Of a stretch of 64,000 nt of DNA, positions 1 through 64,000 are shown piece after piece. The notes under the pieces are model-generated. The model was not told where the DNA came from. It ran no database searches and saw only the letters and a list, made by a program, of their open reading frames with translations. Within the stretch, counting starts at the first letter, position 1. Each line of letters starts with the position of its first letter. The DNA is taken from the NCBI RefSeq assembly GCF_000026545.1, contig NC_011601.1. One strand, written 5' to 3'. The translations under genes were made by a program, and so were the position numbers. The stretch is from Escherichia coli O127:H6 str. E2348/69 (lineage in GTDB: Bacteria; Pseudomonadota; Gammaproteobacteria; Enterobacterales; Enterobacteriaceae).

Positions 1-1787
1 TCGGGATTGCGATGGTGCTTTCGGCGGTATTTGTGCCAATGGCCTTCTTCGGCGGCACCACCGGTGCCATCTATCGCCAGTTCTCTATTACCATTGTTGC
101 GGCGATGGTGCTGTCAGTACTGGTAGCGATGATCCTCACTCCGGCTCTGTGTGCCACGCTACTTAAGCCACTGAAAAAAGGTGAGCATCACGGGCAAAAA
201 GGCTTTTTTGCCTGGTTTAACCAGATGTTTAACCGCAACGCCGAACGCTACGAAAAAGGGGTGGCGAAAATTCTCCACCGTAGCCTGCGCTGGATTGTGA
301 TTTATGTCCTGCTGCTTGGCGGCATGGTGTTCCTGTTCCTGCGTTTGCCGACGTCGTTCTTACCGCTGGAAGACCGTGGCATGTTTACTACCTCGGTACA
401 GTTGCCCAGCGGTTCAACCCAGCAACAGACCCTGAAAGTCGTTGAGCAAATCGAGAAATATTACTTCACCCATGAAAAAGACAACATCATGTCGGTGTTT
501 GCCACCGTGGGTTCTGGCCCTGGGGGTAACGGGCAAAACGTGGCGCGAATGTTTATCCGCCTGAAAGACTGGAGCGAACGCGACAGTAAGACCGGCACCT
601 CGTTTGCCATTATCGAGCGTGCAACGAAGGCGTTTAACAAGATTAAAGAAGCTCGCGTTATCGCCAGCAGCCCGCCAGCAATTAGCGGTCTTGGTAGTTC
701 TGCGGGTTTTGATATGGAGTTGCAGGACCACGCTGGAGCGGGTCACGATGCGCTGATGGCAGCACGAAACCAGTTGCTGGCGCTGGCAGCGGAAAACCCG
801 GAGCTAACCCGTGTGCGCCATAACGGCCTCGACGACAGTCCGCAGTTGCAGATTGATATCGACCAGCGTAAAGCTCAGGCGCTGGGCGTTGCTATCGACG
901 ATATTAACGACACACTGCAAACCGCCTGGGGTTCGAGCTATGTGAATGACTTTATGGATCGCGGTCGCGTGAAGAAAGTCTATGTGCAGGCAGCTGCGCC
1001 GTATCGCATGCTGCCAGATGACATCAATCTCTGGTATGTCCGAAATAAAGATGGCGGCATGGTGCCCTTCTCTGCTTTCGCGACCTCACGCTGGGAGACA
1101 GGCTCGCCGCGTCTGGAACGCTATAACGGTTATTCTGCGGTTGAGATTGTTGGGGAAGCCGCACCGGGGGTCAGTACCGGTACGGCGATGGATATTATGG
1201 AATCGTTAGTGAAGCAGCTGCCAAACGGCTTTGGTCTGGAGTGGACGGCGATGTCGTATCAGGAGCGGCTTTCCGGCGCGCAGGCTCCGGCGCTGTACGC
1301 CATTTCCTTGCTGGTGGTATTCCTGTGTCTGGCGGCATTGTATGAAAGCTGGTCGGTGCCGTTCTCGGTAATGCTGGTCGTGCCGCTGGGGGTTATCGGC
1401 GCGCTGCTGGCAACCTGGATGCGCGGGCTGGAAAACGATGTTTACTTCCAGGTGGGTCTGTTAACGGTCATTGGTTTATCGGCGAAAAACGCTATCCTGA
1501 TCGTCGAGTTTGCTAACGAGATGAACCAAAAAGGCCACGACCTGTTTGAAGCGACGCTCCACGCCTGCCGTCAGCGTTTACGCCCGATTCTGATGACCTC
1601 GCTGGCATTTATCTTCGGCGTATTGCCAATGGCAACCAGCACAGGTGCCGGTTCCGGTGGTCTGCATGCGGTGGGTACTGGCGTAATGGGCGGGATGATT
1701 TCGGCCACTATTCTGGCTATTTACTTCGTGCCGCTGTTCTTTGTGCTGGTGCGCCGCCGCTTCCCGCTGAAGCCGCGCCCGGAATAA
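1..1787 (+). CDS. acrD: RND efflux pump AcrD, C-terminal ~590 aa (5' end lies left of window)
   Basis: ORF 12..1787 open to the window edge; translation matches recalled AcrD C-terminal half and K-12 synteny. Confidence 0.9.
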
Positions 1788-1798
1788 GCAATAAAAAA

Positions 1799-1826
1799 GG
1801 CGACATGCCAATGTGTCGCCCTTTTC
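1799..1826 (+). terminator. Intrinsic terminator after acrD
   Basis: GGCGACA / TGTCGCC stem followed by CTTTTC just after the acrD stop. Confidence 0.6.
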
Positions 1827-1885
1827 AACTTTCCGATTAAGAACCTGCTCAGCGGGTTCTTGCTGTTTGTACTTTGTCTCAGGAA

Positions 1886-1945
1886 TTACTTACGAAGCAT
1901 AACTTCGATAAAGTCTTTCCAGTTCCCCAGTTCACGTTCAATCAT
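1886..1945 (-). CDS. ypfM: Small protein YpfM (19 aa)
   Basis: Minus-strand ORF translating MIERELGNWKDFIEVMLRK with GAGAGG ribosome-binding site; below the ORF-track size cutoff. Confidence 0.7.
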   Translation of the reverse strand: MIERELGNWKDFIEVMLRK

Positions 1946-2307
1946 AACAACCTCTCTTATAATTATGGGTATTCTACGGAAACAATATACCGTGGTGAAG
2001 CTAATTTACTCGATTGCTGTGATGACTACCTCCGGGGGACAAACCTTATGTAAATACTATGGTCCTGCGGTGATGATTTGTATGTGATGCACCGCAACAT
2101 TTCGAGATATTCATACGGCATCTAATACTGATTTAATTCTGGTTAAAATACAGACAGATAACAAGATGAATATTCTTAATGTTTACGTTAAAAATGTTTA
2201 ATGTTATTTAATGGTTGTTAATTTGAATACTTCGATAATGTTATATTTCCTGATAATCATTTGCAGGCAAAATGTTTTCACCTTTAAATGAGTATTTATT
2301 CTCATAA

Positions 2308-2682
<375 letters not shown>

Positions 2683-2685
2683 TCT

Positions 2686-3813
2686 ATGTCGTGCCCGGTT
2701 ATTGAGCTGACACAACAGCTTATTCGCCGCCCTTCCCTGAGTCCTGATGACGCAGGATGCCAGGCTTTGTTGATTGAACGTTTGCAGGCGATCGGTTTTA
2801 CCGTTGAACGCATGGACTTTGCCGACACGCAGAATTTTTGGGCATGGCGTGGGCAGGGTGAAACGTTAGCCTTTGCCGGGCATACCGACGTGGTGCCGCC
2901 TGGCGACGCCGACCGTTGGATCAATCCGCCGTTTGAACCCACCATTCGTGATGGCATGTTATTCGGGCGCGGTGCGGCAGATATGAAAGGCTCGCTGGCG
3001 GCGATGGTGGTAGCGGCAGAACGCTTTGTCGCACAACATCCCAACCATACGGGACGACTGGCATTTCTGATCACCTCTGATGAAGAAGCCAGTGCCCACA
3101 ACGGTACGGTAAAAGTCGTCGAAGCGTTAATGGCGCGTAATGAGCGTCTCGATTACTGCCTGGTCGGCGAACCGTCGAGTATCGAAGTGGTTGGTGATGT
3201 GGTGAAAAATGGTCGTCGCGGATCGTTAACCTGTAACCTTACTATTCATGGCGTGCAGGGGCATGTTGCCTACCCACATCTGGCTGACAATCCGGTACAT
3301 CGCGCAGCACCTTTCCTTAATGAATTAGTGGCTATTGAGTGGGATCAGGGCAATGAATTCTTCCCGGCGACCAGTATGCAGATTGCCAATATTCAGGCGG
3401 GAACGGGCAGTAACAACGTTATTCCGGGTGAACTGTTTGTGCAGTTTAACTTCCGCTTCAGCACCGAACTGACTGATGAGATGATCAAAGCGCAGGTACT
3501 TGCCCTGCTTGAAAAACATCAACTGCGCTATACGGTGGATTGGTGGCTTTCCGGGCAGCCATTTTTGACCGCGCGCGGTAAACTGGTGGATGCGGTCGTT
3601 AACGCGGTTGAGCACTATAATGAAATTAAACCGCAGCTACTGACCACAGGCGGAACGTCCGACGGGCGCTTTATTGCCCGCATGGGGGCGCAGGTGGTGG
3701 AACTCGGGCCGGTCAATGCCACGATTCATAAAATTAATGAATGTGTGAACGCTGCCGACCTGCAGCTACTTGCCCGTATGTATCAACGTATCATGGAACA
3801 GCTCGTCGCCTGA
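2686..3813 (+). CDS. dapE: Succinyl-diaminopimelate desuccinylase
   Basis: 375-aa ORF, M20 peptidase motifs ([15 protein letters not shown]). Confidence 0.95.
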
Positions 3814-3840
3814 TGAGTGGTTCTGCAAGAGGAAATAAGC

Positions 3841-4041
3841 ATGGACTGGCTGGCTAAATATTGGTGGATTCTGGTGATTGTCTTTTTGGTAGGCGTCCTG
3901 CTGAACGTGATTAAAGATCTCAAGCGCGTCGACCATAAGAAATTTCTCGCCAACAAGCCGGAGCTTCCCCCGCATCGTGATTTCAACGATAAATGGGACG
4001 ATGACGACGACTGGCCGAAAAAGGATCAACCGAAGAAGTAA
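3841..4041 (+). CDS. ypfN: UPF0370 small membrane protein YpfN
   Basis: ATG at 3841 preceded by AGGAAA; product MDWLAKYWW...; the ORF-track start at 3817 is an upstream extension. Confidence 0.85.
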
Positions 4042-4047
4042 GCTAAG

Positions 4048-4111
4048 TGGCCGGATAAGGCGTTAACGCCGCATCCGGCCATGATGCCTGATACGGTCTT
4101 ATCAGGCCTAC
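4048..4111. repeat. REP/BIME palindromic elements
   Basis: GCCGGATAAGGCG..CGCATCCGGC palindromic unit plus a second GCCTGATA..TATCAGGC unit between convergent ypfN and ypfH. Confidence 0.6.
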
Positions 4112-4121
4112 CCGGCTATTA

Positions 4122-4820
4122 TTACATCATTTCAATCACATCATCATCGCCAGGCTTACCGCCGCTTAGCGCTTCGTCGAAATAATGTTTCGGAATGGTA
4201 TAACGCAAGTGATCCAGGGCTAATTGCATACTGCGATTGTCGATCGCATGGCCTAAATCCTCCACGATATCCAGCGTCACATCGCCACCGGCACTGATTA
4301 ACGCTTCCTGCGCCGCAACCGCATGCGCCAGATCGATAACCGGATCTTCACCGCCATGAATCAAGTGAATTGTTGTGGCTGTAGACGCGGTTTCCGGCAG
4401 GCTCGCGTAGCGTCCGTTGAAGGCAATGACGCGCGAAGCAAGGCCCGGTTCGGCTTTAATGCTCTCCAGCGCCATAATCGCGCCTTGTGAGAAACCGATT
4501 AGCGCCGTGGCATTAGCCCCTACTCCGCTTTGTTTCTGCCAGTAGCGCACCGTCTCAATAAACGTCGGCATGATAGCATCCACACGCGCCTGGCGATTAT
4601 CTTCCGTAATACCCTGCACCGAAAACCACTGACGCCCCGCCGGATTACCGCTCGGCTCCGCGCCACCGACACTCACCACCAGCGCATCAGGAAACAGCGG
4701 CGCAAACCAGCTGCCTATTTCCCCCATTGCCACCGGGTTATCCCCGACACCGTGGAAAAGCAGTAACAACTGTTGTGCTGGTTTATCCGGGCTTTGAACA
4801 ACAAAATGGTCATGTTTCAT
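4122..4820 (-). CDS. ypfH: Esterase YpfH (phospholipase/carboxylesterase family)
   Basis: ORF 4122..4844; likely start at internal MKHDHFVV; alpha/beta hydrolase motifs. Confidence 0.9.
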   Translation of the reverse strand: MKHDHFVVQSPDKPAQQLLLLFHGVGDNPVAMGEIGSWFAPLFPDALVVSVGGAEPSGNPAGRQWFSVQGITEDNRQARVDAIMPTFIETVRYWQKQSGVGANATALIGFSQGAIMALESIKAEPGLASRVIAFNGRYASLPETASTATTIHLIHGGEDPVIDLAHAVAAQEALISAGGDVTLDIVEDLGHAIDNRSMQLALDHLRYTIPKHYFDEALSGGKPGDDDVIEMM

Positions 4821-4893
4821 GGCGAACTCCTTAACTGATGTCATTAATTTTACGCCGCTGACTCACAATGACCATGGGAGAAAATTGAAGGAG

Positions 4894-6909
4894 TCAGTGA
4901 AAAAATTGCCATTGCGTTATGCGATCGCGCAGACGCTCAGTGCGAACATCATCAAGTGCGAATAGCGCCTGCGCGGCCTCTTCCCGCTGGCGAACCAGTA
5001 ACAGCTTACGGCCTGAAAGTTTAAGTGTGGTACATAACTGCGCGTCACTGGCGTTTTTCTGTAAACGCCCACGCAGCGCCGGTAATGCCAGTTCGCTGGT
5101 TTGTAACAGACGCATTAAGCAACCTAACGACGTTAATAGCGGACGATGAGCGAAAGCAAAACCGGCCAGTTCAAGCCAGTCGTCGTCAGAAAGGACGGCA
5201 TCGTTTAGTGGATCAACAGGAAGCATTTCGCCATTCCACTGCGCGAGAACTTGCGCATCGCGACGTAAACGGTAATGCTCACGTTCAGCCAGCTGTTTAC
5301 CCGCATCACTCATCGGTAACAGCGCCATCGCCGTATAGCAACCGCTGCTGGCTTCACGATGATTACCCATTCGCACCAGCACAAAACCGCAGCGTTGCCA
5401 GAAACGCCATAATTCCCCGGTGTAACCAAAACTCACCGAAAGATAGTCGAGGTCCTGCGTATATTGCAAAGCACCAGCAATAAGTTGCCGCCCTGTGCCT
5501 TCCCGCTGACGCGCCGGATGAACTGCTATCCGGCTGACCCGCCGTCCACGCAATGTCGCTGCCAGTGGATTGCTGCCGTGCGCCGCCAGCGACTGGGCCA
5601 CCAGATTACCCCGTGGACGACGATAACCCGCCCATACCGCCTGACTGAGTTCTTGAGATAATCCACCCTCATCCACCAGCCACAGCGCTCCGGCAATCTC
5701 GTTTTCGCCAGCCGCCTGTAAAAAATGTTGACCTGGTGCATCCATCATGCGGCGTAAATCCAGCGGCGAAGTCCGGTAGTGCGCACCAGACAATAATTGA
5801 TAAACCTTTAACGGCGTTTCTGGCTCGCTTCGCCATAACGTCTGTTCAAATGCGGAAATAACGATATTGCCTTGTGGTGTATGGGTGAAGTTTTCATCGT
5901 CAAACACCAGTGCCTCACTAACCATTTTTTCCAGCGGGCATCCCTGCGCCCAACGGATCGGCTGTTGTAGTTCAAAACGGTGTAAATGCGGAAAGCGAGC
6001 GCAAAATTTCAGCAAAAAACCACGTCCGGTGCCTTCGTAGCCCTGCACCGTAGTGGTTAACAACGTTCGAGGAAAACGCGATACCAGTTGATGCAACAAC
6101 GGCGCAGGTATAGCTGCGGCTTCATCGACCACCAGCCAATCGGCTTGCTCATCGCTGGCTAACAAGGCATCCGGTGCAATAAAGCGAAACTTCTCGCCCG
6201 CAAATTGTGCCAGTACATCCGTTGCCGCTTTTGCGGGCGCGGTGACAATCGCACTGCCCGCAATACGAGAAATGAGTTGCCCTGCCAACGCCGACTTACC
6301 GCGCCCACGCGCAGCAGTTACCGCTGCCACGCCCGGCGGCATGGTCAGTAGCTGCTGTAAGAGTTGCTGTTGTTCTGGTTGTGGTGCGCCGGTAGCGGGG
6401 TGCCAGTCAGTACGGGGAGTAAAATGCGCCAACGAGAACGGCTGGTTTTGCCGCCAGAGGATGGCGTCGTTATTCGCCGTAAGTACACGTTTGAGGTGCA
6501 GGACAAAATGCGGCGTCGCAATAGGGTCAGGGCAATCACTCCAGCGCAGCGAGTCGGCATCAGGTTGGTTTTCCCACTCATCCCATACAGGGAGTAACAA
6601 CACCAGCCAGCTTCCCGCTTTCAACGTTCCGCTAAGTGCCGCAAAGGCAGCGGCATCAAAGCCGTGGCGGGCGTCGAATACCGCATGCCGGAACTCGCGC
6701 CCAAGTAAAGTTTGTAGTGCCGAGGGAGAACAGTGGTTTTCAGCATCTGGCTGCGGCGAAATCCACAGCCAGTCGCCAGGTAAGGCATCACGCAACTTAA
6801 GCGCATGATCAAAACACCAACGCTCTTCCCCGCTCAACACCAGCAAGCGGCGGATCCCTTCACGTTTCATTTGCGCTGTTAATGTGTGAAGCGCAGTCAG
6901 TTCAGCCAT
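4894..6909 (-). CDS. tmcA: tRNA(Met) cytidine acetyltransferase
   Basis: 671-aa ORF with helicase-like P-loop (GRGKSA) and GNAT region; synteny. Confidence 0.95.
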   Translation of the reverse strand: MAELTALHTLTAQMKREGIRRLLVLSGEERWCFDHALKLRDALPGDWLWISPQPDAENHCSPSALQTLLGREFRHAVFDARHGFDAAAFAALSGTLKAGSWLVLLLPVWDEWENQPDADSLRWSDCPDPIATPHFVLHLKRVLTANNDAILWRQNQPFSLAHFTPRTDWHPATGAPQPEQQQLLQQLLTMPPGVAAVTAARGRGKSALAGQLISRIAGSAIVTAPAKAATDVLAQFAGEKFRFIAPDALLASDEQADWLVVDEAAAIPAPLLHQLVSRFPRTLLTTTVQGYEGTGRGFLLKFCARFPHLHRFELQQPIRWAQGCPLEKMVSEALVFDDENFTHTPQGNIVISAFEQTLWRSEPETPLKVYQLLSGAHYRTSPLDLRRMMDAPGQHFLQAAGENEIAGALWLVDEGGLSQELSQAVWAGYRRPRGNLVAQSLAAHGSNPLAATLRGRRVSRIAVHPARQREGTGRQLIAGALQYTQDLDYLSVSFGYTGELWRFWQRCGFVLVRMGNHREASSGCYTAMALLPMSDAGKQLAEREHYRLRRDAQVLAQWNGEMLPVDPLNDAVLSDDDWLELAGFAFAHRPLLTSLGCLMRLLQTSELALPALRGRLQKNASDAQLCTTLKLSGRKLLLVRQREEAAQALFALDDVRTERLRDRITQWQFFH

Positions 6910-6923
6910 CCCTGCCCCGGAAG

Positions 6924-7787
6924 TTAAATGCTTTTACCAAAAGTATTGCATTGTGCCGGATCGCCGCTGTCGAAACCACGTTTAAACCAGCTGTAGCGTT
7001 GCTGAGAAGTGCCATGAGTGAAACTGTCTGGTACTACTCGCCCCTGACTTTGCTGTTGTAAACGGTCATCGCCGATGGCCTGCGCCGCGTTCAGCGCCTC
7101 TTCCAGATCGCCAGTTTCCAGAACACCTTGCTGCTGCATACTATGCCCCCATACACCGGCAAAACAGTCGGCCTGGAGTTCCATACGCACAGATAAGCGG
7201 TTTACTTCCGCCTGCGTCGCGTTTTGTTGCAGTTGACGAACTTTCGGCTCGATGCCTAGCAGTTTCTGCACATGATGACCGACTTCATGAGCGATAACGT
7301 ACCCCTGGGCAAAATCGCCATCCGCGCCAAGTTTGTCTTTCATGTCATCATAGAAGGAGAGATCGATATAAACTGTGCCATCCGCCGGGCAATAGAATGG
7401 CCCCATAATGGACTGTCCCGCCCCGCAGCCGGTACGCGTCATTCCACGGTACATGACCAGCTTCGGTTGCTGATAGGTTTTACCCATCTTCTCGAATTGC
7501 TGTCCCCAGGTGTCTTCCGTGGTTGCCAGAATCACCGAGGTGAATTTTGCGGCTTCGTCTTCATTAGGGCTAATTGACCGCGTTGATTGCTGTTGGGAAA
7601 CCGGCTGTCCGGTCATCAACCCGGTTAAATCAACGCCATAGTAGCCTGCAACCAGCACGACTATCAGTAAAATCAGCCCGCCTTTACCGCTTGGCAGGCG
7701 AAAACCGGGACCGCCCATAGACGGACCACCAGAGCTGTTGCGCCTGTCTTCAACATTGTCACTTTCACGTCGCCCTTGCCAACGCAT
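6924..7787 (-). CDS. ypfJ: Putative zinc metalloprotease YpfJ
   Basis: 287-aa ORF with HEVGHH motif and N-terminal membrane anchor. Confidence 0.9.
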
Positions 7788-7954
7788 AGATACCTCAACA
7801 TTATATTCATTATAGAAATGATCGTAGGTGGTTCAGAGGAAGATTACCACAGGAAAGCGGGATGAAATGGCGGAGGAATGAGCGTTCAATGCACATCTTA
7901 TGAGAGCGGTTGTCTTGCCGTGCCAGCAGCACGGCAAGATGATGAACAGAAAAA

Positions 7955-8668
7955 TCAGTCCAGCTGTACACCCAGGCGGCGGGCAACGGCTTCATAGGCT
8001 TCGATCAGGCCACCGAGGCTCTGTCGGAAACGGTCTTTGTCCATTTTCTCCAGCGTTTCTTTGTCCCACAGGCGGCTGCCGTCCGGGGAGAACTCATCGC
8101 CCAGAACCACTTCGCCTTTGTACAGACCAAACTCCAGCTTGAAGTCGACCAGAATCAGACCTGCATCATCGAACAGTTTTTTCAGCACGTCGTTCGCTTT
8201 GTAGGTCAGCTCTTTCATACGCGCCAGATTCTCTTTGCTCACCCAGCCAAAGGTTTCGCAGTAAGATTCGTTGACCATCGGATCGTGCATGGCGTCGTTT
8301 TTCAGGAACAGATCGAACAGTGGCGGGTTCAGCTCAATACCTTCTTCGATTCCAAGACGTTTCACCAGAGAGCCAGCAGCACGGTTACGCACGACACACT
8401 CAACCGGCACCATATCCAGCTTTTTCACCAGACATTCGGTATCGGAGAGCAGACGCTCCATTTGAGTCGGGATACCCGCTTCAGCCAGTTTGCTCATAAT
8501 GAAGTAGTTGAACTTGTTGTTCACCATACCTTTGCGATCAAACTGCTCAATGCGCGCGCCATCCCCTGCTGACGTATCATTGCGGAATTCGAGCACCAAC
8601 AGGTCCGGGTTTTCCGTGCTGTATACGGTTTTCGCTTTACCACGATACAACTCAGCTTGCTTTTGCAT
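7955..8668 (-). CDS. purC: SAICAR synthetase
   Basis: ORF 7955..8677; start placed at [18 protein letters not shown]. Confidence 0.95.
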
Positions 8669-8721
8669 CTTTATCACTCCTGGGTGTGAATTAACGTTTT
8701 AAAATCTTTTGCTGTCTGGTG

Positions 8722-8782
<61 letters not shown>

Positions 8783-8821
8783 TTTCGTGCGAATTACCGC
8801 TAAAATCGCGTTTTTCTGTCG

Positions 8822-8837
8822 ACGCACACGTTTGCGT
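8822..8837. promoter_or_regulatory. PurR box upstream of purC
   Basis: ACGCACACGTTTGCGT (reverse complement ACGCAAACGTGTGCGT) close to the PurR operator consensus, in the purC leader. Confidence 0.6.
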
Positions 8838-8880
8838 ATCATATCAGAAAAAAGGGCCGGATGACTCCAGCCCTGTATTT

Positions 8881-9915
8881 TTACTTGCTAAACGCAGCCT
8901 GGAAGACAGCTACCAGCGCGTCGTTCTGACTCTGAGTCAGAGTATGACCTTTCGGATCGATGAACTGTAGGCTGCTGCGGTTATCTAAATCGCCAACCTG
9001 CAGTTTATAGTCACCGGATGCCAGACCTGGATCGCTCGCGCCCAGTTCGTGCCATTCGCTGTCAGACAGCGGCTTATAAGTTACGGCCATGTTGCCCTGC
9101 GAACGGGTGCTGTCGGTCACTTTCATGCCCACTTTTTCCAGCGCAGCTGGCAGACGTTGCCAAACCACATTGAACGGCCCGCGTACGACCAGCATTGGTA
9201 AACCGGTGTCATCAGCTGCACTTTGTACGTCCATAGTGGTGGAGGCACGATTTTGCGCAGCGTTCGCGGCGTCAGTGGCAGATTTATCCAGACCGGCGGA
9301 AATAACGTTCATCATCTCCGTGCTGTAACGCTGCATAGAAGCCGCGTCTGCAACCGGTTTGCCCGCCTGTTCCAGGTTCAGCAGTTTAACCGTAACCGCC
9401 TGCTGATAACCCTGCGGCTTAACAGAGATTTGATAACGACCACGATACTGCTCGTCTTCGTCCAGACGGTTCCATTGTACCCAATCGGTGGTCAGTGTCT
9501 GACCAGCATCATCACGTTGGGTGATGGTGTAGTTTTTCGCCTGCAGCACGCTAACCACCTGCGGCCACAGAGTATTACCACGACCATTTTCCACCAGCAA
9601 TGAAGCGGTATCGCCCGTGAACTGGGTGCGCGCGCCAGAAACCAGTGCCAGCGGCTGGGCTGGTGGACGAATGTCCAGCGCCTTACCGACGGCACCACTA
9701 CCGTTGGTCACCGGGATTGCATAATCGCCGGAGGTCACCGGCAAGATCATTCCAGCCGGGGCATGAAGCTCCGCAAGCGGTGCCGCTTCCAGGTAGGCTT
9801 CATCACCACTGACCTGACGCTTATAGCGTGAGTCAGAACTACAGGCAGCGAGTAATAAAACAAGCGAAACACCCGCAACCTTTGCCAGGCGCGACTTTTG
9901 AACAGAGTAAGCCAT
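8881..9915 (-). CDS. bamC: Outer membrane lipoprotein BamC (NlpB)
   Basis: ORF 8881..9918; lipobox LLAAC near the N-terminus. Confidence 0.9.
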
Positions 9916-9931
9916 CAAATCTCCCTAAACT

Positions 9932-10810
9932 TTACAGCAAACCGGCATGCTTAAGCGCCGCTCTGACCGTCTCACGACCACTGTCGGTGATTGGTGTCAT
10001 TGGCAGGCGCAGCGTATCGGTCGCCACAAGACCCAGTTCCTTACATGCCCATTTCACCGGGATTGGATTGGGTTCGACAAATAGTTTGTTGTGTAATGGC
10101 ATCAGACGCTGATTAATAACGCGTGCCTCGGCAAAATGCCCTTCTGCTGCCAGTTTGCACATCTGGGCCATATCACGCGCTGCGACGTTAGCCGTAACGG
10201 AAATAACCCCATGACCGCCTAATTGCATGAAGTCCAGCGCGCTCGCATCATCGCCGCTCAGCAGAACAAAATCATCTGAAACCAGCTCTTTGATCTGGTT
10301 TACACGCGTTAAGTTCCCTGTTGCCTCTTTGATTCCGATAATATTTTTTACTTTCGCCAGACGGCCCACCGTTTCCGGGAGCAGATCGCAGCCAGTACGG
10401 GACGGCACATTATACAGAATTTGCGGCAGGTCAGTATGTTCAGCGATGGCTTTGAAATGCTGATACAAACCTTCTTGCGACGGACGATTGTAGTAAGGGG
10501 TTACCGTCAGGCAGCCGACGATACCGCTGTCATTGAAGCGCTGCGTCAGGCTAATGGCTTCCGCAGTAGCGTTAGCACCGGTCCCGGCAATCACCGGAAT
10601 GCGCCCGTCAGCCAGCTCCAGCGTCATCATCACCACATCAGCATGTTCGTCATGATTTAAGGTAGCGGACTCGCCAGTGGTGCCAACAGAAACGATCGCC
10701 GAAGTACCGCTGGCGACATGATAATCAATCAGTTTTTTCAAGCTAGCCCGACAGACATTACCTTTTTCATCCATCGGAGTAACAATCGCGACAATACTTC
10801 CCGTGAACAT
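9932..10810 (-). CDS. dapA: 4-hydroxy-tetrahydrodipicolinate synthase
   Basis: ORF 9932..10828; start placed at [13 protein letters not shown]. Confidence 0.95.
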
Positions 10811-10955
10811 GGGCCATCCTCTGTGCAAACAAGTGTCTCAATGGTACGTTTGGTATGGCATTAAAAGCAAGCAGACAGAACCGTTCTGATTGTTGTATGC
10901 ATGTTTTTTTTATGCTTTCCTTAAGAACAACTCACCCCTTGAAGGAATAACCAGT

Positions 10956-11528
10956 TTGACACTGTCATCGCAACATTATCTGGTGATCACTGCGTTGGGT
11001 GCCGATCGCCCTGGAATAGTGAACACCATCACCCGTCATGTCAGTAGTTGCGGCTGTAATATTGAAGACAGTCGCCTGGCGATGCTGGGAGAAGAGTTCA
11101 CGTTTATCATGCTGCTTTCCGGTTCATGGAATGCCATTACTCTGATTGAATCAACGTTACCGTTGAAAGGTGCCGAATTGGATCTTTTAATCGTGATGAA
11201 ACGGACAACAGCCCGTCCGCGTCCGCCCATGCCAGCATCGGTCTGGGTTCAGGTCGATGTGGCCGACTCTCCGCATTTGATTGAACGCTTCACAGCACTT
11301 TTCGACGCGCATCATATGAACATTGCGGAGCTGGTGTCGCGCACGCAACCTGCTGAAAATGAACGGGCTGCGCAGTTGCATATTCAGATAACTGCCCACA
11401 GCCCCGCATCTGCGGACGCAGCAAATATTGAGCAAGCGTTCAAAGCCCTATGTACAGAACTCAATGCACAAGGCAGTATTAACGTCGTCAATTATTCCCA
11501 ACATGATGAACAGGATGGAGTTAAGTAA
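10956..11528 (+). CDS. gcvR: Glycine cleavage system transcriptional repressor
   Basis: ORF 10890..11528; recalled GcvR begins at the TLSSQHYLVITALG region, implying an internal TTG start; ACT-domain protein. Confidence 0.8.
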   Translation: MTLSSQHYLVITALGADRPGIVNTITRHVSSCGCNIEDSRLAMLGEEFTFIMLLSGSWNAITLIESTLPLKGAELDLLIVMKRTTARPRPPMPASVWVQVDVADSPHLIERFTALFDAHHMNIAELVSRTQPAENERAAQLHIQITAHSPASADAANIEQAFKALCTELNAQGSINVVNYSQHDEQDGVK

Positions 11529-11998
11529 TGAATCCACTGAAAGCCGGTGATATCGCACCGAAATTTAGCTTGCCGGATCAAGACGGAGAACAAGTTAATT
11601 TGACCGACTTCCAGGGACAGCGTGTTCTGGTTTATTTCTACCCGAAAGCCATGACCCCCGGCTGTACCGTACAGGCCTGCGGCTTACGCGATAACATGGA
11701 TGAGTTGAAAAAAGCGGGCGTTGATGTGCTGGGTATCAGCACCGATAAACCCGAAAAACTCTCCCGTTTTGCGGAAAAAGAGCTGCTTAACTTTACGCTC
11801 CTGTCTGATGAGGACCACCAGGTGTGCGAACAATTCGGCGTCTGGGGTGAAAAGTCCTTCATGGGCAAAACCTACGATGGTATTCATCGCATCAGCTTCC
11901 TGATTGACGCTGATGGCAAAATCGAACATGTCTTTGACGATTTCAAAACCAGCAATCACCACGACGTTGTGCTGAACTGGCTGAAAGAACACGCCTGA
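11528..11998 (+). CDS. bcp: Peroxiredoxin Bcp
   Basis: 156-aa ORF with PGCT peroxidatic Cys motif; start overlaps the gcvR stop. Confidence 0.95.
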   Translation: MNPLKAGDIAPKFSLPDQDGEQVNLTDFQGQRVLVYFYPKAMTPGCTVQACGLRDNMDELKKAGVDVLGISTDKPEKLSRFAEKELLNFTLLSDEDHQVCEQFGVWGEKSFMGKTYDGIHRISFLIDADGKIEHVFDDFKTSNHHDVVLNWLKEHA

Positions 11999-12096
11999 TT
12001 ACTTTGCTCCATTCCGTGCTGGCTGCGCTTGCGGCCAGCACATCTCACATCTTCTCACTGCCCTGCAACACTCGTTTCAAATTTTTTCGCTGAAGG

Positions 12097-13158
12097 TCAG
12101 TCTTGCGCGATTTGCCCATCAGGCCAGGCGTGAATCACGGCTTTGATCAGCGTCGCCAATGGAATAGCGAAGAATACGCCCCAGAATCCCCACAAACCAC
12201 CGAAGATCACCACCGATAAAATAATCACCAGAGGATGCAGGTTAACCGCTTCGGAGAACAACACCGGTACTAACAGGTTGCCGTCCAGCGCCTGAATAAT
12301 CAGATACACCGCGAAACAGCTCCAGAATTCCGTGCCAGCACCAAACTGGAATAGCGCCACGCCAATCACCGGAATGGTCACCACAAATGCGCCAATGTAC
12401 GGAATAAGTACCGAGAAGCCGACCAGCACCGCCAGCAGCAGCGAATAGTTCAGCCCGAAGAGTAAGAACCCCAGCCAGGTGGCGATCCCTACCACGATCA
12501 TCTCCAGCACTTTGCCGCGGATATAGTTGGTGATTTGTTGATTCATCTCCTTCCACACCTGTCCTGCCAGTCCACGGTTGCGCGGCAGCACCCGGCGAAC
12601 GGCGTTCAGCATCTGCTCTTTGTCTTTCAGCAGGAAGAAGACCATCAATGGCACCAGCACCAGATAGACGGCAATGGTCAGCAAACCGACCAACGAGGCG
12701 AGGGAAATTTTCACCACCGAATCGCCCATGGTCAGCATCCGACTGCGCATATTTTCGGCCATTGCATCAATAATGCCCGCATCCATTAACGCCGGATAGC
12801 GGCGCGGCAACGTGGCGGCAAAGTCAGAAAGCTTATTGAGCATCCCCGGCATATCGCGGATTAAGTAGATGCCCTGCTGCCAGGCAATAGGCAGAACCAC
12901 GAACGCCATCAGTAGCAGGATGCCCACAAACAGGATCAGCACGATAGATGTCGCCCAAGGGCGGGAACAGCCAATAGACTGCAGGCGGACAGTCGGCCAT
13001 TCCAGTAAATAGGCCAGAACAATAGCCACCAGCAACGGAGCAAGCAGTCCACTAAAGAAAAAGATAATGCCAAATCCGGCAACTAAAATAACCAGCAAGG
13101 CAATCGCTTCCGGATCGCTAAAACGGCGGCGATACCATTGCATCAACATTTCGAGCAT
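12097..13158 (-). CDS. perM: AI-2E family permease PerM (YfgO)
   Basis: 353-aa polytopic membrane ORF; synteny. Confidence 0.9.
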   Translation of the reverse strand: MLEMLMQWYRRRFSDPEAIALLVILVAGFGIIFFFSGLLAPLLVAIVLAYLLEWPTVRLQSIGCSRPWATSIVLILFVGILLLMAFVVLPIAWQQGIYLIRDMPGMLNKLSDFAATLPRRYPALMDAGIIDAMAENMRSRMLTMGDSVVKISLASLVGLLTIAVYLVLVPLMVFFLLKDKEQMLNAVRRVLPRNRGLAGQVWKEMNQQITNYIRGKVLEMIVVGIATWLGFLLFGLNYSLLLAVLVGFSVLIPYIGAFVVTIPVIGVALFQFGAGTEFWSCFAVYLIIQALDGNLLVPVLFSEAVNLHPLVIILSVVIFGGLWGFWGVFFAIPLATLIKAVIHAWPDGQIAQD

Positions 13159-13370
13159 ACAGACCTTCCCTGAACCTCAAGAGCGGGATTGCGATCCGCA
13201 ATTGTATCGAAATGTCACAAAAAAGACTTCGCTTTTTATGACGGATTCAGGAAACTGAAAAGTCATTTGAGTGGGCTAATCTTCGCCGTTACACTCAAAG
13301 GCGGCGCGGTGGGAACGATATTTCACAGTATCGGTCAAATGACTATCTCCAGAAATACAGGATAGAGGTT

Positions 13371-14834
13371 ATGTTCAGGCAGTTGAAAAAAAACCTGGTT
13401 GCAACCCTCATTGCTGCTATGACCATTGGTCAGGTAGCCCCGGCGTTTGCCGACAGCGCAGACACCTTGCCGGATATGGGAACCTCCGCAGGAAGCACAC
13501 TTTCCATTGGTCAGGAAATGCAGATGGGCGACTATTATGTCCGCCAGTTACGCGGCAGCGCGCCGTTAATTAATGATCCGCTGTTAACGCAATACATTAA
13601 TTTGCTAGGAATGCGTCTGGTTTCGCATGCCAATTCGGTTAAGACACCGTTTCATTTCTTTCTGATCAACAACGATGAAATTAACGCCTTTGCTTTCTTT
13701 GGCGGCAACGTGGTGCTGCACTCTGCCCTGTTCCGTTATTCCGATAACGAAAGTCAACTGGCTTCAGTTATGGCGCACGAAATCTCCCACGTCACCCAAC
13801 GTCACCTGGCGCGAGCGATGGAAGATCAGCAGCGCAGCGCGCCGCTGACCTGGGTCGGCGCGTTAGGTTCTATTTTACTGGCGATGGCCAGTCCGCAGGC
13901 GGGGATGGCGGCGCTGACCGGTACACTGGCGGGAACGCGCCAGGGGATGATCAGTTTCACCCAGCAAAATGAACAGGAAGCGGACCGCATTGGTATTCAG
14001 GTGCTGCAACGCTCGGGATTCGATCCGCAGGCGATGCCGACCTTCCTCGAAAAATTACTCGATCAGGCGCGTTACTCTTCGCGCCCACCAGAAATTCTGC
14101 TCACTCACCCACTACCGGAAAGCCGTCTGGCTGATGCCCGTAACCGTGCCAATCAGATGCGCCCGATAGTGGTGCAATCGTCAGAAGATTTCTATCTGGC
14201 AAAAGTGCGCACACTGGGGATGTACAATTCAGGGCGTAACCAACTCACCAGTGATTTGCTGGATGAATGGGCGAAAGGAAACGTTCGTCAGCAACGAGCG
14301 GCGCAATATGGTCGTGCTTTACAGGCGATGGAAGCCAATAAATACGACGAGGCACGTAAAACGCTGCAACCGTTACTGGTGGCAGAACCTGGCAACGCAT
14401 GGTATCTCGATCTGGCTACCGATATTGATCTTGGGCAAAACAAAGCCAATGACGCTATCAATCGCCTGAAAAATGCCCGCGATTTGCGCACCAATCCGGT
14501 GTTGCAGCTCAACCTGGCGAACGCTTATCTGCAAGGGGGGCAACCACAGGAAGCGGCCAATATTCTGAATCGCTACACTTTTAACAATAAAGATGACAGC
14601 AACGGCTGGGATTTACTGGCACAGGCGGAAGCCGCACTAAATAACCGCGATCAGGAACTGGCTGCGCGAGCAGAAGGTTATGCGCTCGCCGGGCGACTCG
14701 ATCAGGCTATTTCCTTGTTGAGTAGCGCCAGTTCGCAGGTGAAATTAGGCAGCCTGCAACAAGCGCGTTACGATGCGCGCATCGACCAGTTGCGCCAGCT
14801 GCAGGAACGCTTTAAGCCTTATACCAAGATGTAA
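13371..14834 (+). CDS. bepA: Periplasmic M48 protease / chaperone BepA (YfgC)
   Basis: 487-aa ORF with signal peptide, HEISH zinc motif and C-terminal TPR-like region. Confidence 0.95.
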
Positions 14835-14854
14835 TTCGCATTAAAGGAAGAACA

Positions 14855-15214
14855 ATGACCAAACAGGTAAAAATCTACCATAACCCACGCTGTTCAAAGA
14901 GCCGGGAAACGCTGAACCTGCTGAAAGAAAACGGCGTGGAGCCAGAAGTGGTGCTCTACCTTGAGACACCCGCCGATGCGGCAACGCTGCGCGATTTGCT
15001 GAAAATGCTGGGGATGAATAGCGCTCGTGAATTGATGCGCCAAAAAGAGGATCTTTATAAAGAACTGAACCTGGCTGACAGTTCGCTTAGCGAAGAGGTG
15101 CTGATTCAGGCGATGGTAGAGAATCCGAAGCTAATGGAACGCCCGATTGTGGTCGCGAATGGCAAAGCGCGGATTGGTCGTCCACCGGAGCAGGTACTGG
15201 AAATCGTGGGTTAA
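14855..15214 (+). CDS. yfgD: ArsC-family reductase YfgD
   Basis: 119-aa ORF with N-terminal Cys motif (NPRCSKSR). Confidence 0.9.
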   Translation: MTKQVKIYHNPRCSKSRETLNLLKENGVEPEVVLYLETPADAATLRDLLKMLGMNSARELMRQKEDLYKELNLADSSLSEEVLIQAMVENPKLMERPIVVANGKARIGRPPEQVLEIVG

Positions 15215-15242
15215 GATGTGCTCCATCGCTAGTTGAAGCACA

Positions 15243-15340
15243 TTGCCGGATGCGACGCTTGCCGCGTCTTATCCGGCCTACGAATACTATGGATTAACTT
15301 CGCGTAGGTCGGATAAGGCGTTCGCGCCGCATCCGACAAT
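15243..15340. repeat. BIME (two inverted REP units)
   Basis: GCCGGATGCGACGC..CTTATCCGGCCTACG and the inverted copy CGTAGGTCGGATAAGGCG..GCATCCGACA. Confidence 0.6.
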
Positions 15341-15351
15341 AAACACCTTAT

Positions 15352-16098
15352 CTACAACTTCAGAATTTCTTTCACAAACGGAATGGTCAGCTTGCGTTGC
15401 GCGGTAATCGACGCACGATCCAGCTGATCCAGCGTCATAAACAACGTGCGCATTTCTCTGTCGAGCCGCTTCAGCAAGAAACGCCCCACATCTTCCGGCA
15501 GTTCAAAACCACGCAAACGCGCGCGTAACTGTAGCGCCTGCAACTTATCTTCATCAGAAAGTGGCTGCAATTTGTAGATCTGCCCCCAGTCGAGACGCGA
15601 CGCGAGATCCGGTAATCCAAGATTCAACTGCCGCGGTGGACGATCGCCGGTGATCAACAACCGTGTTTTGCCCGATTCCAGAATTCGATTGTAAAGATCG
15701 AAAATCGCCATCTCCCACAACTCATCGCCGGCAATACACTCAATGTTGTCAATACAGACCAGCGACAAATGCTCCATACCGTCGAGCACTTCCGGAACAA
15801 ACCAGGTGCGTTTATCCAGCGGGACATAGCCCACCGCATCGCCACGCTGTGACAATTCCGCGCAAGCCGCGTGCAGCAGATGGCTGCGCCCCGCGCCTTC
15901 GCGTGCCCAGAGATAGATGTAACCGCTATGTTCCTGACGCAGCACGTTTTGCAGCGCGGCCAGTAAAGAGGAGTTATCCCCCGGCCAGAAACTTGCAAAG
16001 GTTTCGTCGTCAGGAAGATAAAGTGGCAAAGAGAGCTGTGCCGGTGTGTTCAGAGATACCTCAACCAGGATTTCACAAAATCGCGAGAAGTTTACCAC
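15352..16098 (-). CDS. hda: DnaA-inactivating protein Hda
   Basis: 248-aa ORF, AAA+ Walker motifs; the true start is probably an internal non-ATG codon about 15 codons in. Confidence 0.85.
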
Positions 16099-16147
16099 AG
16101 AATCCCATGATGTTTGAACCGGGCAGCAACACTGCCCGGTCGGTACA

Positions 16148-17437
16148 TTATTTGTCTGTTATATCCGCGTCTTCTGCGTCCAGCACCACTTCTTCAGGGC
16201 GCAGCATACTAATCAGTTTGAAGATCAAACTTAAGCCGATACCGACGATGGTCGCCAGCGCCATACCTTTCAGCTCCGCCGCGCCAATGTTTACCTTCGC
16301 GCCACTGACGCCGATGATCAAAATAACGGAAGTCAGGATCAGGTTCTGTGCTTTGTTGTAATCCACTTTCGATTCGATCAACACACGAATACCGGAAGCA
16401 CCGATGACACCGTAAAGCAGCAGCGAAACGCCGCCCATCACCGGCAATGGAATCATCTGGATAGCAGCAGCCAGTTTACCGACGCAGGAAAGCAGGATAG
16501 CGAAAATCGCCGCACCGCCGATAACCCAGGTACTGTAAACACGGGTGATCGCCATCACGCCAATGTTTTCCCCGTAGGTGGTGTTTGGTGTGGAACCAAA
16601 GAAACCGGAGATCACGGTCGACAAGCCGTTAGCAAACATCGAACGGTGCAGACCTGGATCGCGCAGCAGATCTTTTTTGACGATATTAGCCGTTACCACC
16701 AGGTGCCCTACGTGTTCGGCAATAACCACTAACGCCGCTGGCAGAATAGTCAGAATGGCAAACCACTCGAAGCGCGGCGTATAGAGGGTTGGCAGCGCAA
16801 ACCAGTGAGCATTAATAATCGGCGTGGTATCGACAATTCCCATTGCGAAAGAGAGCGCGTAGCCCACCAGCACGCCAATTAAAATCGGGATAATTGCCAG
16901 GAAACCACGAAACAGCACGGAACCTAAAACCGTAACCGCCAGCGTGGTAATGGAGATGATGATGGTTTTGGAGTCTGGAGTTTGCCCTTCAGCCGGGAGT
17001 AAACCTGCCATACCGGCAGCTACGCCCGCCAGCTCCAGACCGATGACGGCAACGATTGCGCCCATTGCCGCAGGTGGAAACAGCACGTCCAGCCAGCCGG
17101 TCCCCGCTTTCTTCACGATAAAAGAAACCAGGCAGAACAGCACGCCGCACATAATAAAGCCGCCCAGCGCGACTTCATACCCCAACGGCAACAGTAACAA
17201 TACCGGTGAAATAAAGGCAAAGCTGGAACCAAGATAAGCCGGAATTTTCCCTTTACAGATGAAGAGATACAGCAGTGTTCCTATACCGTTAAATAACAGT
17301 ACAGTCGCCGGGTTAATATGAAATAAGACGGGCACCAGGACGGTTGCACCAAACATGGCGAACAAATGTTGCAAACTAAGCGGGATTGTCTGTAAAAGTG
17401 GCGGTCTTTCACTCACCCCGATAGCACGGCGCGTCAT
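16148..17437 (-). CDS. uraA: Uracil permease
   Basis: ORF 16148..17479; start placed at [15 protein letters not shown]. Confidence 0.95.
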
Positions 17438-17477
17438 AGTATTATCCTCTGTATTATGTGTTATAGGCGCTTTACTC

Positions 17478-17505
17478 AAAAAAAAGCCGACTCTTAAAGT
17501 CGGCT
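17478..17505 (-). terminator. Hairpin and U-run between upp and uraA
   Basis: AGCCGACT / AGTCGGCT stem followed on the minus strand by eight T. Confidence 0.55.
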
Positions 17506-17522
17506 TTAATTATTTTTATTCT

Positions 17523-18149
17523 TTATTTCGTACCAAAGATTTTGTCACCGGCATCGCCGAGGCCCGGAATAATGTATCCGTGCTCGTTCAGTCCCTGGTC
17601 AATCGATGCAGTATACAGTTCGACGTCCGGGTGCGCTTTTTCCAGCGCAGCGATACCTTCTGGTGCAGCTACCAGCACCAGAACTTTGATGCTGCTGCAG
17701 CCCGCTTTTTTCAGCAGGTCGATGGTCGCGATAACGGAACCACCGGTTGCCAGCATTGGGTCAACGATCAGCGCCATACGCTCATCGATGTTAGAAACCA
17801 GTTTCTGGAAGTACGGTACCGGCTCCAGCGTTTCTTCATTACGGTACATACCGACGACACTGATGCGCGCACTCGGAACGTTTTCCAGCACACCGTCCAT
17901 CATCCCAAGACCCGCACGCAGAATTGGCACAACGGTAATTTTCTTACCTTTGATCTGGTCGATTTCTACCGGGCCGTTCCAGCCTTCGATAGTGACTTTT
18001 TCCGTTTCGAGGTCGGCGGTCGCTTCGTAAGTCAGCAGGCTACCCACTTCGGAAGCGAGTTCGCGAAAGCGCTTGGTGCTGATATCTTGCTCACGCATCA
18101 GTCCCAGCTTGTGTTTGACGAGTGGGTGTTTGACTTCCACGATCTTCAT
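17523..18149 (-). CDS. upp: Uracil phosphoribosyltransferase
   Basis: ORF 17523..18176; start placed at [11 protein letters not shown]. Confidence 0.95.
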
Positions 18150-18394
18150 ACTCTTTCTCCTTTGAGGGGCAGCCACAAAAAAAATCGATGGATTATACCT
18201 CCTTTCTTCAAGGCGGCAATATTATTTTCGTTGACTTTAGTCAAAATGATAACGGTTTGAGATAAAGTTATTTTATATTCAAATGGTTATGGAAGAAGAT
18301 TATTCCATCCGAAAACGATCCTTTGCCCTGGTACAAGTATTCTTTCGCCGCGCGCCTGGGGAAAAGACGTGCAAAAAGGTTGTGTAAAGCAGTC

Positions 18395-18410
18395 TCGCAA
18401 ACGTTTGCTT
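18395..18410. promoter_or_regulatory. PurR box upstream of purMN
   Basis: TCGCAAACGTTTGCTT matches the PurR operator consensus, about 65 bp upstream of the purM start. Confidence 0.65.
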
Positions 18411-18455
18411 TCCCTGTTAGAATTGCGCCGAATTTTATTTTTCTACCGCAAGTAA

Positions 18456-19510
<1,055 letters not shown>

Positions 19511-19511
<1 letters not shown>

Positions 19512-20149
19512 TGAATATTGTGGTGCTTATTTCCGGCAACGGAAGTAATTTGCAGGCAATTATTGACGCCTGCAAAACCAACAAAATTAAAGGCACCGTA
19601 CGGGCAGTTTTCAGCAATAAGGCCGACGCGTTCGGCCTTGAACGAGCCCGCCAGGCGGGTATTGCAACGCATACGCTCATCACCAGCGCGTTTGACAGTC
19701 GTGAAGCCTATGACCGGGAGTTGATTCATGAAATCGACATGTACGCACCCGATGTGGTCGTGCTGGCTGGTTTTATGCGCATTCTCAGCCCGGCGTTTGT
19801 CTCCCACTATGCCGGGCGTTTGCTGAACATTCACCCTTCTCTGCTGCCGAAATATCCCGGATTACACACCCATCGTCAGGCGCTGGAAAATGGCGATGAG
19901 GAGCACGGTACATCGGTGCATTTCGTCACCGATGAACTGGACGGTGGCCCGGTTATTTTACAGGCGAAAGTCCCGGTATTTGCTGGTGATACGGAAGATG
20001 ACATCACCGCCCGCGTGCAAACCCAGGAACACGCTATTTATCCACTGGTGATTAGCTGGTTTGCCGATGGTCGTCTGAAAATGCACGAAAACGCCGCGTG
20101 GCTGGATGGTCAACGTCTGCCGCCGCAGGTCTACGCTGCCGACGAGTAA
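19511..20149 (+). CDS. purN: GAR transformylase
   Basis: 212-aa ORF whose ATG overlaps the purM stop. Confidence 0.95.
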
Positions 20150-20165
20150 TGCCCCCGTAGTTAAA

Positions 20166-20191
20166 GCGCCAGCTCTGCCGCTGGCGTTTTT
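20166..20191 (+). terminator. Intrinsic terminator after purN
   Basis: GCGCCAGC / GCTGGCGC stem followed by TTTTT. Confidence 0.6.
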
Positions 20192-20320
20192 CAATTCACC
20201 TGTAAATCGCAAGCTCCAGCAGTTTTTTTCCCCCTTTTCTGGCATAGTTGGACATCTGCCAATATTGCTCGCCATAATATCCAGGCAGTGTCCCGTGAAT
20301 AAAACGGAGTAAAAGTGGTA

Positions 20321-23933
<3,613 letters not shown>

Positions 23934-23939
23934 TGCTTT

Positions 23940-23966
23940 GCGGGCCGACGAGAAATGTCGGCCCGC
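23940..23966. terminator. Hairpin between convergent ppx and pdeF
   Basis: GCGGGCCGAC / GTCGGCCCGC 10-bp stem at the convergence point. Confidence 0.6.
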
Positions 23967-23971
23967 ATTAT

Positions 23972-26215
23972 TCAGGCACTTTCGCGAATGGGTTCGATTT
24001 CATTCAGCGTATCAATTAACGGTTGCGGCTTACCAATAAGATAACCCTGCATATAATCGATCCCCAAAGAGAGCACCGCCTCGCGGATCTCTTCGTTTTC
24101 AACGTACTCCGCCACTACCCGCATTTTCTTCATTCGCGCCAGGTGGCAAATCGACGCCACTATCTGATAATCCAGACTATTTGACACAATATTGCGGATA
24201 AAACTGCCGTCAATTTTAAGCAGATCGGCATTCACATTTTTAAGCCGCGCATAGCTGGCGTAGCCGGTGTCGAAATCATCAATCGCAATCTGGCAGCCTA
24301 ATTCCTGAAGATGCTGCAAGGTGATTTGCGCCTGCTTAACATTGGTCAGAGCATTACTTTCGGTGACTTCAAAAATAAGTTGCCACGCTTCAATCTGATA
24401 TTTAGCCAGCAGCTGACTGACTTCAACAGGAAAACGAGCCTGACATACCGAGGTTGGAGACAGATTAATAGCAAAACGGTGAGCGGGCATCTTCGCTCTG
24501 TTTTCAGCCATAAATTGCAGCGTATGCTCAAGGACCCACATGTCGATACTCGACGATAAACCAAATTCGTGCGCGACCGGTAAGAAGCTATCGGGGCTGA
24601 TCAGCTCATCATTCTCACCCTTCATGCGCAGAAGAATTTCATGGTAAACATCACCACGCATACCGGTAATCGGCTGGGCCATCAGGAAAAAATGGTTGTG
24701 TTCCAGCGCCTGCTGTAGTCGATTCATCATCACGACTTTATCTTTCAATTCGCGTTGCAAATACATTGCTCCGCGACGCTGCATATTTTCCGGGGTGTTG
24801 GTCACGATGGAAAGTTCGGCCACCGTATTTAGCTCTCCCAGCAGCAGGTAGATATGATTCACCGGCGAGCGCACATAGCAGTAACTGACGCCAATCTGCG
24901 GTTGCATCGGCATTCCATCCCAAAAGAAACGAAATTGCTTGAGATGGCTATCCAGTGCGGTAATGCGCTCCTGGTGCGATTCTGTATTCAGCCGCAGCGC
25001 GAGATCGTTACCCGAAAGCTGATAAACATCTTCACCCGGTTCCAGCAAGGGTGACAGCCAGTGAGAAAGTTTTTGCTTATATTGAATCCGCAGCATGATG
25101 CCATAATTCTTAACCAGCATTTCCATGCCAGGGATGCGTAAATAACAAAGCGCAGACCAGGGGGCATCACGTAACGCGCGATTCAGGGCGCGAACATTTG
25201 GCAGATGAACCACCGGGTCCACATACGCAAGCCGCTGAATGCGTCTGACTACCGCTCGCTGACGGGTTGCCAGTACAGCCATATAATTGACAATAAAAGA
25301 GAATACCAGATAACTGGAGGAGGTTATGGTCAGCTGCGTGGTATAGCCAGGATAAATGGGAATGTAATTTTGATAGCTGTGGATGCTGATCATCAACACG
25401 ACCGCCCAGAGCAATGAAATCAGCTTATAACCATAGCGCATCGCTCCCCACATCATCAGGGGCAGCAATAATGACAAGGTGTAATTGGTGCTAAAAATCG
25501 TGCTTTTTTCATTTAACGGCATGCATAACAGCAACAATAAAGCACCTAATGCCAGTAGCCAGATTGCGAACTCTTTTTGGGTAACTTTGGCATCAACCTG
25601 CTGTTTTAATTGCGAATAATAGCTACGTAAATAAAACGGATTTCGCACCACCCGAATGATGAAGTAGCACAGCGGGACACCAATCAGATTACCCACCAGC
25701 AAGGCCTGATAATTGATTAAGGTCCCGAGGTTAAAGGGCATGACGCCGACCAGATTTTCTCTGCTCGCCAGTAATCCAACAAACGCAGCAAACTGGAAAA
25801 GTATCAGAAACAGCGTTGCAGGAAACACAATCTGCCAGAATAGTCGCTGGGAAATTAAACGGCTATCACCATGTGAAACGTTGTTACGCCGGGGAGTAAA
25901 AACCCTGTAACCGCCCCAACAGAGAATGATAATGATAATAAAATTAGCCGTTAATGAGAGCGTTTCGTAAAAACCCAGCTCTGCATATTTGCGGACAAAA
26001 ATCCCTAAGGCGATCCCTGGCAATGCCGCCCAGTTGAAAAACATCATCATGCTGATCATCAGTGCCAGTGGCAGATAAAAGAGAAAAACTTCACCGGAAG
26101 AAATATGAGCGAAAGTATTAATGTGGGCGAAAATGGGCAAGATTAAAGAAGGCAGGAACAGCGGAAGCCCCCACCATTTATCACGTATTTTTATATAAGT
26201 TGCATTCAGTTTCAT
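23972..26215 (-). CDS. pdeF: c-di-GMP phosphodiesterase PdeF (YfgF): membrane sensor, degenerate GGDEF, EAL
   Basis: 747-aa ORF with N-terminal multi-TM region and C-terminal EAL-type sequence. Confidence 0.9.
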   Translation of the reverse strand: MKLNATYIKIRDKWWGLPLFLPSLILPIFAHINTFAHISSGEVFLFYLPLALMISMMMFFNWAALPGIALGIFVRKYAELGFYETLSLTANFIIIIILCWGGYRVFTPRRNNVSHGDSRLISQRLFWQIVFPATLFLILFQFAAFVGLLASRENLVGVMPFNLGTLINYQALLVGNLIGVPLCYFIIRVVRNPFYLRSYYSQLKQQVDAKVTQKEFAIWLLALGALLLLLCMPLNEKSTIFSTNYTLSLLLPLMMWGAMRYGYKLISLLWAVVLMISIHSYQNYIPIYPGYTTQLTITSSSYLVFSFIVNYMAVLATRQRAVVRRIQRLAYVDPVVHLPNVRALNRALRDAPWSALCYLRIPGMEMLVKNYGIMLRIQYKQKLSHWLSPLLEPGEDVYQLSGNDLALRLNTESHQERITALDSHLKQFRFFWDGMPMQPQIGVSYCYVRSPVNHIYLLLGELNTVAELSIVTNTPENMQRRGAMYLQRELKDKVVMMNRLQQALEHNHFFLMAQPITGMRGDVYHEILLRMKGENDELISPDSFLPVAHEFGLSSSIDMWVLEHTLQFMAENRAKMPAHRFAINLSPTSVCQARFPVEVSQLLAKYQIEAWQLIFEVTESNALTNVKQAQITLQHLQELGCQIAIDDFDTGYASYARLKNVNADLLKIDGSFIRNIVSNSLDYQIVASICHLARMKKMRVVAEYVENEEIREAVLSLGIDYMQGYLIGKPQPLIDTLNEIEPIRESA

Positions 26216-26566
26216 AGATGCTCAGCAGAATCCCCCACATCCTGAAGGAGGTGTATTCAGACAGGCATCCCACCTGACTTCGAATGATGATTATTCATCA
26301 CTATAGAGAGCAATGATTCTAAGTGTCATATGAAAGTTCCAATTGATATATATCAAACAAAATAACCCTGATTAATGAATTATTACGTTTATCATGTTAA
26401 CTCATCATTATTACATCATCATTGTAAATAATTAAATTAACTTCCATAACATTAAAATATGTATCAACTGACGCTTTTTTACATAACGAAGAATTGACCA
26501 TTTTGTCCTGTTGTGCCTTAATGTAAGTACCGTCCACGGCGTGGGACATACTTCAAGGAACCTTTT

Positions 26567-26758
26567 GTGAGTCAGGCAACCAGTATGCGAAAACGACACC
26601 GATTTAACAGTCGCATGACCCGTATCGTACTGCTCATCAGCTTTATCTTCTTCTTTGGCCGTTTTATCTACTCGTCCGTCGGTGCCTGGCAGCACCATCA
26701 GAGCAAAAAAGAAGCTCAGCAATCCACACTCTCCGTCGAATCACCGGTACAACGTTAG
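26567..26758 (+). CDS. yfgG: Small membrane protein YfgG
   Basis: 63-aa ORF with GTG start, AAGGAA ribosome-binding site and one TM helix. Confidence 0.8.
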   Translation: MSQATSMRKRHRFNSRMTRIVLLISFIFFFGRFIYSSVGAWQHHQSKKEAQQSTLSVESPVQR

Positions 26759-27068
26759 CGGTTACCTTCTCCACTCTCACAGAACATAACGGCACCTCGC
26801 TGTCGGATGCTTTTGCTCTTTGAGATTATCAAAGCGGCAGATATTCTTTCATCTTAAATTTTACGTCTTTGTTCTGACTGAAGTTCATCCTGTTCGGCTG
26901 CGAAATAAATACATCATTAATACATATGTTGTGATGATGTATTTTTATAAATTATTTCCCACATGAATTTTAATAAATTTAATCTATTCCTTTATACGCA
27001 ATACATTTACTTTCCTCTTTTGATGATCTTAAATGTCTTATTTTTCGTAATGTGTATAACAAGGAATA

Positions 27069-27587
27069 GTGATGAAATTTAAAAAATGTCTTCTGCCTGT
27101 GGCAATGTTAGCGTCATTCACTCTGGCAGGATGCCAGTCAAATGCTGATGATCATGCCGCCGATGTTTATCAAACCGATCAACTGAATACCAAACAAGAA
27201 ACTAAAACCGTTAATATTATTTCCATTCTTCCCGCAAAAGTTGCCGTAGACAACGCCCAAAATAAACGGAACGCACAAGCCTTCGGCGCGCTTATTGGCG
27301 CTGTCGCTGGCGGTGTTATCGGCCACAACGTCGGGTCTGGCAGCAATTCCGGAACGACAGCAGGTGCAGTTGGCGGCGGAGCTGTTGGCGCAGCAGCGGG
27401 TTCTATGGTGAATGATAAAACCTTAGTGGAAGGTGTTTCTTTAACATATAAGGAAGGCACCAAAGTGTATACCTCCACCCAGGTGGGTAAAGAGTGCCAG
27501 TTTACGACAGGTTTAGCCGTTGTTATTACCACGACGTATAACGAAACGCGTATTCAGCCAAATACCAAATGTCCTGAAAAGAGCTAA
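27069..27587 (+). CDS. yfgH: Glycine-zipper outer membrane lipoprotein YfgH
   Basis: Lipobox LAGC, Gly-rich region; the start may be the ATG at 27072. Confidence 0.85.
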   Translation: MMKFKKCLLPVAMLASFTLAGCQSNADDHAADVYQTDQLNTKQETKTVNIISILPAKVAVDNAQNKRNAQAFGALIGAVAGGVIGHNVGSGSNSGTTAGAVGGGAVGAAAGSMVNDKTLVEGVSLTYKEGTKVYTSTQVGKECQFTTGLAVVITTTYNETRIQPNTKCPEKS

Positions 27588-27602
27588 TAATCAGGAGGAG
27601 TC

Positions 27603-28142
27603 ATGAAGAAAGTTTTTCTTTGCGCCATCTTAGCCTCCTTAAGCTATCCGGCTATCGCCTCATCATTGCAGGATCAACTCTCGGCTGTCGCAGAAGCGGA
27701 ACAGCAAGGTAAAAATGAAGAGCAAAGGCAGCATGACGAATGGGTCGCGGAGCGCAACAGGGAAATCCAGCAAGAGAAGCAACGTCGCGCAAACGCCCAG
27801 GCCGCGGCTAATAAAAGAGCGGCAACGGCAGCAGCGAATAAGAAAGCTCGTCAGGATAAACTGGACGCCGAAGCCACTGCGGACAAAAAACGCGATCAAA
27901 GTTATGAAGATGAGCTACGCAGCTTAGAGATTCAGAAACAAAAACTGGCGCTGGCGAAAGAAGAAGCCCGCGTTAAGCGCGAAAACGAATTTATCGATCA
28001 GGAACTGAAGCACAAAGCTGCGCAAACCGATGTGGTGCAATCTGAAGCTGACGCAAACAGGAATATGACTGAAGGCGGTCGCGATCTGATGAAAAGCGTG
28101 GGCAAAGCAGAAGAGAATAAATCAGATAGCTGGTTTAACTAA
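27603..28142 (+). CDS. yfgI: Periplasmic coiled-coil protein YfgI
   Basis: 179-aa ORF with signal peptide and charged K/E/A/R-rich body. Confidence 0.85.
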   Translation: MKKVFLCAILASLSYPAIASSLQDQLSAVAEAEQQGKNEEQRQHDEWVAERNREIQQEKQRRANAQAAANKRAATAAANKKARQDKLDAEATADKKRDQSYEDELRSLEIQKQKLALAKEEARVKRENEFIDQELKHKAAQTDVVQSEADANRNMTEGGRDLMKSVGKAEENKSDSWFN

Positions 28143-28182
28143 ACGATGTTAGTAACTTCAAGTCTATAATTCTTTAGGATAA

Positions 28183-28212
28183 AAAACCCTCTGTAGTAAC
28201 AGAGGGTTTTGT
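28183..28212 (+). terminator. Intrinsic terminator after yfgI
   Basis: AAACCCTCTGT / ACAGAGGGTTTT hairpin followed by T-rich tail. Confidence 0.7.
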
Positions 28213-28359
28213 TCATTCATAGTGCAGGGTCAAATCATTCCCACTCAATTATTTACTAAACTCATAACTAATTGACTGAAAACAACTTTTAAAACAATGA
28301 AATTTTTCATACCGTTTTATATACCGTCACCGGAAATCAGTACCATGAAAAATGCCATG

Positions 28360-35901: not shown

Positions 35902-38376
35902 TTATTGCGGAGTAACATCCTGAGGTCGCCACCAGTATGTCTGGTTAAATTCTTTCTTCGAACGCTGCTCCATCTTACGCAGATAGCCAGGGGAAAAATA
36001 TTCTTGCATCTGATTAAAGATCATATGATCAAGCGCAGCCTTCAGGTACCAGATGTTGGCACCAGGTGTCAGACCTTTTCCAAGCTTAACCAGATCACCA
36101 CCAGTTTGCTCGCTCTTACCTTCTACCGCATTCAGTGGAATACCCTGGCCTATTTTGATAACGTCATCGACCAGGCCAGCCACCGGTCCGAGCATTGAAG
36201 CCAGTGCGCCGCTTCCGTACCGGGTGTGATCAGACAACAGGAAATCACCGTACAGGCCAAGACCGCCGCCTTTCAGCAGAGCACCAAGCCAGAATTTAGC
36301 AGCATCTTCACCGACCATATCCCGCGGATTACGGCCTGATGCCATGTCATTTAGTTGCTGAGAAAGCGCGCCAAGTATTGTCGTGCTGGCTATAAACGTC
36401 GCGATATAAGCAGCCCGCCCACCAGCAGAAGGCATACCCATAGCCCGCGACCAGTGGCGCATCACGACAGAGATCGGGAATGACTTGAACAAGAATACGC
36501 TGCGGGTTAATTCACCTTTCCATGTTCCGCGCTGAATACCTGAACCGGTAACCATCTGCTCACGCGCGCCCGGAGTTATCACAGCCATGTCAACTTCTTC
36601 GGTAACCGCTCCGAGTAACTTACGCATTGCTTCAAACTTCACGCGCTCCGGTGATCCGAGGTGCTCTACAGCAGCATCGGGTATACGCATGATGCTTTCC
36701 GGAGTCAGCATCGTATCGTTGCCTTTCCCCCAGTCCTCCTGTTGCGCCAGTTTCCACACGCTCCAGTCGGTATCGGTGATTCCTTTGCTTTTCAGTATGC
36801 GGAAATCGTCATTAGACAGGCTTTTCAGATCCGGCGTTCTGGTGACAACATCACCAAGACTGCCCATCATAGTGACACCGTAGGCACGCTTGTGCGCGTC
36901 TGACCACGCAGTTAATCCACTGGCGCGCATAACCGCAGTTGCAGCCCACCGGGAGACAGACGGTCCCATATTATCCATCGCCCAGCGGTTAACGCTGCCG
37001 AGCAGTGATTCCATAGCCAAGCCAGCACGACGAGCCCTGGCCAATTCAGTGCGATTCGTTGGGTCCATAGCTTCAAGCTGGTTACGGAATAGCTGATTCA
37101 TCGGAAGGTTGGTAACCTTCGCTGACAGGTACATGGTTCCAAGATCAGAGAACGATGACAACAGAGCAGAACCGAGACGACTGGCAACCATCCAGTTGCG
37201 GATGTTATCCGACCAGCGCGCAATATGCGGGTTTGCAACAGGCTGAGTTTTACCAGAAATAAAGTTATACAGGTTCTCAGTATTGTTTGCCTGGCGCTCT
37301 ATACTACCGGTATCCTGCGGGTTAGCCGTAGCTGTCTCTGATTTCGTCTGATCCAGCAGTGAGCGGAACACATGATCCGGGTTTGGTCCGTAGGTTTCCA
37401 CCAGCGCAATGTCTTTACTGATACCTTCCAGGTGCCCTACCATGATTTCCCAGAGTGACCGGTCGCCGTACATCTGCTGGTACTGAAGGTATGAATCAGC
37501 GTCTTTAAAGTGGATTTGGCGTGAGGCGTTGCCACGGTTTGCCCGCGCACCGGAAATACGCATACCGGTATCAGTGAGTTTATTCAGGCCACCTGTGGCA
37601 ATCGTGTTATAGGCTTCACCGAGAAAAGCTGATAACTCAGTATCATTCATCAACTGGCCGTCGGCGCGTGTGTAATATTTGCGATCGAGTTTACCAATCA
37701 CATCACTTACCCACTTATCCTTCGATACCGCCCCAACCTTTTCCATAGAGTGGTGCTGTGGTATACCCCAGTTTTCCAGATATCCGATATCACCACCAGC
37801 ATCATTAAACCTGCGGCGCAGTAGCTCAGTAACTTCGCCCCAGGCTTTAGCCCCTTTCATGGCTTTCGCATTGCCAGTTTTCTGGCCGCGCATCTCAAAC
37901 ACCAGATCACGGACTCCGGCTTCATCTTCAAACAGACCGAAGAAACGAGGATCAACAGCCTCGAATACCTCCTGTAACTGGCTTAATGCGTAATCACGGG
38001 TCGCTTTCGTGCGTGACTCAACAGACAGAAAGTTTGATTTACCGTCAGCGCTGAAGGCGATCGTGCGGTTGAGTGCGCCTAGCTTTCCGTCAGCACCCTG
38101 ATAACTGTTAATGAAGTTGTCCAGGCGCTGACGCGCTGCGATGGTAAGCGCGACACGGCGTTTTTTCAGTGCCACCTCTCGCTGCAACTCTTCAGCCGCC
38201 AGTTGCCCGGCTCGGCGCAGGCGTTCAGCGTCGTTAAGTTGACGCCATGACATCGGATCGTCACGGGCAATAGATCGCATATTGCGGTAAATGCGGTCTT
38301 CGATATTCTGTATTTCTCGGGCTGTAAGAGTGCGCTGTGCTGCCTGTTGCACGGCCTGAATACATTCCTGTCTCAT
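35902..38376 (-). CDS. Internal virion / ejection protein (T7 gp16-like position)
   Basis: 824-aa ORF in the block of large proteins between tail and tailspike genes. Confidence 0.5.
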   Translation of the reverse strand: MRQECIQAVQQAAQRTLTAREIQNIEDRIYRNMRSIARDDPMSWRQLNDAERLRRAGQLAAEELQREVALKKRRVALTIAARQRLDNFINSYQGADGKLGALNRTIAFSADGKSNFLSVESRTKATRDYALSQLQEVFEAVDPRFFGLFEDEAGVRDLVFEMRGQKTGNAKAMKGAKAWGEVTELLRRRFNDAGGDIGYLENWGIPQHHSMEKVGAVSKDKWVSDVIGKLDRKYYTRADGQLMNDTELSAFLGEAYNTIATGGLNKLTDTGMRISGARANRGNASRQIHFKDADSYLQYQQMYGDRSLWEIMVGHLEGISKDIALVETYGPNPDHVFRSLLDQTKSETATANPQDTGSIERQANNTENLYNFISGKTQPVANPHIARWSDNIRNWMVASRLGSALLSSFSDLGTMYLSAKVTNLPMNQLFRNQLEAMDPTNRTELARARRAGLAMESLLGSVNRWAMDNMGPSVSRWAATAVMRASGLTAWSDAHKRAYGVTMMGSLGDVVTRTPDLKSLSNDDFRILKSKGITDTDWSVWKLAQQEDWGKGNDTMLTPESIMRIPDAAVEHLGSPERVKFEAMRKLLGAVTEEVDMAVITPGAREQMVTGSGIQRGTWKGELTRSVFLFKSFPISVVMRHWSRAMGMPSAGGRAAYIATFIASTTILGALSQQLNDMASGRNPRDMVGEDAAKFWLGALLKGGGLGLYGDFLLSDHTRYGSGALASMLGPVAGLVDDVIKIGQGIPLNAVEGKSEQTGGDLVKLGKGLTPGANIWYLKAALDHMIFNQMQEYFSPGYLRKMEQRSKKEFNQTYWWRPQDVTPQ

Positions 38377-38380
38377 TCAA

Positions 38381-40183
38381 TTATCCTCTCAAGAAACACG
38401 CTACAGCCACGTCAAAAAGGCTGGAATCCTGTACTGCCTGCTCATTCTCTCTGCTCACTTCGTCCAGCACTTCCCGAGCGCTGCGCGACTGTGGGTTTCC
38501 GTCATCATCGAGAATGGTGATCATCATGTCAGGTGACTCAACAAGCGAGTCTTCAGCGATACGCAGATCCATATCTCCGGCCTGTTCAGCCGTTGGCCTT
38601 TGCTCTGCATGTCGCAATACAGCACCAGGTTCAAAAGGTGCAGCCTCGTCAGGAGTCCGCACTTCTGCTGTTTTATAGAATGACATGGCCTGTGCGTTAA
38701 GATCGCTTTCTGCCTGCTGGCGTCTGGCTAATTCAGCCCGCGCTTCAAAGTTAACCCCTCCCTCAACATTCGCCGCCAGATTATCCTTTGCCGTCTGTAG
38801 TCTGACCGACTCGTCATTGATACGCTGGTCAATATCACGCAGCCTTTCCTGACGCGCTGCACGTGAACGTGATAATTCACGTCCGCTGCCTGAAGGTTGT
38901 TCGTTCAGGACTCCTGAGCGTTCCTGGTTGAGTGTTTCAATGGATCTCTCGATGCCAGCGATATCAGTCTGCAACTGATTAACCTGCTCAACGTCTAAAG
39001 CCTGAGCCGCTTGCTGTTCCAGCGCTCTGGTATCAACAGCTATCTGAGTGCTTCCTTCTTCAGAGCGATACAGGGTTTCATCTATGGCCTGAGAAATAAG
39101 GTTTCTCCTCCCAGGAATATCGCTAAATGATGCTGGTTCGGCAATGCTGGCCACATCAACTGCACGACCCTGGCTTACATCGTTCATTGCTTTCTGTAGC
39201 GCCTGTATATGCGCATCACGTGACAGAACATTAACCGGAACACCAGGAGCAACATCGATCTCAGCGTGATGTGAGGCATTTGCTGCCAGCGCTGCATCCA
39301 CCTCCGCTGGGGAAAATTCAGGAGTTGCAGCGCTCTCACCGCGGGCGTTCAGGAACCTACCTACACCACCAAATGCCACACCAAGAACCGCATCGATGGC
39401 GATAGACTGGCGATCAAACACATCGTACTGAGCCGCCATTTCGTTATAACCACCATCACGCAGCGTCTTTGCAGTCAGCCCACGCTGGGCCATCCCAAAG
39501 GCAATGTTAGTTCCGGCTGCGTATGCGATATCTGGAGCAGCGCGAACAGCAGTAGCTGCAACATTACGCACAGCACTTTCACCTGTCCTCGCTAGTTGTG
39601 CGCCAACACTTTCTGCCAGCGCACCACCAGCGCGCAGACCGAGGCTCATAGGGATCAATGTACCAGCGCCAGCAGTGACACCCTGCACCAGACCAGCTTC
39701 CTGAGCGGTCCTGAAATCTACGCCCTGAGCAGTCAATTTCTCAAACTCAGAGAAGCCCTGCAGTGCAGTGACGGCAGCAGCACCACCGGCTGGACCGGCC
39801 AGCAGCGTACCAACGACAGCCTGCCCGCCCATATCGAACAGACCATTCAGTACCTGACCAGCAGTTCCTGTTGTGGCGGCGTCAGGAGTCAGGCGCTTAA
39901 CTTGCTGCTCTGCGAGTTTTCGCTGTTCGCCGATGTATTCAGCCGATGTATCATTGATGGAAGTGTTTTCGTTAACAAACTTAGCGATGGGTGAAACGAT
40001 CTTATCCATTCCAGCCCAAAGAAGCTGGTCTGGTTTGGCAACCAGTCCAGAGTAAAGGCCCGAAACAGCAGCAGTACCTGAGTTATCGAAGAAACCGACA
40101 TCGGTATTAAACCCTGCTGGGTTAGATGCCGCTTCATCCAGTTGCTGATTCTGGTTAACTGCGTTGAGACCAAAGTAACTCAT
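38381..40183 (-). CDS. Internal virion / ejection protein
   Basis: 600-aa ORF, Ala/Gly-rich; gene-order analogy. Confidence 0.5.
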   Translation of the reverse strand: MSYFGLNAVNQNQQLDEAASNPAGFNTDVGFFDNSGTAAVSGLYSGLVAKPDQLLWAGMDKIVSPIAKFVNENTSINDTSAEYIGEQRKLAEQQVKRLTPDAATTGTAGQVLNGLFDMGGQAVVGTLLAGPAGGAAAVTALQGFSEFEKLTAQGVDFRTAQEAGLVQGVTAGAGTLIPMSLGLRAGGALAESVGAQLARTGESAVRNVAATAVRAAPDIAYAAGTNIAFGMAQRGLTAKTLRDGGYNEMAAQYDVFDRQSIAIDAVLGVAFGGVGRFLNARGESAATPEFSPAEVDAALAANASHHAEIDVAPGVPVNVLSRDAHIQALQKAMNDVSQGRAVDVASIAEPASFSDIPGRRNLISQAIDETLYRSEEGSTQIAVDTRALEQQAAQALDVEQVNQLQTDIAGIERSIETLNQERSGVLNEQPSGSGRELSRSRAARQERLRDIDQRINDESVRLQTAKDNLAANVEGGVNFEARAELARRQQAESDLNAQAMSFYKTAEVRTPDEAAPFEPGAVLRHAEQRPTAEQAGDMDLRIAEDSLVESPDMMITILDDDGNPQSRSAREVLDEVSRENEQAVQDSSLFDVAVACFLRG

Positions 40184-42690
40184 TGCGGGATCCCCTCTGA
40201 GAATCTCTGGCGCTGTTGGGTAAGGTCGATGACGACAGGAGTTCCATCATCTTTCAGCAAATACCCAGTGCCGAGTTTCACCAGATACTGGCTATCTCCA
40301 TAGCTTTGCAGACCGTACTGGCCTGGCGGTGCTTTAATTCCTGCGCCAGTCACCTGAGTTTTCCATGCCTGATCAACTTGTTTATCAAATTGTTCGGCAG
40401 ACATCCCCCAAGGCAAAAGAACACTTCCCATGCCGTTATAATCGTGCACGCCACCAGTAGCTACGTTAACAGCCTGCTTCCATGTGTCACTGTCAACTTC
40501 ACCCGAAACCACACCCTTCTTCGCCATCACCCCAGCGTAATAGTCCTTTGCTATCTCATAGGCCATTGATGCACCCTGCGCGTCACCGGCAAACGCATCC
40601 TTCACCATGTCAGAAAACTCTAGTCGCAGATCGTTATCCTTCGGCATTGGTATGCCCTTAGCATCATCAGTTCCTTTACGAGCCGCGGCACCGGACAGGA
40701 TGGTTTGCGCTGCTGTTTCTGGTGATACAGAAACATCAGGGTTAAACCAGTTTTTCTCAGCTACCACTCCTCCTGGCTTATCCATCAGGATCCCAGCTAC
40801 TGCTGCTGATGGCGCATTGGTGCTTATCTGCTGAAGCGCTGACATATATACCTGACCGCCCCCGGTGCTCTGCCGAATGGTGTCGAGATATGCAGTCTGC
40901 TGAGAAACTGGTGCATCGCGGAAGAAAGCCCCGATCTGATTCGCCTCTTCTTTGGAAAAGAACGTCAGCGGCGTACCGTATGACTTAGCCAGATCTACAG
41001 CCTGAGAAGCCCGAAGGGAAATCGTCTGGCCGAAATTGTTCTGGTTGGTCATATCAATAGGCTTTGTTTGACCGGAAGAAAGTGAAAACTGAATTGGGTC
41101 TGCTTTACGTTGCGCAAGAACAGTACTGGCAGCAGAGACAACGGCGTCATAGGTTTGGGCGCGCGCTGCATATCCTTCGCCAGTTTCACCAGTATCTGGC
41201 TTCAGATTTTCTACTGCTGCCTGAATGCTGCTGGTCGGCATGTTGCGAAACGATCCTATGTACTGCCCTGCGATCTGCGTGTTGCGAAACTCGGTATAGC
41301 GTAGATTTCCCTCCCGCACGCCGTAGGCGGCGAGGAAGTCGTTCTGCGTAGGCGCGTTCGGGAAATCAACTCCGCGCATGTATGCCGCGCTGGCATCGCG
41401 TACGCGGCTGTCGATATTGGTGCGGTATTCAGCCTGCTGCTGTTTACGGATCTGGTCAGCCTGGCGAAGGAATGTCGCCTGGGCCTCCGGAGATGCTGCA
41501 TCGAATGCCGCATTGCCGGTATAGCGCTTTGTGCTGGTTGGAAGTTGAGAGAGGCCAATTGCCGCGCTAACACCGGTAGCAAGTTGCTGATCGCTGTACG
41601 GCTGACTGCCGTTCTCATGTTGGATAATGGAGGCACACAAAGCCTTTAGCGTATCAGGGTTTGAGGCATCAAGCGGCTGGTCAGGCGTCACACCGAGTTG
41701 AGCACATACTGCCTGAATATAGGCGTCAGTGTTGTTATTGTCAGACGGCGGTGCCCAGCGATTAATGATGTCGTTTACAGTATCAATACCCTGTCTCTGG
41801 TATGACAGCAGGTTGCGTCCAAGCGCCCGAATGCCGTGTTCTGGCGTTTCGAATTTTGCAAATCGACCATCATCACCGGTCTGGCCCACCCACGGATTGG
41901 TTTTGCTGTATTCGAGGTTTCCTGGGTTGTTGTTGCGAATGCCACGGGCGCTATCACCAGAACCACCTTCTGATACTGCACGGCGGGAACCAGTAACTGT
42001 ATCGCTTAACTCGCCATTGCTCTGGATGAACTCGATCGAATTATTTGCCGACCACTGAGAAAGGGAAGCATCGGCGACCTTCTCTTTGAACTCAATCTTT
42101 TTGGCCTGAATCTGTTCAGAACTCCAGCCATGAGCGGAGCCATAATCTTCGATCTGCTGGAAAGTCTGCTGGTTGTAGAGAACATAATTGGCATTATCAC
42201 CATAGGCGGCAGCAGCCAGTTTTCCGTTGTTCGCCAGAGTCGCCTGGAACTGACCTTCTTCATAGGCATTGAGTTGGCTTATCTCATGCCTGCCAGCCTG
42301 GGTGGTGAACTGAATGCGCTGCTGCTGAGCCTGCTGTATAAATCCAGCCCGGGCACCTTCCGGCAATGTCATCGCGATCTGCTCTGCCTGAGCATCGAAT
42401 TGCTGGGTATAAACCTGCCCCTTGCCAAGAGCGTTCTTACCCTGCATGTTTAGAAGCCCGGTATCCGGGTTGGTTAGCAGATCACTGGAAATCTGGCTGA
42501 GTTGCAATGATGCATCCTGAGCCTGAGCAACATCCGCGCGCTGTTTTGCCTGAGCAAAAACATCAAGTGCTTTACCACCAACCTGCGTCAGGGCATCTCC
42601 GATATTTGGCTGATCGAATGCCTGAAAACCAGGAGACTGAAACCCTCTGCTTTCGACCTGACGACCGGTGACTGTTGGTACTGTTGGCAT
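40180..42690 (-). CDS. Internal virion protein (T7 gp15-like position)
   Basis: 836-aa ORF; gene-order analogy. Confidence 0.5.
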   Translation of the reverse strand: MPTVPTVTGRQVESRGFQSPGFQAFDQPNIGDALTQVGGKALDVFAQAKQRADVAQAQDASLQLSQISSDLLTNPDTGLLNMQGKNALGKGQVYTQQFDAQAEQIAMTLPEGARAGFIQQAQQQRIQFTTQAGRHEISQLNAYEEGQFQATLANNGKLAAAAYGDNANYVLYNQQTFQQIEDYGSAHGWSSEQIQAKKIEFKEKVADASLSQWSANNSIEFIQSNGELSDTVTGSRRAVSEGGSGDSARGIRNNNPGNLEYSKTNPWVGQTGDDGRFAKFETPEHGIRALGRNLLSYQRQGIDTVNDIINRWAPPSDNNNTDAYIQAVCAQLGVTPDQPLDASNPDTLKALCASIIQHENGSQPYSDQQLATGVSAAIGLSQLPTSTKRYTGNAAFDAASPEAQATFLRQADQIRKQQQAEYRTNIDSRVRDASAAYMRGVDFPNAPTQNDFLAAYGVREGNLRYTEFRNTQIAGQYIGSFRNMPTSSIQAAVENLKPDTGETGEGYAARAQTYDAVVSAASTVLAQRKADPIQFSLSSGQTKPIDMTNQNNFGQTISLRASQAVDLAKSYGTPLTFFSKEEANQIGAFFRDAPVSQQTAYLDTIRQSTGGGQVYMSALQQISTNAPSAAVAGILMDKPGGVVAEKNWFNPDVSVSPETAAQTILSGAAARKGTDDAKGIPMPKDNDLRLEFSDMVKDAFAGDAQGASMAYEIAKDYYAGVMAKKGVVSGEVDSDTWKQAVNVATGGVHDYNGMGSVLLPWGMSAEQFDKQVDQAWKTQVTGAGIKAPPGQYGLQSYGDSQYLVKLGTGYLLKDDGTPVVIDLTQQRQRFSEGIPQ

Positions 42691-42702
42691 TTCTATGTCT
42701 CC

Positions 42703-43245
42703 TTATCGACCGGTTGGTGTGCCGATGGCAGCGCTGATCGGTGCCGCTTTGCTTTGAGTGAATGGTGACCACGTTCCGCCGCCCATCTGGTAAGCGCCGT
42801 ATGCCTGAAGTGGAGCAGTCAGCAGTGTGGTAAATGCGCCCATATTCCCCTGCTTGCGTGCTGAGCTGGCCTGAGCTTTGTAGTTTTCAGCCTGAACCTG
42901 AAAGCCATATGCTTCACGCTGAGCGTTATTAACCGTAGTCAGCGCATCAAGCGCGCCAAACTGAGCTGTATCGCCAAAGATATCAAGCGCTCCACCAGTG
43001 GAAAGATCTGCGCCAGTTGCGCCCATGGTTGCCGCCTGGGTGCCAGCAGCCTGGCGGTTACGACGACGAACCTCATCAGCCTGAGCATTACCACGGTTGA
43101 TAGAATCCTGTGCCTGTGCCGTGGCCACTTCTGCATTTTGCTCGGCTACAGCAGACGAATACTTACCTTGCTGGTACTGGTTGTATGCTGAAACGCCACT
43201 TAATGCGACACTGGCGCCAGCGAGAGCGATAGCCGGGCTGCACAT
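42703..43245 (-). CDS. Internal virion protein (T7 gp14-like position)
   Basis: 180-aa ORF; gene-order analogy. Confidence 0.45.
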   Translation of the reverse strand: MCSPAIALAGASVALSGVSAYNQYQQGKYSSAVAEQNAEVATAQAQDSINRGNAQADEVRRRNRQAAGTQAATMGATGADLSTGGALDIFGDTAQFGALDALTTVNNAQREAYGFQVQAENYKAQASSARKQGNMGAFTTLLTAPLQAYGAYQMGGGTWSPFTQSKAAPISAAIGTPTGR

Positions 43246-43709
43246 TATTTTCTCTCCATGTGGAAACGGTGAAACGGTAGGTTTTTAATGCCGTATGGCT
43301 GAGGTTCATCGATGGTGAATCCCAGCCAGTGAAGCCAGATGCGCGCTGTGTGGTTGCGTGCATCAACATAATTTTCAAGATACGGGTAAACAGTCAGCAT
43401 TGCATTGACCACTTTTCCGCACCGACGCAGGAAAGTACGCTGGTATTTCTCCAGCGCGTCAGTGCCCACCAGCCATGGGATACCACTGCCGCCGATCATC
43501 GATGCCGGTGCTACGCCAAAGACAGTCACTACTTCACCGTTAATCAATCCGGCACAGCAAAATGTTGACGTGCGTAGACCGGTCTCCAGCACGCGGCGCG
43601 GACTCCAACCGTTGGTTGCCAGAAACTCATCGATATCAGCCTGGCGAACAAGCGGAATAATGGCTTCGATATGCTCTGCTGTAGCGGGTACGATCTGAGC
43701 TTTAATCAT
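43245..43709 (-). CDS. Internal virion protein (T7 gp13-like position)
   Basis: 154-aa ORF; gene-order analogy. Confidence 0.45.
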   Translation of the reverse strand: MIKAQIVPATAEHIEAIIPLVRQADIDEFLATNGWSPRRVLETGLRTSTFCCAGLINGEVVTVFGVAPASMIGGSGIPWLVGTDALEKYQRTFLRRCGKVVNAMLTVYPYLENYVDARNHTARIWLHWLGFTIDEPQPYGIKNLPFHRFHMERK

Positions 43710-46186
43710 CAGAAGCCTCCGACGGTGAGGCGAGGCAATACAGCAAGAACAGAAAGCGGGAGTGGGTCAAGCTGGCGAACCTTAACGCGTCCGTTTTTAT
43801 CCCAGTTGCTGTCGAGTTTCACTTCAACCTTGCCTGTAGCATCATCAACAGGATCGTCGTAGAACTCAAATTCACGCTGCGGATATTCATACCAGGTTCC
43901 GCCAGGAGTTGTTGCCCAGATTCCACGGCTTGCGTTGACCACCATCGTGACAGTAGGAATGACCTGCTTTTTATCCAGCAGTGTTTCCTGCCCGTTGATG
44001 TTGATATCCAGTGTTTCGAATTCAGCGGTGATAGGCAATCCAATATGCACAACTGCACCTGGTGACTCCAGCGTGACTGAGCCACCAGTGACAACCTTCT
44101 GAGGCTCAACGCTCGCGTCTGAAAGAATGTTGACTGTCTGGCCTTCGAGATGCGACAGTCCGCTGAATGTCTGGCGCGCCATTTGCCAGTTAGTTGTGGC
44201 CACATTGCGAAGCGCAGGTGGCACGTTTCGATTGAATCGGACGGTAACCGCGGTATTGCTGGTTACAGAGATGATATCGCCTCGCAGCTCTTTAGCCACC
44301 GGTTCGTTGGTGTCTGGATCTGTTCCGGTATATGGGAACTGAATCTGAGCGCCTACATCAGTATTAACGAAATACGCACCACCGCTTACTGTAACCGGGT
44401 AATCAACCTGATAGTTCCAGTCACCGGTGCCTCCACTGATGGTCATTGTGCGTGATGATGTATTGCGCCCGTCGTAGCTCAGTCCGCAGTCTACAAAGAA
44501 TGCGTCTTCATCATTGGTGAACAGGCGACTGGAAAGGCGTTCGATGTAACGTACGGTCTGCCCATTGATATTACGGTTAACCACGAAGTAAACAGCATCC
44601 TCGCTGCCTTCACTGATTGAGCATGTGCTTTCGTACTTCCCGGAGCTGGATTGTGGTGCCCATGCGAAAACCTGCTGATCGCGCAGATAGGTGAGCACCA
44701 GCAACTTGCCGTCATCCCGAATGCAGAAAGCGCTGCTGTACGGCACAATGCAGAATGACCAGTCGACAATGCTATGCTTCTGGAACAGGTGGTTTGCCAG
44801 TATGGTCAGGTCAGTTCCCTGATATCCGTCAACGTCGAAAGAGTAGGCCAGATCGCGCACAACGCTGCCTTTCTCCTGGATGAACAACGCGATATTGGCC
44901 ACGGCGATAGGTGGTACGTTACTTGATCCGTTATTCCCCTGAGAGCTGAACGAGAACGCCGATGGCGTGAGGACCTTATTCTGGTCCCCGGATATCGTAT
45001 ATTCCCCGCCAGATGTCAGAGCGACCAGGTTACCAACATCAATAAGGTGACGGATCTCATTCACCTGACGCCCTGCGTAGGTGTAGATGATGCGATCGTC
45101 ATCCTGAATAGGGTTGTTCTTACCGAAGTCTTTATAGTCTCCGGTGCGGCTTGCCCAGATGGTTTGTGGATATGCGGTAGACGCGGCAAAGTACAGGCGC
45201 TGCTGGTAGTAAACAACGGTACTAGGGTAGCCGTTAACGCTGTTCCACGCATATTTCGCCCACTTATAACTGGCGTTAGCGGATCCAACAACCTGAGATG
45301 GAATGAACGAAACCACATCGGCAGTTGCTGTGAGGCCATCGCCAGACACTGCTGTTATTTTTGCAATGCCGAAACCGCTGTGCAGGTACTCCCACTGGAT
45401 CCCGGTATCATCTGATCCGGTACCGCCCCATCCATCCCAAGACATACCTTCAGTGTGAGACGGGCGAAGGGTCCCGGTCTTACCTGCAGTATTCGCGCGG
45501 TAGTAGTTGCTGTCTGCACGACGAACGTCGTTTATTGCTGTGGTTTTACTGGTTTCCCATACTGGGACGGAATCAACCGCGGGCTGCTCGAGATAGAACA
45601 GTTTTCCTACCTGTTCAGCACCGAAGATTGCAGAACTGGCCGTTAGTGTAATTGTTCCGGTGCTGGCGCTGGCGTAGACCTTCACAGTATCGTCAACGTT
45701 GATATCTTCGAACGGCCCGTTTTTGGTGGTGACATCGACGATCTGCCAGTTGTCGTGCGCATAGCGGCGCAGTTCTTTCGGAGGGTATGCGGGATGCACC
45801 AGCGTCAGAACGTCGGCGCTCTGCGTGAATTTAATACGGAAAAGGTCAGTGTCAGCATACGGCATCGCCAGCTCATAAATCACATTGCTGGTCGTCAGAA
45901 CATACTCGCCGTCTTTGATAACGCGCATATAGTTGTGCCCGAACTCCAGAGCATAGGTCTGTACGGTCGAGAACTGGAACGGGATTAACCGGCACTTGCG
46001 ATCAGGGTATTTAGCAGGACCAACAAAGCGCGTACCTGGCCTGTTCTCTACACCGCCATATTGGCGAACAATGAAGTTATCGCACTTGCGCAGTGCCACC
46101 TGATACTTTGACATATCAATGCGGCCATACAGTGACGGACCAATTTCACCACCGGCAAAGCTCGGTTGAATCCAGCTAAAAGCCAT
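43709..46186 (-). CDS. Tail tubular protein B-like (nozzle)
   Basis: 825-aa ORF directly downstream of the gp11-like gene. Confidence 0.45.
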   Translation of the reverse strand: MAFSWIQPSFAGGEIGPSLYGRIDMSKYQVALRKCDNFIVRQYGGVENRPGTRFVGPAKYPDRKCRLIPFQFSTVQTYALEFGHNYMRVIKDGEYVLTTSNVIYELAMPYADTDLFRIKFTQSADVLTLVHPAYPPKELRRYAHDNWQIVDVTTKNGPFEDINVDDTVKVYASASTGTITLTASSAIFGAEQVGKLFYLEQPAVDSVPVWETSKTTAINDVRRADSNYYRANTAGKTGTLRPSHTEGMSWDGWGGTGSDDTGIQWEYLHSGFGIAKITAVSGDGLTATADVVSFIPSQVVGSANASYKWAKYAWNSVNGYPSTVVYYQQRLYFAASTAYPQTIWASRTGDYKDFGKNNPIQDDDRIIYTYAGRQVNEIRHLIDVGNLVALTSGGEYTISGDQNKVLTPSAFSFSSQGNNGSSNVPPIAVANIALFIQEKGSVVRDLAYSFDVDGYQGTDLTILANHLFQKHSIVDWSFCIVPYSSAFCIRDDGKLLVLTYLRDQQVFAWAPQSSSGKYESTCSISEGSEDAVYFVVNRNINGQTVRYIERLSSRLFTNDEDAFFVDCGLSYDGRNTSSRTMTISGGTGDWNYQVDYPVTVSGGAYFVNTDVGAQIQFPYTGTDPDTNEPVAKELRGDIISVTSNTAVTVRFNRNVPPALRNVATTNWQMARQTFSGLSHLEGQTVNILSDASVEPQKVVTGGSVTLESPGAVVHIGLPITAEFETLDININGQETLLDKKQVIPTVTMVVNASRGIWATTPGGTWYEYPQREFEFYDDPVDDATGKVEVKLDSNWDKNGRVKVRQLDPLPLSVLAVLPRLTVGGF

Positions 46187-46791
46187 TATGACAACCTCGC
46201 TGCTGTGAACTCATCTACCGGCGGTTGTGGCTCCTGTGATTCGTTCTGGCTATGTGAGCCAGCGCTCAGGATCACACGGTTGTACATCGTCAGTGCATTG
46301 TTACCGAGATCTGCGCTACCGGTCAGCGCCATATTAATTGCAGCAGCCAGACGCCAGGAAAGCGCCTCCATAAAAATGGCATCATACATATTGACGTCAG
46401 TAACCCGCGCCACGTACTTCAACCACGCTTTCGGCTGATCGGTGTAAATGAGCTTACCTGTCAGTTCCTCATTGGAACCGACAACATATTCAATGCGCTG
46501 CGCAGCGGTAGGATTACGTATGCCGGTCGGCATGATCTCAGTTATACGGACGCAATCAGATGGGTACTGGTAAGCGTACTGCCAGTCAGGAGGCGGGTTA
46601 TTGGTATCAGCCAGCGCCACGCGTTTGGTAGCAAAGTTCCAGTCGAAGTCAGCCAGAGCAGCATCACGACATGCATCAAAATGCAGGGAGCACTGCCCGG
46701 CCTCTTTGCTGGCTTCATTCAGGCTGTTAATGCTACGACTGTTGCCGATATTGCTCAGCGCGCGGTTGCAGATCTCGATAACAGAAGCCAT
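46186..46791 (-). CDS. Tail tubular protein A-like (adaptor)
   Basis: 201-aa ORF; N-terminal ICNRALSNIGNSRSINSLNE resembles T7 gp11 INDILASIGEPPVSTLEG. Confidence 0.45.
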   Translation of the reverse strand: MASVIEICNRALSNIGNSRSINSLNEASKEAGQCSLHFDACRDAALADFDWNFATKRVALADTNNPPPDWQYAYQYPSDCVRITEIMPTGIRNPTAAQRIEYVVGSNEELTGKLIYTDQPKAWLKYVARVTDVNMYDAIFMEALSWRLAAAINMALTGSADLGNNALTMYNRVILSAGSHSQNESQEPQPPVDEFTAARLS

Positions 46792-47129
46792 TAATCATCC
46801 TCCCCACCGTAGAGAGTTTGCGCTGCTGACTTCGGTTGCTCGCCTGATACTGGACTGAGCGCCATATCAGTGATCTGCAGACTGGCGTTATGCTGCATTC
46901 CACCTTCCGCTTCGCGGGTAGAAGTTGAGCGAATAGTTGCCTTTGCGGTGATCATTACTTCAGTGCCAGCAGATTGAGGTGCTGCCTTTAGCTTGGCTAA
47001 CGTCTCGTTGTTCAATTCAATGCAAAGGCCCCACGGATAATCATCACGAGTCTGGGTTTTACCCTCCTCATCCTGATAGGTGTCGGTGCCGGTTTTGAGG
47101 TTTACCAGATCCATAACGGACTCCTGCAA
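46791..47129 (-). CDS. Hypothetical virion-module protein
   Basis: 112-aa ORF with start/stop coupling to its neighbour. Confidence 0.5.
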   Translation of the reverse strand: MQESVMDLVNLKTGTDTYQDEEGKTQTRDDYPWGLCIELNNETLAKLKAAPQSAGTEVMITAKATIRSTSTREAEGGMQHNASLQITDMALSPVSGEQPKSAAQTLYGGEDD

Positions 47130-47165
47130 TAAAGGGGCCGAAGCCCCTTGTTTGATTAGCGAGGC

Positions 47166-47546
47166 TTAGACGCCCAGTTCGGCACGCTTTTCGGCGATCT
47201 CTTTTGCCAGAGTTTCAGCCGTTTTATTGCCCGGCTTCTTGCCTAGTAAATCCTCATACTGCTGTCGAAGCAGAGTAAGGTCTTCACTTACCGCGCCAGT
47301 GCCATCAGATTTCACTTCCTCCACTACTTGATGAACCGCAGCTGGAGATGGAACATTGATAACTACAGAAGCCGATCTTCCTTTACGCTTTTCGGCGATC
47401 TCTTTTGCCAATTTCGCCGCATCGTTCAGTGGCTCCAGCGCCGTACCTGGTTCGCCGTCATACTCAACTTCAGAGCCTTCTGGCCAGAGGTTGTTATGAA
47501 TGTGAGATAAACGCAGGACGCGGTATCTTGCTTTTTCACCTGACAT
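47166..47546 (-). CDS. Hypothetical protein with internal sequence duplication
   Basis: 126-aa ORF containing two copies of LAKEIAEKR encoded by a 25-bp direct repeat. Confidence 0.5.
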   Translation of the reverse strand: MSGEKARYRVLRLSHIHNNLWPEGSEVEYDGEPGTALEPLNDAAKLAKEIAEKRKGRSASVVINVPSPAAVHQVVEEVKSDGTGAVSEDLTLLRQQYEDLLGKKPGNKTAETLAKEIAEKRAELGV

Positions 47547-47556
47547 CGCTATCCCC

Positions 47557-47997
47557 TTAGCCAGTCACTTTTGAACGAATCGGGTAGTACGGGCTGTTGT
47601 TATCAACATCCAGGTTAATTCCCGAGGTGAAAGCACCGGCCGTCAGCGGACCAGTACCGACCACATAGTTAACACGCAGATAACGCTGGACACCTGCCGG
47701 AACTTTCGCGGAAAACAGGCGCTTTCCAGCAGTCAACGCCGCTAGCGCCAACGTGCCGCTATCGTACAGCGTGGTCCAGGTGGAGTTATCCGGGCTGGTC
47801 TGCAACTGAACGTTCAGGGTTGCAGCACCTCCTGCGGTTGCAGTGGTATTCACGTTTGCCCAGAACTCCAGCGGGTAACCAACTCCGATATCACGACGGG
47901 TACCGTCAATTGGACCGAGATCGATTACATCAGTAGAAGCTGCGGAAGCCGTAACCGCCTGCGCTTCGGAGAACATCAACAGTTTGTCGAGGATCAT
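47557..47997 (-). CDS. Putative capsid accessory or decoration protein
   Basis: 146-aa ORF immediately downstream of the capsid gene. Confidence 0.4.
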   Translation of the reverse strand: MILDKLLMFSEAQAVTASAASTDVIDLGPIDGTRRDIGVGYPLEFWANVNTTATAGGAATLNVQLQTSPDNSTWTTLYDSGTLALAALTAGKRLFSAKVPAGVQRYLRVNYVVGTGPLTAGAFTSGINLDVDNNSPYYPIRSKVTG

Positions 47998-48048
47998 TTT
48001 CTTTCTCCATTCATGGGCCGGTTAAGGCCCATCAGTTAATAACAGGCG

Positions 48049-49035
48049 TTAAACAACTCGCGCTTCTGTTTCCAGAATCGCATCGGTTTCACGGATAGGA
48101 ATGCCACGGAAAGTGGTCCACCATTCGCCTTCTGTCTCTTTGACGGACAGAGCCAGAGAAGCTTTATCCAGAGATTGCAGGTCGAGAGCCTGGGCAACGG
48201 TACGGTTCATGTAGAAAGCCGCACGGCCCATCTTCAGGTTAGGAACGCGGTGCAGCGCTTTAACCATCTGCGTGACGATGTTTGCAGCAGAGGCAGGAAC
48301 AGACAGATCGCTTACATCGATGTTGGCGATACGTACTACATAGCGCCAGTCACGAAGAGTCAGGCCGTTATCCCATTTATAATGAGTGCGATAGCCCTGA
48401 TATTGACCACCAGCAGCATCACGCAGAGTCTGCTCACCGAGATCTTGCATTTGCAGACCAGCTTTCTGTCCTTTAGGGAAGATGCCGTGAACGGTGTTTT
48501 CACCCCACACAACCAGCCAGATAGAAGTGTTATCGGTGCCAGTGCCGCCAGCGTCGATAATGTTCTGACCGTTACCTGCTGATTTGCTGGAATAACGAGA
48601 CGCCAGCCCCATAAACTGCTGTGGGTTAACGCTGGTATCACCATAGAACAGGGTCTGAGCCATCTTCTGGTTCATCGCCTCAAGGAATGCCCGGTCTTCA
48701 GACAGGCGGAATTCAGCGGTGTTACCGTTCAGGTCGGCCAGAGACTTATCGATTTCGGCATAGGTTTCCAGCATACCCATGGTATCAGTCACCTGAGCAG
48801 TGGTACTTTTGCTGTTAGGTACGCCATAGTTCAGAAGACGCCACGTCGCATCTGGAAGCCCGGTGCGTACAGTGGTTTTATGACCTGTTGGAGAGTTACT
48901 CTCCATGATCATCATGTCCAGAAGAATTGGGTTGGTCTGGGAAAGCAGCTCGATAATCTTATCGACTTTCCCGTTCGGGTCGATGCGCTTGCCCCAGTCT
49001 GCCAGCGTCAGCGCAGTTAAGCCTTTAACAGCCAT
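48049..49035 (-). CDS. Major capsid protein
   Basis: 328-aa ORF between scaffold-like and accessory genes. Confidence 0.65.
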   Translation of the reverse strand: MAVKGLTALTLADWGKRIDPNGKVDKIIELLSQTNPILLDMMIMESNSPTGHKTTVRTGLPDATWRLLNYGVPNSKSTTAQVTDTMGMLETYAEIDKSLADLNGNTAEFRLSEDRAFLEAMNQKMAQTLFYGDTSVNPQQFMGLASRYSSKSAGNGQNIIDAGGTGTDNTSIWLVVWGENTVHGIFPKGQKAGLQMQDLGEQTLRDAAGGQYQGYRTHYKWDNGLTLRDWRYVVRIANIDVSDLSVPASAANIVTQMVKALHRVPNLKMGRAAFYMNRTVAQALDLQSLDKASLALSVKETEGEWWTTFRGIPIRETDAILETEARVV

Positions 49036-49049
49036 GGTTATTTCCTCTC

Positions 49050-49760
49050 TTATTTGCCATAGAGCACTTCGGCAGCACTACGCTGACCGCTTTCTTTCCC
49101 GGTTACCATGCCGTCTTCTGACATGGCCTTACCGACTTTTATGAAGGCTTTAACCAGCTCAGGGTGATTACCCAGGCCGGTGCCTTCCAGATATTCTTTC
49201 AGTTCAGGTGTACCGAACTGAGCAAGAGCACGCTGTGCCGCGCTCAGGTTACCGGTGAGATTGTCTCCGCCGATTTCCTTGTCCGCCTTAACGTCAGCAG
49301 CCCACTGTTCGGTGGTTTTCTGCCAGGCTTCCGCCTGCTGCTGCTGGACCATTGGCATAATCTTGGTGCCGTACAGATCGACCATCTTCTGCGCCTGCTC
49401 ATTAGTCAGGTTCAGTTCGCGGGCGATAGGCTCGAACTGATCCAGAGCGGCAGCATCAAGTTCCTGACCTTCAGCTGGTTTGAACTCGTATTTCTCCGGA
49501 GCGCCTTCCGGCTTCTTATCCTTGTCTTCACCAGGCTTTTCCTCTTTTGGCTTATCGCCATCGATAGGCTTGTCGTCCTGAGGCTTGTCGCTTTCAGTGC
49601 CAGGCTGTGACTTATCGCCTTCTGGTTTAGCCGGATCGCCAGCTGGTGCCGGATTATCGCTAGTTGATGCTGCGGGTTCAGATGCAGCAGGAGCTGCGCC
49701 ACCATCAGCAGGTTGCTCATTGCAAAGACGGCGATGCAGCAAACGATCAAATAAATTCAT
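49050..49760 (-). CDS. Scaffolding protein
   Basis: 236-aa acidic, Pro/Glu/Lys-rich N-terminus and helical C-terminus, directly upstream of the capsid gene. Confidence 0.55.
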   Translation of the reverse strand: MNLFDRLLHRRLCNEQPADGGAAPAASEPAASTSDNPAPAGDPAKPEGDKSQPGTESDKPQDDKPIDGDKPKEEKPGEDKDKKPEGAPEKYEFKPAEGQELDAAALDQFEPIARELNLTNEQAQKMVDLYGTKIMPMVQQQQAEAWQKTTEQWAADVKADKEIGGDNLTGNLSAAQRALAQFGTPELKEYLEGTGLGNHPELVKAFIKVGKAMSEDGMVTGKESGQRSAAEVLYGK

Positions 49761-49774
49761 ACGTTACCTTCTTG

Positions 49775-50320
49775 TTAATCAATGCTGATGACGCGTTGAA
49801 CCCTGACAGATACAGAGGTCAACGTGATGGTCTGGCCTGATTCATTTGAAAGGCCGACCTGAATTCCGCTGACGGTGAACGGATCAAGTTCATTCATGGT
49901 GAAACTGGCAAGTACATCGTCACGGTTACTGATGCTGGTTCCGTTCACCTTCACGCTTGACTCGGATCCGACGATGTCGCCATTTGGGCGCCTGGTCTGA
50001 ATCATCCATTCCCTTGCCGTTCCTGACGCACCACCAACGGTACCGTTAATACGGGTACTGAAAAGAACCTGGCTCGGCGCTTCCTGAGCAGGGAATATAA
50101 GATTTCCCGAATTGATGCTGAGATTCGCGTTACCGTCAGCAGCTTTAACGATCCCGGAAAGTGAAAAGAAGTTCTGAAAAGCGGCATCAGCCACAACCTG
50201 AGATCCAGTCCAGTTAAATATGTCCATCTGAAATGTCTGCGGCTCTTCATCCACTGCATAAAAGTCTGCAATGGTCGAGTTACCATCGTTTCTCAGCCTG
50301 ATCATGCGTTTACGGATCAT
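49775..50320 (-). CDS. Hypothetical head-module protein
   Basis: 181-aa ORF. Confidence 0.5.
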   Translation of the reverse strand: MIRKRMIRLRNDGNSTIADFYAVDEEPQTFQMDIFNWTGSQVVADAAFQNFFSLSGIVKAADGNANLSINSGNLIFPAQEAPSQVLFSTRINGTVGGASGTAREWMIQTRRPNGDIVGSESSVKVNGTSISNRDDVLASFTMNELDPFTVSGIQVGLSNESGQTITLTSVSVRVQRVISID

Positions 50321-50616
50321 TTGTCTTTCTCCTGAGACTCAGCGGCCATTTTCAGATACTGTTCAGGACAGTGCGCCATGACGCGCTGAAACAATGCCAG
50401 TGCCAGGTTGCGCTGCCCTTCGTTGAATGCAGTTAAGTGCGAATCACCAGCGAAGCATGGTGAGAACACCTTTCCCCTCTCCAGCATCGACCAGATAACG
50501 CGGCGGCCTTGCTCGCTACCCATAACGAACTTGATGTCGTCGATATCACGCTGAGCCAGAAGTTGCTGTTTGGCGTCAAGCTCTGCTTTGCGTCCTTCGT
50601 CGTCGATATCCATCAT
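50317..50616 (-). CDS. Hypothetical head-module protein
   Basis: 99-aa ORF overlapping both neighbours. Confidence 0.5.
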   Translation of the reverse strand: MMDIDDEGRKAELDAKQQLLAQRDIDDIKFVMGSEQGRRVIWSMLERGKVFSPCFAGDSHLTAFNEGQRNLALALFQRVMAHCPEQYLKMAAESQEKDK

Positions 50617-52283
50617 TGCTGCGGTGCTCCTGCTGCATTAGCGATAGCAGTTAATGCGCTCGGGTCGCTGGTCTGCGTTTCGCTGAGAGTCTTGGCCCCC
50701 TGCGCTGCCGCCTGACCCATAGCCATTGCCTGTGCCGCCTGAGCCTGTTTAGCTCGCTCTTCACGAATACCCTGTACCTGCTCCTGCGGAACGATGACGG
50801 TTGGCGATACGCCTGACATTTCAGAGAACGCGTCGATAGCCTGATCCACATCAAGCTTGTCGAGCGCTTCAGGTTTGAACTGCGCCAGTTGCCCGATAAA
50901 TCCAACTGTCTGCGACAGGCTGGTGAGGCCGATAGATTTCTGAGCCTGAGCCATCACAGAGATGTACTCGATACGCAGCGGCATACCCTGAAGAACGTCA
51001 GGAGGTTCGGGCAACATGTTCTTGCGGGCCATGATTGAGAACACGCGATCGATAAGCGGGTTAAGCGCTTCGTCATTCAGGCGCTCAAGCACCGGGCCAA
51101 GCATCAGCAGTTTCTCTTCCTTCATCTCGATCACCGCTTCCACCGGCATAGATCGGGTGTTGATTTTTTGCAGCATCATGAAGAGGTCAACGAAGTAGGC
51201 GCTGTTGATGGTCTGCCTAGTGTCCTGAATGTCAGCCAGCAGGTCGGCGGTATTCGGGTTTACCAGGTATGCAGGTTTGAAACCATCCTGACCGGTCAAC
51301 ACGTCGAGATATGTCACATCGCCAGGCAACAGGGAAACACGCTGATTCTTGAGCGATGTTGGGGCAACCATCGGCGGGTTAGTGGCTTTATCGATCAGCT
51401 GAGCTTTGCGCTTCTGCTCAACCTGAAGTGCTTTAACCTGACCGAGTGCCAGCATACCAGGGCAAGATGAGGCGTAAACGTCTTCGCCATTCACTTCCCA
51501 GCGCGGCGCCAGAATAGGGAATTCATCAAATCCGGATTCACGCAGCAGCTTGTCGGAGTCGCCGCCAGACTCGAAATAGACAGAGCGGTAAGGCTTGTTC
51601 TTGCTGTCCATCTTCCCGCTGTCGCGGTTGACGTTAGGTGTGATGCAGTGGTTAACCTTCACCCACGTTTCATACGTGCCGTTTTCCCACATGCCTTTTA
51701 CGGATGTGCTGACGTTATCCAGACCGAATTCCTGCACCATCTGGCGCACGGTCATGGAGAACTGGCGAATGCAGGTGTCTACGCTACCGCGCGGACTGTT
51801 AGCCAGGTAGTAACTGCCAATAGGGAAAGGCATTGTGCGGATCACGTCCTGGTCATCTTCCAGAACAGCCATAGCGCCGGTGCCGAAAGTACCCAGACTT
51901 GCGTACATAACAGGCAGTGACTGATACAAATTCGATTTGTTGAACACTTCGTTCATGCGGCGCTGCACGACTTCCAGCCAGATTTTCACCGGGCCATAGT
52001 CCATCATGTCAGGGTCAGGCGTTGCCAGTTTGAACCACGGTCGTGCCGGACTGGTGATGCCTGACATCATGCCGCTGGACAGAATTCGCTGAGCCATTGA
52101 GCCAGTGGGATCAACAATCTTGGTGTTACGGCGATCATCACGGTTTACATCAGATGTCAGAAAGCGGGAGCCACGCGGATTGATGAAGTCACTAAGATCA
52201 CGCCAATGCGATTCGAACGATGTGCGCTCATTCTTCAGCTGTGCGAGCTGCTTCAGCAGGCGCTCTTTTTCGGTTTCCGCCAT
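50613..52283 (-). CDS. Portal protein
   Basis: 556-aa ORF, first large gene of the head operon. Confidence 0.7.
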   Translation of the reverse strand: MAETEKERLLKQLAQLKNERTSFESHWRDLSDFINPRGSRFLTSDVNRDDRRNTKIVDPTGSMAQRILSSGMMSGITSPARPWFKLATPDPDMMDYGPVKIWLEVVQRRMNEVFNKSNLYQSLPVMYASLGTFGTGAMAVLEDDQDVIRTMPFPIGSYYLANSPRGSVDTCIRQFSMTVRQMVQEFGLDNVSTSVKGMWENGTYETWVKVNHCITPNVNRDSGKMDSKNKPYRSVYFESGGDSDKLLRESGFDEFPILAPRWEVNGEDVYASSCPGMLALGQVKALQVEQKRKAQLIDKATNPPMVAPTSLKNQRVSLLPGDVTYLDVLTGQDGFKPAYLVNPNTADLLADIQDTRQTINSAYFVDLFMMLQKINTRSMPVEAVIEMKEEKLLMLGPVLERLNDEALNPLIDRVFSIMARKNMLPEPPDVLQGMPLRIEYISVMAQAQKSIGLTSLSQTVGFIGQLAQFKPEALDKLDVDQAIDAFSEMSGVSPTVIVPQEQVQGIREERAKQAQAAQAMAMGQAAAQGAKTLSETQTSDPSALTAIANAAGAPQQ

Positions 52284-52297
52284 CTCTGCCTACTCCG

Positions 52298-52504
52298 TTA
52301 CTGACCAAGCAGCGTTTTACCGCTGGTGTTTGCGGTTGAAGTGTCACCCTGCGCACCAGTCAGCAGAGTAGAGCTGCGCCCTGCTGCTGCGCGGCGGCGG
52401 CGCTCTTCGTCGTCACGAGAACTGACAACTGCTGCATCCTGCTCCTGTGGCGCAGCCTGTACTTCTGGCGCTGCTGGCACTGATGGCTTGCTGCCGATAC
52501 ACAT
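52298..52504 (-). CDS. Small basic protein upstream of portal
   Basis: 68-aa ORF ending 15 bp before the portal start. Confidence 0.4.
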   Translation of the reverse strand: MCIGSKPSVPAAPEVQAAPQEQDAAVVSSRDDEERRRRAAAGRSSTLLTGAQGDTSTANTSGKTLLGQ

Positions 52505-52593
52505 AGCAATAGCTCCGTACGCAATTAAATTATTACCAATTTAACCACATATGATTTATTTAGCGTAGGATATTGACACTTATAACATCAGAT

Positions 52594-52610
52594 ATTACCT
52601 TTTAGGTAAT
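52594..52610. promoter_or_regulatory. Operator-type palindrome ATTACC-N5-GGTAAT (site a)
   Basis: ATTACCTTTTAGGTAAT with TTGACA 16 bp upstream; lies between the head operon and the plus-strand island. Confidence 0.5.
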
Positions 52611-53056
52611 TGGTTCGTGTGTTGAATTGATGAATTGCGGAGGTGGTTATGTAACCGCTTGTGCAGTAGCCCGGAGTACCGCAGCAATAAATTGGGCTTA
52701 AAAGTAAAGGCGGTGGATAAGCGGAGCATCATCTCCGCACATAACTAAAAGCGCGCTTCAGTGAATGACCTTTGAGCCTGGTCGTTAAATCCAAACGGTG
52801 GAGTGCGCTTTCAGGTGTGTAGCAGTACGGCATATGGCACATGTGCCGCAGCGGTCCGGATGGGTTCCCTTGATGCTACTTCCCCAGCCGGGTAGCCGGA
52901 ATGTGCAAGCCAGTGTTAGGTAAGCACGGACAGACGATTCACCATCGTGGCGATACGGTGTGACACCTCGGAAGAGACGAGGATGCAACGATGATAGCAT
53001 TGGGGTGACCGGTTAATCCCATGACGATAACCGATACAGGCGCAGTGCTCTCTTCG

Positions 53057-53169
53057 TTGTGGTTAGCTCAGATAGGTTAGAGCTCCATCCATGCTTGCCA
53101 TTGCTGCATGGGCGGGGAATGGGTTCCGAAAGGATCGCCGCGCAGGTTCGAATCCTGCACCACAACCCA
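53057..53169 (+). ncRNA. tRNA-like element with non-canonical 58-nt middle region
   Basis: 7-bp acceptor stem (TTGTGGT/ACCACAA), D-arm TAGCTCAGATAGGTTAGAGC, T-arm GCAGGTTCGAATCCTGC, discriminator and encoded CCA; no standard anticodon arm. Confidence 0.5.
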
Positions 53170-53338
53170 ATCACGCCTTAGGACCGTGATGAAGCGCCCA
53201 TAAGAACAATGCTGTGTAGCCTTTGGCGGTGGCAGTTTCCCTTGATGCTGACCACCGTCACTTTTACACCAGAACGCCATTGCGATGACGTTGCGCTGTA
53301 AACCCGTAAGCCATGGAAGGCACCCTTGCTTCCATTTC

Positions 53339-53363
53339 GCCCGGTTCGTCCGGGCATTTTTTT
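53339..53363 (+). terminator. Intrinsic terminator downstream of the tRNA-like element
   Basis: GCCCGG-TTCGT-CCGGGC hairpin followed by ATTTTTTT. Confidence 0.65.
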
Positions 53364-53375
53364 AAGGTGATTAGA

Positions 53376-53807
53376 ATGAGTAAAGACCTGTTCGACATGA
53401 AGCGCCTTCCGGTTGACCGGGTTGCTGCGAGAGTTGTTGGTAAGGGCGTTGATTGGACGCCAAATAAAGTTATTCAAACTGGTGACAGCGATCTTCCGTT
53501 GCCAGTATTTCCTGCATATAACATTAAAAACCCGCAACAACGACGCGAAGTGCAAGCAATGATCGGAAGAAAGAGCGGGAGATTGACAATAATTGGTCTC
53601 GCGGTCACACAGGGAGCAAAAAATAAAGGGGCTCGCTATGTTGCTCGTTGTGTTTGCGGGATTTATACGTATCGCAGAGCAAAAAATTTCAAGAATAATT
53701 CTGATGATTTTGACGGATGCGAGCGCTGCAGAGAACTGTTGTTTCTCAAAAGGGAAGAAGTTAAACGCAGAACGGGAAAATGGGTTGACTGGAAAGAGCT
53801 GATGTAA
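53376..53807 (+). CDS. Cys-rich protein of unknown function (moron gene)
   Basis: ATG at 53376 with AAGGTGA ribosome-binding site; 143 aa containing CVCG...CERC; opposite strand to the flanking terminase and portal genes. Confidence 0.55.
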   Translation: MSKDLFDMKRLPVDRVAARVVGKGVDWTPNKVIQTGDSDLPLPVFPAYNIKNPQQRREVQAMIGRKSGRLTIIGLAVTQGAKNKGARYVARCVCGIYTYRRAKNFKNNSDDFDGCERCRELLFLKREEVKRRTGKWVDWKELM

Positions 53808-53810
53808 GAC

Positions 53811-53824
53811 TGTGACACGTCACA
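53811..53824. repeat. Palindrome TGTGACACGTCACA (copy 2)
   Basis: GTGAC-AC-GTCAC dyad directly 5' of the terminator at 53828-53852. Confidence 0.5.
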
Positions 53825-53827
53825 ACT

Positions 53828-53852
53828 AGCCCGCCGATGCGCGGGCTTTTTC
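53828..53852 (+). terminator. Intrinsic terminator after the Cys-rich ORF
   Basis: AGCCCGC-CGATGC-GCGGGCT hairpin followed by TTTTT. Confidence 0.6.
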
Positions 53853-55332
53853 ATGCATAGGGATCGTACTCTGTGAGAGCCTTGCCCTGTTGGCTCTGTT
53901 GCTGCCCATAGTTAAACTGTTTTTTGGTGACCGGCGCGGCATATGTCAGCACGTAGGCGTCGGCATCGTTCGGGGATCTGCCAAGCAACTCTTTGACTTC
54001 TTCCTTGTCCTGCAAAATCTTCCTGCTGTCCTTCAGCCTGACCTTGTACTCCGGCGCACTCAGCTCATCGGCAAGGTTCTGGCTATCCAGTTGCGCCCCA
54101 AGCTTCAGTGCGTCGCGGGCTGATTTGTACATCTCCCCGCGCTTATTGCCCATCTCGGGATCCGCGGTACCGCTTCCGAACTGAATCAGCGTCCAGTTTC
54201 GCCCCCAGTTATCGCCAACTGATTTAAGCCCGGTCCCGTACCCGTAATCGATAAACACAGCATCGGCCTGGTACTGGTCCTCGAAGTCGGCAATTATTTT
54301 GGCAAACAATACGTCGTCAGTGGTGCGTTGCCACTCCCCGAGTTTCTTACAGTGCAGTCCCTGCCGAAGATAGATAACCGCCGGGTCTTTACCCTGGTGA
54401 GACGGGTCGACGCCAAGAACTACAGCAGCGTGCTGAACCTGTGCCGGAGTAATAACCCTGCCAACAGCTGGCTGAGTCAGGCCAGACGGAATGAACTGGT
54501 TTTCAGACGCATCAGGGAAGATCCCGCGCACGCGAACCTTCACGAAGTCGCTGTCTTCGCCGTAGTCGTCCACCCACTTTTGCAGTTGCTGCTTGTTGGT
54601 GCCTTCCACGGTGCGGCTGTCAATCTGCGCGCACTTCCAGCGGTGTTTGTACTTGCGGAAACATTCACGGAAACGCCCGGTGTTACGCGTCGGGTTACCG
54701 AACGCCACCCAGATGATTTCGGTGTCTTCGTCCGTCAGCGCCCCTTCAGCTACCTCCCACACCAGATCGGCAATGTTGGATGCTTCGTCGAATACCACGA
54801 TGATGCGCTTGCGCTCGTTGTGCAGCCCTGCGAACGCCTCGGTGTTGTGTTCAGACCATGGGATTGCGTCAGCGCGCCAGCGTTTATCGTGACCGGGATC
54901 GTTGCTGTACATCGCTGTGGCGGTGCAGGTGAACCACTCTTTCGTAATAGCCAGGTTCGACCATTTGATGATTTCCGGCCATGTCTTGGTACGCAACTGA
55001 TTGTCGGTGTTGGCGGTCACCACCACCTTGCAGTCCTCGCAGGTGGACATGCCCCAGTTAATCAGCATCGAGATGAAAGCAGATTTGCCGATACCATGGC
55101 CGGATGCGCGCGCCAGCATCAAAGGCTGGTGACGCGTCGCTGGGTTCTGGAGGTGATCGCGTATCTCGCGGAAGGCGTCAGCCTGCCACTTTCTGGGACC
55201 TGTGGCGTGCGCCAGCTCTGTGCCATCCTCTCCCCACGGAAACGCGTACAGCGCATAGCCCAGCGGGTCATACGTGAACGAGGCGATATCCTCAACGAGC
55301 TGCTCTTCCGGCGACATGGCTTCGGCTGTCAT
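53851..55332 (-). CDS. Terminase large subunit
   Basis: 493-aa ORF with ATPase-like and nuclease-like regions, downstream of the small-subunit gene. Confidence 0.8.
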   Translation of the reverse strand: MTAEAMSPEEQLVEDIASFTYDPLGYALYAFPWGEDGTELAHATGPRKWQADAFREIRDHLQNPATRHQPLMLARASGHGIGKSAFISMLINWGMSTCEDCKVVVTANTDNQLRTKTWPEIIKWSNLAITKEWFTCTATAMYSNDPGHDKRWRADAIPWSEHNTEAFAGLHNERKRIIVVFDEASNIADLVWEVAEGALTDEDTEIIWVAFGNPTRNTGRFRECFRKYKHRWKCAQIDSRTVEGTNKQQLQKWVDDYGEDSDFVKVRVRGIFPDASENQFIPSGLTQPAVGRVITPAQVQHAAVVLGVDPSHQGKDPAVIYLRQGLHCKKLGEWQRTTDDVLFAKIIADFEDQYQADAVFIDYGYGTGLKSVGDNWGRNWTLIQFGSGTADPEMGNKRGEMYKSARDALKLGAQLDSQNLADELSAPEYKVRLKDSRKILQDKEEVKELLGRSPNDADAYVLTYAAPVTKKQFNYGQQQSQQGKALTEYDPYA

Positions 55333-55922
55333 TCTTCACCACCAGCCCGCTCTTTCACGCGACGGCGGGCCTTAGCCATGCGGTCGGCAATGGTGACGGT
55401 GCCGGAAACTTCCAGGCGCTCTTTGAACGCATTGACGTCGACGTGCTTACCAATCAGCTCGAGGTTCTTCACCTTGTCAGGCCATTTGATTTTCTTGAGG
55501 ATGGTCTCGATTGATGTCTCATCCATGTTCATGATGGTAGAGGACAGGTCGAAACCACTCAGTGTGGTGCGCCATATCTTCGGCCACTCGCGGATAGGCT
55601 TCAGGGTGCCATCATCGTTCAGGATGTCGATCACATCCATCTGGTCGATTTCCACCAGGCGAAGTAGCACGTAATCAGCACTGACGCGCAAACGCTTGTT
55701 GCGTTCCTCCATCAGCTCGGCGATCCGTTTCTGGATGCGCTCATCACGCATCATGACACTGGCTTTAACCGCTGCCGTATTAGGCGAGAACCCTGCGTTA
55801 ATCGCCGCCTGCGTCTGATTCTCAGGGCATTTGGTATATTCCTGCGCATAAGCCTCCTGCATCGCTGTTAGGGGCTTGTACTGAGTTGATTTTCGTTTTG
55901 GTGCTTTTGGTTCTGCGGGCAT
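55329..55922 (-). CDS. Terminase small subunit
   Basis: ORF 55329..55997; start placed at MPAEPKAPKRK (GGTGG ribosome-binding site). Confidence 0.65.
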   Translation of the reverse strand: MPAEPKAPKRKSTQYKPLTAMQEAYAQEYTKCPENQTQAAINAGFSPNTAAVKASVMMRDERIQKRIAELMEERNKRLRVSADYVLLRLVEIDQMDVIDILNDDGTLKPIREWPKIWRTTLSGFDLSSTIMNMDETSIETILKKIKWPDKVKNLELIGKHVDVNAFKERLEVSGTVTIADRMAKARRRVKERAGGEE

Positions 55923-55941
55923 TGTTACCACCGAAGTAATA

Positions 55942-55958
55942 ATTACCGTTTTGGTAAT
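55942..55958. promoter_or_regulatory. Operator-type palindrome ATTACC-N5-GGTAAT (site b)
   Basis: ATTACCGTTTTGGTAAT about 20 bp upstream of the terminase small-subunit start. Confidence 0.5.
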
Positions 55959-55963
55959 AGTAA

Positions 55964-55994
55964 CACGCAAAACAAAGCCGCCATAGTCGGCGGC
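55964..55994 (-). terminator. Intrinsic terminator at the end of the early operon
   Basis: GCCGCC-ATAGTC-GGCGGC hairpin followed on the minus strand by TTTGTTTTG. Confidence 0.55.
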
Positions 55995-56017
55995 CATTGC
56001 AATTTATTGTCGATATC

Positions 56018-56029
56018 GTGACATGTCAC
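56018..56029. repeat. Palindrome GTGACATGTCAC (copy 3)
   Basis: Perfect 12-bp palindrome overlapping the stop of the 112-aa gene, 5' of the terminator at 55964-55994. Confidence 0.5.
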
Positions 56030-56364
56030 ACTGATAATTTAGTTTCATGCCAGCCACGAGTTACCCAACATGCCGAATCACCATCGCACGGACACGACTT
56101 AACTGGTAATACATCGCCGCATTTTACGCAGCGGTTAGCACTGATTGACTTGATACGAACACGAACGCGGGCATTATCCTGACGGATAAGCAACGCGATG
56201 TACTCGCTCATATCATACGGCGCACGACCAGGGCGACGGGCGGCGCAGTTACGCGCCAGCATTTCCATTTCCTGCTCGTCGAGTTGCAATTCCATCTTGC
56301 GGTTACCGGCTTCAGCCAGACGGGCACGCTGCGCGGCTTTGCGTTCTGCTGTGGATTTAGCCAC
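56026..56364 (-). CDS. Cys-rich small protein (possible regulator), last early gene
   Basis: 112-aa ORF with GTG start and C-terminal CxxC...CxC motif. Confidence 0.5.
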   Translation of the reverse strand: MAKSTAERKAAQRARLAEAGNRKMELQLDEQEMEMLARNCAARRPGRAPYDMSEYIALLIRQDNARVRVRIKSISANRCVKCGDVLPVKSCPCDGDSACWVTRGWHETKLSV

Positions 56365-56479
56365 GGATAGCGCTCCATGCCAGATTAATTAATGATTCCC
56401 AGGCGATGTAAACCCTGATTCCTGCAGCCACGCCAAACCCGATTATCATGGAGTAAAGCAGAGCGTCGCACTTGGACAT
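56357..56479 (-). CDS. Small hydrophobic protein (40 aa)
   Basis: ATG overlaps the upstream stop (TGATG) and its stop overlaps the downstream GTG start; GGAGGTG ribosome-binding site; below the ORF-track cutoff. Confidence 0.5.
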   Translation of the reverse strand: MSKCDALLYSMIIGFGVAAGIRVYIAWESLINLAWSAIRG

Positions 56480-56901
56480 CACTTCACCTCCTGCTGTGGT
56501 GCTGCTGCTAAATGCTCGACACCTTTAGCCCAAATAGCTTTGATGGTCGTCCATGTGACAGGAACGGTGATTTCAATTCTTCCGCTGCCGTCGCAGGTTT
56601 CGCAATCATCATCACCAAAACACTCTGGGCAGTTTATAAATTTCGTTTCTGAAAACTCACCGGACAACACACCCTTTGCGCCGTTCTCAGCGGTTAGCTT
56701 CTTCGGCACTAGTACGTAACCATCCGGAGATACCGGAGAGTTGCCAGCCTGAAGCATGGCTGCGCGGAGTTGTTGTAGTTCGGCCAGCGCTAGCATTACA
56801 TCATCAATGACAGGCAACTCCATTTCATACAATTCAAGAGAATCCCTAGCCACACGGATAAGTACGCTCAGACGCTCGTCTGTTAGGTTGTTATTGGTCA
56901 T
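56479..56901 (-). CDS. Hypothetical early protein with CxxC...CxxC motif
   Basis: 140-aa ORF with overlapping start and stop codons to its neighbours. Confidence 0.5.
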   Translation of the reverse strand: MTNNNLTDERLSVLIRVARDSLELYEMELPVIDDVMLALAELQQLRAAMLQAGNSPVSPDGYVLVPKKLTAENGAKGVLSGEFSETKFINCPECFGDDDCETCDGSGRIEITVPVTWTTIKAIWAKGVEHLAAAPQQEVK

Positions 56902-57194
56902 TTTTCATCTCCTTTAAGCATGGCGGCGCGGCAGTCACATTCGATGAGTATCGGCTCTCCCCATGGCTGAACGCCGCCACTATCAGCCATTCCGGTGTCG
57001 TTACATTTAGGACAAGGTACTGGCTCCGCACTAAACGATGCAATCACTCCATCAATCACCTTCACAGCATCAGCCATTGCGTAGCCGAGATTGCCTCCGT
57101 CACTTTGTGCTGCTGCTTTGCTGAGTATTTCGCTTATCTGGTGCAGGCGATCGAGTGATACAGGACCGTTCGCCGGGTGGTTGTTAGTTGTCAT
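56898..57194 (-). CDS. Hypothetical early protein, Cys-rich
   Basis: 98-aa ORF. Confidence 0.5.
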   Translation of the reverse strand: MTTNNHPANGPVSLDRLHQISEILSKAAAQSDGGNLGYAMADAVKVIDGVIASFSAEPVPCPKCNDTGMADSGGVQPWGEPILIECDCRAAMLKGDEK

Positions 57195-57204
57195 GGGTTA
57201 GTCC

Positions 57205-57411
57205 TCAGTTGTAACCAATCGGATTAACTGCAACCAGAACGCCGTCTGCGAACAGGTCTTTAATAATGTGCTCACACGGCTCGCCTGTTTCGTACTCTTC
57301 AACCAGGTACGTGTCGCCATCTTCATTGAGATAAACAGGAAAGATGGAACCATTGATAAAGTAGGTGCCGTTGTTATCAAGAATCTTTGCTTCTGCAATT
57401 TGTGTTTTCAT
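57205..57411 (-). CDS. Hypothetical early protein
   Basis: ORF 57205..57438; start placed at MKTQIAEAK (GGAGG ribosome-binding site). Confidence 0.5.
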   Translation of the reverse strand: MKTQIAEAKILDNNGTYFINGSIFPVYLNEDGDTYLVEEYETGEPCEHIIKDLFADGVLVAVNPIGYN

Positions 57412-57413
57412 TG

Positions 57414-57665
57414 TTAGTCCTCCCACTCTGTATCCCATTCAACCCAAGCGCCTTCACCATCAGCCTCGATAACACCCTGATTGCCACACTGCGGACACTT
57501 AACCAGGTCACCGCCGTAAAGGTATGTCCCTGCCAATGAGCGACTGATAACTTCAATCCCCTTGCTGCACTGGCAGTGTTCGCACGAATTAAGCCAGTCA
57601 ACGCGATATAACACTGGCTCCCACAACATGGTTTTGCTCTCACTTTGGAACAGCAATCTGCTCAT
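57414..57665 (-). CDS. Zinc-ribbon-like small protein
   Basis: 83-aa ORF with CEHCQC and CPQC motifs. Confidence 0.5.
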   Translation of the reverse strand: MSRLLFQSESKTMLWEPVLYRVDWLNSCEHCQCSKGIEVISRSLAGTYLYGGDLVKCPQCGNQGVIEADGEGAWVEWDTEWED

Positions 57666-57964
57666 ATCTCCCCCTTCACGCCAATGCCAGCGGCGCTTTC
57701 TAACAAGTCGTCAGCGGCCTGAATATCAGCGCCATCCAGCGATGCGCCATCAGCCGCAGCACGGAAACAGGTTTTGACAAATTCCTTCAGCCCCGCATTC
57801 TCCGCAGCCAGAGCATTACTACGAGCAAGTTGCACATCCAACTGCGTTGCCAGATCGCTAATCAGTTGTGCCACGTCTCGCACATCGACGGCGCCGCATG
57901 ATGCCTTCAGCTCTGCGGACTGATCATGTCCGCGCTTTACCAGATCACTCACTTTGCATTCCAT
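57662..57964 (-). CDS. Hypothetical early protein
   Basis: 100-aa ORF. Confidence 0.5.
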   Translation of the reverse strand: MECKVSDLVKRGHDQSAELKASCGAVDVRDVAQLISDLATQLDVQLARSNALAAENAGLKEFVKTCFRAAADGASLDGADIQAADDLLESAAGIGVKGEI

Positions 57965-58025
57965 CTTTACCCCCGCTTACCCGTATAAGTTATTGATTAC
58001 GTTGATATCCAAAAGGATCATCGTT

Positions 58026-58367
58026 TCAGAACGTTTCGCAGTTCCAGCCACCACCTTTGCTTTTCGGTATTGGCTTTAGCGCTCTAAACGTGAATGGGTA
58101 CATGTCTGCGGCTACCTTGATTTTCACCCTGGCGTCATCAGTCCAGAACCCTTTCACCTCGTGCAATTCCATCTCTCCGGTGGTTAGCATCACCGCGAAG
58201 TCCGGCGTGTAGAACGTGTTATCAGCCAGCCTCAGCTTGATGCCCTCAAATTTGTACCAGGCTACGACAGTGCCGGTTATGCGCTTTAGGTGTGCCGCAT
58301 AAGCCTCTTCCGTCTTGTTCATCTGGCCTGTCTTGAGCCTTCCGAGCGCCTGCAACTGCCTTTTCAT
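58026..58367 (-). CDS. Hypothetical early protein
   Basis: 113-aa ORF with GAGAGG ribosome-binding site. Confidence 0.5.
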   Translation of the reverse strand: MKRQLQALGRLKTGQMNKTEEAYAAHLKRITGTVVAWYKFEGIKLRLADNTFYTPDFAVMLTTGEMELHEVKGFWTDDARVKIKVAADMYPFTFRALKPIPKSKGGGWNCETF

Positions 58368-58369
58368 GA

Positions 58370-58448
58370 TTTACCTCTCAGGTAATTTAAAACCACAAAC
58401 GAGTTAATTTCAATAGCAATGCGCATATTTTATTACCTTTTTGGTAAT
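58370..58448. promoter_or_regulatory. Two operator-type palindromes (TTTACC-N5-GGTAAT and ATTACC-N5-GGTAAT)
   Basis: Sites at 58370-58386 and 58432-58448 between the P-like gene and the 113-aa gene. Confidence 0.45.
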
Positions 58449-58484
58449 TCACCAGATGTAAAAAAATGCGCTACTGCGCCGGTA

Positions 58485-59225
58485 TTACTTGATGAGTCCC
58501 GCTGCCTTCCCTCGTCTGTATTCCTCCATAAGCCACTGTGCCGGTGTTATCCCTCCCAGGGTGGCTGCGTTCGGCATGCATCCGAAACTTCGCCCTGGTG
58601 GATGATAGGCGTTACCTGAGCCTGTTGGTGGTGTGCTCATTGGTTCTGGCTTGGCCTGTATGCTGAGTATTGGATCTGGAATCTGGTGACCGGATGCCAC
58701 TTTTGCCGACCATTCATCCAGCAGCTTTCGCGCATGCTTCTCGACTTCAGCCTCACTCAGTTGTCGCTGATACATCGCCCTGCGGGTATCACACACAATC
58801 CAGTACATGACCGGGTGGCGCCACGGGAATCTCTCGGGTCCACCAGGCTGGAGGCTTTTCTCTTTGGCGTAACGGTGAAACTCACCCATCACGTCTTCGA
58901 TGCTGATTCCCAGCACCATCTTGCTGTCTTTGCACCACTTGATGAATTGCCCAGGCGAAGGCCAGAACGGTGATTCACTGGCGCGGGCATGGCGCATTCC
59001 TGCCGATACCTGCTCACGGGTACGAACACCACCTTCAGCGAATGCAGCGATCCACTGCTGTTTTGCCGCTGTCTCCTGTGCCGGAGTCTTCAGGTTGGTC
59101 TGTTCTGCTGCCGGGAATAGCTGCTTAAGCTGTTTAAACAGGGCATCCACAAGTCGCTCTGCCGTAATGTTCACAACGTTGTCGCTACCTGCATACTGAC
59201 GGTCTGATCCGGTTAATTGGGCCAT
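58485..59225 (-). CDS. Replication protein P-like (helicase loader)
   Basis: ORF 58485..59285; SPFWPSPGQFIKWCKD matches lambda P RPFLPSPGQFVAWCRE; start uncertain (59225 ATG or 59285 GTG). Confidence 0.65.
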   Translation of the reverse strand: MAQLTGSDRQYAGSDNVVNITAERLVDALFKQLKQLFPAAEQTNLKTPAQETAAKQQWIAAFAEGGVRTREQVSAGMRHARASESPFWPSPGQFIKWCKDSKMVLGISIEDVMGEFHRYAKEKSLQPGGPERFPWRHPVMYWIVCDTRRAMYQRQLSEAEVEKHARKLLDEWSAKVASGHQIPDPILSIQAKPEPMSTPPTGSGNAYHPPGRSFGCMPNAATLGGITPAQWLMEEYRRGKAAGLIK

Positions 59226-59266
59226 AGCCTCAGCGTCTCGGTTCTGGATGGCGGTAAATACGTTAT

Positions 59267-60073
59267 TCACAGGAAATCCTCCCACGCCTCTGGACTGTTC
59301 CAGTGCGGTACGTTGTTTTCAGGTGAGGTCAGTTTGTTCTGTCTGCTGATCTGCAGACGTCTGGCAAGTTTTTGCTCCCATTGCGCATGGTGGAAAGCCT
59401 TACCCTCGGCCATCCAGTAAACCCTGAACTCTGCAAGCTCCTGCGGTGTTGGCTGGCAATCCAGGTTAATACCCTGCAGAGATGACACCCGGAGAAAATC
59501 ATCCGATGGTGACCAGAGCTCATGCATGACAAATTTCCCGAATTGCCCAAGTCCACCAGGAGGGACAAAGTTGTTAATTACGGCGTTGTTGGCGTCAGGT
59601 TCAGGCGGTACTAAACCACCAGTTTTATCGCCCCTCTCCTTCTCTTGGTTATATGACTGGTTAACTGATAGGTTCTGCATCCCGTTTTTGGGATCATTCA
59701 ACTTCCCGTTTTTGGGATCATTCAACTTCCCGTTTTTGGGTATACTCCCAATTTTGGTAACATTACCGTTTTTGGGTATACTCCCAATTTTGGTAACATT
59801 ACCGTTTTTGGGTATGTTTAAAGAGAAAACCCGGACCCTTCTTGTTGCCCCTTTTCTTTCTCCTGTATCTGAAATTAACCCCATACCGATGAGCGAAATC
59901 AGCCCTGCCTGAACCGTTTTTTTATTCAGGCTTGTGTCGGTAACCAGGCGTTCGATGCTTGGATAACACAGGTTATATTCATCGGCTCGATCAGCCATCG
60001 AGAGCAGGATGAGTTTCAGTGATGAGCTGCCCGGATTTGTTTTCCATGCCCACTCTGTTGCGTGTCTGCTCAT
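59267..60073 (-). CDS. Replication initiator O-like, with iterons inside the gene
   Basis: 268-aa ORF whose central region is encoded by tandem repeats (IPKNGNVTKIGS, KLNDPKNG); located upstream of the P-like gene. Confidence 0.65.
   Translation of the reverse strand: MSRHATEWAWKTNPGSSSLKLILLSMADRADEYNLCYPSIERLVTDTSLNKKTVQAGLISLIGMGLISDTGERKGATRRVRVFSLNIPKNGNVTKIGSIPKNGNVTKIGSIPKNGKLNDPKNGKLNDPKNGMQNLSVNQSYNQEKERGDKTGGLVPPEPDANNAVINNFVPPGGLGQFGKFVMHELWSPSDDFLRVSSLQGINLDCQPTPQELAEFRVYWMAEGKAFHHAQWEQKLARRLQISRQNKLTSPENNVPHWNSPEAWEDFL
59681..59812. repeat. Iteron array (candidate origin of replication)
   Basis: Five copies of CCGTTTTTGGG spaced 24, 24, 36 and 36 bp; the 36-bp units each contain GGTAACATTACC. 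Confidence 0.6.
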
Positions 60074-60088
60074 GGTAAATACCTGTCG

Positions 60089-60289
60089 TCAGCTTGAATG
60101 TTGCAGGCTGGCTTCGGCCATGAGCTGCTTTATTTCTGCCTGGCGGCGCAGGCTTGTGTTGATGGCGCACGTAACGCAGTGCCCGTTATAAACATAACGT
60201 TCACTGTCATGACCATGCTTACACTGCTTGCCGGTGTAATAACGCTTAAGACCTGCCTTTGCAGCGTCAATACGAGTAATAATCTCCAT
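60089..60289 (-). CDS. Small Cys/His-rich protein at the cII-equivalent position
   Basis: 66-aa ORF containing CKHGH...HCVTC, between the cro-like and O-like genes. Confidence 0.45.
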   Translation of the reverse strand: MEIITRIDAAKAGLKRYYTGKQCKHGHDSERYVYNGHCVTCAINTSLRRQAEIKQLMAEASLQHSS

Positions 60290-60436
60290 TGCACAACCTC
60301 ATTACCGTTTACTATTACGATGATTTTGATGCAGGAAGAAAAAAAGATCAACCGTATATGGTTTTTTATTACCAGAAAGGTGTTTTATGCAGGAAGGAGC
60401 CGCCATGGTATGACGGCATTGATGGGTTCAGAGGGA

Positions 60437-60670
60437 TTATCGGTCGTAGAAGAAGAGCACTAATTCAGGTTTAGACTTTGTCCATTCGCGGGAGCGACAC
60501 GCTTTAAAAAGACCTTCCATCAGACGCTTACCCGGCATCTTACGGCGACCGGTCAGGTGCGTCTGGATGTAATGACTGGTGGTACCGGCTTCAACTGCAA
60601 ATGCTTCACGCTCATCAGGAGACAGCCCCAGCCAGTGCTTTTTGAAATCAAATTTTTTTTCGTCACTCAT
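60437..60670 (-). CDS. Cro-like HTH regulator
   Basis: 77-aa ORF, first gene of the leftward operon, divergent from the repressor gene. Confidence 0.65.
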   Translation of the reverse strand: MSDEKKFDFKKHWLGLSPDEREAFAVEAGTTSHYIQTHLTGRRKMPGKRLMEGLFKACRSREWTKSKPELVLFFYDR

Positions 60671-60704
60671 ATTTTGCTTATCTCAGCCTGTCTATTCATA
60701 TCTG

Positions 60705-60772
60705 AATTATTACCTTTCTGGTGAAAAAATCAATGATTATTACCATTATGGTAACTTTACCTTTATGGTAAT
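60705..60772. promoter_or_regulatory. OR-like region: three operator palindromes plus leftward promoter
   Basis: Sites at 60709-60725, 60739-60755 and 60756-60772; minus-strand TTGATT-N17-ATAATT promoter at 60705-60733 with the first site in its spacer. Confidence 0.6.
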
Positions 60773-60825
60773 ATTCATTTAAATTTAGAAGGTTAGGTAA
60801 TAATAAATGGGCAAATACAATAGCT

Positions 60826-61422
60826 ATGAAAAGTATTTATGACATAAGACGCAAAAACCTTAACGAAATCATTCGCCGGGATTTCGATGACACCCAGTTA
60901 CGCTTTGCAGAACGGGTGAAGCGTTCGCAGAACCTGGTCAACAGGTGGTGTACTGGTATCAAAAATATCGGACCTAATGCCGCGCGTATCATCGAAGAAG
61001 CAGCCCGCAAAGAAAAGTTCTGGCTTGATGTCGATCACGAACTGGACGCAGTACAGGATGATATCTTTATTCCGGCCACTGAAGATGGAGAATGGACTGT
61101 AGAGAAGCAGGCCGCCGCCACGCTCAATGCCTGGATGAGAAAGAACAGTGAAATGACATCCGAAAAGAAAGTTGCTGTTGCAGCTGGCATTGGACCTGCC
61201 ACCGTTAACCGCATCATGAAAGCGGAAGTCAGCACAACCATCGGCGTTCTTTCCTCCCTGGCGCGCGCGTTCGGGCATGAAGCATACGAGATGATTATTC
61301 CCGTCGGCTCACCTGGTGTTATCGACTATGACCACCGGATGTATGCAGCCCTGCCACAGGAAGAGAAAAACAAGATCACCTCATTCATCAACTTCGTGTT
61401 TGAGCAGAACAAAAGCAAGTAA
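60826..61422 (+). CDS. Prophage repressor (CI-equivalent) without S24 peptidase domain
   Basis: 198-aa ORF divergent from cro-like gene; HTH-like segments; no Ala-Gly / Ser-Lys autocleavage signature seen. Confidence 0.55.
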   Translation: MKSIYDIRRKNLNEIIRRDFDDTQLRFAERVKRSQNLVNRWCTGIKNIGPNAARIIEEAARKEKFWLDVDHELDAVQDDIFIPATEDGEWTVEKQAAATLNAWMRKNSEMTSEKKVAVAAGIGPATVNRIMKAEVSTTIGVLSSLARAFGHEAYEMIIPVGSPGVIDYDHRMYAALPQEEKNKITSFINFVFEQNKSK

Positions 61423-61479
61423 TCCCCCGCCATTCTGACGCTTTACCTGCCCAATGGCGGTAGGCTCACGCCTCACTCA

Positions 61480-61634
61480 ATTACCAAAATGGTAATTTTT
61501 TCTCGTCATACCTATTGACACAATCACTTTTTGATCTGATTATTACCTAAAAGGTAATACAAGAGCGCATTGCTCAGGCAGAAACCACCACTTCGTGGCT
61601 TTCCTGTATCTACTAGTATTACCAAAATGGTAAT
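61480..61634. promoter_or_regulatory. OL-like region: three operator palindromes plus rightward promoter
   Basis: Sites at 61480-61496, 61542-61558 and 61618-61634; plus-strand TTGACA-N17-GATTAT promoter at 61515-61543. Confidence 0.6.
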
Positions 61635-61646
61635 AGCGAGGTTTGT

Positions 61647-61796
61647 ATGCAGTGGAAAATCATCAACGGTTGGTACTGCGTTACAGCTTGCGGGCTGATG
61701 AGCTGGAAGTTCCGCACGCTGGGTGAAGCAATGAACTGGGTATTCGTCAGCAAGCTGGCGGTAAAAACAGAAATGGATATGGGGGTGAGCAAGTGA
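61647..61796 (+). CDS. Small protein (49 aa), first gene of the rightward operon
   Basis: ATG at 61647 with GAGG ribosome-binding site; stop overlaps the GTG start of the next gene (GTGA); below the ORF-track cutoff. Confidence 0.5.
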   Translation: MQWKIINGWYCVTACGLMSWKFRTLGEAMNWVFVSKLAVKTEMDMGVSK

Positions 61797-62752
61797 GCGA
61801 ATTAGCAATTATCGAAATTGCGCCGGACATGGCGCCAAGTATTTACGTAGAAAACGGTCTGGAAAAGTTCCTCGAACAGATCCGCGAAAGCGTTAAGGAA
61901 GTTCCTGACCTGAGTACTGCCAAAGGTCGTGCCCGCATTGCATCTCTGGCAGCACAGGTTTCTCGCAGTAAAACAGCAGTTGAAAAGCCTGGCCGCGATT
62001 ACCTTCGTCATCTGAAAGAAGCCGTCAAACCTGCTGAGGCTGAACTTCGTCGATTTGTATCAGCTTGCGATGAGATGCGCGATGAAGTTCGCCGCCCGCT
62101 TACCGAATGGGAAGCAGAACAAGAACGCATCAAGGCAGAAGAAGCCATGAACGCGATGCACGTCGAAGCGCTGGAGATGAACATTAAGTTCGACCAGGAG
62201 CTGGCGGCCAAGTTCGAAGCAGATCACGAAATGGCATTGCTGATGAATGACGCATTCGACCGCGAAGCGAAGGCGAAAGCAGAAGAAGCAGAACGCCAGC
62301 GCATTGCTCATGAAGAAGAGTTGAAGCGCCAGTCAGAAGAAAAGGCCAAGCGTGAAGCTGAAGAGAAAATCGAACGCGAACGCGCTGAATCTGCACGTCG
62401 CGAGGCTGAATTAAAGTTCAAGGCTGAGCAAGCAGAGCGTGACCGTATTGCCGCAGAGCAAAAAGCTGAAGCAGAGAAGAAGGAAGCCGCTGATCGTGCC
62501 GAGCGCGAAAAGCAGGAAGCTATCGCAGCCGAACAACGCAAAGCCGAAGCAAAAGATGCTGCTCGCCTGGCTGAAGAGAAGCGAATCGCTGATGAAGCTG
62601 CAGCGCGCGCCGCTGATGTAGAGCATCGTCGCGCTATTAATGCCTCTGCTGTTCAGGCTCTGATCGAGCAGGGCATTCCAGAAGACTGGGCCAAAGCCTG
62701 CGTAGTCGCTATCGCTCGCGGGAAAGTTCCGGCAACAACCATCAACTACTGA
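61793..62752 (+). CDS. Coiled-coil protein in the recombination operon
   Basis: 319-aa ORF with long E/K/A/R-rich helical region. Confidence 0.5.
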   Translation: MSELAIIEIAPDMAPSIYVENGLEKFLEQIRESVKEVPDLSTAKGRARIASLAAQVSRSKTAVEKPGRDYLRHLKEAVKPAEAELRRFVSACDEMRDEVRRPLTEWEAEQERIKAEEAMNAMHVEALEMNIKFDQELAAKFEADHEMALLMNDAFDREAKAKAEEAERQRIAHEEELKRQSEEKAKREAEEKIERERAESARREAELKFKAEQAERDRIAAEQKAEAEKKEAADRAEREKQEAIAAEQRKAEAKDAARLAEEKRIADEAAARAADVEHRRAINASAVQALIEQGIPEDWAKACVVAIARGKVPATTINY

Positions 62753-62759
62753 GGTGGCT

Positions 62760-63062
62760 ATGCACATTCAGCAATTCAATAACCTGAAAAAAATAGCCGC
62801 TCAGTTCAGCAGCGACTACCAGCTGTCATCAGAACTGTATGACCGCCACGTTGAGCTGATCGAAGCAGTCGCTGGTTGCGAAATGGAAGAGTCATTCAAA
62901 CGCGCCATTCTCCGTGCCGGTGTTCGCTATGAAGTTCTGGAGGCGGCATTTGAAAGTGATGATTTCGAAGAGCTGATGTCGTCATTCAAACGTGAATTGA
63001 CTGGCGTCATCGCACGTCTTGACCTTGCTGACCAGATCGACAGCAAAAGGAATGCAGCATGA
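62760..63062 (+). CDS. Hypothetical protein
   Basis: ORF 62754..63062; ATG at 62760. Confidence 0.5.
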   Translation: MHIQQFNNLKKIAAQFSSDYQLSSELYDRHVELIEAVAGCEMEESFKRAILRAGVRYEVLEAAFESDDFEELMSSFKRELTGVIARLDLADQIDSKRNAA

Positions 63063-63880
63063 ATACCGGTATCTATTTCGACATCAGCAATGAGGACTAC
63101 CACGACGGTGACGGAGTGAGTAAGTCACAACTGGATATGGTAGCCAAGAACCCTGCCCTTCTGAAATGGGTCAAGGCAGCGCCGGAAGATGAAGAGAAAA
63201 AATCGGCACTGGACATGGGTACCGCCCTGCACTGCCTGCTACTGGAGCCGAAGGAATTCGATAAGCGTTTCATCGTGGCGCCACAGTTCAACCGCCGCAC
63301 AAATCAGGGAAAAGCAGACGAAGAAGCATTCCTGAAAGACGTTGCCGACATGGGTATGACGGTGATGGATGCCGAGCAGGGCCGGAAGCTGAAACTGATG
63401 CGCGACAGCGCAATGGCTCACCCGGCGGCGCGCTGGATGCTGGAAGCGCCAGGACACTGTGAAGCATCGATGTACTGGAATGACGAAGATACTGGCGAAC
63501 TGTGCCGAATCCGTCCGGATAAATGGCTGAACGAGCACAACGTGATCGTCGATGTGAAAAAGGTTGCAGACATGGATCGCTTTGCCCGTCACATCGAGGA
63601 ATTCCGCTACCACGTCCAGGACGCCATGTACCGCGAAGGCGCACTGAAAGTAACCGGGCAGCCACACGGATTCTTCTTTCTGGCTGTGAGCGAAACCATC
63701 GACTGCGGTCGATACCCTGTCCGCGTGTTCGAGCTGGATGCGCCAGATGTTGACGCCGGGCATCAGTTATTCCGCCGGGATCTGAACACCTATCACGAAT
63801 GCCGCATCAGCGATGAATGGGGCGGCGTGGAAATTATTAAACGCCCTGAATGGGCACGAAAACAGGATATGTACGTATGA
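63059..63880 (+). CDS. PD-(D/E)XK-type exonuclease-like protein
   Basis: 273-aa ORF; N-terminus MNTGIYFDISNEDYH and acidic motifs recall RecE/YqaJ-type phage exonucleases. Confidence 0.55.
   Translation: MNTGIYFDISNEDYHDGDGVSKSQLDMVAKNPALLKWVKAAPEDEEKKSALDMGTALHCLLLEPKEFDKRFIVAPQFNRRTNQGKADEEAFLKDVADMGMTVMDAEQGRKLKLMRDSAMAHPAARWMLEAPGHCEASMYWNDEDTGELCRIRPDKWLNEHNVIVDVKKVADMDRFARHIEEFRYHVQDAMYREGALKVTGQPHGFFFLAVSETIDCGRYPVRVFELDAPDVDAGHQLFRRDLNTYHECRISDEWGGVEIIKRPEWARKQDMYV

Positions 63881-64000: not shown

Follow-up and report, generated by a model that had tools for sequence, protein, structure and literature searches.

The replication region of this prophage raises two questions: whether a repeat array inside its O-like gene is an origin of vegetative replication, and whether the likeness of that array to the operators of the immunity region ties such an origin to the operator-binding protein. 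Both ideas were put forward in a preliminary description of the 64-kb stretch of E. coli DNA analysed here (the window). The comparisons set out below suggest that the E. coli O127:H6 prophage, which is epsilon15/phiV10-like (Uetakevirus), probably has the initiator-binding iterons of its vegetative origin in the array at 59679-59814. The first half of the earlier interpretation, that of an origin contained in the gene for the initiator like ori-lambda in gene O, appears well supported; the resemblance to operators most likely follows from the repeat sequence itself and is no second control switch.

Anatomy of the repeat array

Five exact copies of CCGTTTTTGGG are present on the + strand at 59682, 59706, 59730, 59766 and 59802, separated by 24, 24, 36 and 36 bp, and there are none elsewhere in the 64-kb window; the expected number is 0.04, and five was reached in zero shuffles. 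The five copies and their 24- and 36-bp intervals are thus as originally described. Tandem Repeats Finder resolved the region into a 24-bp array (59680-59740) and a 36-bp array (59730-59815), each with 100% matches. Each 36-bp unit is in turn made up of two 18-bp units, the second carrying CCAAAATTGGG where the first has CCAAAAACGG, so that the array numbers seven units, not five:

59679..59814, - strand: putative-origin iteron array of seven 16-bp units, kept in 87 related loci
59814-59799 and 59778-59763, coding strand: iteron units 1 and 3, TACCCAAAAACGGTAA
59796-59781 and 59760-59745, coding strand: iteron units 2 and 4, TTACCAAAATTGGGAG
59742-59727, coding strand: iteron unit 5, TACCCAAAAACGGGAA
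59718-59703, coding strand: iteron unit 6, ATCCCAAAAACGGGAA
59694-59679, coding strand: iteron unit 7, ATCCCAAAAACGGGAT

The 16-bp units share the imperfectly symmetric consensus (A/T)(T/A)(C/A)CCAAAA(A/T)(C/T)GG(G/T)A, their centres are 18, 18, 18, 18, 24 and 24 bp apart, and the dyad symmetry of each is partial (3-5 of 8 pairs). With TCCCAAAAACGGGA as the query, all seven array units were recovered at three or fewer mismatches, and nothing outside the array matched at fewer than two. Matches to promoter and terminator consensus sequences inside the array fall on the non-coding strand and were set aside as by-products of the repeat sequence (TTGGGTATACTCCCAA).

The initiator and its helicase loader

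The array lies within the first of two overlapping genes:

59267..60073, - strand: O-like replication initiator gene, 268 aa, assigned from Pfam and PHROG matches and an AF2 model
58485..59285, - strand: lambda-P-like helicase loader gene (PF06992, 7e-56), overlapping the end of the initiator gene

The initiator consists of a winged helix (HTH_36, residues 18-67), an iteron-encoded linker (residues 87-131) and a DnaT-like C-domain (residues 181-250). The direct repeats, with their partial dyad symmetry, occupy codons 87-131 of 268, between those for the N- and C-domains, and encode the peptide IPKNGNVTKIGSIPKNGNVTKIGSIPKNGKLNDPKNGKLNDPKNG, as expected from the earlier proposal that they specify the linker of the O-like protein. 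The array DNA would have a double duty, since it also codes for a flexible, PKNG-rich interdomain linker. Residues 1-266 of the protein match phrog_1032 ('replication initiation protein') at 8.4e-92, the HTH_36 match of its N-domain (1.9e-10) is above the Pfam cut-off and its C-domain matches DnaT chains in the PDB at about 1e-20. The AF2 model of residues 1-91 has a winged-HTH fold with a pLDDT of 92.8; a fold search of the PDB with this model returned generic winged-helix matches only, all with E > 1e-3, and no specific structural relative of the N-domain can therefore be named. Comparison with lambda O gave a BLASTP E value of 0.49, and Pfam reported just HTH_36 and DnaT, without PF04492 (Phage_rep_O); judged by sequence, the initiator is no detectable homologue of lambda O and would fall outside that family. 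The product of the gene immediately downstream is 31% identical to lambda P (E 3e-35), and a loader gene thus stands where a lambda-type origin has one.

In public records (RefSeq prophage annotations, phiV10, phiv142-3 and BP9) the initiator gene is labelled as encoding a 'DnaT-like', 'primosomal' or 'replication initiation' protein, and none of the records fetched annotates an origin. Literature searches, including those by sequence string, found no description of an origin or iterons for epsilon15, phiV10 or SPC32H, and no experiments on this origin family were found in the searchable literature, outside which the epsilon15 genome and SPC32H Rep papers lie. Literature matches to ACCGAAAACGGT proved to be papillomavirus E2 sites and are coincidental.

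Conservation of the array at the DNA level

Relatives were collected by protein-level and IMG/VR searches; megablast against phage genomes gave almost nothing. The preliminary description had asked whether the repeats might be absent from relatives, and the array was found in 87 of 87 loci of the same lineage, in 41 distinct versions of 3-8 units that differ by whole 18-, 24- or 36-bp units, even among E. coli O127:H6 assemblies. Such variability is one reason to consider that the repeats might act at the protein level only, as a slippage-prone, PKNG-rich, low-complexity linker with no role in cis, the origin lying elsewhere: even near-identical strains can differ in the number of units, which ranges freely between 3 and 8, amino acid changes within units are tolerated (T/P, K/E and K/M, for example) and there is no clear A+T-rich element. 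Against this reading, conservation at synonymous sites is higher in the array than in the folded domains on either side of it. Among conserved residues, identical codons are used at 31 of 35 positions in the array versus 98 of 167 elsewhere when the gene is compared with that of phiV10 (p = 8e-4), and at 17 of 20 versus 31 of 71 in the comparison with GF-2 (p = 2e-3); the proline codon is CCC in 5 of 5 cases in the array and in 0 of 13 outside it in the initiator gene. Some of this conservation could come from concerted evolution of the tandem repeat. A linker acting only as protein would also have to accommodate a nucleotide core that is kept across five host genera while the peptide varies (PKNG, PENG, PKIG and PKFG), repeats that change whenever the N-domain changes and a prophage part of the window in which this is the sole strong tandem array. 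We regard that explanation as very improbable.

Co-variation of the repeats with the initiator N-domain

The core CC(C/G)AAA(A/T)(A/T)(C/T)GG follows the same N-domain in Edwardsiella phage GF-2, PPompW, Vibrio phage Her, Acinetobacter phage Acb75 and Burkholderia phage Bcep176, and the combination of core and N-domain is accordingly found in phages of Escherichia, Edwardsiella, Vibrio, Acinetobacter and Burkholderia. Two of these phages have visibly different immunity regions, that of GF-2 being of the cI type and that of PPompW of the DicA/DicC type, and no perfect TTACC-N5-GGTAA site was found in the five fetched loci. Tyrion and epsilon15 share their repressor family with the present prophage but differ in the initiator N-domain and carry unrelated repeats, and Min27 O, with an N-domain that is 29% identical, has different repeats. 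The repeats therefore co-vary with the N-domain, independently of the C-domain and of immunity. The O protein of GF-2 is a natural chimera: residues 1-128 correspond to the present N-domain and array (51% identity), and its C-domain is that of lambda O (62% identity, E 2e-67). It follows from this joint that the N-domain and array occupy the place of the N-domain, iterons and A+T-rich region of lambda O.

The promoter-distal flank

One further element adjoins the array:

59639..59677, - strand: CAGAAC followed by 12-bp tandem repeats CAGAACCTATCAGTT AACCAGTCATAT AACCAAGAGAAG, directly promoter-distal of the last iteron

By analogy with lambda, which has its A+T-rich region at this site, we consider the element a candidate DNA-unwinding element. 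Comparable CAGAA(C/T) sequences with tandem repeats follow the last iteron in phiV10, GF-2, Vibrio phage Her, Acb75 and Bcep176; in PPompW, CAGAAC lies within a dispersed array with no obvious tandem repeats. Positions 59640-59679 are 62.5% A+T, and what stands at the position of the lambda A+T-rich region is a conserved CAGAAC with tandem 10-12-mers. The segment 59642-59671 ranks with the least stable 30-bp windows in the gene, yet it reaches only about the 95th percentile when the 64-kb window as a whole is considered, and the composition and nearest-neighbour stability profiles revealed a modest dip and no strongly A+T-rich block like that of lambda.

Operators of the immunity region

The proposed link between origin and repressor depends on the form of the operators, and the following features were located:

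60826..61422, + strand: repressor gene (operator-binding protein), 198 aa, differing from SPC32H Rep at 5 of 198 residues
60733-60706, - strand: rightward early promoter-like site TTGATT-16-AATAAT, within the operator region 60706..60771
60710-60724, 60740-60754 and 60757-60771: three right operators, TTACCTTTCTGGTGA, TTACCATTATGGTAA and TTACCTTTATGGTAA, respectively
61481..61633, + strand: leftward operator cluster, with perfect TTACC-N5-GGTAA at 61481, 61543 and 61619
61515-61543: leftward promoter-like site within the leftward operator cluster
58371-58385 and 58433-58447, - strand: third perfect operator pair, just downstream of the P-like gene
58413-58384, - strand: promoter-like site flanked by the third operator pair

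The repressor is about 97% identical to Rep of Salmonella phage SPC32H (PDB 5D50/5D4Z). The inferred operators in the immunity region are 15-bp palindromes, TTACC-N5-GGTAA, the motif annotated as 'repressor' binding sites in the epsilon15 RefSeq record; right and left operators are present in 86 of 86 loci with upstream sequence (of 87). In epsilon15 and Tyrion, sites with this motif occur at the same relative place as the third pair, and one of those in epsilon15 is an annotated repressor site in RefSeq. The rightward promoter would drive, in order, the cro-like gene, a 66-aa gene, O and P. The window contains ten perfect operators, in every one of which TTACC and GGTAA are exactly 5 bp apart; spacings of 0-4 and 6-12 bp give no perfect site anywhere in it.

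The proposed repressor coupling

The preliminary description had noted operator half-sites in inverted order within each 36-bp unit. A 12-mer that contains them is indeed present twice on the + strand, although the 36-bp unit is better described as two units of 18 bp:

59756..59767, + strand: GGTAACATTACC, copy 1, at the abutment of adjacent 18-bp iterons; the minus strand encodes G-N-V-T
59792..59803, + strand: GGTAACATTACC, copy 2, within the duplicated 36-bp unit

Copy 1 is formed by the right arm GGTA of one iteron and the left arm TACC of the next, and copy 2 does not count as a separate occurrence, since the 36-bp unit in which it lies is duplicated. Given operators of the form TTACC-N5-GGTAA, the 12-mer does hold both half-site pentamers, in outward order (GGTAA-N2-TTACC). 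The geometries found in the array are this one and TTACC-N7 with one mismatch, neither of which is used by any perfect operator in the window; without the N5 geometry, the 12-mer breaks the rule followed by each of the ten perfect sites and so does not qualify as an operator. From its sequence, it reads as the junction of neighbouring iterons whose arms happen to be TACC and GGTA.

The earlier suggestion that the shared half-sites could couple the origin to the operator-binding protein would have Rep or a Cro-like protein bind the TTACC/GGTAA pentamers of the array and so directly block or modulate origin firing. Several observations lend it some appeal. The arrangement GGTAA-N2-TTACC is confined to three places in the window, namely the two 12-mers of the array and the point where two adjacent right operators meet; some relatives (L052, L061) have TTACC-N6-GGTAA iterons, one base from operator spacing; and TTACC arms are found only in arrays of the Rep-carrying lineage, an association that is confounded by phylogeny, as the non-Rep comparators are just five distant lineages. 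Rep of this family is a tetramer with DNA-binding domains paired in trans across dimers (PMC9638917), which makes unusual site geometries harder to exclude than they would be for a simple dimer. The invariant N5 spacing tells against coupling, however, as do the derivation of both 12-mer copies from a single duplicated event and the lack of any operator at one or fewer mismatches in the initiator gene of any of the 87 loci. The 12-mer is absent from 22 of 87 relatives, and operators are kept in all 21 of these with upstream sequence, so that it does not share the conservation of the Rep operators; 10 of 87 relatives have neither pentamer in the array, and all 10 keep the same operators. The bases that create the pentamers occupy ordinary polymorphic positions of the iteron arms (TACC versus TCCC, GGT versus GGG), and epsilon15 and Tyrion retain Rep and its operators with unrelated origins. 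On the strength of the N5 rule and the relatives that lack the 12-mer, we do not uphold the coupling proposal and judge it very improbable. Direct action of the repressor at the origin was a tempting idea that is now unsupported, and the case illustrates that a shared 5-bp half-site is weak evidence where the real operator has a strict spacing rule. It is more speculative to suppose that Rep binds the origin weakly through the TTACC/GGTAA arm variants of the Uetakevirus lineage.

Interpretation and significance

The recurrence of the core with the same N-domain, its loss when the N-domain is swapped, synonymous conservation and the GF-2 chimera together argue for lambda-style iterons. We infer that initiator binding, unwinding, helicase loading and transcription would be ordered as follows. 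After derepression, the Rep-controlled rightward promoter (60733-60706) would transcribe the O-like and P-like genes and in doing so traverse the origin; the winged-helix N-domain of the O-like protein would bind the seven partially symmetric 16-bp units; the resulting nucleoprotein structure may destabilise flanking DNA, the candidate site being the CAGAAC and 12-mers at 59639-59677; and the DnaT-like C-domain, with the lambda-P-like protein, would recruit host DnaB. The repressor would control the origin only indirectly, via its promoter. That the units are real initiator-binding sites with some other role, such as roadblock autoregulation or the pairing of sister copies, initiation taking place elsewhere, is the least probable of the alternatives, for although plasmid iterons do both of these jobs, serving autoregulation as well as the pairing of copies, the position and polarity of the array are those of ori-lambda, GF-2 has the array and flanking repeats where lambda O has iterons and an A+T-rich region, and no further unit copies occur elsewhere in the prophage.

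The likely vegetative origin is thus located for the epsilon15/phiV10/SPC32H group of temperate podoviruses, to which prophages of EPEC and O157 E. coli belong, as do phages that serve as reporter or delivery vectors. The iteron core and N-domain provide a simple signature by which this type of origin can be recognised in phages of at least five host genera, and offer another illustration of an initiator N-domain and origin that travel as one exchangeable module. A broader and tentative possibility is that the HTH_36 initiator, CC(C/G)AAA(A/T)(A/T)(C/T)GG iterons and CAGAAC with tandem 10-12-mers form an undescribed, widespread origin cassette and that lambda and this origin type are deeply homologous. 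If so, the cassette would be common to temperate phages of Enterobacterales, Vibrio, Acinetobacter and Burkholderia, and the near-identity to the lambda iteron (ATCCC..AAAAC..GGGA), together with the clean exchange in GF-2, would point to deep homology despite dissimilar N-domains.

Comparison with known systems

Origins of plasmids with winged-helix Rep proteins (staphylococcal RepA, PDB 4PQL/5KBJ) share the combination of a winged-helix domain and tandem binding repeats, but initiators of this type match the AF2 model of the N-domain weakly (E > 1e-3), with the general fold alone in common, and plasmid iterons are usually intergenic, whereas here they lie within the initiator coding sequence. 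A further comparison is with phiV10 gp43/gp44 (Uetakevirus), in whose record the gene is a 'putative primosomal protein' and no origin is annotated. Between phiV10 and the present prophage the initiators are 78% identical, and they agree in array type, operator motif and the succession of genes (repressor, cro-like, small ORF, initiator, P); the phiV10 array differs in having spacings of 45/18/18/24/24, all-proper cores and no 36-bp duplication, and it is followed by three copies of the AACCAGTCATAT repeat.

The probable origin described here is a new example of an already known lambda-style arrangement. As in ori-lambda, the initiator gene carries direct repeats with internal dyad symmetry midway along its length, in the stretch of codons that separates the N- and C-domains, a P-type helicase loader gene is immediately downstream and the module is transcribed from a repressor-controlled rightward promoter. 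The units themselves are similar, ATCCCTCAAAACGAGGGA and ATCCCTCAAATTGGGGGA in lambda comparing with ATCCCAAAAACGGGAT and TTACCAAAATTGGGAG here. The two differ in that the present initiator has an HTH_36 N-domain and a DnaT-like C-domain, in that lambda has four 18-bp units at 20-24 bp and this prophage seven 16-bp units at 18 or 24 bp, and in that the 40-bp A+T-rich block of lambda is replaced by a moderately A+T-rich CAGAAC with 12-mers. GF-2 shows that both modules of N-domain and iterons are exchangeable on the C-domain of lambda O.

Architecture of the repeat array and its prophage setting

The seven-unit iteron array at 59679-59814 is probably a lambda-style replication origin located inside the gene for its own initiator, as the preliminary description had proposed for what it called an O-like gene; comparison with relatives supports this reading well. 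The gene and its neighbors are as follows.

59267-60073, minus strand: initiator gene (268 aa; HTH_36 domain at residues 18-67, DnaT-like domain at residues 181-250)
58485-59285, downstream of and overlapping the initiator gene: lambda-P homologue (PF06992 at 7e-56; 31% identity to lambda P)
Upstream of the initiator gene: 66-aa ORF
60437-60670, upstream of the initiator gene: Cro-like gene
60826-61422, upstream and divergent: gene for the repressor Rep

The initiator matches PHROG 1032 "replication initiation protein" (8e-92). An AlphaFold model of residues 1 to 91 is a winged helix (pLDDT, 92.8) for which the PDB returned only generic winged-helix proteins, all with E values of >1e-3, staphylococcal plasmid RepA initiators among them. 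The sequence is matched at 100% identity by E. coli O127:H6 chromosomes, and the nearest phages are phiV10, phiv142-3, and other members of Uetakevirus (initiator identity, ~78%). The att core of phiV10 and epsilon15 lies at 28233, so the prophage spans from ~28.2 kb to past the end of the window. Between the repressor and the Rep protein of Salmonella phage SPC32H (PDB 5D50), 5 of 198 aligned residues differ (~97% identity). Searchable literature yielded no description of the iterons or of such an origin. The public records fetched likewise mark no origin and label the gene product only as "primosomal," "DnaT-like," or "replication initiation" protein.

Direct reading of the region placed plus-strand copies of CCGTTTTTGGG at 59682, 59706, 59730, 59766, and 59802, with none elsewhere in the 64 kb and 0.04 matches expected from shuffles. 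Tandem Repeats Finder reported a perfect 24-bp array (59680-59740) and a perfect 36-bp array (59730-59815), GGTAACATTACC occurs at 59756 and 59792, and the minus-strand ORF encodes ...IPKNGNVTKIGSIPKNGNVTKIGSIPKNGKLNDPKNGKLNDPKNG... across the array. Thus, the five-copy repeat at 24- and 36-bp intervals, the repeated peptide, and the 12-mer with inverted half-sites in the 36-bp units are all present as first described. The five copies stand, but the unit count is refined to seven, since each 36-bp unit resolved by the repeat finder consists of two 18-bp units: a minus-strand search with TCCCAAAAACGGGA recovered units at 59680, 59704, 59728, 59746, 59764, 59782, and 59800, spaced by 24, 24, 18, 18, 18, and 18 bp. 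The positions CC-AAAA--GG-A are invariant in all seven, and the unit has partial dyad symmetry (CC...GG, with T/A flanks). A terminator scan returned TTGGGTATACTCCCAA followed by TTTTGG at 59736-59751 and 59772-59787 on the plus strand, antisense to the initiator gene; this hairpin, built from two adjacent iteron arms, is probably just a side effect of the repeat sequence.

Conservation and constraint at the DNA level

We compared 87 loci, comprising 80 from IMG/VR and 6 from GenBank/RefSeq of the same lineage plus the window. The array was present in every one, in 41 distinct versions of three to eight units that differ by whole units of 18, 24, or 36 bp; the gene copies of three further E. 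coli prophages differ from that of the window by +24, -36, and -60 bp. The +24 copy comes from another assembly of E2348/69 (CP059840.2; locus coordinates 2501-3331) and carries one more 24-bp iteron (831 versus 807 bp), reflecting either a true, fast change in copy number or an assembly difference. Where the window and phiV10 encode the same residue, they use the identical codon at 31 of 35 positions within the array versus 98 of 167 elsewhere (p = 8e-4), and the comparison with phage GF-2 gave 17/20 versus 31/71 (p = 2e-3). Proline is encoded by CCC at all five positions within the array and at none of 13 outside it, and the encoded peptide varies (PKNG, PENG, PKIG, and PKFG) while the nucleotide core is kept.

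Two observations concern individual relatives. The homologous gene of phage YDC107_2 (~2380-3392 of its locus) is frameshifted, several times in iteron A-runs (CCCAAAAAACGGG), and is either a pseudogene or affected by homopolymer sequencing errors. The phiV10 unit ACCGAAAACGGT coincides by chance with the papillomavirus E2 binding-site consensus ACCGN4CGGT, and a literature search with this string therefore returned HPV papers.

In the window, phiV10, loci L016 and L023, GF-2, Her, Acb75, and Bcep176, CAGAA(C/T) comes after the final iteron and leads into two to four tandem 10- to 12-mers. These repeats are AACCTATCAGTT AACCAGTCATAT AACCAAGAGAAG in the window (59639-59677), AACCAGTCATAT in three copies in phiV10 and two in phiv142-3, two copies of GAACCAGTCAT in Vibrio phage Her, and four of GAACAGTAG in Bcep176. 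The CAGAAC-plus-tandem-repeat element is conserved at this position in phages of five host genera. Prophage PPompW has no obvious tandem repeats; its CAGAAC lies inside the array, and iteron-like sites are dispersed. We put forward 59639-59677 as a hypothetical unwinding element, and no more firmly because the stretch is only moderately A+T rich (62.5%), and its stability ranks near the 95th percentile for the window.

Exchange of the putative origin cassette with the initiator N-domain

Immediately after an N-domain homologous to that of the window initiator, the core CC(C/G)AAA(A/T)(A/T)(C/T)GG recurs in five further phages and prophages, namely, Edwardsiella phage GF-2 (cI-type immunity), E. 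coli prophage PPompW (DicA/DicC-type immunity), Vibrio phage Her, Acinetobacter phage Acb75, and Burkholderia phage Bcep176. Conversely, Tyrion and epsilon15 share the repressor family and operators of the window but have another initiator N-domain and unrelated repeats within the gene, three copies of GGATCAGG in Tyrion (3501-4268 of its locus) and GTCCGC/GCGGAC in epsilon15 (8180-8857). The replication module is swapped independently of immunity. The O protein of Min27, with an N-domain identity of only 29%, has yet another repeat. GF-2 O (3001-3843 of its locus) is a natural chimera: residues 1 to 128 are of the window type (51% identity), residues 137 to 280 are of the lambda O type (62% identity to lambda O 156-299; E = 2e-67), and the junction lies just past the origin region. 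On a C-domain of the lambda type, the N-domain, array, and adjoining repeats therefore take the place of the N-domain, iterons, and A+T-rich region of lambda O.

Repressor operators and the shared pentamers

Ten perfect TTACC-N5-GGTAA sites, the motif annotated as repressor binding sites in the epsilon15 RefSeq record, occur in the window; of the spacings 0 to 12, N5 is the only one at which the two pentamers form a perfect site.

60710-60771, 61481-61633, and 58371-58447: operator clusters at promoter-like sites
35349-35363, 52595-52609, and 55943-55957: single perfect operators

Copies in the divergent promoter region read TTACCTTTCTGGTGA, TTACCATTATGGTAA, and TTACCTTTATGGTAA. Just past the P-like gene, a promoter-like site at 58413-58384 (minus strand) is bracketed by perfect operators at 58371-58385 and 58433-58447. 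It would make a third promoter under repressor control, serving downstream nuclease and nin-like genes. Epsilon15 and Tyrion have operator-motif sites in the matching place, one of which, in epsilon15, is annotated as the repressor's. The single sites lie inside the prophage, far from the immunity region, with a further operator-like site (one mismatch) at 55925-55939; an antirepressor gene is a possible target.

The preliminary description also suggested that the half-sites shared by array and operators could couple origin activity to the operator-binding protein. The evidence does not support this, and we consider direct coupling to Rep very improbable. Rep is a tetramer whose DNA-binding domains are paired in trans (PMC9638917), and a few relatives have TTACC-N6-GGTAA iterons, two points that leave such coupling a small probability. 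No initiator gene among the 87 loci contains an operator with one mismatch or fewer. The pentamers occur in the array in only two arrangements, TTACC-N7 (one mismatch) and the outward GGTAA-N2-TTACC, the latter being the junction where two 18-bp iterons abut, so that the N5 geometry does not occur there. The 12-mer is missing from 22 of the 87 loci, where GGTAATGTTCCC or GGGAATATACCC, the alternative iteron arms, takes its place, and both pentamers are lacking from the arrays of 10 loci, whereas the right and left operators are kept wherever upstream sequence is present. The two 12-mer copies of the window represent one duplication. The pentamer common to both is therefore most plausibly a coincidence of an iteron-arm variant (T-A/C-C-C) with the operator arm. 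The lambda precedent leads us to expect an indirect coupling instead: Rep would control the promoter that expresses initiator and loader, and transcription from it would cross the origin.

Comparison with the lambda origin

We rejected membership of the initiator in the lambda O protein family, as sequence similarity to lambda O was undetectable, N-domains included. The lambda record annotates four iterons (ATCCCTCAAAACGAGGGA, ATCCCCTAAAACGAGGGA, ATCCCTCAAATTGGGGGA, and ATCCCTCAAAACAGGGGG) that strikingly resemble the window units ATCCCAAAAACGGGAT and TTACCAAAATTGGGAG, and those of lambda (435-519 of its locus; ATCCCTCAAAACGAGGGA and ATCCCTCAAATTGGGGGA) and of 59679-59814 have ATCCC..AAAAC/AAATT..GGGA in common, a likeness that could reflect deep homology or convergence. 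The breadth of the origin cassette, together with this likeness, is the most interesting by-product of the analysis. Whereas a 40-bp A+T-rich block follows the iterons in lambda, CAGAAC and tandem repeats occupy this place in the window; judged by its architecture, the window system would work in the same way as ori-lambda with O and P.

Follow-up and report, generated by a model that had tools for sequence, protein, structure and literature searches.

The 198-residue open reading frame examined here very probably encodes Rep, the lysogeny (immunity) repressor of an epsilon15-like (Uetakevirus) prophage of Escherichia coli O127:H6 E2348/69, and the same prophage carries a near-identical copy of the small antirepressor, Ant, that pairs with repressors of this type. 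All positions refer to the window, that is, the whole stretch of 64,000 nucleotides that was analysed. The reading frame, from ATG to TAA on the plus strand, was confirmed exactly at 60826..61422. It is evidently a real gene and not a chance ORF, because a search against the sequences of solved structures matched its full length (residues 1-198) to PDB 5D50 chain A, named 'Repressor', with E=4.6e-127. A second entry, 5D4Z chain A, matched residues 92-198 without gaps (E=2.1e-63). Both structures are of Rep of the Salmonella phage SPC32H, and the epsilon15 GenBank record gives 5d50_A for its gp38. The protein is identical to SPC32H Rep at 192 of 198 positions (97%) and to epsilon15 gp38 at 194 of 198. 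The six differences from SPC32H Rep (L17R, A78D, D107N, T108S, A162S and I165V) are conservative; two of them fall in the Ant-binding tail, and A78D and A162S also set the window Rep apart from epsilon15 gp38. On all Rep features that could be tested from sequence, the protein joins the SPC32H Rep/epsilon15 gp38 family. The RefSeq label in E2348/69 is 'helix-turn-helix domain-containing protein'. The Rep/Ant pair as such is already known, having been described for SPC32H (Kim & Ryu 2013; Kim et al. 2016).

Over its first 6 kb and over positions 24001-64000, the window agrees at 100% identity with assemblies of E2348/69. The prophage is about 40 kb long, runs from about 28.3 kb to past the window end and is inserted between yfgI and guaA. 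Its genes run in the same order as those of the Uetakevirus phages epsilon15, SPN1S, SPC32H and PAT1. RefSeq flags three small early-region ORFs at 56479-57964 as incomplete pseudogenes, so the accessory 'ea' region is partly decayed. The genes for structural proteins, lysis, replication and the integrase all look intact. RefSeq also annotates a 'pseudogenic tRNA-Gly' at 53057-53169, where SPC32H has a tRNA-Arg; ARAGORN found no tRNA in 52400-53500. Between the lysis cassette and the tailspike gene (30351-32525), where SPC32H and epsilon15 carry their O-antigen-modifying genes, the window has an acyltransferase-family gene and a gene for a hypothetical protein of 335 aa; together they are probably a serotype-conversion module peculiar to this E. 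coli prophage. A DnaT-like replication gene (ORF 59267..60073, minus strand) contains perfect tandem repeats at 59680-59740; a 24-bp unit is present in 2.5 copies and a 36-bp unit in 2.4 copies, and both encode repeated peptide units. About 1.2 kb past the window end, the early-left operon of the prophage includes a gene that RefSeq annotates as a PerC-family transcriptional regulator (41163-41462 of record L046). PerC-type regulators are linked to the control of virulence genes in EPEC.

The domain content of Rep was assessed with Pfam, which placed HTH_3/HTH_31 on residues 104-150 and weaker HTH-type matches on residues ~4-75, in agreement with the HTH-like segments reported in the first-pass annotation. 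In the solved SPC32H protein, the N-terminal domain binds DNA, the middle one serves dimerisation, and the C-terminal one brings about tetramerisation and is also where the antirepressor binds; the description of that structure mentions no protease domain (PMC9986798). The same three-part architecture can be recognised in the predicted window protein, with an N-terminal HTH, an HTH_3-like dimerisation domain and a tetramerisation/Ant-binding tail. The first-pass annotation had further claimed that the protein is without a LexA-type autocleavage domain or a Ser/Lys dyad region, and had proposed a domain search as the check. That search bears the claim out: with Pfam matches listed to E<=10, only HTH domains were returned for Rep, and neither Peptidase_S24 (PF00717) nor a Ser/Lys dyad was found, while E. 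coli LexA, included in the same run as a positive control, matched Peptidase_S24 with E=1.1e-36. Searches of NCBIfam with Rep, Ant and the cro-like protein described below produced no match above the cut-off. The accompanying claim that there is no Ala-Gly cleavage site needs amending. One such dipeptide is present, A120-G121 ('VAVAAGIGPATV'), but it sits at the turn of the middle HTH-like domain (104-150) and not in a hinge, so the claim holds for a cleavage site and not for the dipeptide itself. A scan of the whole protein found no Cys-Gly and no Ala-Gly in the inter-domain hinge. Only ~40 residues remain after the HTH_3-like domain, too few for an S24 fold, which needs ~116 profile positions. 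Judged by its sequence, Rep lacks each of the features that define the S24 autocleaving repressors.

The proposed partner of Rep lies 25 kb away in the same prophage. The 86-aa product of this gene was matched to PDB 5D50 chain E, 'Anti-repressor protein', with E=2.3e-54 and 85 of 86 residues identical, and tblastn gave 98.8% identity to SPC32H Ant. Both partners of the co-crystallised Rep-Ant complex (PDB 5D50) are thus encoded in the window. The SPC32H record likewise places an 86-aa 'anti-repressor protein' (ant) between the injection-protein genes and the tailspike gene. RefSeq labels the E2348/69 protein 'hypothetical protein'. It has no Pfam family, and among PHROGs it matched only phrog_450 (unknown function) and, weakly, phrog_1760 'anti-repressor'.

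The immunity region is organised around a palindrome, ATTACC-N5-GGTAAT. With <=2 mismatches allowed, the window contains 18 such sites where 1.69 would be expected, and a count of 18 was not attained in any of 100 shuffled sequences. Fifteen of the 18 sites, including all seven perfect ones, are inside the prophage (Table 1). Predicted operators flank rep with three on each side, and they occur at the same offsets in epsilon15 and SPC32H. The sites at 61480, 61542, 61618, 58432 and 35348 correspond one-to-one with features annotated as 'protein_bind: repressor, lysogeny' in epsilon15 (AY150271.2), and all predicted Rep operator sites are conserved in SPC32H. The gene has therefore been rightly described as occupying the CI position with operator clusters around it: an early operon lies on either side of rep, and the clusters, at 60709-60772 and 61480-61634, are syntenic with those of epsilon15 and SPC32H. 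The recombination genes follow downstream of rep on the same strand. A PL-like candidate promoter toward them is bracketed by the operator at 61480 and overlapped by that at 61542. An ImmR/ImmA type of system was considered and rejected, as the neighbours of rep encode a 77-aa cro-like protein and a 49-aa protein, no early-region peptidase is annotated, and Pfam scans of the neighbours were negative. Conserved palindromes also occur far from the immunity region (35348, 52594, 55942 and 58370-58448), which suggests that Rep may directly control more than the two early promoters, possibly including that of ant or of the tailspike gene.

Table 1. Features of the Rep/Ant switch region in the window. 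Operators, promoters and the cro-like gene are predictions.
Feature	Coordinates	Strand	Basis
rep, repressor of the SPC32H Rep/epsilon15 gp38 type	60826..61422	+	ORF; matches to 5D50_A and 5D4Z_A; identities
ant, 86-aa antirepressor, cognate partner of Rep	35441..35701	+	85/86 identical to 5D50_E
LexA-box-like palindrome TACTGTATGTTTTATACAGTG (CTGT-N9-ACAG), 20 nt upstream of the ant ATG	35401..35421	+	Comparison of the box with relatives
Perfect putative operator ATTACCTTACAGGTAAT, tailspike-ant intergenic region	35348..35364		Annotated repressor site in epsilon15; conserved in SPC32H
Perfect putative operator upstream of the head/portal operon	52594..52610		Conserved in SPC32H at 3174-3190
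Perfect putative operator, 5' end of the small-terminase gene	55942..55958		Conserved in SPC32H at 11-27
Two putative operators, gap between the replication gene and a downstream nuclease-like gene	58370-58386 (1 mismatch), 58432-58448 (perfect)		Motif scan; epsilon15 equivalent is an annotated repressor site
cro-like candidate, 77 aa, divergent, epsilon15 gp39 homologue	60437..60670	-	phrog_35 'transcriptional repressor' (2.1e-10); gp39 synteny
Promoter-like TTGATT-16-AATAAT toward the cro-like gene, overlapping the operator at 60709-60725	60706..60733	-	Consensus match, not above shuffle expectation
Upstream putative operators, gap between rep and the cro-like gene	60709-60725 (2 mismatches), 60739-60755 (1), 60756-60772 (1)		Motif scan; synteny
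Downstream putative operators before the early recombination operon, all perfect	61480-61496, 61542-61558, 61618-61634		Motif scan; synteny
Promoter-like TTGACA-17-GATTAT (10/12), candidate PL-like early promoter	61515..61543	+	Consensus match only

These features point to a Rep/Ant antirepressor switch in the E2348/69 prophage, a reading in which we place high confidence and whose steps are taken over from the near-identity to SPC32H Rep. The identities of Rep and Ant, the absence of S24, the operator map and the LexA-box-like palindrome at ant were each read directly from the window. In the lysogen, Rep tetramers would keep the two early operons silent by occupying the ATTACC-N5-GGTAAT sites beside the gene, together with several more distant sites. 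Having no protease domain, Rep would stay uncleaved in the SOS response; SPC32H Rep is reportedly uncleaved during SOS, and the ant gene of that phage is said to be repressed by LexA. DNA damage would lead to self-cleavage of LexA and derepression of the small ant gene (35441-35701), and the Ant tetramer would then grip the C-terminal tails of two Rep dimers, splitting the Rep tetramer and taking it off the DNA. The scheme follows what has been reported for Salmonella phages of this group, in which self-cleavage of LexA allows the antirepressor to be made and the antirepressor acts on the repressor by protein-protein contact (PMC7380047, citing Kim & Ryu 2013). Rep binds DNA as a tetramer, which is broken up when an Ant tetramer engages two Rep dimers (PMC9638917; see also bioRxiv 2025.11.27.690993). 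The earlier suggestion that induction is unlikely to proceed by RecA-stimulated self-cleavage, and that an antirepressor is the more plausible route, is supported by homology because of this near-identity to the tested SPC32H system, with Rep 97% and Ant 99% identical to the co-crystallised pair.

The palindrome upstream of ant is where the window departs from its relatives. Here the box carries one extra T (run at 35410-35413, T4) relative to the canonical CTGT-N8-ACAG arrangement (T3), for which the sequence is TACTGTATGTTTATACAGTG. The CTGT-N8-ACAG pattern occurs nowhere in the 64-kb window. In any single register only one half-site of the N9 box is aligned, giving 10 of 20 matches to the consensus against 17 of 20 for the N8 box. 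The site at ant is thus not a canonical LexA box, a result that bears on the regulation of ant and not on the identity of Rep. The N8 box was read directly in eight phages (epsilon15, SPN1S, 65FD, VB_ST_E15, VB_ST_SPNIS2, SPC32H, Tyrion and phiV10), and a canonical box was present in all 12 of the phage relatives checked. It was also found in 29 of 30 IMG/VR and GTDB loci, the lone N9 locus being this same genome, as well as in E. coli MARGA_3 and ET846 and in another E2348/69 assembly, CP059840.2. The N9 box was seen only in the window and in LT827011 and LT903847, which are both E2348/69 assemblies of Sanger/Imperial source.

Over 50 kb, only four differences separate CP059840.2 from the window: two SNPs, the extra T and one 24-bp repeat unit. 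The additional 24-bp unit of CP059840.2 lies in the repeats of the DnaT-like gene (59680-59740). One A/G difference, at 33828, falls in the tailspike gene (32555..35284, minus strand), for which the RefSeq accessions differ. With so few differences over this length, it is unlikely that the T3/T4 difference belongs to a widespread pattern of homopolymer errors. The extra T looks like a lineage-specific mutation, with an error in either assembly possible. The sibling phages SPC32H and SPC32N have the boxes TACTGTATGTTTATACAGT and TACTGTATGTTTATAAAGT, respectively, which differ by a C>A change inside the box. A point mutation in the LexA box of ant reportedly causes SPC32N to make Ant constitutively, and these sequences agree with that account.

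Alternatives to inactivation of Rep by Ant were weighed against the same data. Inactivation of Rep by RecA-stimulated self-cleavage, for which a cryptic or divergent protease region would be responsible, is highly improbable. The Ala-Gly at residues 120-121 is what could be cited for it; that pair is embedded in the HTH_3-like domain, the stretch behind this domain is short, and the Pfam run that readily recognised LexA returned no Peptidase_S24. Moreover, the solved, 97%-identical protein is made up of DNA-binding, dimerisation and tetramerisation domains with no protease (PMC9986798), and a review holds that these Salmonella phages are not induced mainly by cleavage of the repressor (PMC7380047). 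Many ORFs of the prophage are unannotated, which leaves room for some factor other than the 86-aa Ant to act on Rep, such as a KilAC/Bro-type antirepressor or an ImmA-like metalloprotease, but we consider this very unlikely. The RefSeq annotation of the whole prophage contains no other antirepressor and no ImmA-like protein, Pfam scans of 12 unannotated prophage ORFs (from the early region and elsewhere) found no antirepressor or protease domain, and the genes beside rep encode proteins of 77 and 49 aa only. The 99%-identical copy of a proven partner, Ant, is present in the prophage.

A further alternative accepts the Rep/Ant switch but holds that it is uncoupled from SOS in this stock, either because ant has escaped LexA control or because ant is silent and the prophage locked in; we regard this as a live possibility, at somewhat under even chances. 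It draws on the confinement of the N9 box to three E2348/69 sequences amid N8 relatives that include CP059840.2, and on a comparison with that assembly that is free of scattered homopolymer errors. The LexA dimer is said to measure half-site spacing strictly; with only one half-site in register, the N9 box should therefore bind LexA poorly. The LexA step may consequently be weakened or lost in the N9 lineage and SOS control of ant altered. Against this stand the possibility that the T3 of CP059840.2 is itself an assembly error and the outcome of a consensus scan, in which neither the T4 nor the T3 version yielded an ant promoter. The prophage appears intact in every N9 assembly, which makes strongly constitutive production of Ant in this lineage unlikely; the locked-in version is compatible with the same observation, and an insertion that also weakened an overlapping ant promoter would fit. 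Our specific proposal, which we advance tentatively, is that the extra T is a genuine mutation of the Sanger/Imperial E2348/69 lineage that re-spaces the half-sites and possibly alters the promoter, making this stock a natural switch mutant, most likely locked in and not SOS-inducible, with CP059840.2 keeping the wild-type switch. A search of the literature for work on whether this E2348/69 prophage can be induced yielded nothing relevant. For the Rep/Ant switch as a whole, the non-canonical spacing of the ant LexA box makes the link to SOS less certain in the window than in SPC32H.

Identifying the pair in an E. coli prophage is largely a re-identification and in itself of little importance, given that the genetics and crystal structures have been published for SPC32H. 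It could nevertheless improve the E2348/69 annotation of Rep and Ant, considering their present RefSeq labels. The sole new element is the lineage difference in the ant LexA box. E2348/69 stocks differ by one base in the very site meant to couple the prophage to DNA damage, and this difference could make the prophage behave differently between laboratories. If the switch-mutant reading is true, a prophage under antirepressor control has a naturally mutated switch in a widely used EPEC reference stock.

Among known systems, the closest is SPC32H (PDB 5D50, 5D4Z), which shares with the window the gene order, the operator motif and positions, Rep (192/198) and Ant (85/86). In both, ant lies between the tailspike and injection-protein genes with a LexA-box palindrome immediately upstream. 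The two differ in host (E. coli, EPEC E2348/69, versus Salmonella), in the tailspike and O-antigen modification genes, in part of the replication module and in the spacing of the LexA box (N9 in the window, N8 in SPC32H). The correspondence with epsilon15 (AY150271.2; Kropinski et al. 2007) is equally direct for the repressor (gp38, 194/198) and for the annotated repressor sites. Unlike the window, epsilon15 has a canonical LexA box, and its Ant homologue, gp19, is annotated as hypothetical only.

In regulatory logic the predicted switch resembles those of 186 (CI/Tum), Gifsy-1/-3 and Fels-2, which likewise pair a non-cleavable repressor with a small LexA-controlled antirepressor acting by protein-protein inhibition (Lemire et al. 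2011; PMC7380047). In contrast to this likeness, no sequence relationship to the 186 CI/Tum, Gifsy or Fels-2 proteins was found. SPC32H Ant is reportedly also structurally distinct from antirepressors of the 186/Gifsy/Fels-2 type. With the lambda CI, P22 C2 and LexA family, Rep shares an N-terminal HTH and a genomic setting in which an early operon and several operators lie to either side of the repressor gene. It differs from them in being without an S24 domain, a hinge cleavage site and a Ser/Lys dyad; in their place, the C-terminal part of Rep would consist of a dimerisation domain followed by a short tetramerisation/Ant-binding tail.

Follow-up and report, generated by a model that had tools for sequence, protein, structure and literature searches.

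Results

Organization of the Immunity and Early Region

The window, a 64,000-nt stretch of the Escherichia coli O127:H6 E2348/69 chromosome (NC_011601.1), ends on its right-hand side in the immunity and early region of a ∼40-kb prophage that lies at the 3′ end of guaA. This prophage is a member of the epsilon15/SPN1S/SPC32H/phiV10 group, genus Uetakevirus. The features of the region are collected in Table 1. The Rep-type repressor, which RefSeq names "helix-turn-helix domain-containing protein," matches Pfam HTH_3 (E = 6e-9) and is 98% identical to the repressor of epsilon15, whose annotation cites the SPC32H Rep structure 5D50. The pattern ATTACCN5GGTAAT, with ≤1 mismatch, occurs 10 times in the window against 0.13 expected. 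The epsilon15 counterparts of the three perfect palindromes O1, O2, and O3 carry a repressor-binding-site annotation. Transcription from the sigma-70 promoter is predicted to start at ∼61550.

The ORF at 61647–61796 has an ATG start and a 49-residue translation, MQWKIINGWYCVTACGLMSWKFRTLGEAMNWVFVSKLAVKTEMDMGVSK. The ORF, the promoter, the operators, and synteny agree that it is the first gene of the rightward operon, as the initial annotation had proposed. The details given there also hold: the leader is ∼97 nt long where about 100 bp had been estimated, a ribosome-binding site precedes the ATG, and the stop codon (TGA, 61794–61796) overlaps the GTG (61793–61795) of the next gene in a 4-nt GTGA overlap.

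Synteny in related phages, put forward at the same time as a check, is fixed in the contexts that we compared. Every one examined has a fixed order of a Rep-type repressor (∼195 aa), a spacer of ∼150–220 nt, the 49-aa ORF, an optional 319-aa gene, phrog_856 (100 aa), an exonuclease (DUF3799 or YqaJ), and RecT. The early operon of E2348/69 comprises 11 genes over ∼5.4 kb, most of which overlap or abut, and runs past the window through RecT, an AlpA-like HTH gene, a PerC-family gene, DUF1317, ASCH, MT-A70, and a 59-aa ORF.

The E2348/69 copy differs from that of epsilon15 in the 319-aa gene inserted downstream. The inserted protein is strongly charged, with a coiled coil and without a Pfam match. 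A Scandinavium prophage (locus L087) has the same insertion, as does one IMG/VR relative (L033) according to tblastn; epsilon15, TL-2011b, Tyrion, and the Klebsiella phages lack it. The PerC-family regulator gene of the operon lies beyond the right end of the window (chromosome 1331600–1331899; L089 9601–9900), and such a gene is also carried by Klebsiella phage ST512-KPC3phi13.3 and by the Scandinavium prophage. Plasmid-borne PerC activates the LEE virulence locus in EPEC, and an operon-borne PerC-family gene could matter in an EPEC strain.

Table 1. Features of the immunity and early region, in window coordinates
Feature	Coordinates	Strand	Remarks
Rep-type repressor, 198 aa, two HTH regions	60826..61422	+	Upstream of the early operon and co-oriented with it
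Operator O1, ATTACCAAAATGGTAAT	61480..61496	.	Perfect palindrome, upstream of the −35 hexamer
Predicted sigma-70 early promoter, TTGACA-17 nt-GATTAT	61515..61543	+	10 of 12 consensus matches; sequence prediction
Operator O2, ATTACCTAAAAGGTAAT	61542..61558	.	Perfect palindrome over the −10 hexamer and predicted transcription start
Operator O3, ATTACCAAAATGGTAAT	61618..61634	.	Perfect palindrome in the leader, directly upstream of the Shine-Dalgarno sequence
Shine-Dalgarno sequence GAGG	61638..61641	+	5 nt before the ATG
49-aa gene, epsilon15 gp37 ortholog, PHROG 898, WP_001198622.1	61647..61796	+	Core residues 1–38, variable tail
Ribosome-binding site (GGGGGTGAG) and GTG start of the next gene	61781..61795	+	Inside the 3′ end of the 49-aa ORF
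319-aa coiled-coil protein, PHROG 1376	61793..62752	+	Optional insertion
∼100-aa PHROG 856 protein	62754..63062	+	Downstream in all relatives examined; RefSeq start 62760
PD-(D/E)XK (DUF3799) RecE-like exonuclease	63059..63880	+	
RecT	from ∼63877, past the window end	+	After the exonuclease

Coding Evidence for the 49-Residue ORF

Homologs of the ORF were extracted from phage records, IMG/VR contigs, and assemblies, giving a set of 49 different DNA sequences, for which we calculated dN/dS by the pooled Nei-Gojobori method. The sense frame gives a ratio of 0.055 over codons 1–25 and of 0.13 over codons 1–38. Values of 1.3–7 are obtained for four of the alternative frames, two in each orientation. 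The remaining antisense frame, whose wobble positions coincide with those of the ORF, has a ratio of 0.14–0.23, the mirror artefact that is expected. In the near-invariant N-terminal half, nucleotide changes fall mostly at synonymous third positions: the residue is fixed while the codon varies at Q2 (CAG/CAA), I6 (ATC/ATT), N7, G8 (GGT/GGC/GGG), V12, T13 (ACA/ACG/ACC), A14 (four codons), and F22 (TTC/TTT). This pattern shows strong purifying selection on the amino acids of residues 1–38; the constraint acts on the protein rather than on an RNA or DNA element. That a nut/put-type RNA accounts for the invariance of the N-terminal half is ruled out by the synonymous changes, the unremarkable fold of the leader, and the lack of an Rfam match.

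The start of the gene is also kept, with the ATG and a Shine-Dalgarno sequence (GAGG or a related purine block) retained across 38 distinct upstream sequences, and intact copies from the fetched loci are 49–51 codons long. In ∼550 E. coli chromosomes, the megablast match starts right at the ATG (window 61646, query position 207). The upstream immunity sequence is common to just five of them, and the start codon is therefore a mosaic boundary. By these comparisons, the ORF is a genuine and strongly conserved gene, so that the conservation check suggested in the initial annotation came out in its favor.

In phage Tyrion, an antisense ORF of 70 aa is annotated over the small gene (L005 3405–3617). 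In 94–98% of the sequences, the ORF can be read through without a stop in two antisense frames, whose boundaries move freely. We ruled out an antisense gene because its starts and ends are not conserved and its dN/dS is worse than that of the sense frame.

Family, Distribution, and Annotation Status

The ORF had been taken to be unlisted. This was mistaken: RefSeq PGAP lists it as the hypothetical protein WP_001198622.1, and epsilon15 lists it as gp37. Another annotated copy is gp09 of TL-2011b. The protein matches PHROG 898, which is labelled as of unknown function, with residues 1–49 on profile positions 1–49 of 50 (E = 3.2e-31). Members of this PHROG and of the gp37 family, in SPN1S, SPC32H, phiV10, TL-2011b, and Klebsiella and Enterobacter prophages, are orthologs with the same position and neighbors. 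With tblastn, 36 phage records have a match to the protein, and the phage copies are 68–98% identical to it. The gene is also present in 555 of 5426 complete E. coli genomes.

Broader searches recovered only the same small family. HMMER against 1.84 billion representatives returned 22 hits, all short family members apart from spurious repeat matches, and a search of 5.8 billion proteins yielded ∼60 clusters, whose named sources are all Enterobacterales (Escherichia, Salmonella, Klebsiella, Enterobacter, Raoultella, Kluyvera, Scandinavium, Hafnia, and Serratia). Fusion of the domain into larger proteins was rejected, the two long hits being MucBP-type repeats and a repeat artefact. The protein has no match in Pfam, NCBIfam, PADLOC, or PDB sequences. 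A literature search for the protein, its accessions, and the PHROG found nothing, and the ZX5 paper (PMC9782041) does not discuss the protein. The gene and its family are thus already catalogued as hypothetical proteins, with no function published in the literature searched; the present analysis adds evidence for a real gene, a predicted fold, the two-frame 3′ end described below, and the rejection of the analogy to lambda N.

Public annotation of the locus is not uniform. In several database entries, such as P0056 and P0057 (93 aa), the ORF is lengthened on its upstream side to take in part of the leader. Phages VB_ST_E15 and VB_ST_SPNIS2 have no annotated feature under the match. These two "lytic" phages were considered as natural knockouts and rejected as such: the ORF of VB_ST_E15 is intact (L092) and merely unannotated, and VB_ST_SPNIS2 gave the same tblastn match.

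Conserved Residues and Predicted Fold

In the widest alignment, M1 and T13 are invariant, and W3, Y10, G16, S19, F22, W31, A32, F33, and A38 are nearly so. G8 is found in 94% of the aligned members and is invariant until two distant homologs join. Neither cysteine is conserved, with C11 replaced by L, F, Y, H, R, or I and C15 by S. Both being replaceable, a zinc or disulfide protein, as suggested by a weak match to PF24184 (E 0.02–0.13), was ruled out. In divergent members, the hydrophobic N-terminal stretch contains charged residues ("SATGKRREF" in P0045 and "KKNHQGKYIF" in P0046). Because of these charged residues, and because some members have replaced the cysteines, the protein is probably soluble, with no transmembrane helix, zinc site, or disulfide. 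Net charge is not conserved, and the pI ranges from 4.5 to 10.6 across the family.

AlphaFold with an alignment of 38 more diverse sequences gave five models with pLDDT 68–75, in which strands at residues 2–6, 9–14, and 18–22 are followed by a helix at 25–47. Three antiparallel strands are predicted to form a compact sheet against a single C-terminal helix. The two hairpin turns of this sheet agree with the positions of G8, which is part of an N/D/E-G turn, and of G16. Three β strands and a helix, as modeled here, make a generic fold. A run with a shallower, 23-sequence alignment gave a different, helix-helix model of low confidence (pLDDT 58), a counterpoint to the binding-protein reading that follows.

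Proposed Role as a Small Early Binding Protein

We propose that the gene encodes a small folded binding protein that is the first to be made after derepression and most likely binds a conserved host protein, a reading to which we give about an even chance. In the proposed scheme, the Rep-type repressor would hold the early operon off through the three operators, and on infection or induction the 49-residue soluble protein would be the first product of the early promoter. Its action would then be stoichiometric, through binding to a partner conserved throughout the Enterobacterales. For this partner, a host protein is the most likely candidate, so that the gene product would serve as an accessory in host takeover or anti-defence, as other small early proteins of phages do; DNA, or the integrase/recombination machinery of the phage, would be a less likely partner, and antitermination by binding of an RNA hairpin in the manner of lambda N would not be expected.

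Two observations shape this proposal. First, residues 1–25 hardly vary among phages that share 40–47% identity in Rep and 46–51% in phrog_856 and that carry exonucleases of either of two Pfam families (DUF3799 or YqaJ). Invariance of the N-terminal half while the neighbors diverge suggests a target that is independent of the phage modules, most simply a conserved host protein. Second, protein binding is favored over binding to nucleic acid because net charge is not conserved. As a class, binders of a host or phage protein with a host-takeover, anti-defence, or accessory role have, in our estimate, somewhat less than an even chance; what the alternatives discussed below leave over falls to explanations outside this set. 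If the near-invariant half does imply a conserved, probably host-directed target, finding that target could reveal a new host-takeover or anti-defence interaction. The gene would be the first to come on when epsilon15-like prophages are derepressed, and its carriers make up about one-tenth of complete E. coli genomes and also include Salmonella and Klebsiella.

Resemblance to AP2 and Integrase Arm Domains

The predicted fold also allows a different partner. As a counterpoint to the protein-binder reading, the arm domain of the integrase encoded by the prophage itself shows a weak similarity to the protein, which would favor DNA binding. The protein could be a small sequence-specific DNA binder with an AP2/integrase-arm fold that regulates early transcription or modulates site-specific recombination, for example by occupying or competing for the arm-type sites of the integrase. 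The PF13356 and PF00847 domains (the N-terminal domains of lambda and Tn916 Int, and AP2) have the three-stranded antiparallel sheet and C-terminal helix that are predicted here. With Foldseek against predicted viral structures, fragments of AP2-like "HNH endonucleases" are among the matches of highest probability (0.89–0.91, with TM scores of 0.70–0.78), and an integrase fragment appears among the lower-ranked matches (probability 0.41). Non-DNA-binding proteins, however, match the fold equally well or better.

At the profile level, we used a PF13356 profile of 121 sequences, relatives of the cognate integrase. In hhalign, residues 7–23 align with residues 23–40 of the P4-type Int arm domain, a local similarity in the second and third strands (P = 0.005). 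The score was reached by 1 of 200 column shuffles and was not reached by the reversed profile. By eye, INGWYCV resembles NNGYYCY of lambda Int and GLMSWKFR resembles GSVSFRYD of the prophage's P4-type integrase; hhalign recovers both alignments weakly, with a probability of 7% against lambda Int.

Against this, the hhalign probability with the P4-type domain is just 7.5%, from a comparison picked after viewing the sequences, and 23 family members searched against Pfam have no AP2 or Arm-DNA-bind match at E up to 10. The family also differs from arm and AP2 domains in having no fourth strand and no conserved basic residues, in standing alone at 49 aa, and in including several acidic members (pI 4.5–5.5). 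The similarity lies under every significance threshold, and we regard this weak, non-significant resemblance as a lead and not as family membership. A DNA binder of this kind is thus possible, but unlikely. A narrower version, in which a free-standing, minimized arm/AP2 fold made as the earliest product serves as a switch factor, either as a decoy or partner of the Int N-domain or its arm sites that biases the direction of recombination or as an RNA-polymerase-binding, N-independent antiterminator, is a more doubtful proposition still; if true, it would assign a function to an orphan family with members in ∼10% of complete E. coli genomes.

Comparison with Lambda N

The initial annotation had placed the gene in an N-equivalent position. 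With respect to cI, OL/PL, and the recombination genes, this stands. Lambda has cI, OL/PL, nutL, and N, with gam-bet-exo further on, and the 49-aa gene shares with N (and with P22 gp24) a place as the first gene from a repressor-controlled early promoter, with the repressor co-oriented and recombination genes downstream. Functional or evolutionary equivalence does not follow. The protein is half the size of N, is predicted to be folded, and is without sequence similarity, a recognizable nut site, or convincingly predicted terminators. As the same annotation had remarked, there is no arginine-rich motif: a single Arg is present among 49 residues and none among the first 22, where lambda N has five. 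Arg accounts for 12% of lambda N but for a mean of 3.9% in the family, and the family profile aligns to N with an hhalign probability of 0.1%.

The nucleotide sequence points in the same direction. No boxA (YGCTCTTTA, ≤1 mismatch) was found on the + strand from 61400 to 64000, a search that highly divergent nut sites would escape. Shuffled sequence folds as well as the leader does (z = −1.1), and there is no match in Rfam. No convincing intrinsic terminator is predicted on the operon strand from the promoter through RecT, and terminator-like hits are no commoner than in shuffled sequence; such prediction does not extend to Rho-dependent terminators. The likeness to N is one of position only, and the 49-aa gene should not be annotated as an N-like antiterminator.

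This leaves the broader idea of a functional N equivalent, a processive antiterminator working through a nut-like RNA or, like Xp10 p7, by direct binding to RNA polymerase. The gene holds N's place downstream of the early promoter, the operon that it heads is long, no other antiterminator is annotated in the prophage, and the 109 nt that separate the PerC-family gene from the gene before it do contain one weak terminator-like hairpin on the operon strand. Yet overlapping and abutting genes leave no space for terminators, and the predicted fold is not the disorder of N; together with the missing motif, boxA match, leader structure, and predicted terminators, this makes an antitermination function very improbable. 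Computation leaves room, all the same, for an antiterminator that binds RNA polymerase in a non-N-type manner.

The Two-Frame 3′ End and Probable Coupling to the Next Gene

The C-terminal tail is the variable part of the protein. The epsilon15 gp37 tail (…EVANDNGIWG) and that of E2348/69 (…KTEMDMGVSK) differ by a change of frame over the same nucleotides: the conserved block GGATATGGGGGTGAGCAAGTGA is read as …DMGVSK* in E2348/69 and as …NGIWG* in epsilon15. Compared at window 61775–61796, L002 2880–2905, and L092 1620–1650, the same block gives the two tails through upstream indels. It comprises the ribosome-binding site and GTG start of the following gene, which is the 319-aa gene in E2348/69 and phrog_856 in epsilon15. 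Since the 3′ end carries these signals of the next gene, the two genes are probably translationally coupled.

The ORF might be mainly a coupling device or leader ORF, whose translation opens the next ribosome-binding site and GTG and whose peptide has little function. The placement of both signals (GGGGGTGAG and the GTG) within its last 16 nt, the 4-nt overlap, and the retention of the nucleotide block while the C-terminal residues differ by frame would all suit such a device. Epsilon15 and TL-2011b, however, stop a few nucleotides before the next start with no overlap. A pure coupling ORF is further disfavored because it would not show selection at the amino-acid level, which residues 1–38 do (dN/dS 0.055–0.13), with near-invariant aromatics and glycines across genera. 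We consider it highly unlikely that coupling is the main function.

Other Small Early Proteins

A small membrane-active or toxic peptide of the Hok or Kil type, with an N-terminal transmembrane helix, would draw on the moderately hydrophobic, lysine-flanked residues 5–20, the helix-helix model from the shallow alignment, a chance match to a TRPML transmembrane segment (E 0.6), and weak DUF2985 hits, but is extremely unlikely given the several charged residues inside the putative helix of divergent members, the β-sheet model of higher confidence from the deeper alignment, the fit of near-invariant G8 and G16 to β-turns, and an hhalign probability of 0.2% against lambda Kil and Rac KilR. A transmembrane peptide as such was ruled out on the divergent homologs.

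The binding protein that we favor has no detectable sequence relationship to known small early accessory proteins. In hhalign, probabilities are ≤0.7% against lambda Kil, CIII, and Ral and Rac YdaF, YdaG, and KilR, and ≤4.2% across the 17 proteins tested; lambda Gam, Ea10, orf60a, and orf63 and Rac YdaE, RacC, RalR, RcbA, and XisR likewise showed no relationship. T7 Gp1.2 was compared by structure only. Kinship with lambda CIII, suggested by a common "MQ[YW].I..GW" at the start of both proteins, was rejected, with no alignment in BLASTP and an hhalign probability of 0.7%.

Rac YdaF of K-12 (51 aa, DUF1391; L093 7157–7312) is similarly placed: it is the second gene to follow the racR repressor. 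YdaF and the 49-aa family both have a β-rich N terminus followed by "F.T...A..W" (hhalign 0.4%), a likeness that may be coincidence or convergence.

Operator-Type Palindromes Beyond and Within the Early Region

Operator-like palindromes near the Shine-Dalgarno sequence are not confined to this immunity type. In 37 of the 38 distinct upstream sequences, which include other immunity types, such a palindrome lies from a few to ∼9 nt upstream of the Shine-Dalgarno sequence. In the 40 nt before the ORF at loci L001–L088, these palindromes take the forms ATTACC..GGTAAT, TTACCTCAACGGTAAC, and others. The SD-proximal operator lies ∼70 nt downstream of the promoter, and in E2348/69 it corresponds to O3, 3 nt from the Shine-Dalgarno sequence. 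The repressor gene is co-oriented with the operon and no + strand terminator is predicted after it; O3 could therefore roadblock read-through from the repressor gene in lysogens.

Further palindromes of the Rep-operator type, with 0–1 mismatch, lie at 35348–35364, 52594–52610, 55942–55958, 58370–58386, and 58432–58448, and also at 60739–60772. By coordinate conversion to RefSeq, two of the outlying palindromes fall in the gap after the replication P gene; one is at the beginning of the small-terminase gene, and the remaining two precede the portal operon and the tail-spike gene, respectively. Their distance from the immunity region suggests that the repressor may control or roadblock promoters beyond the two early ones.
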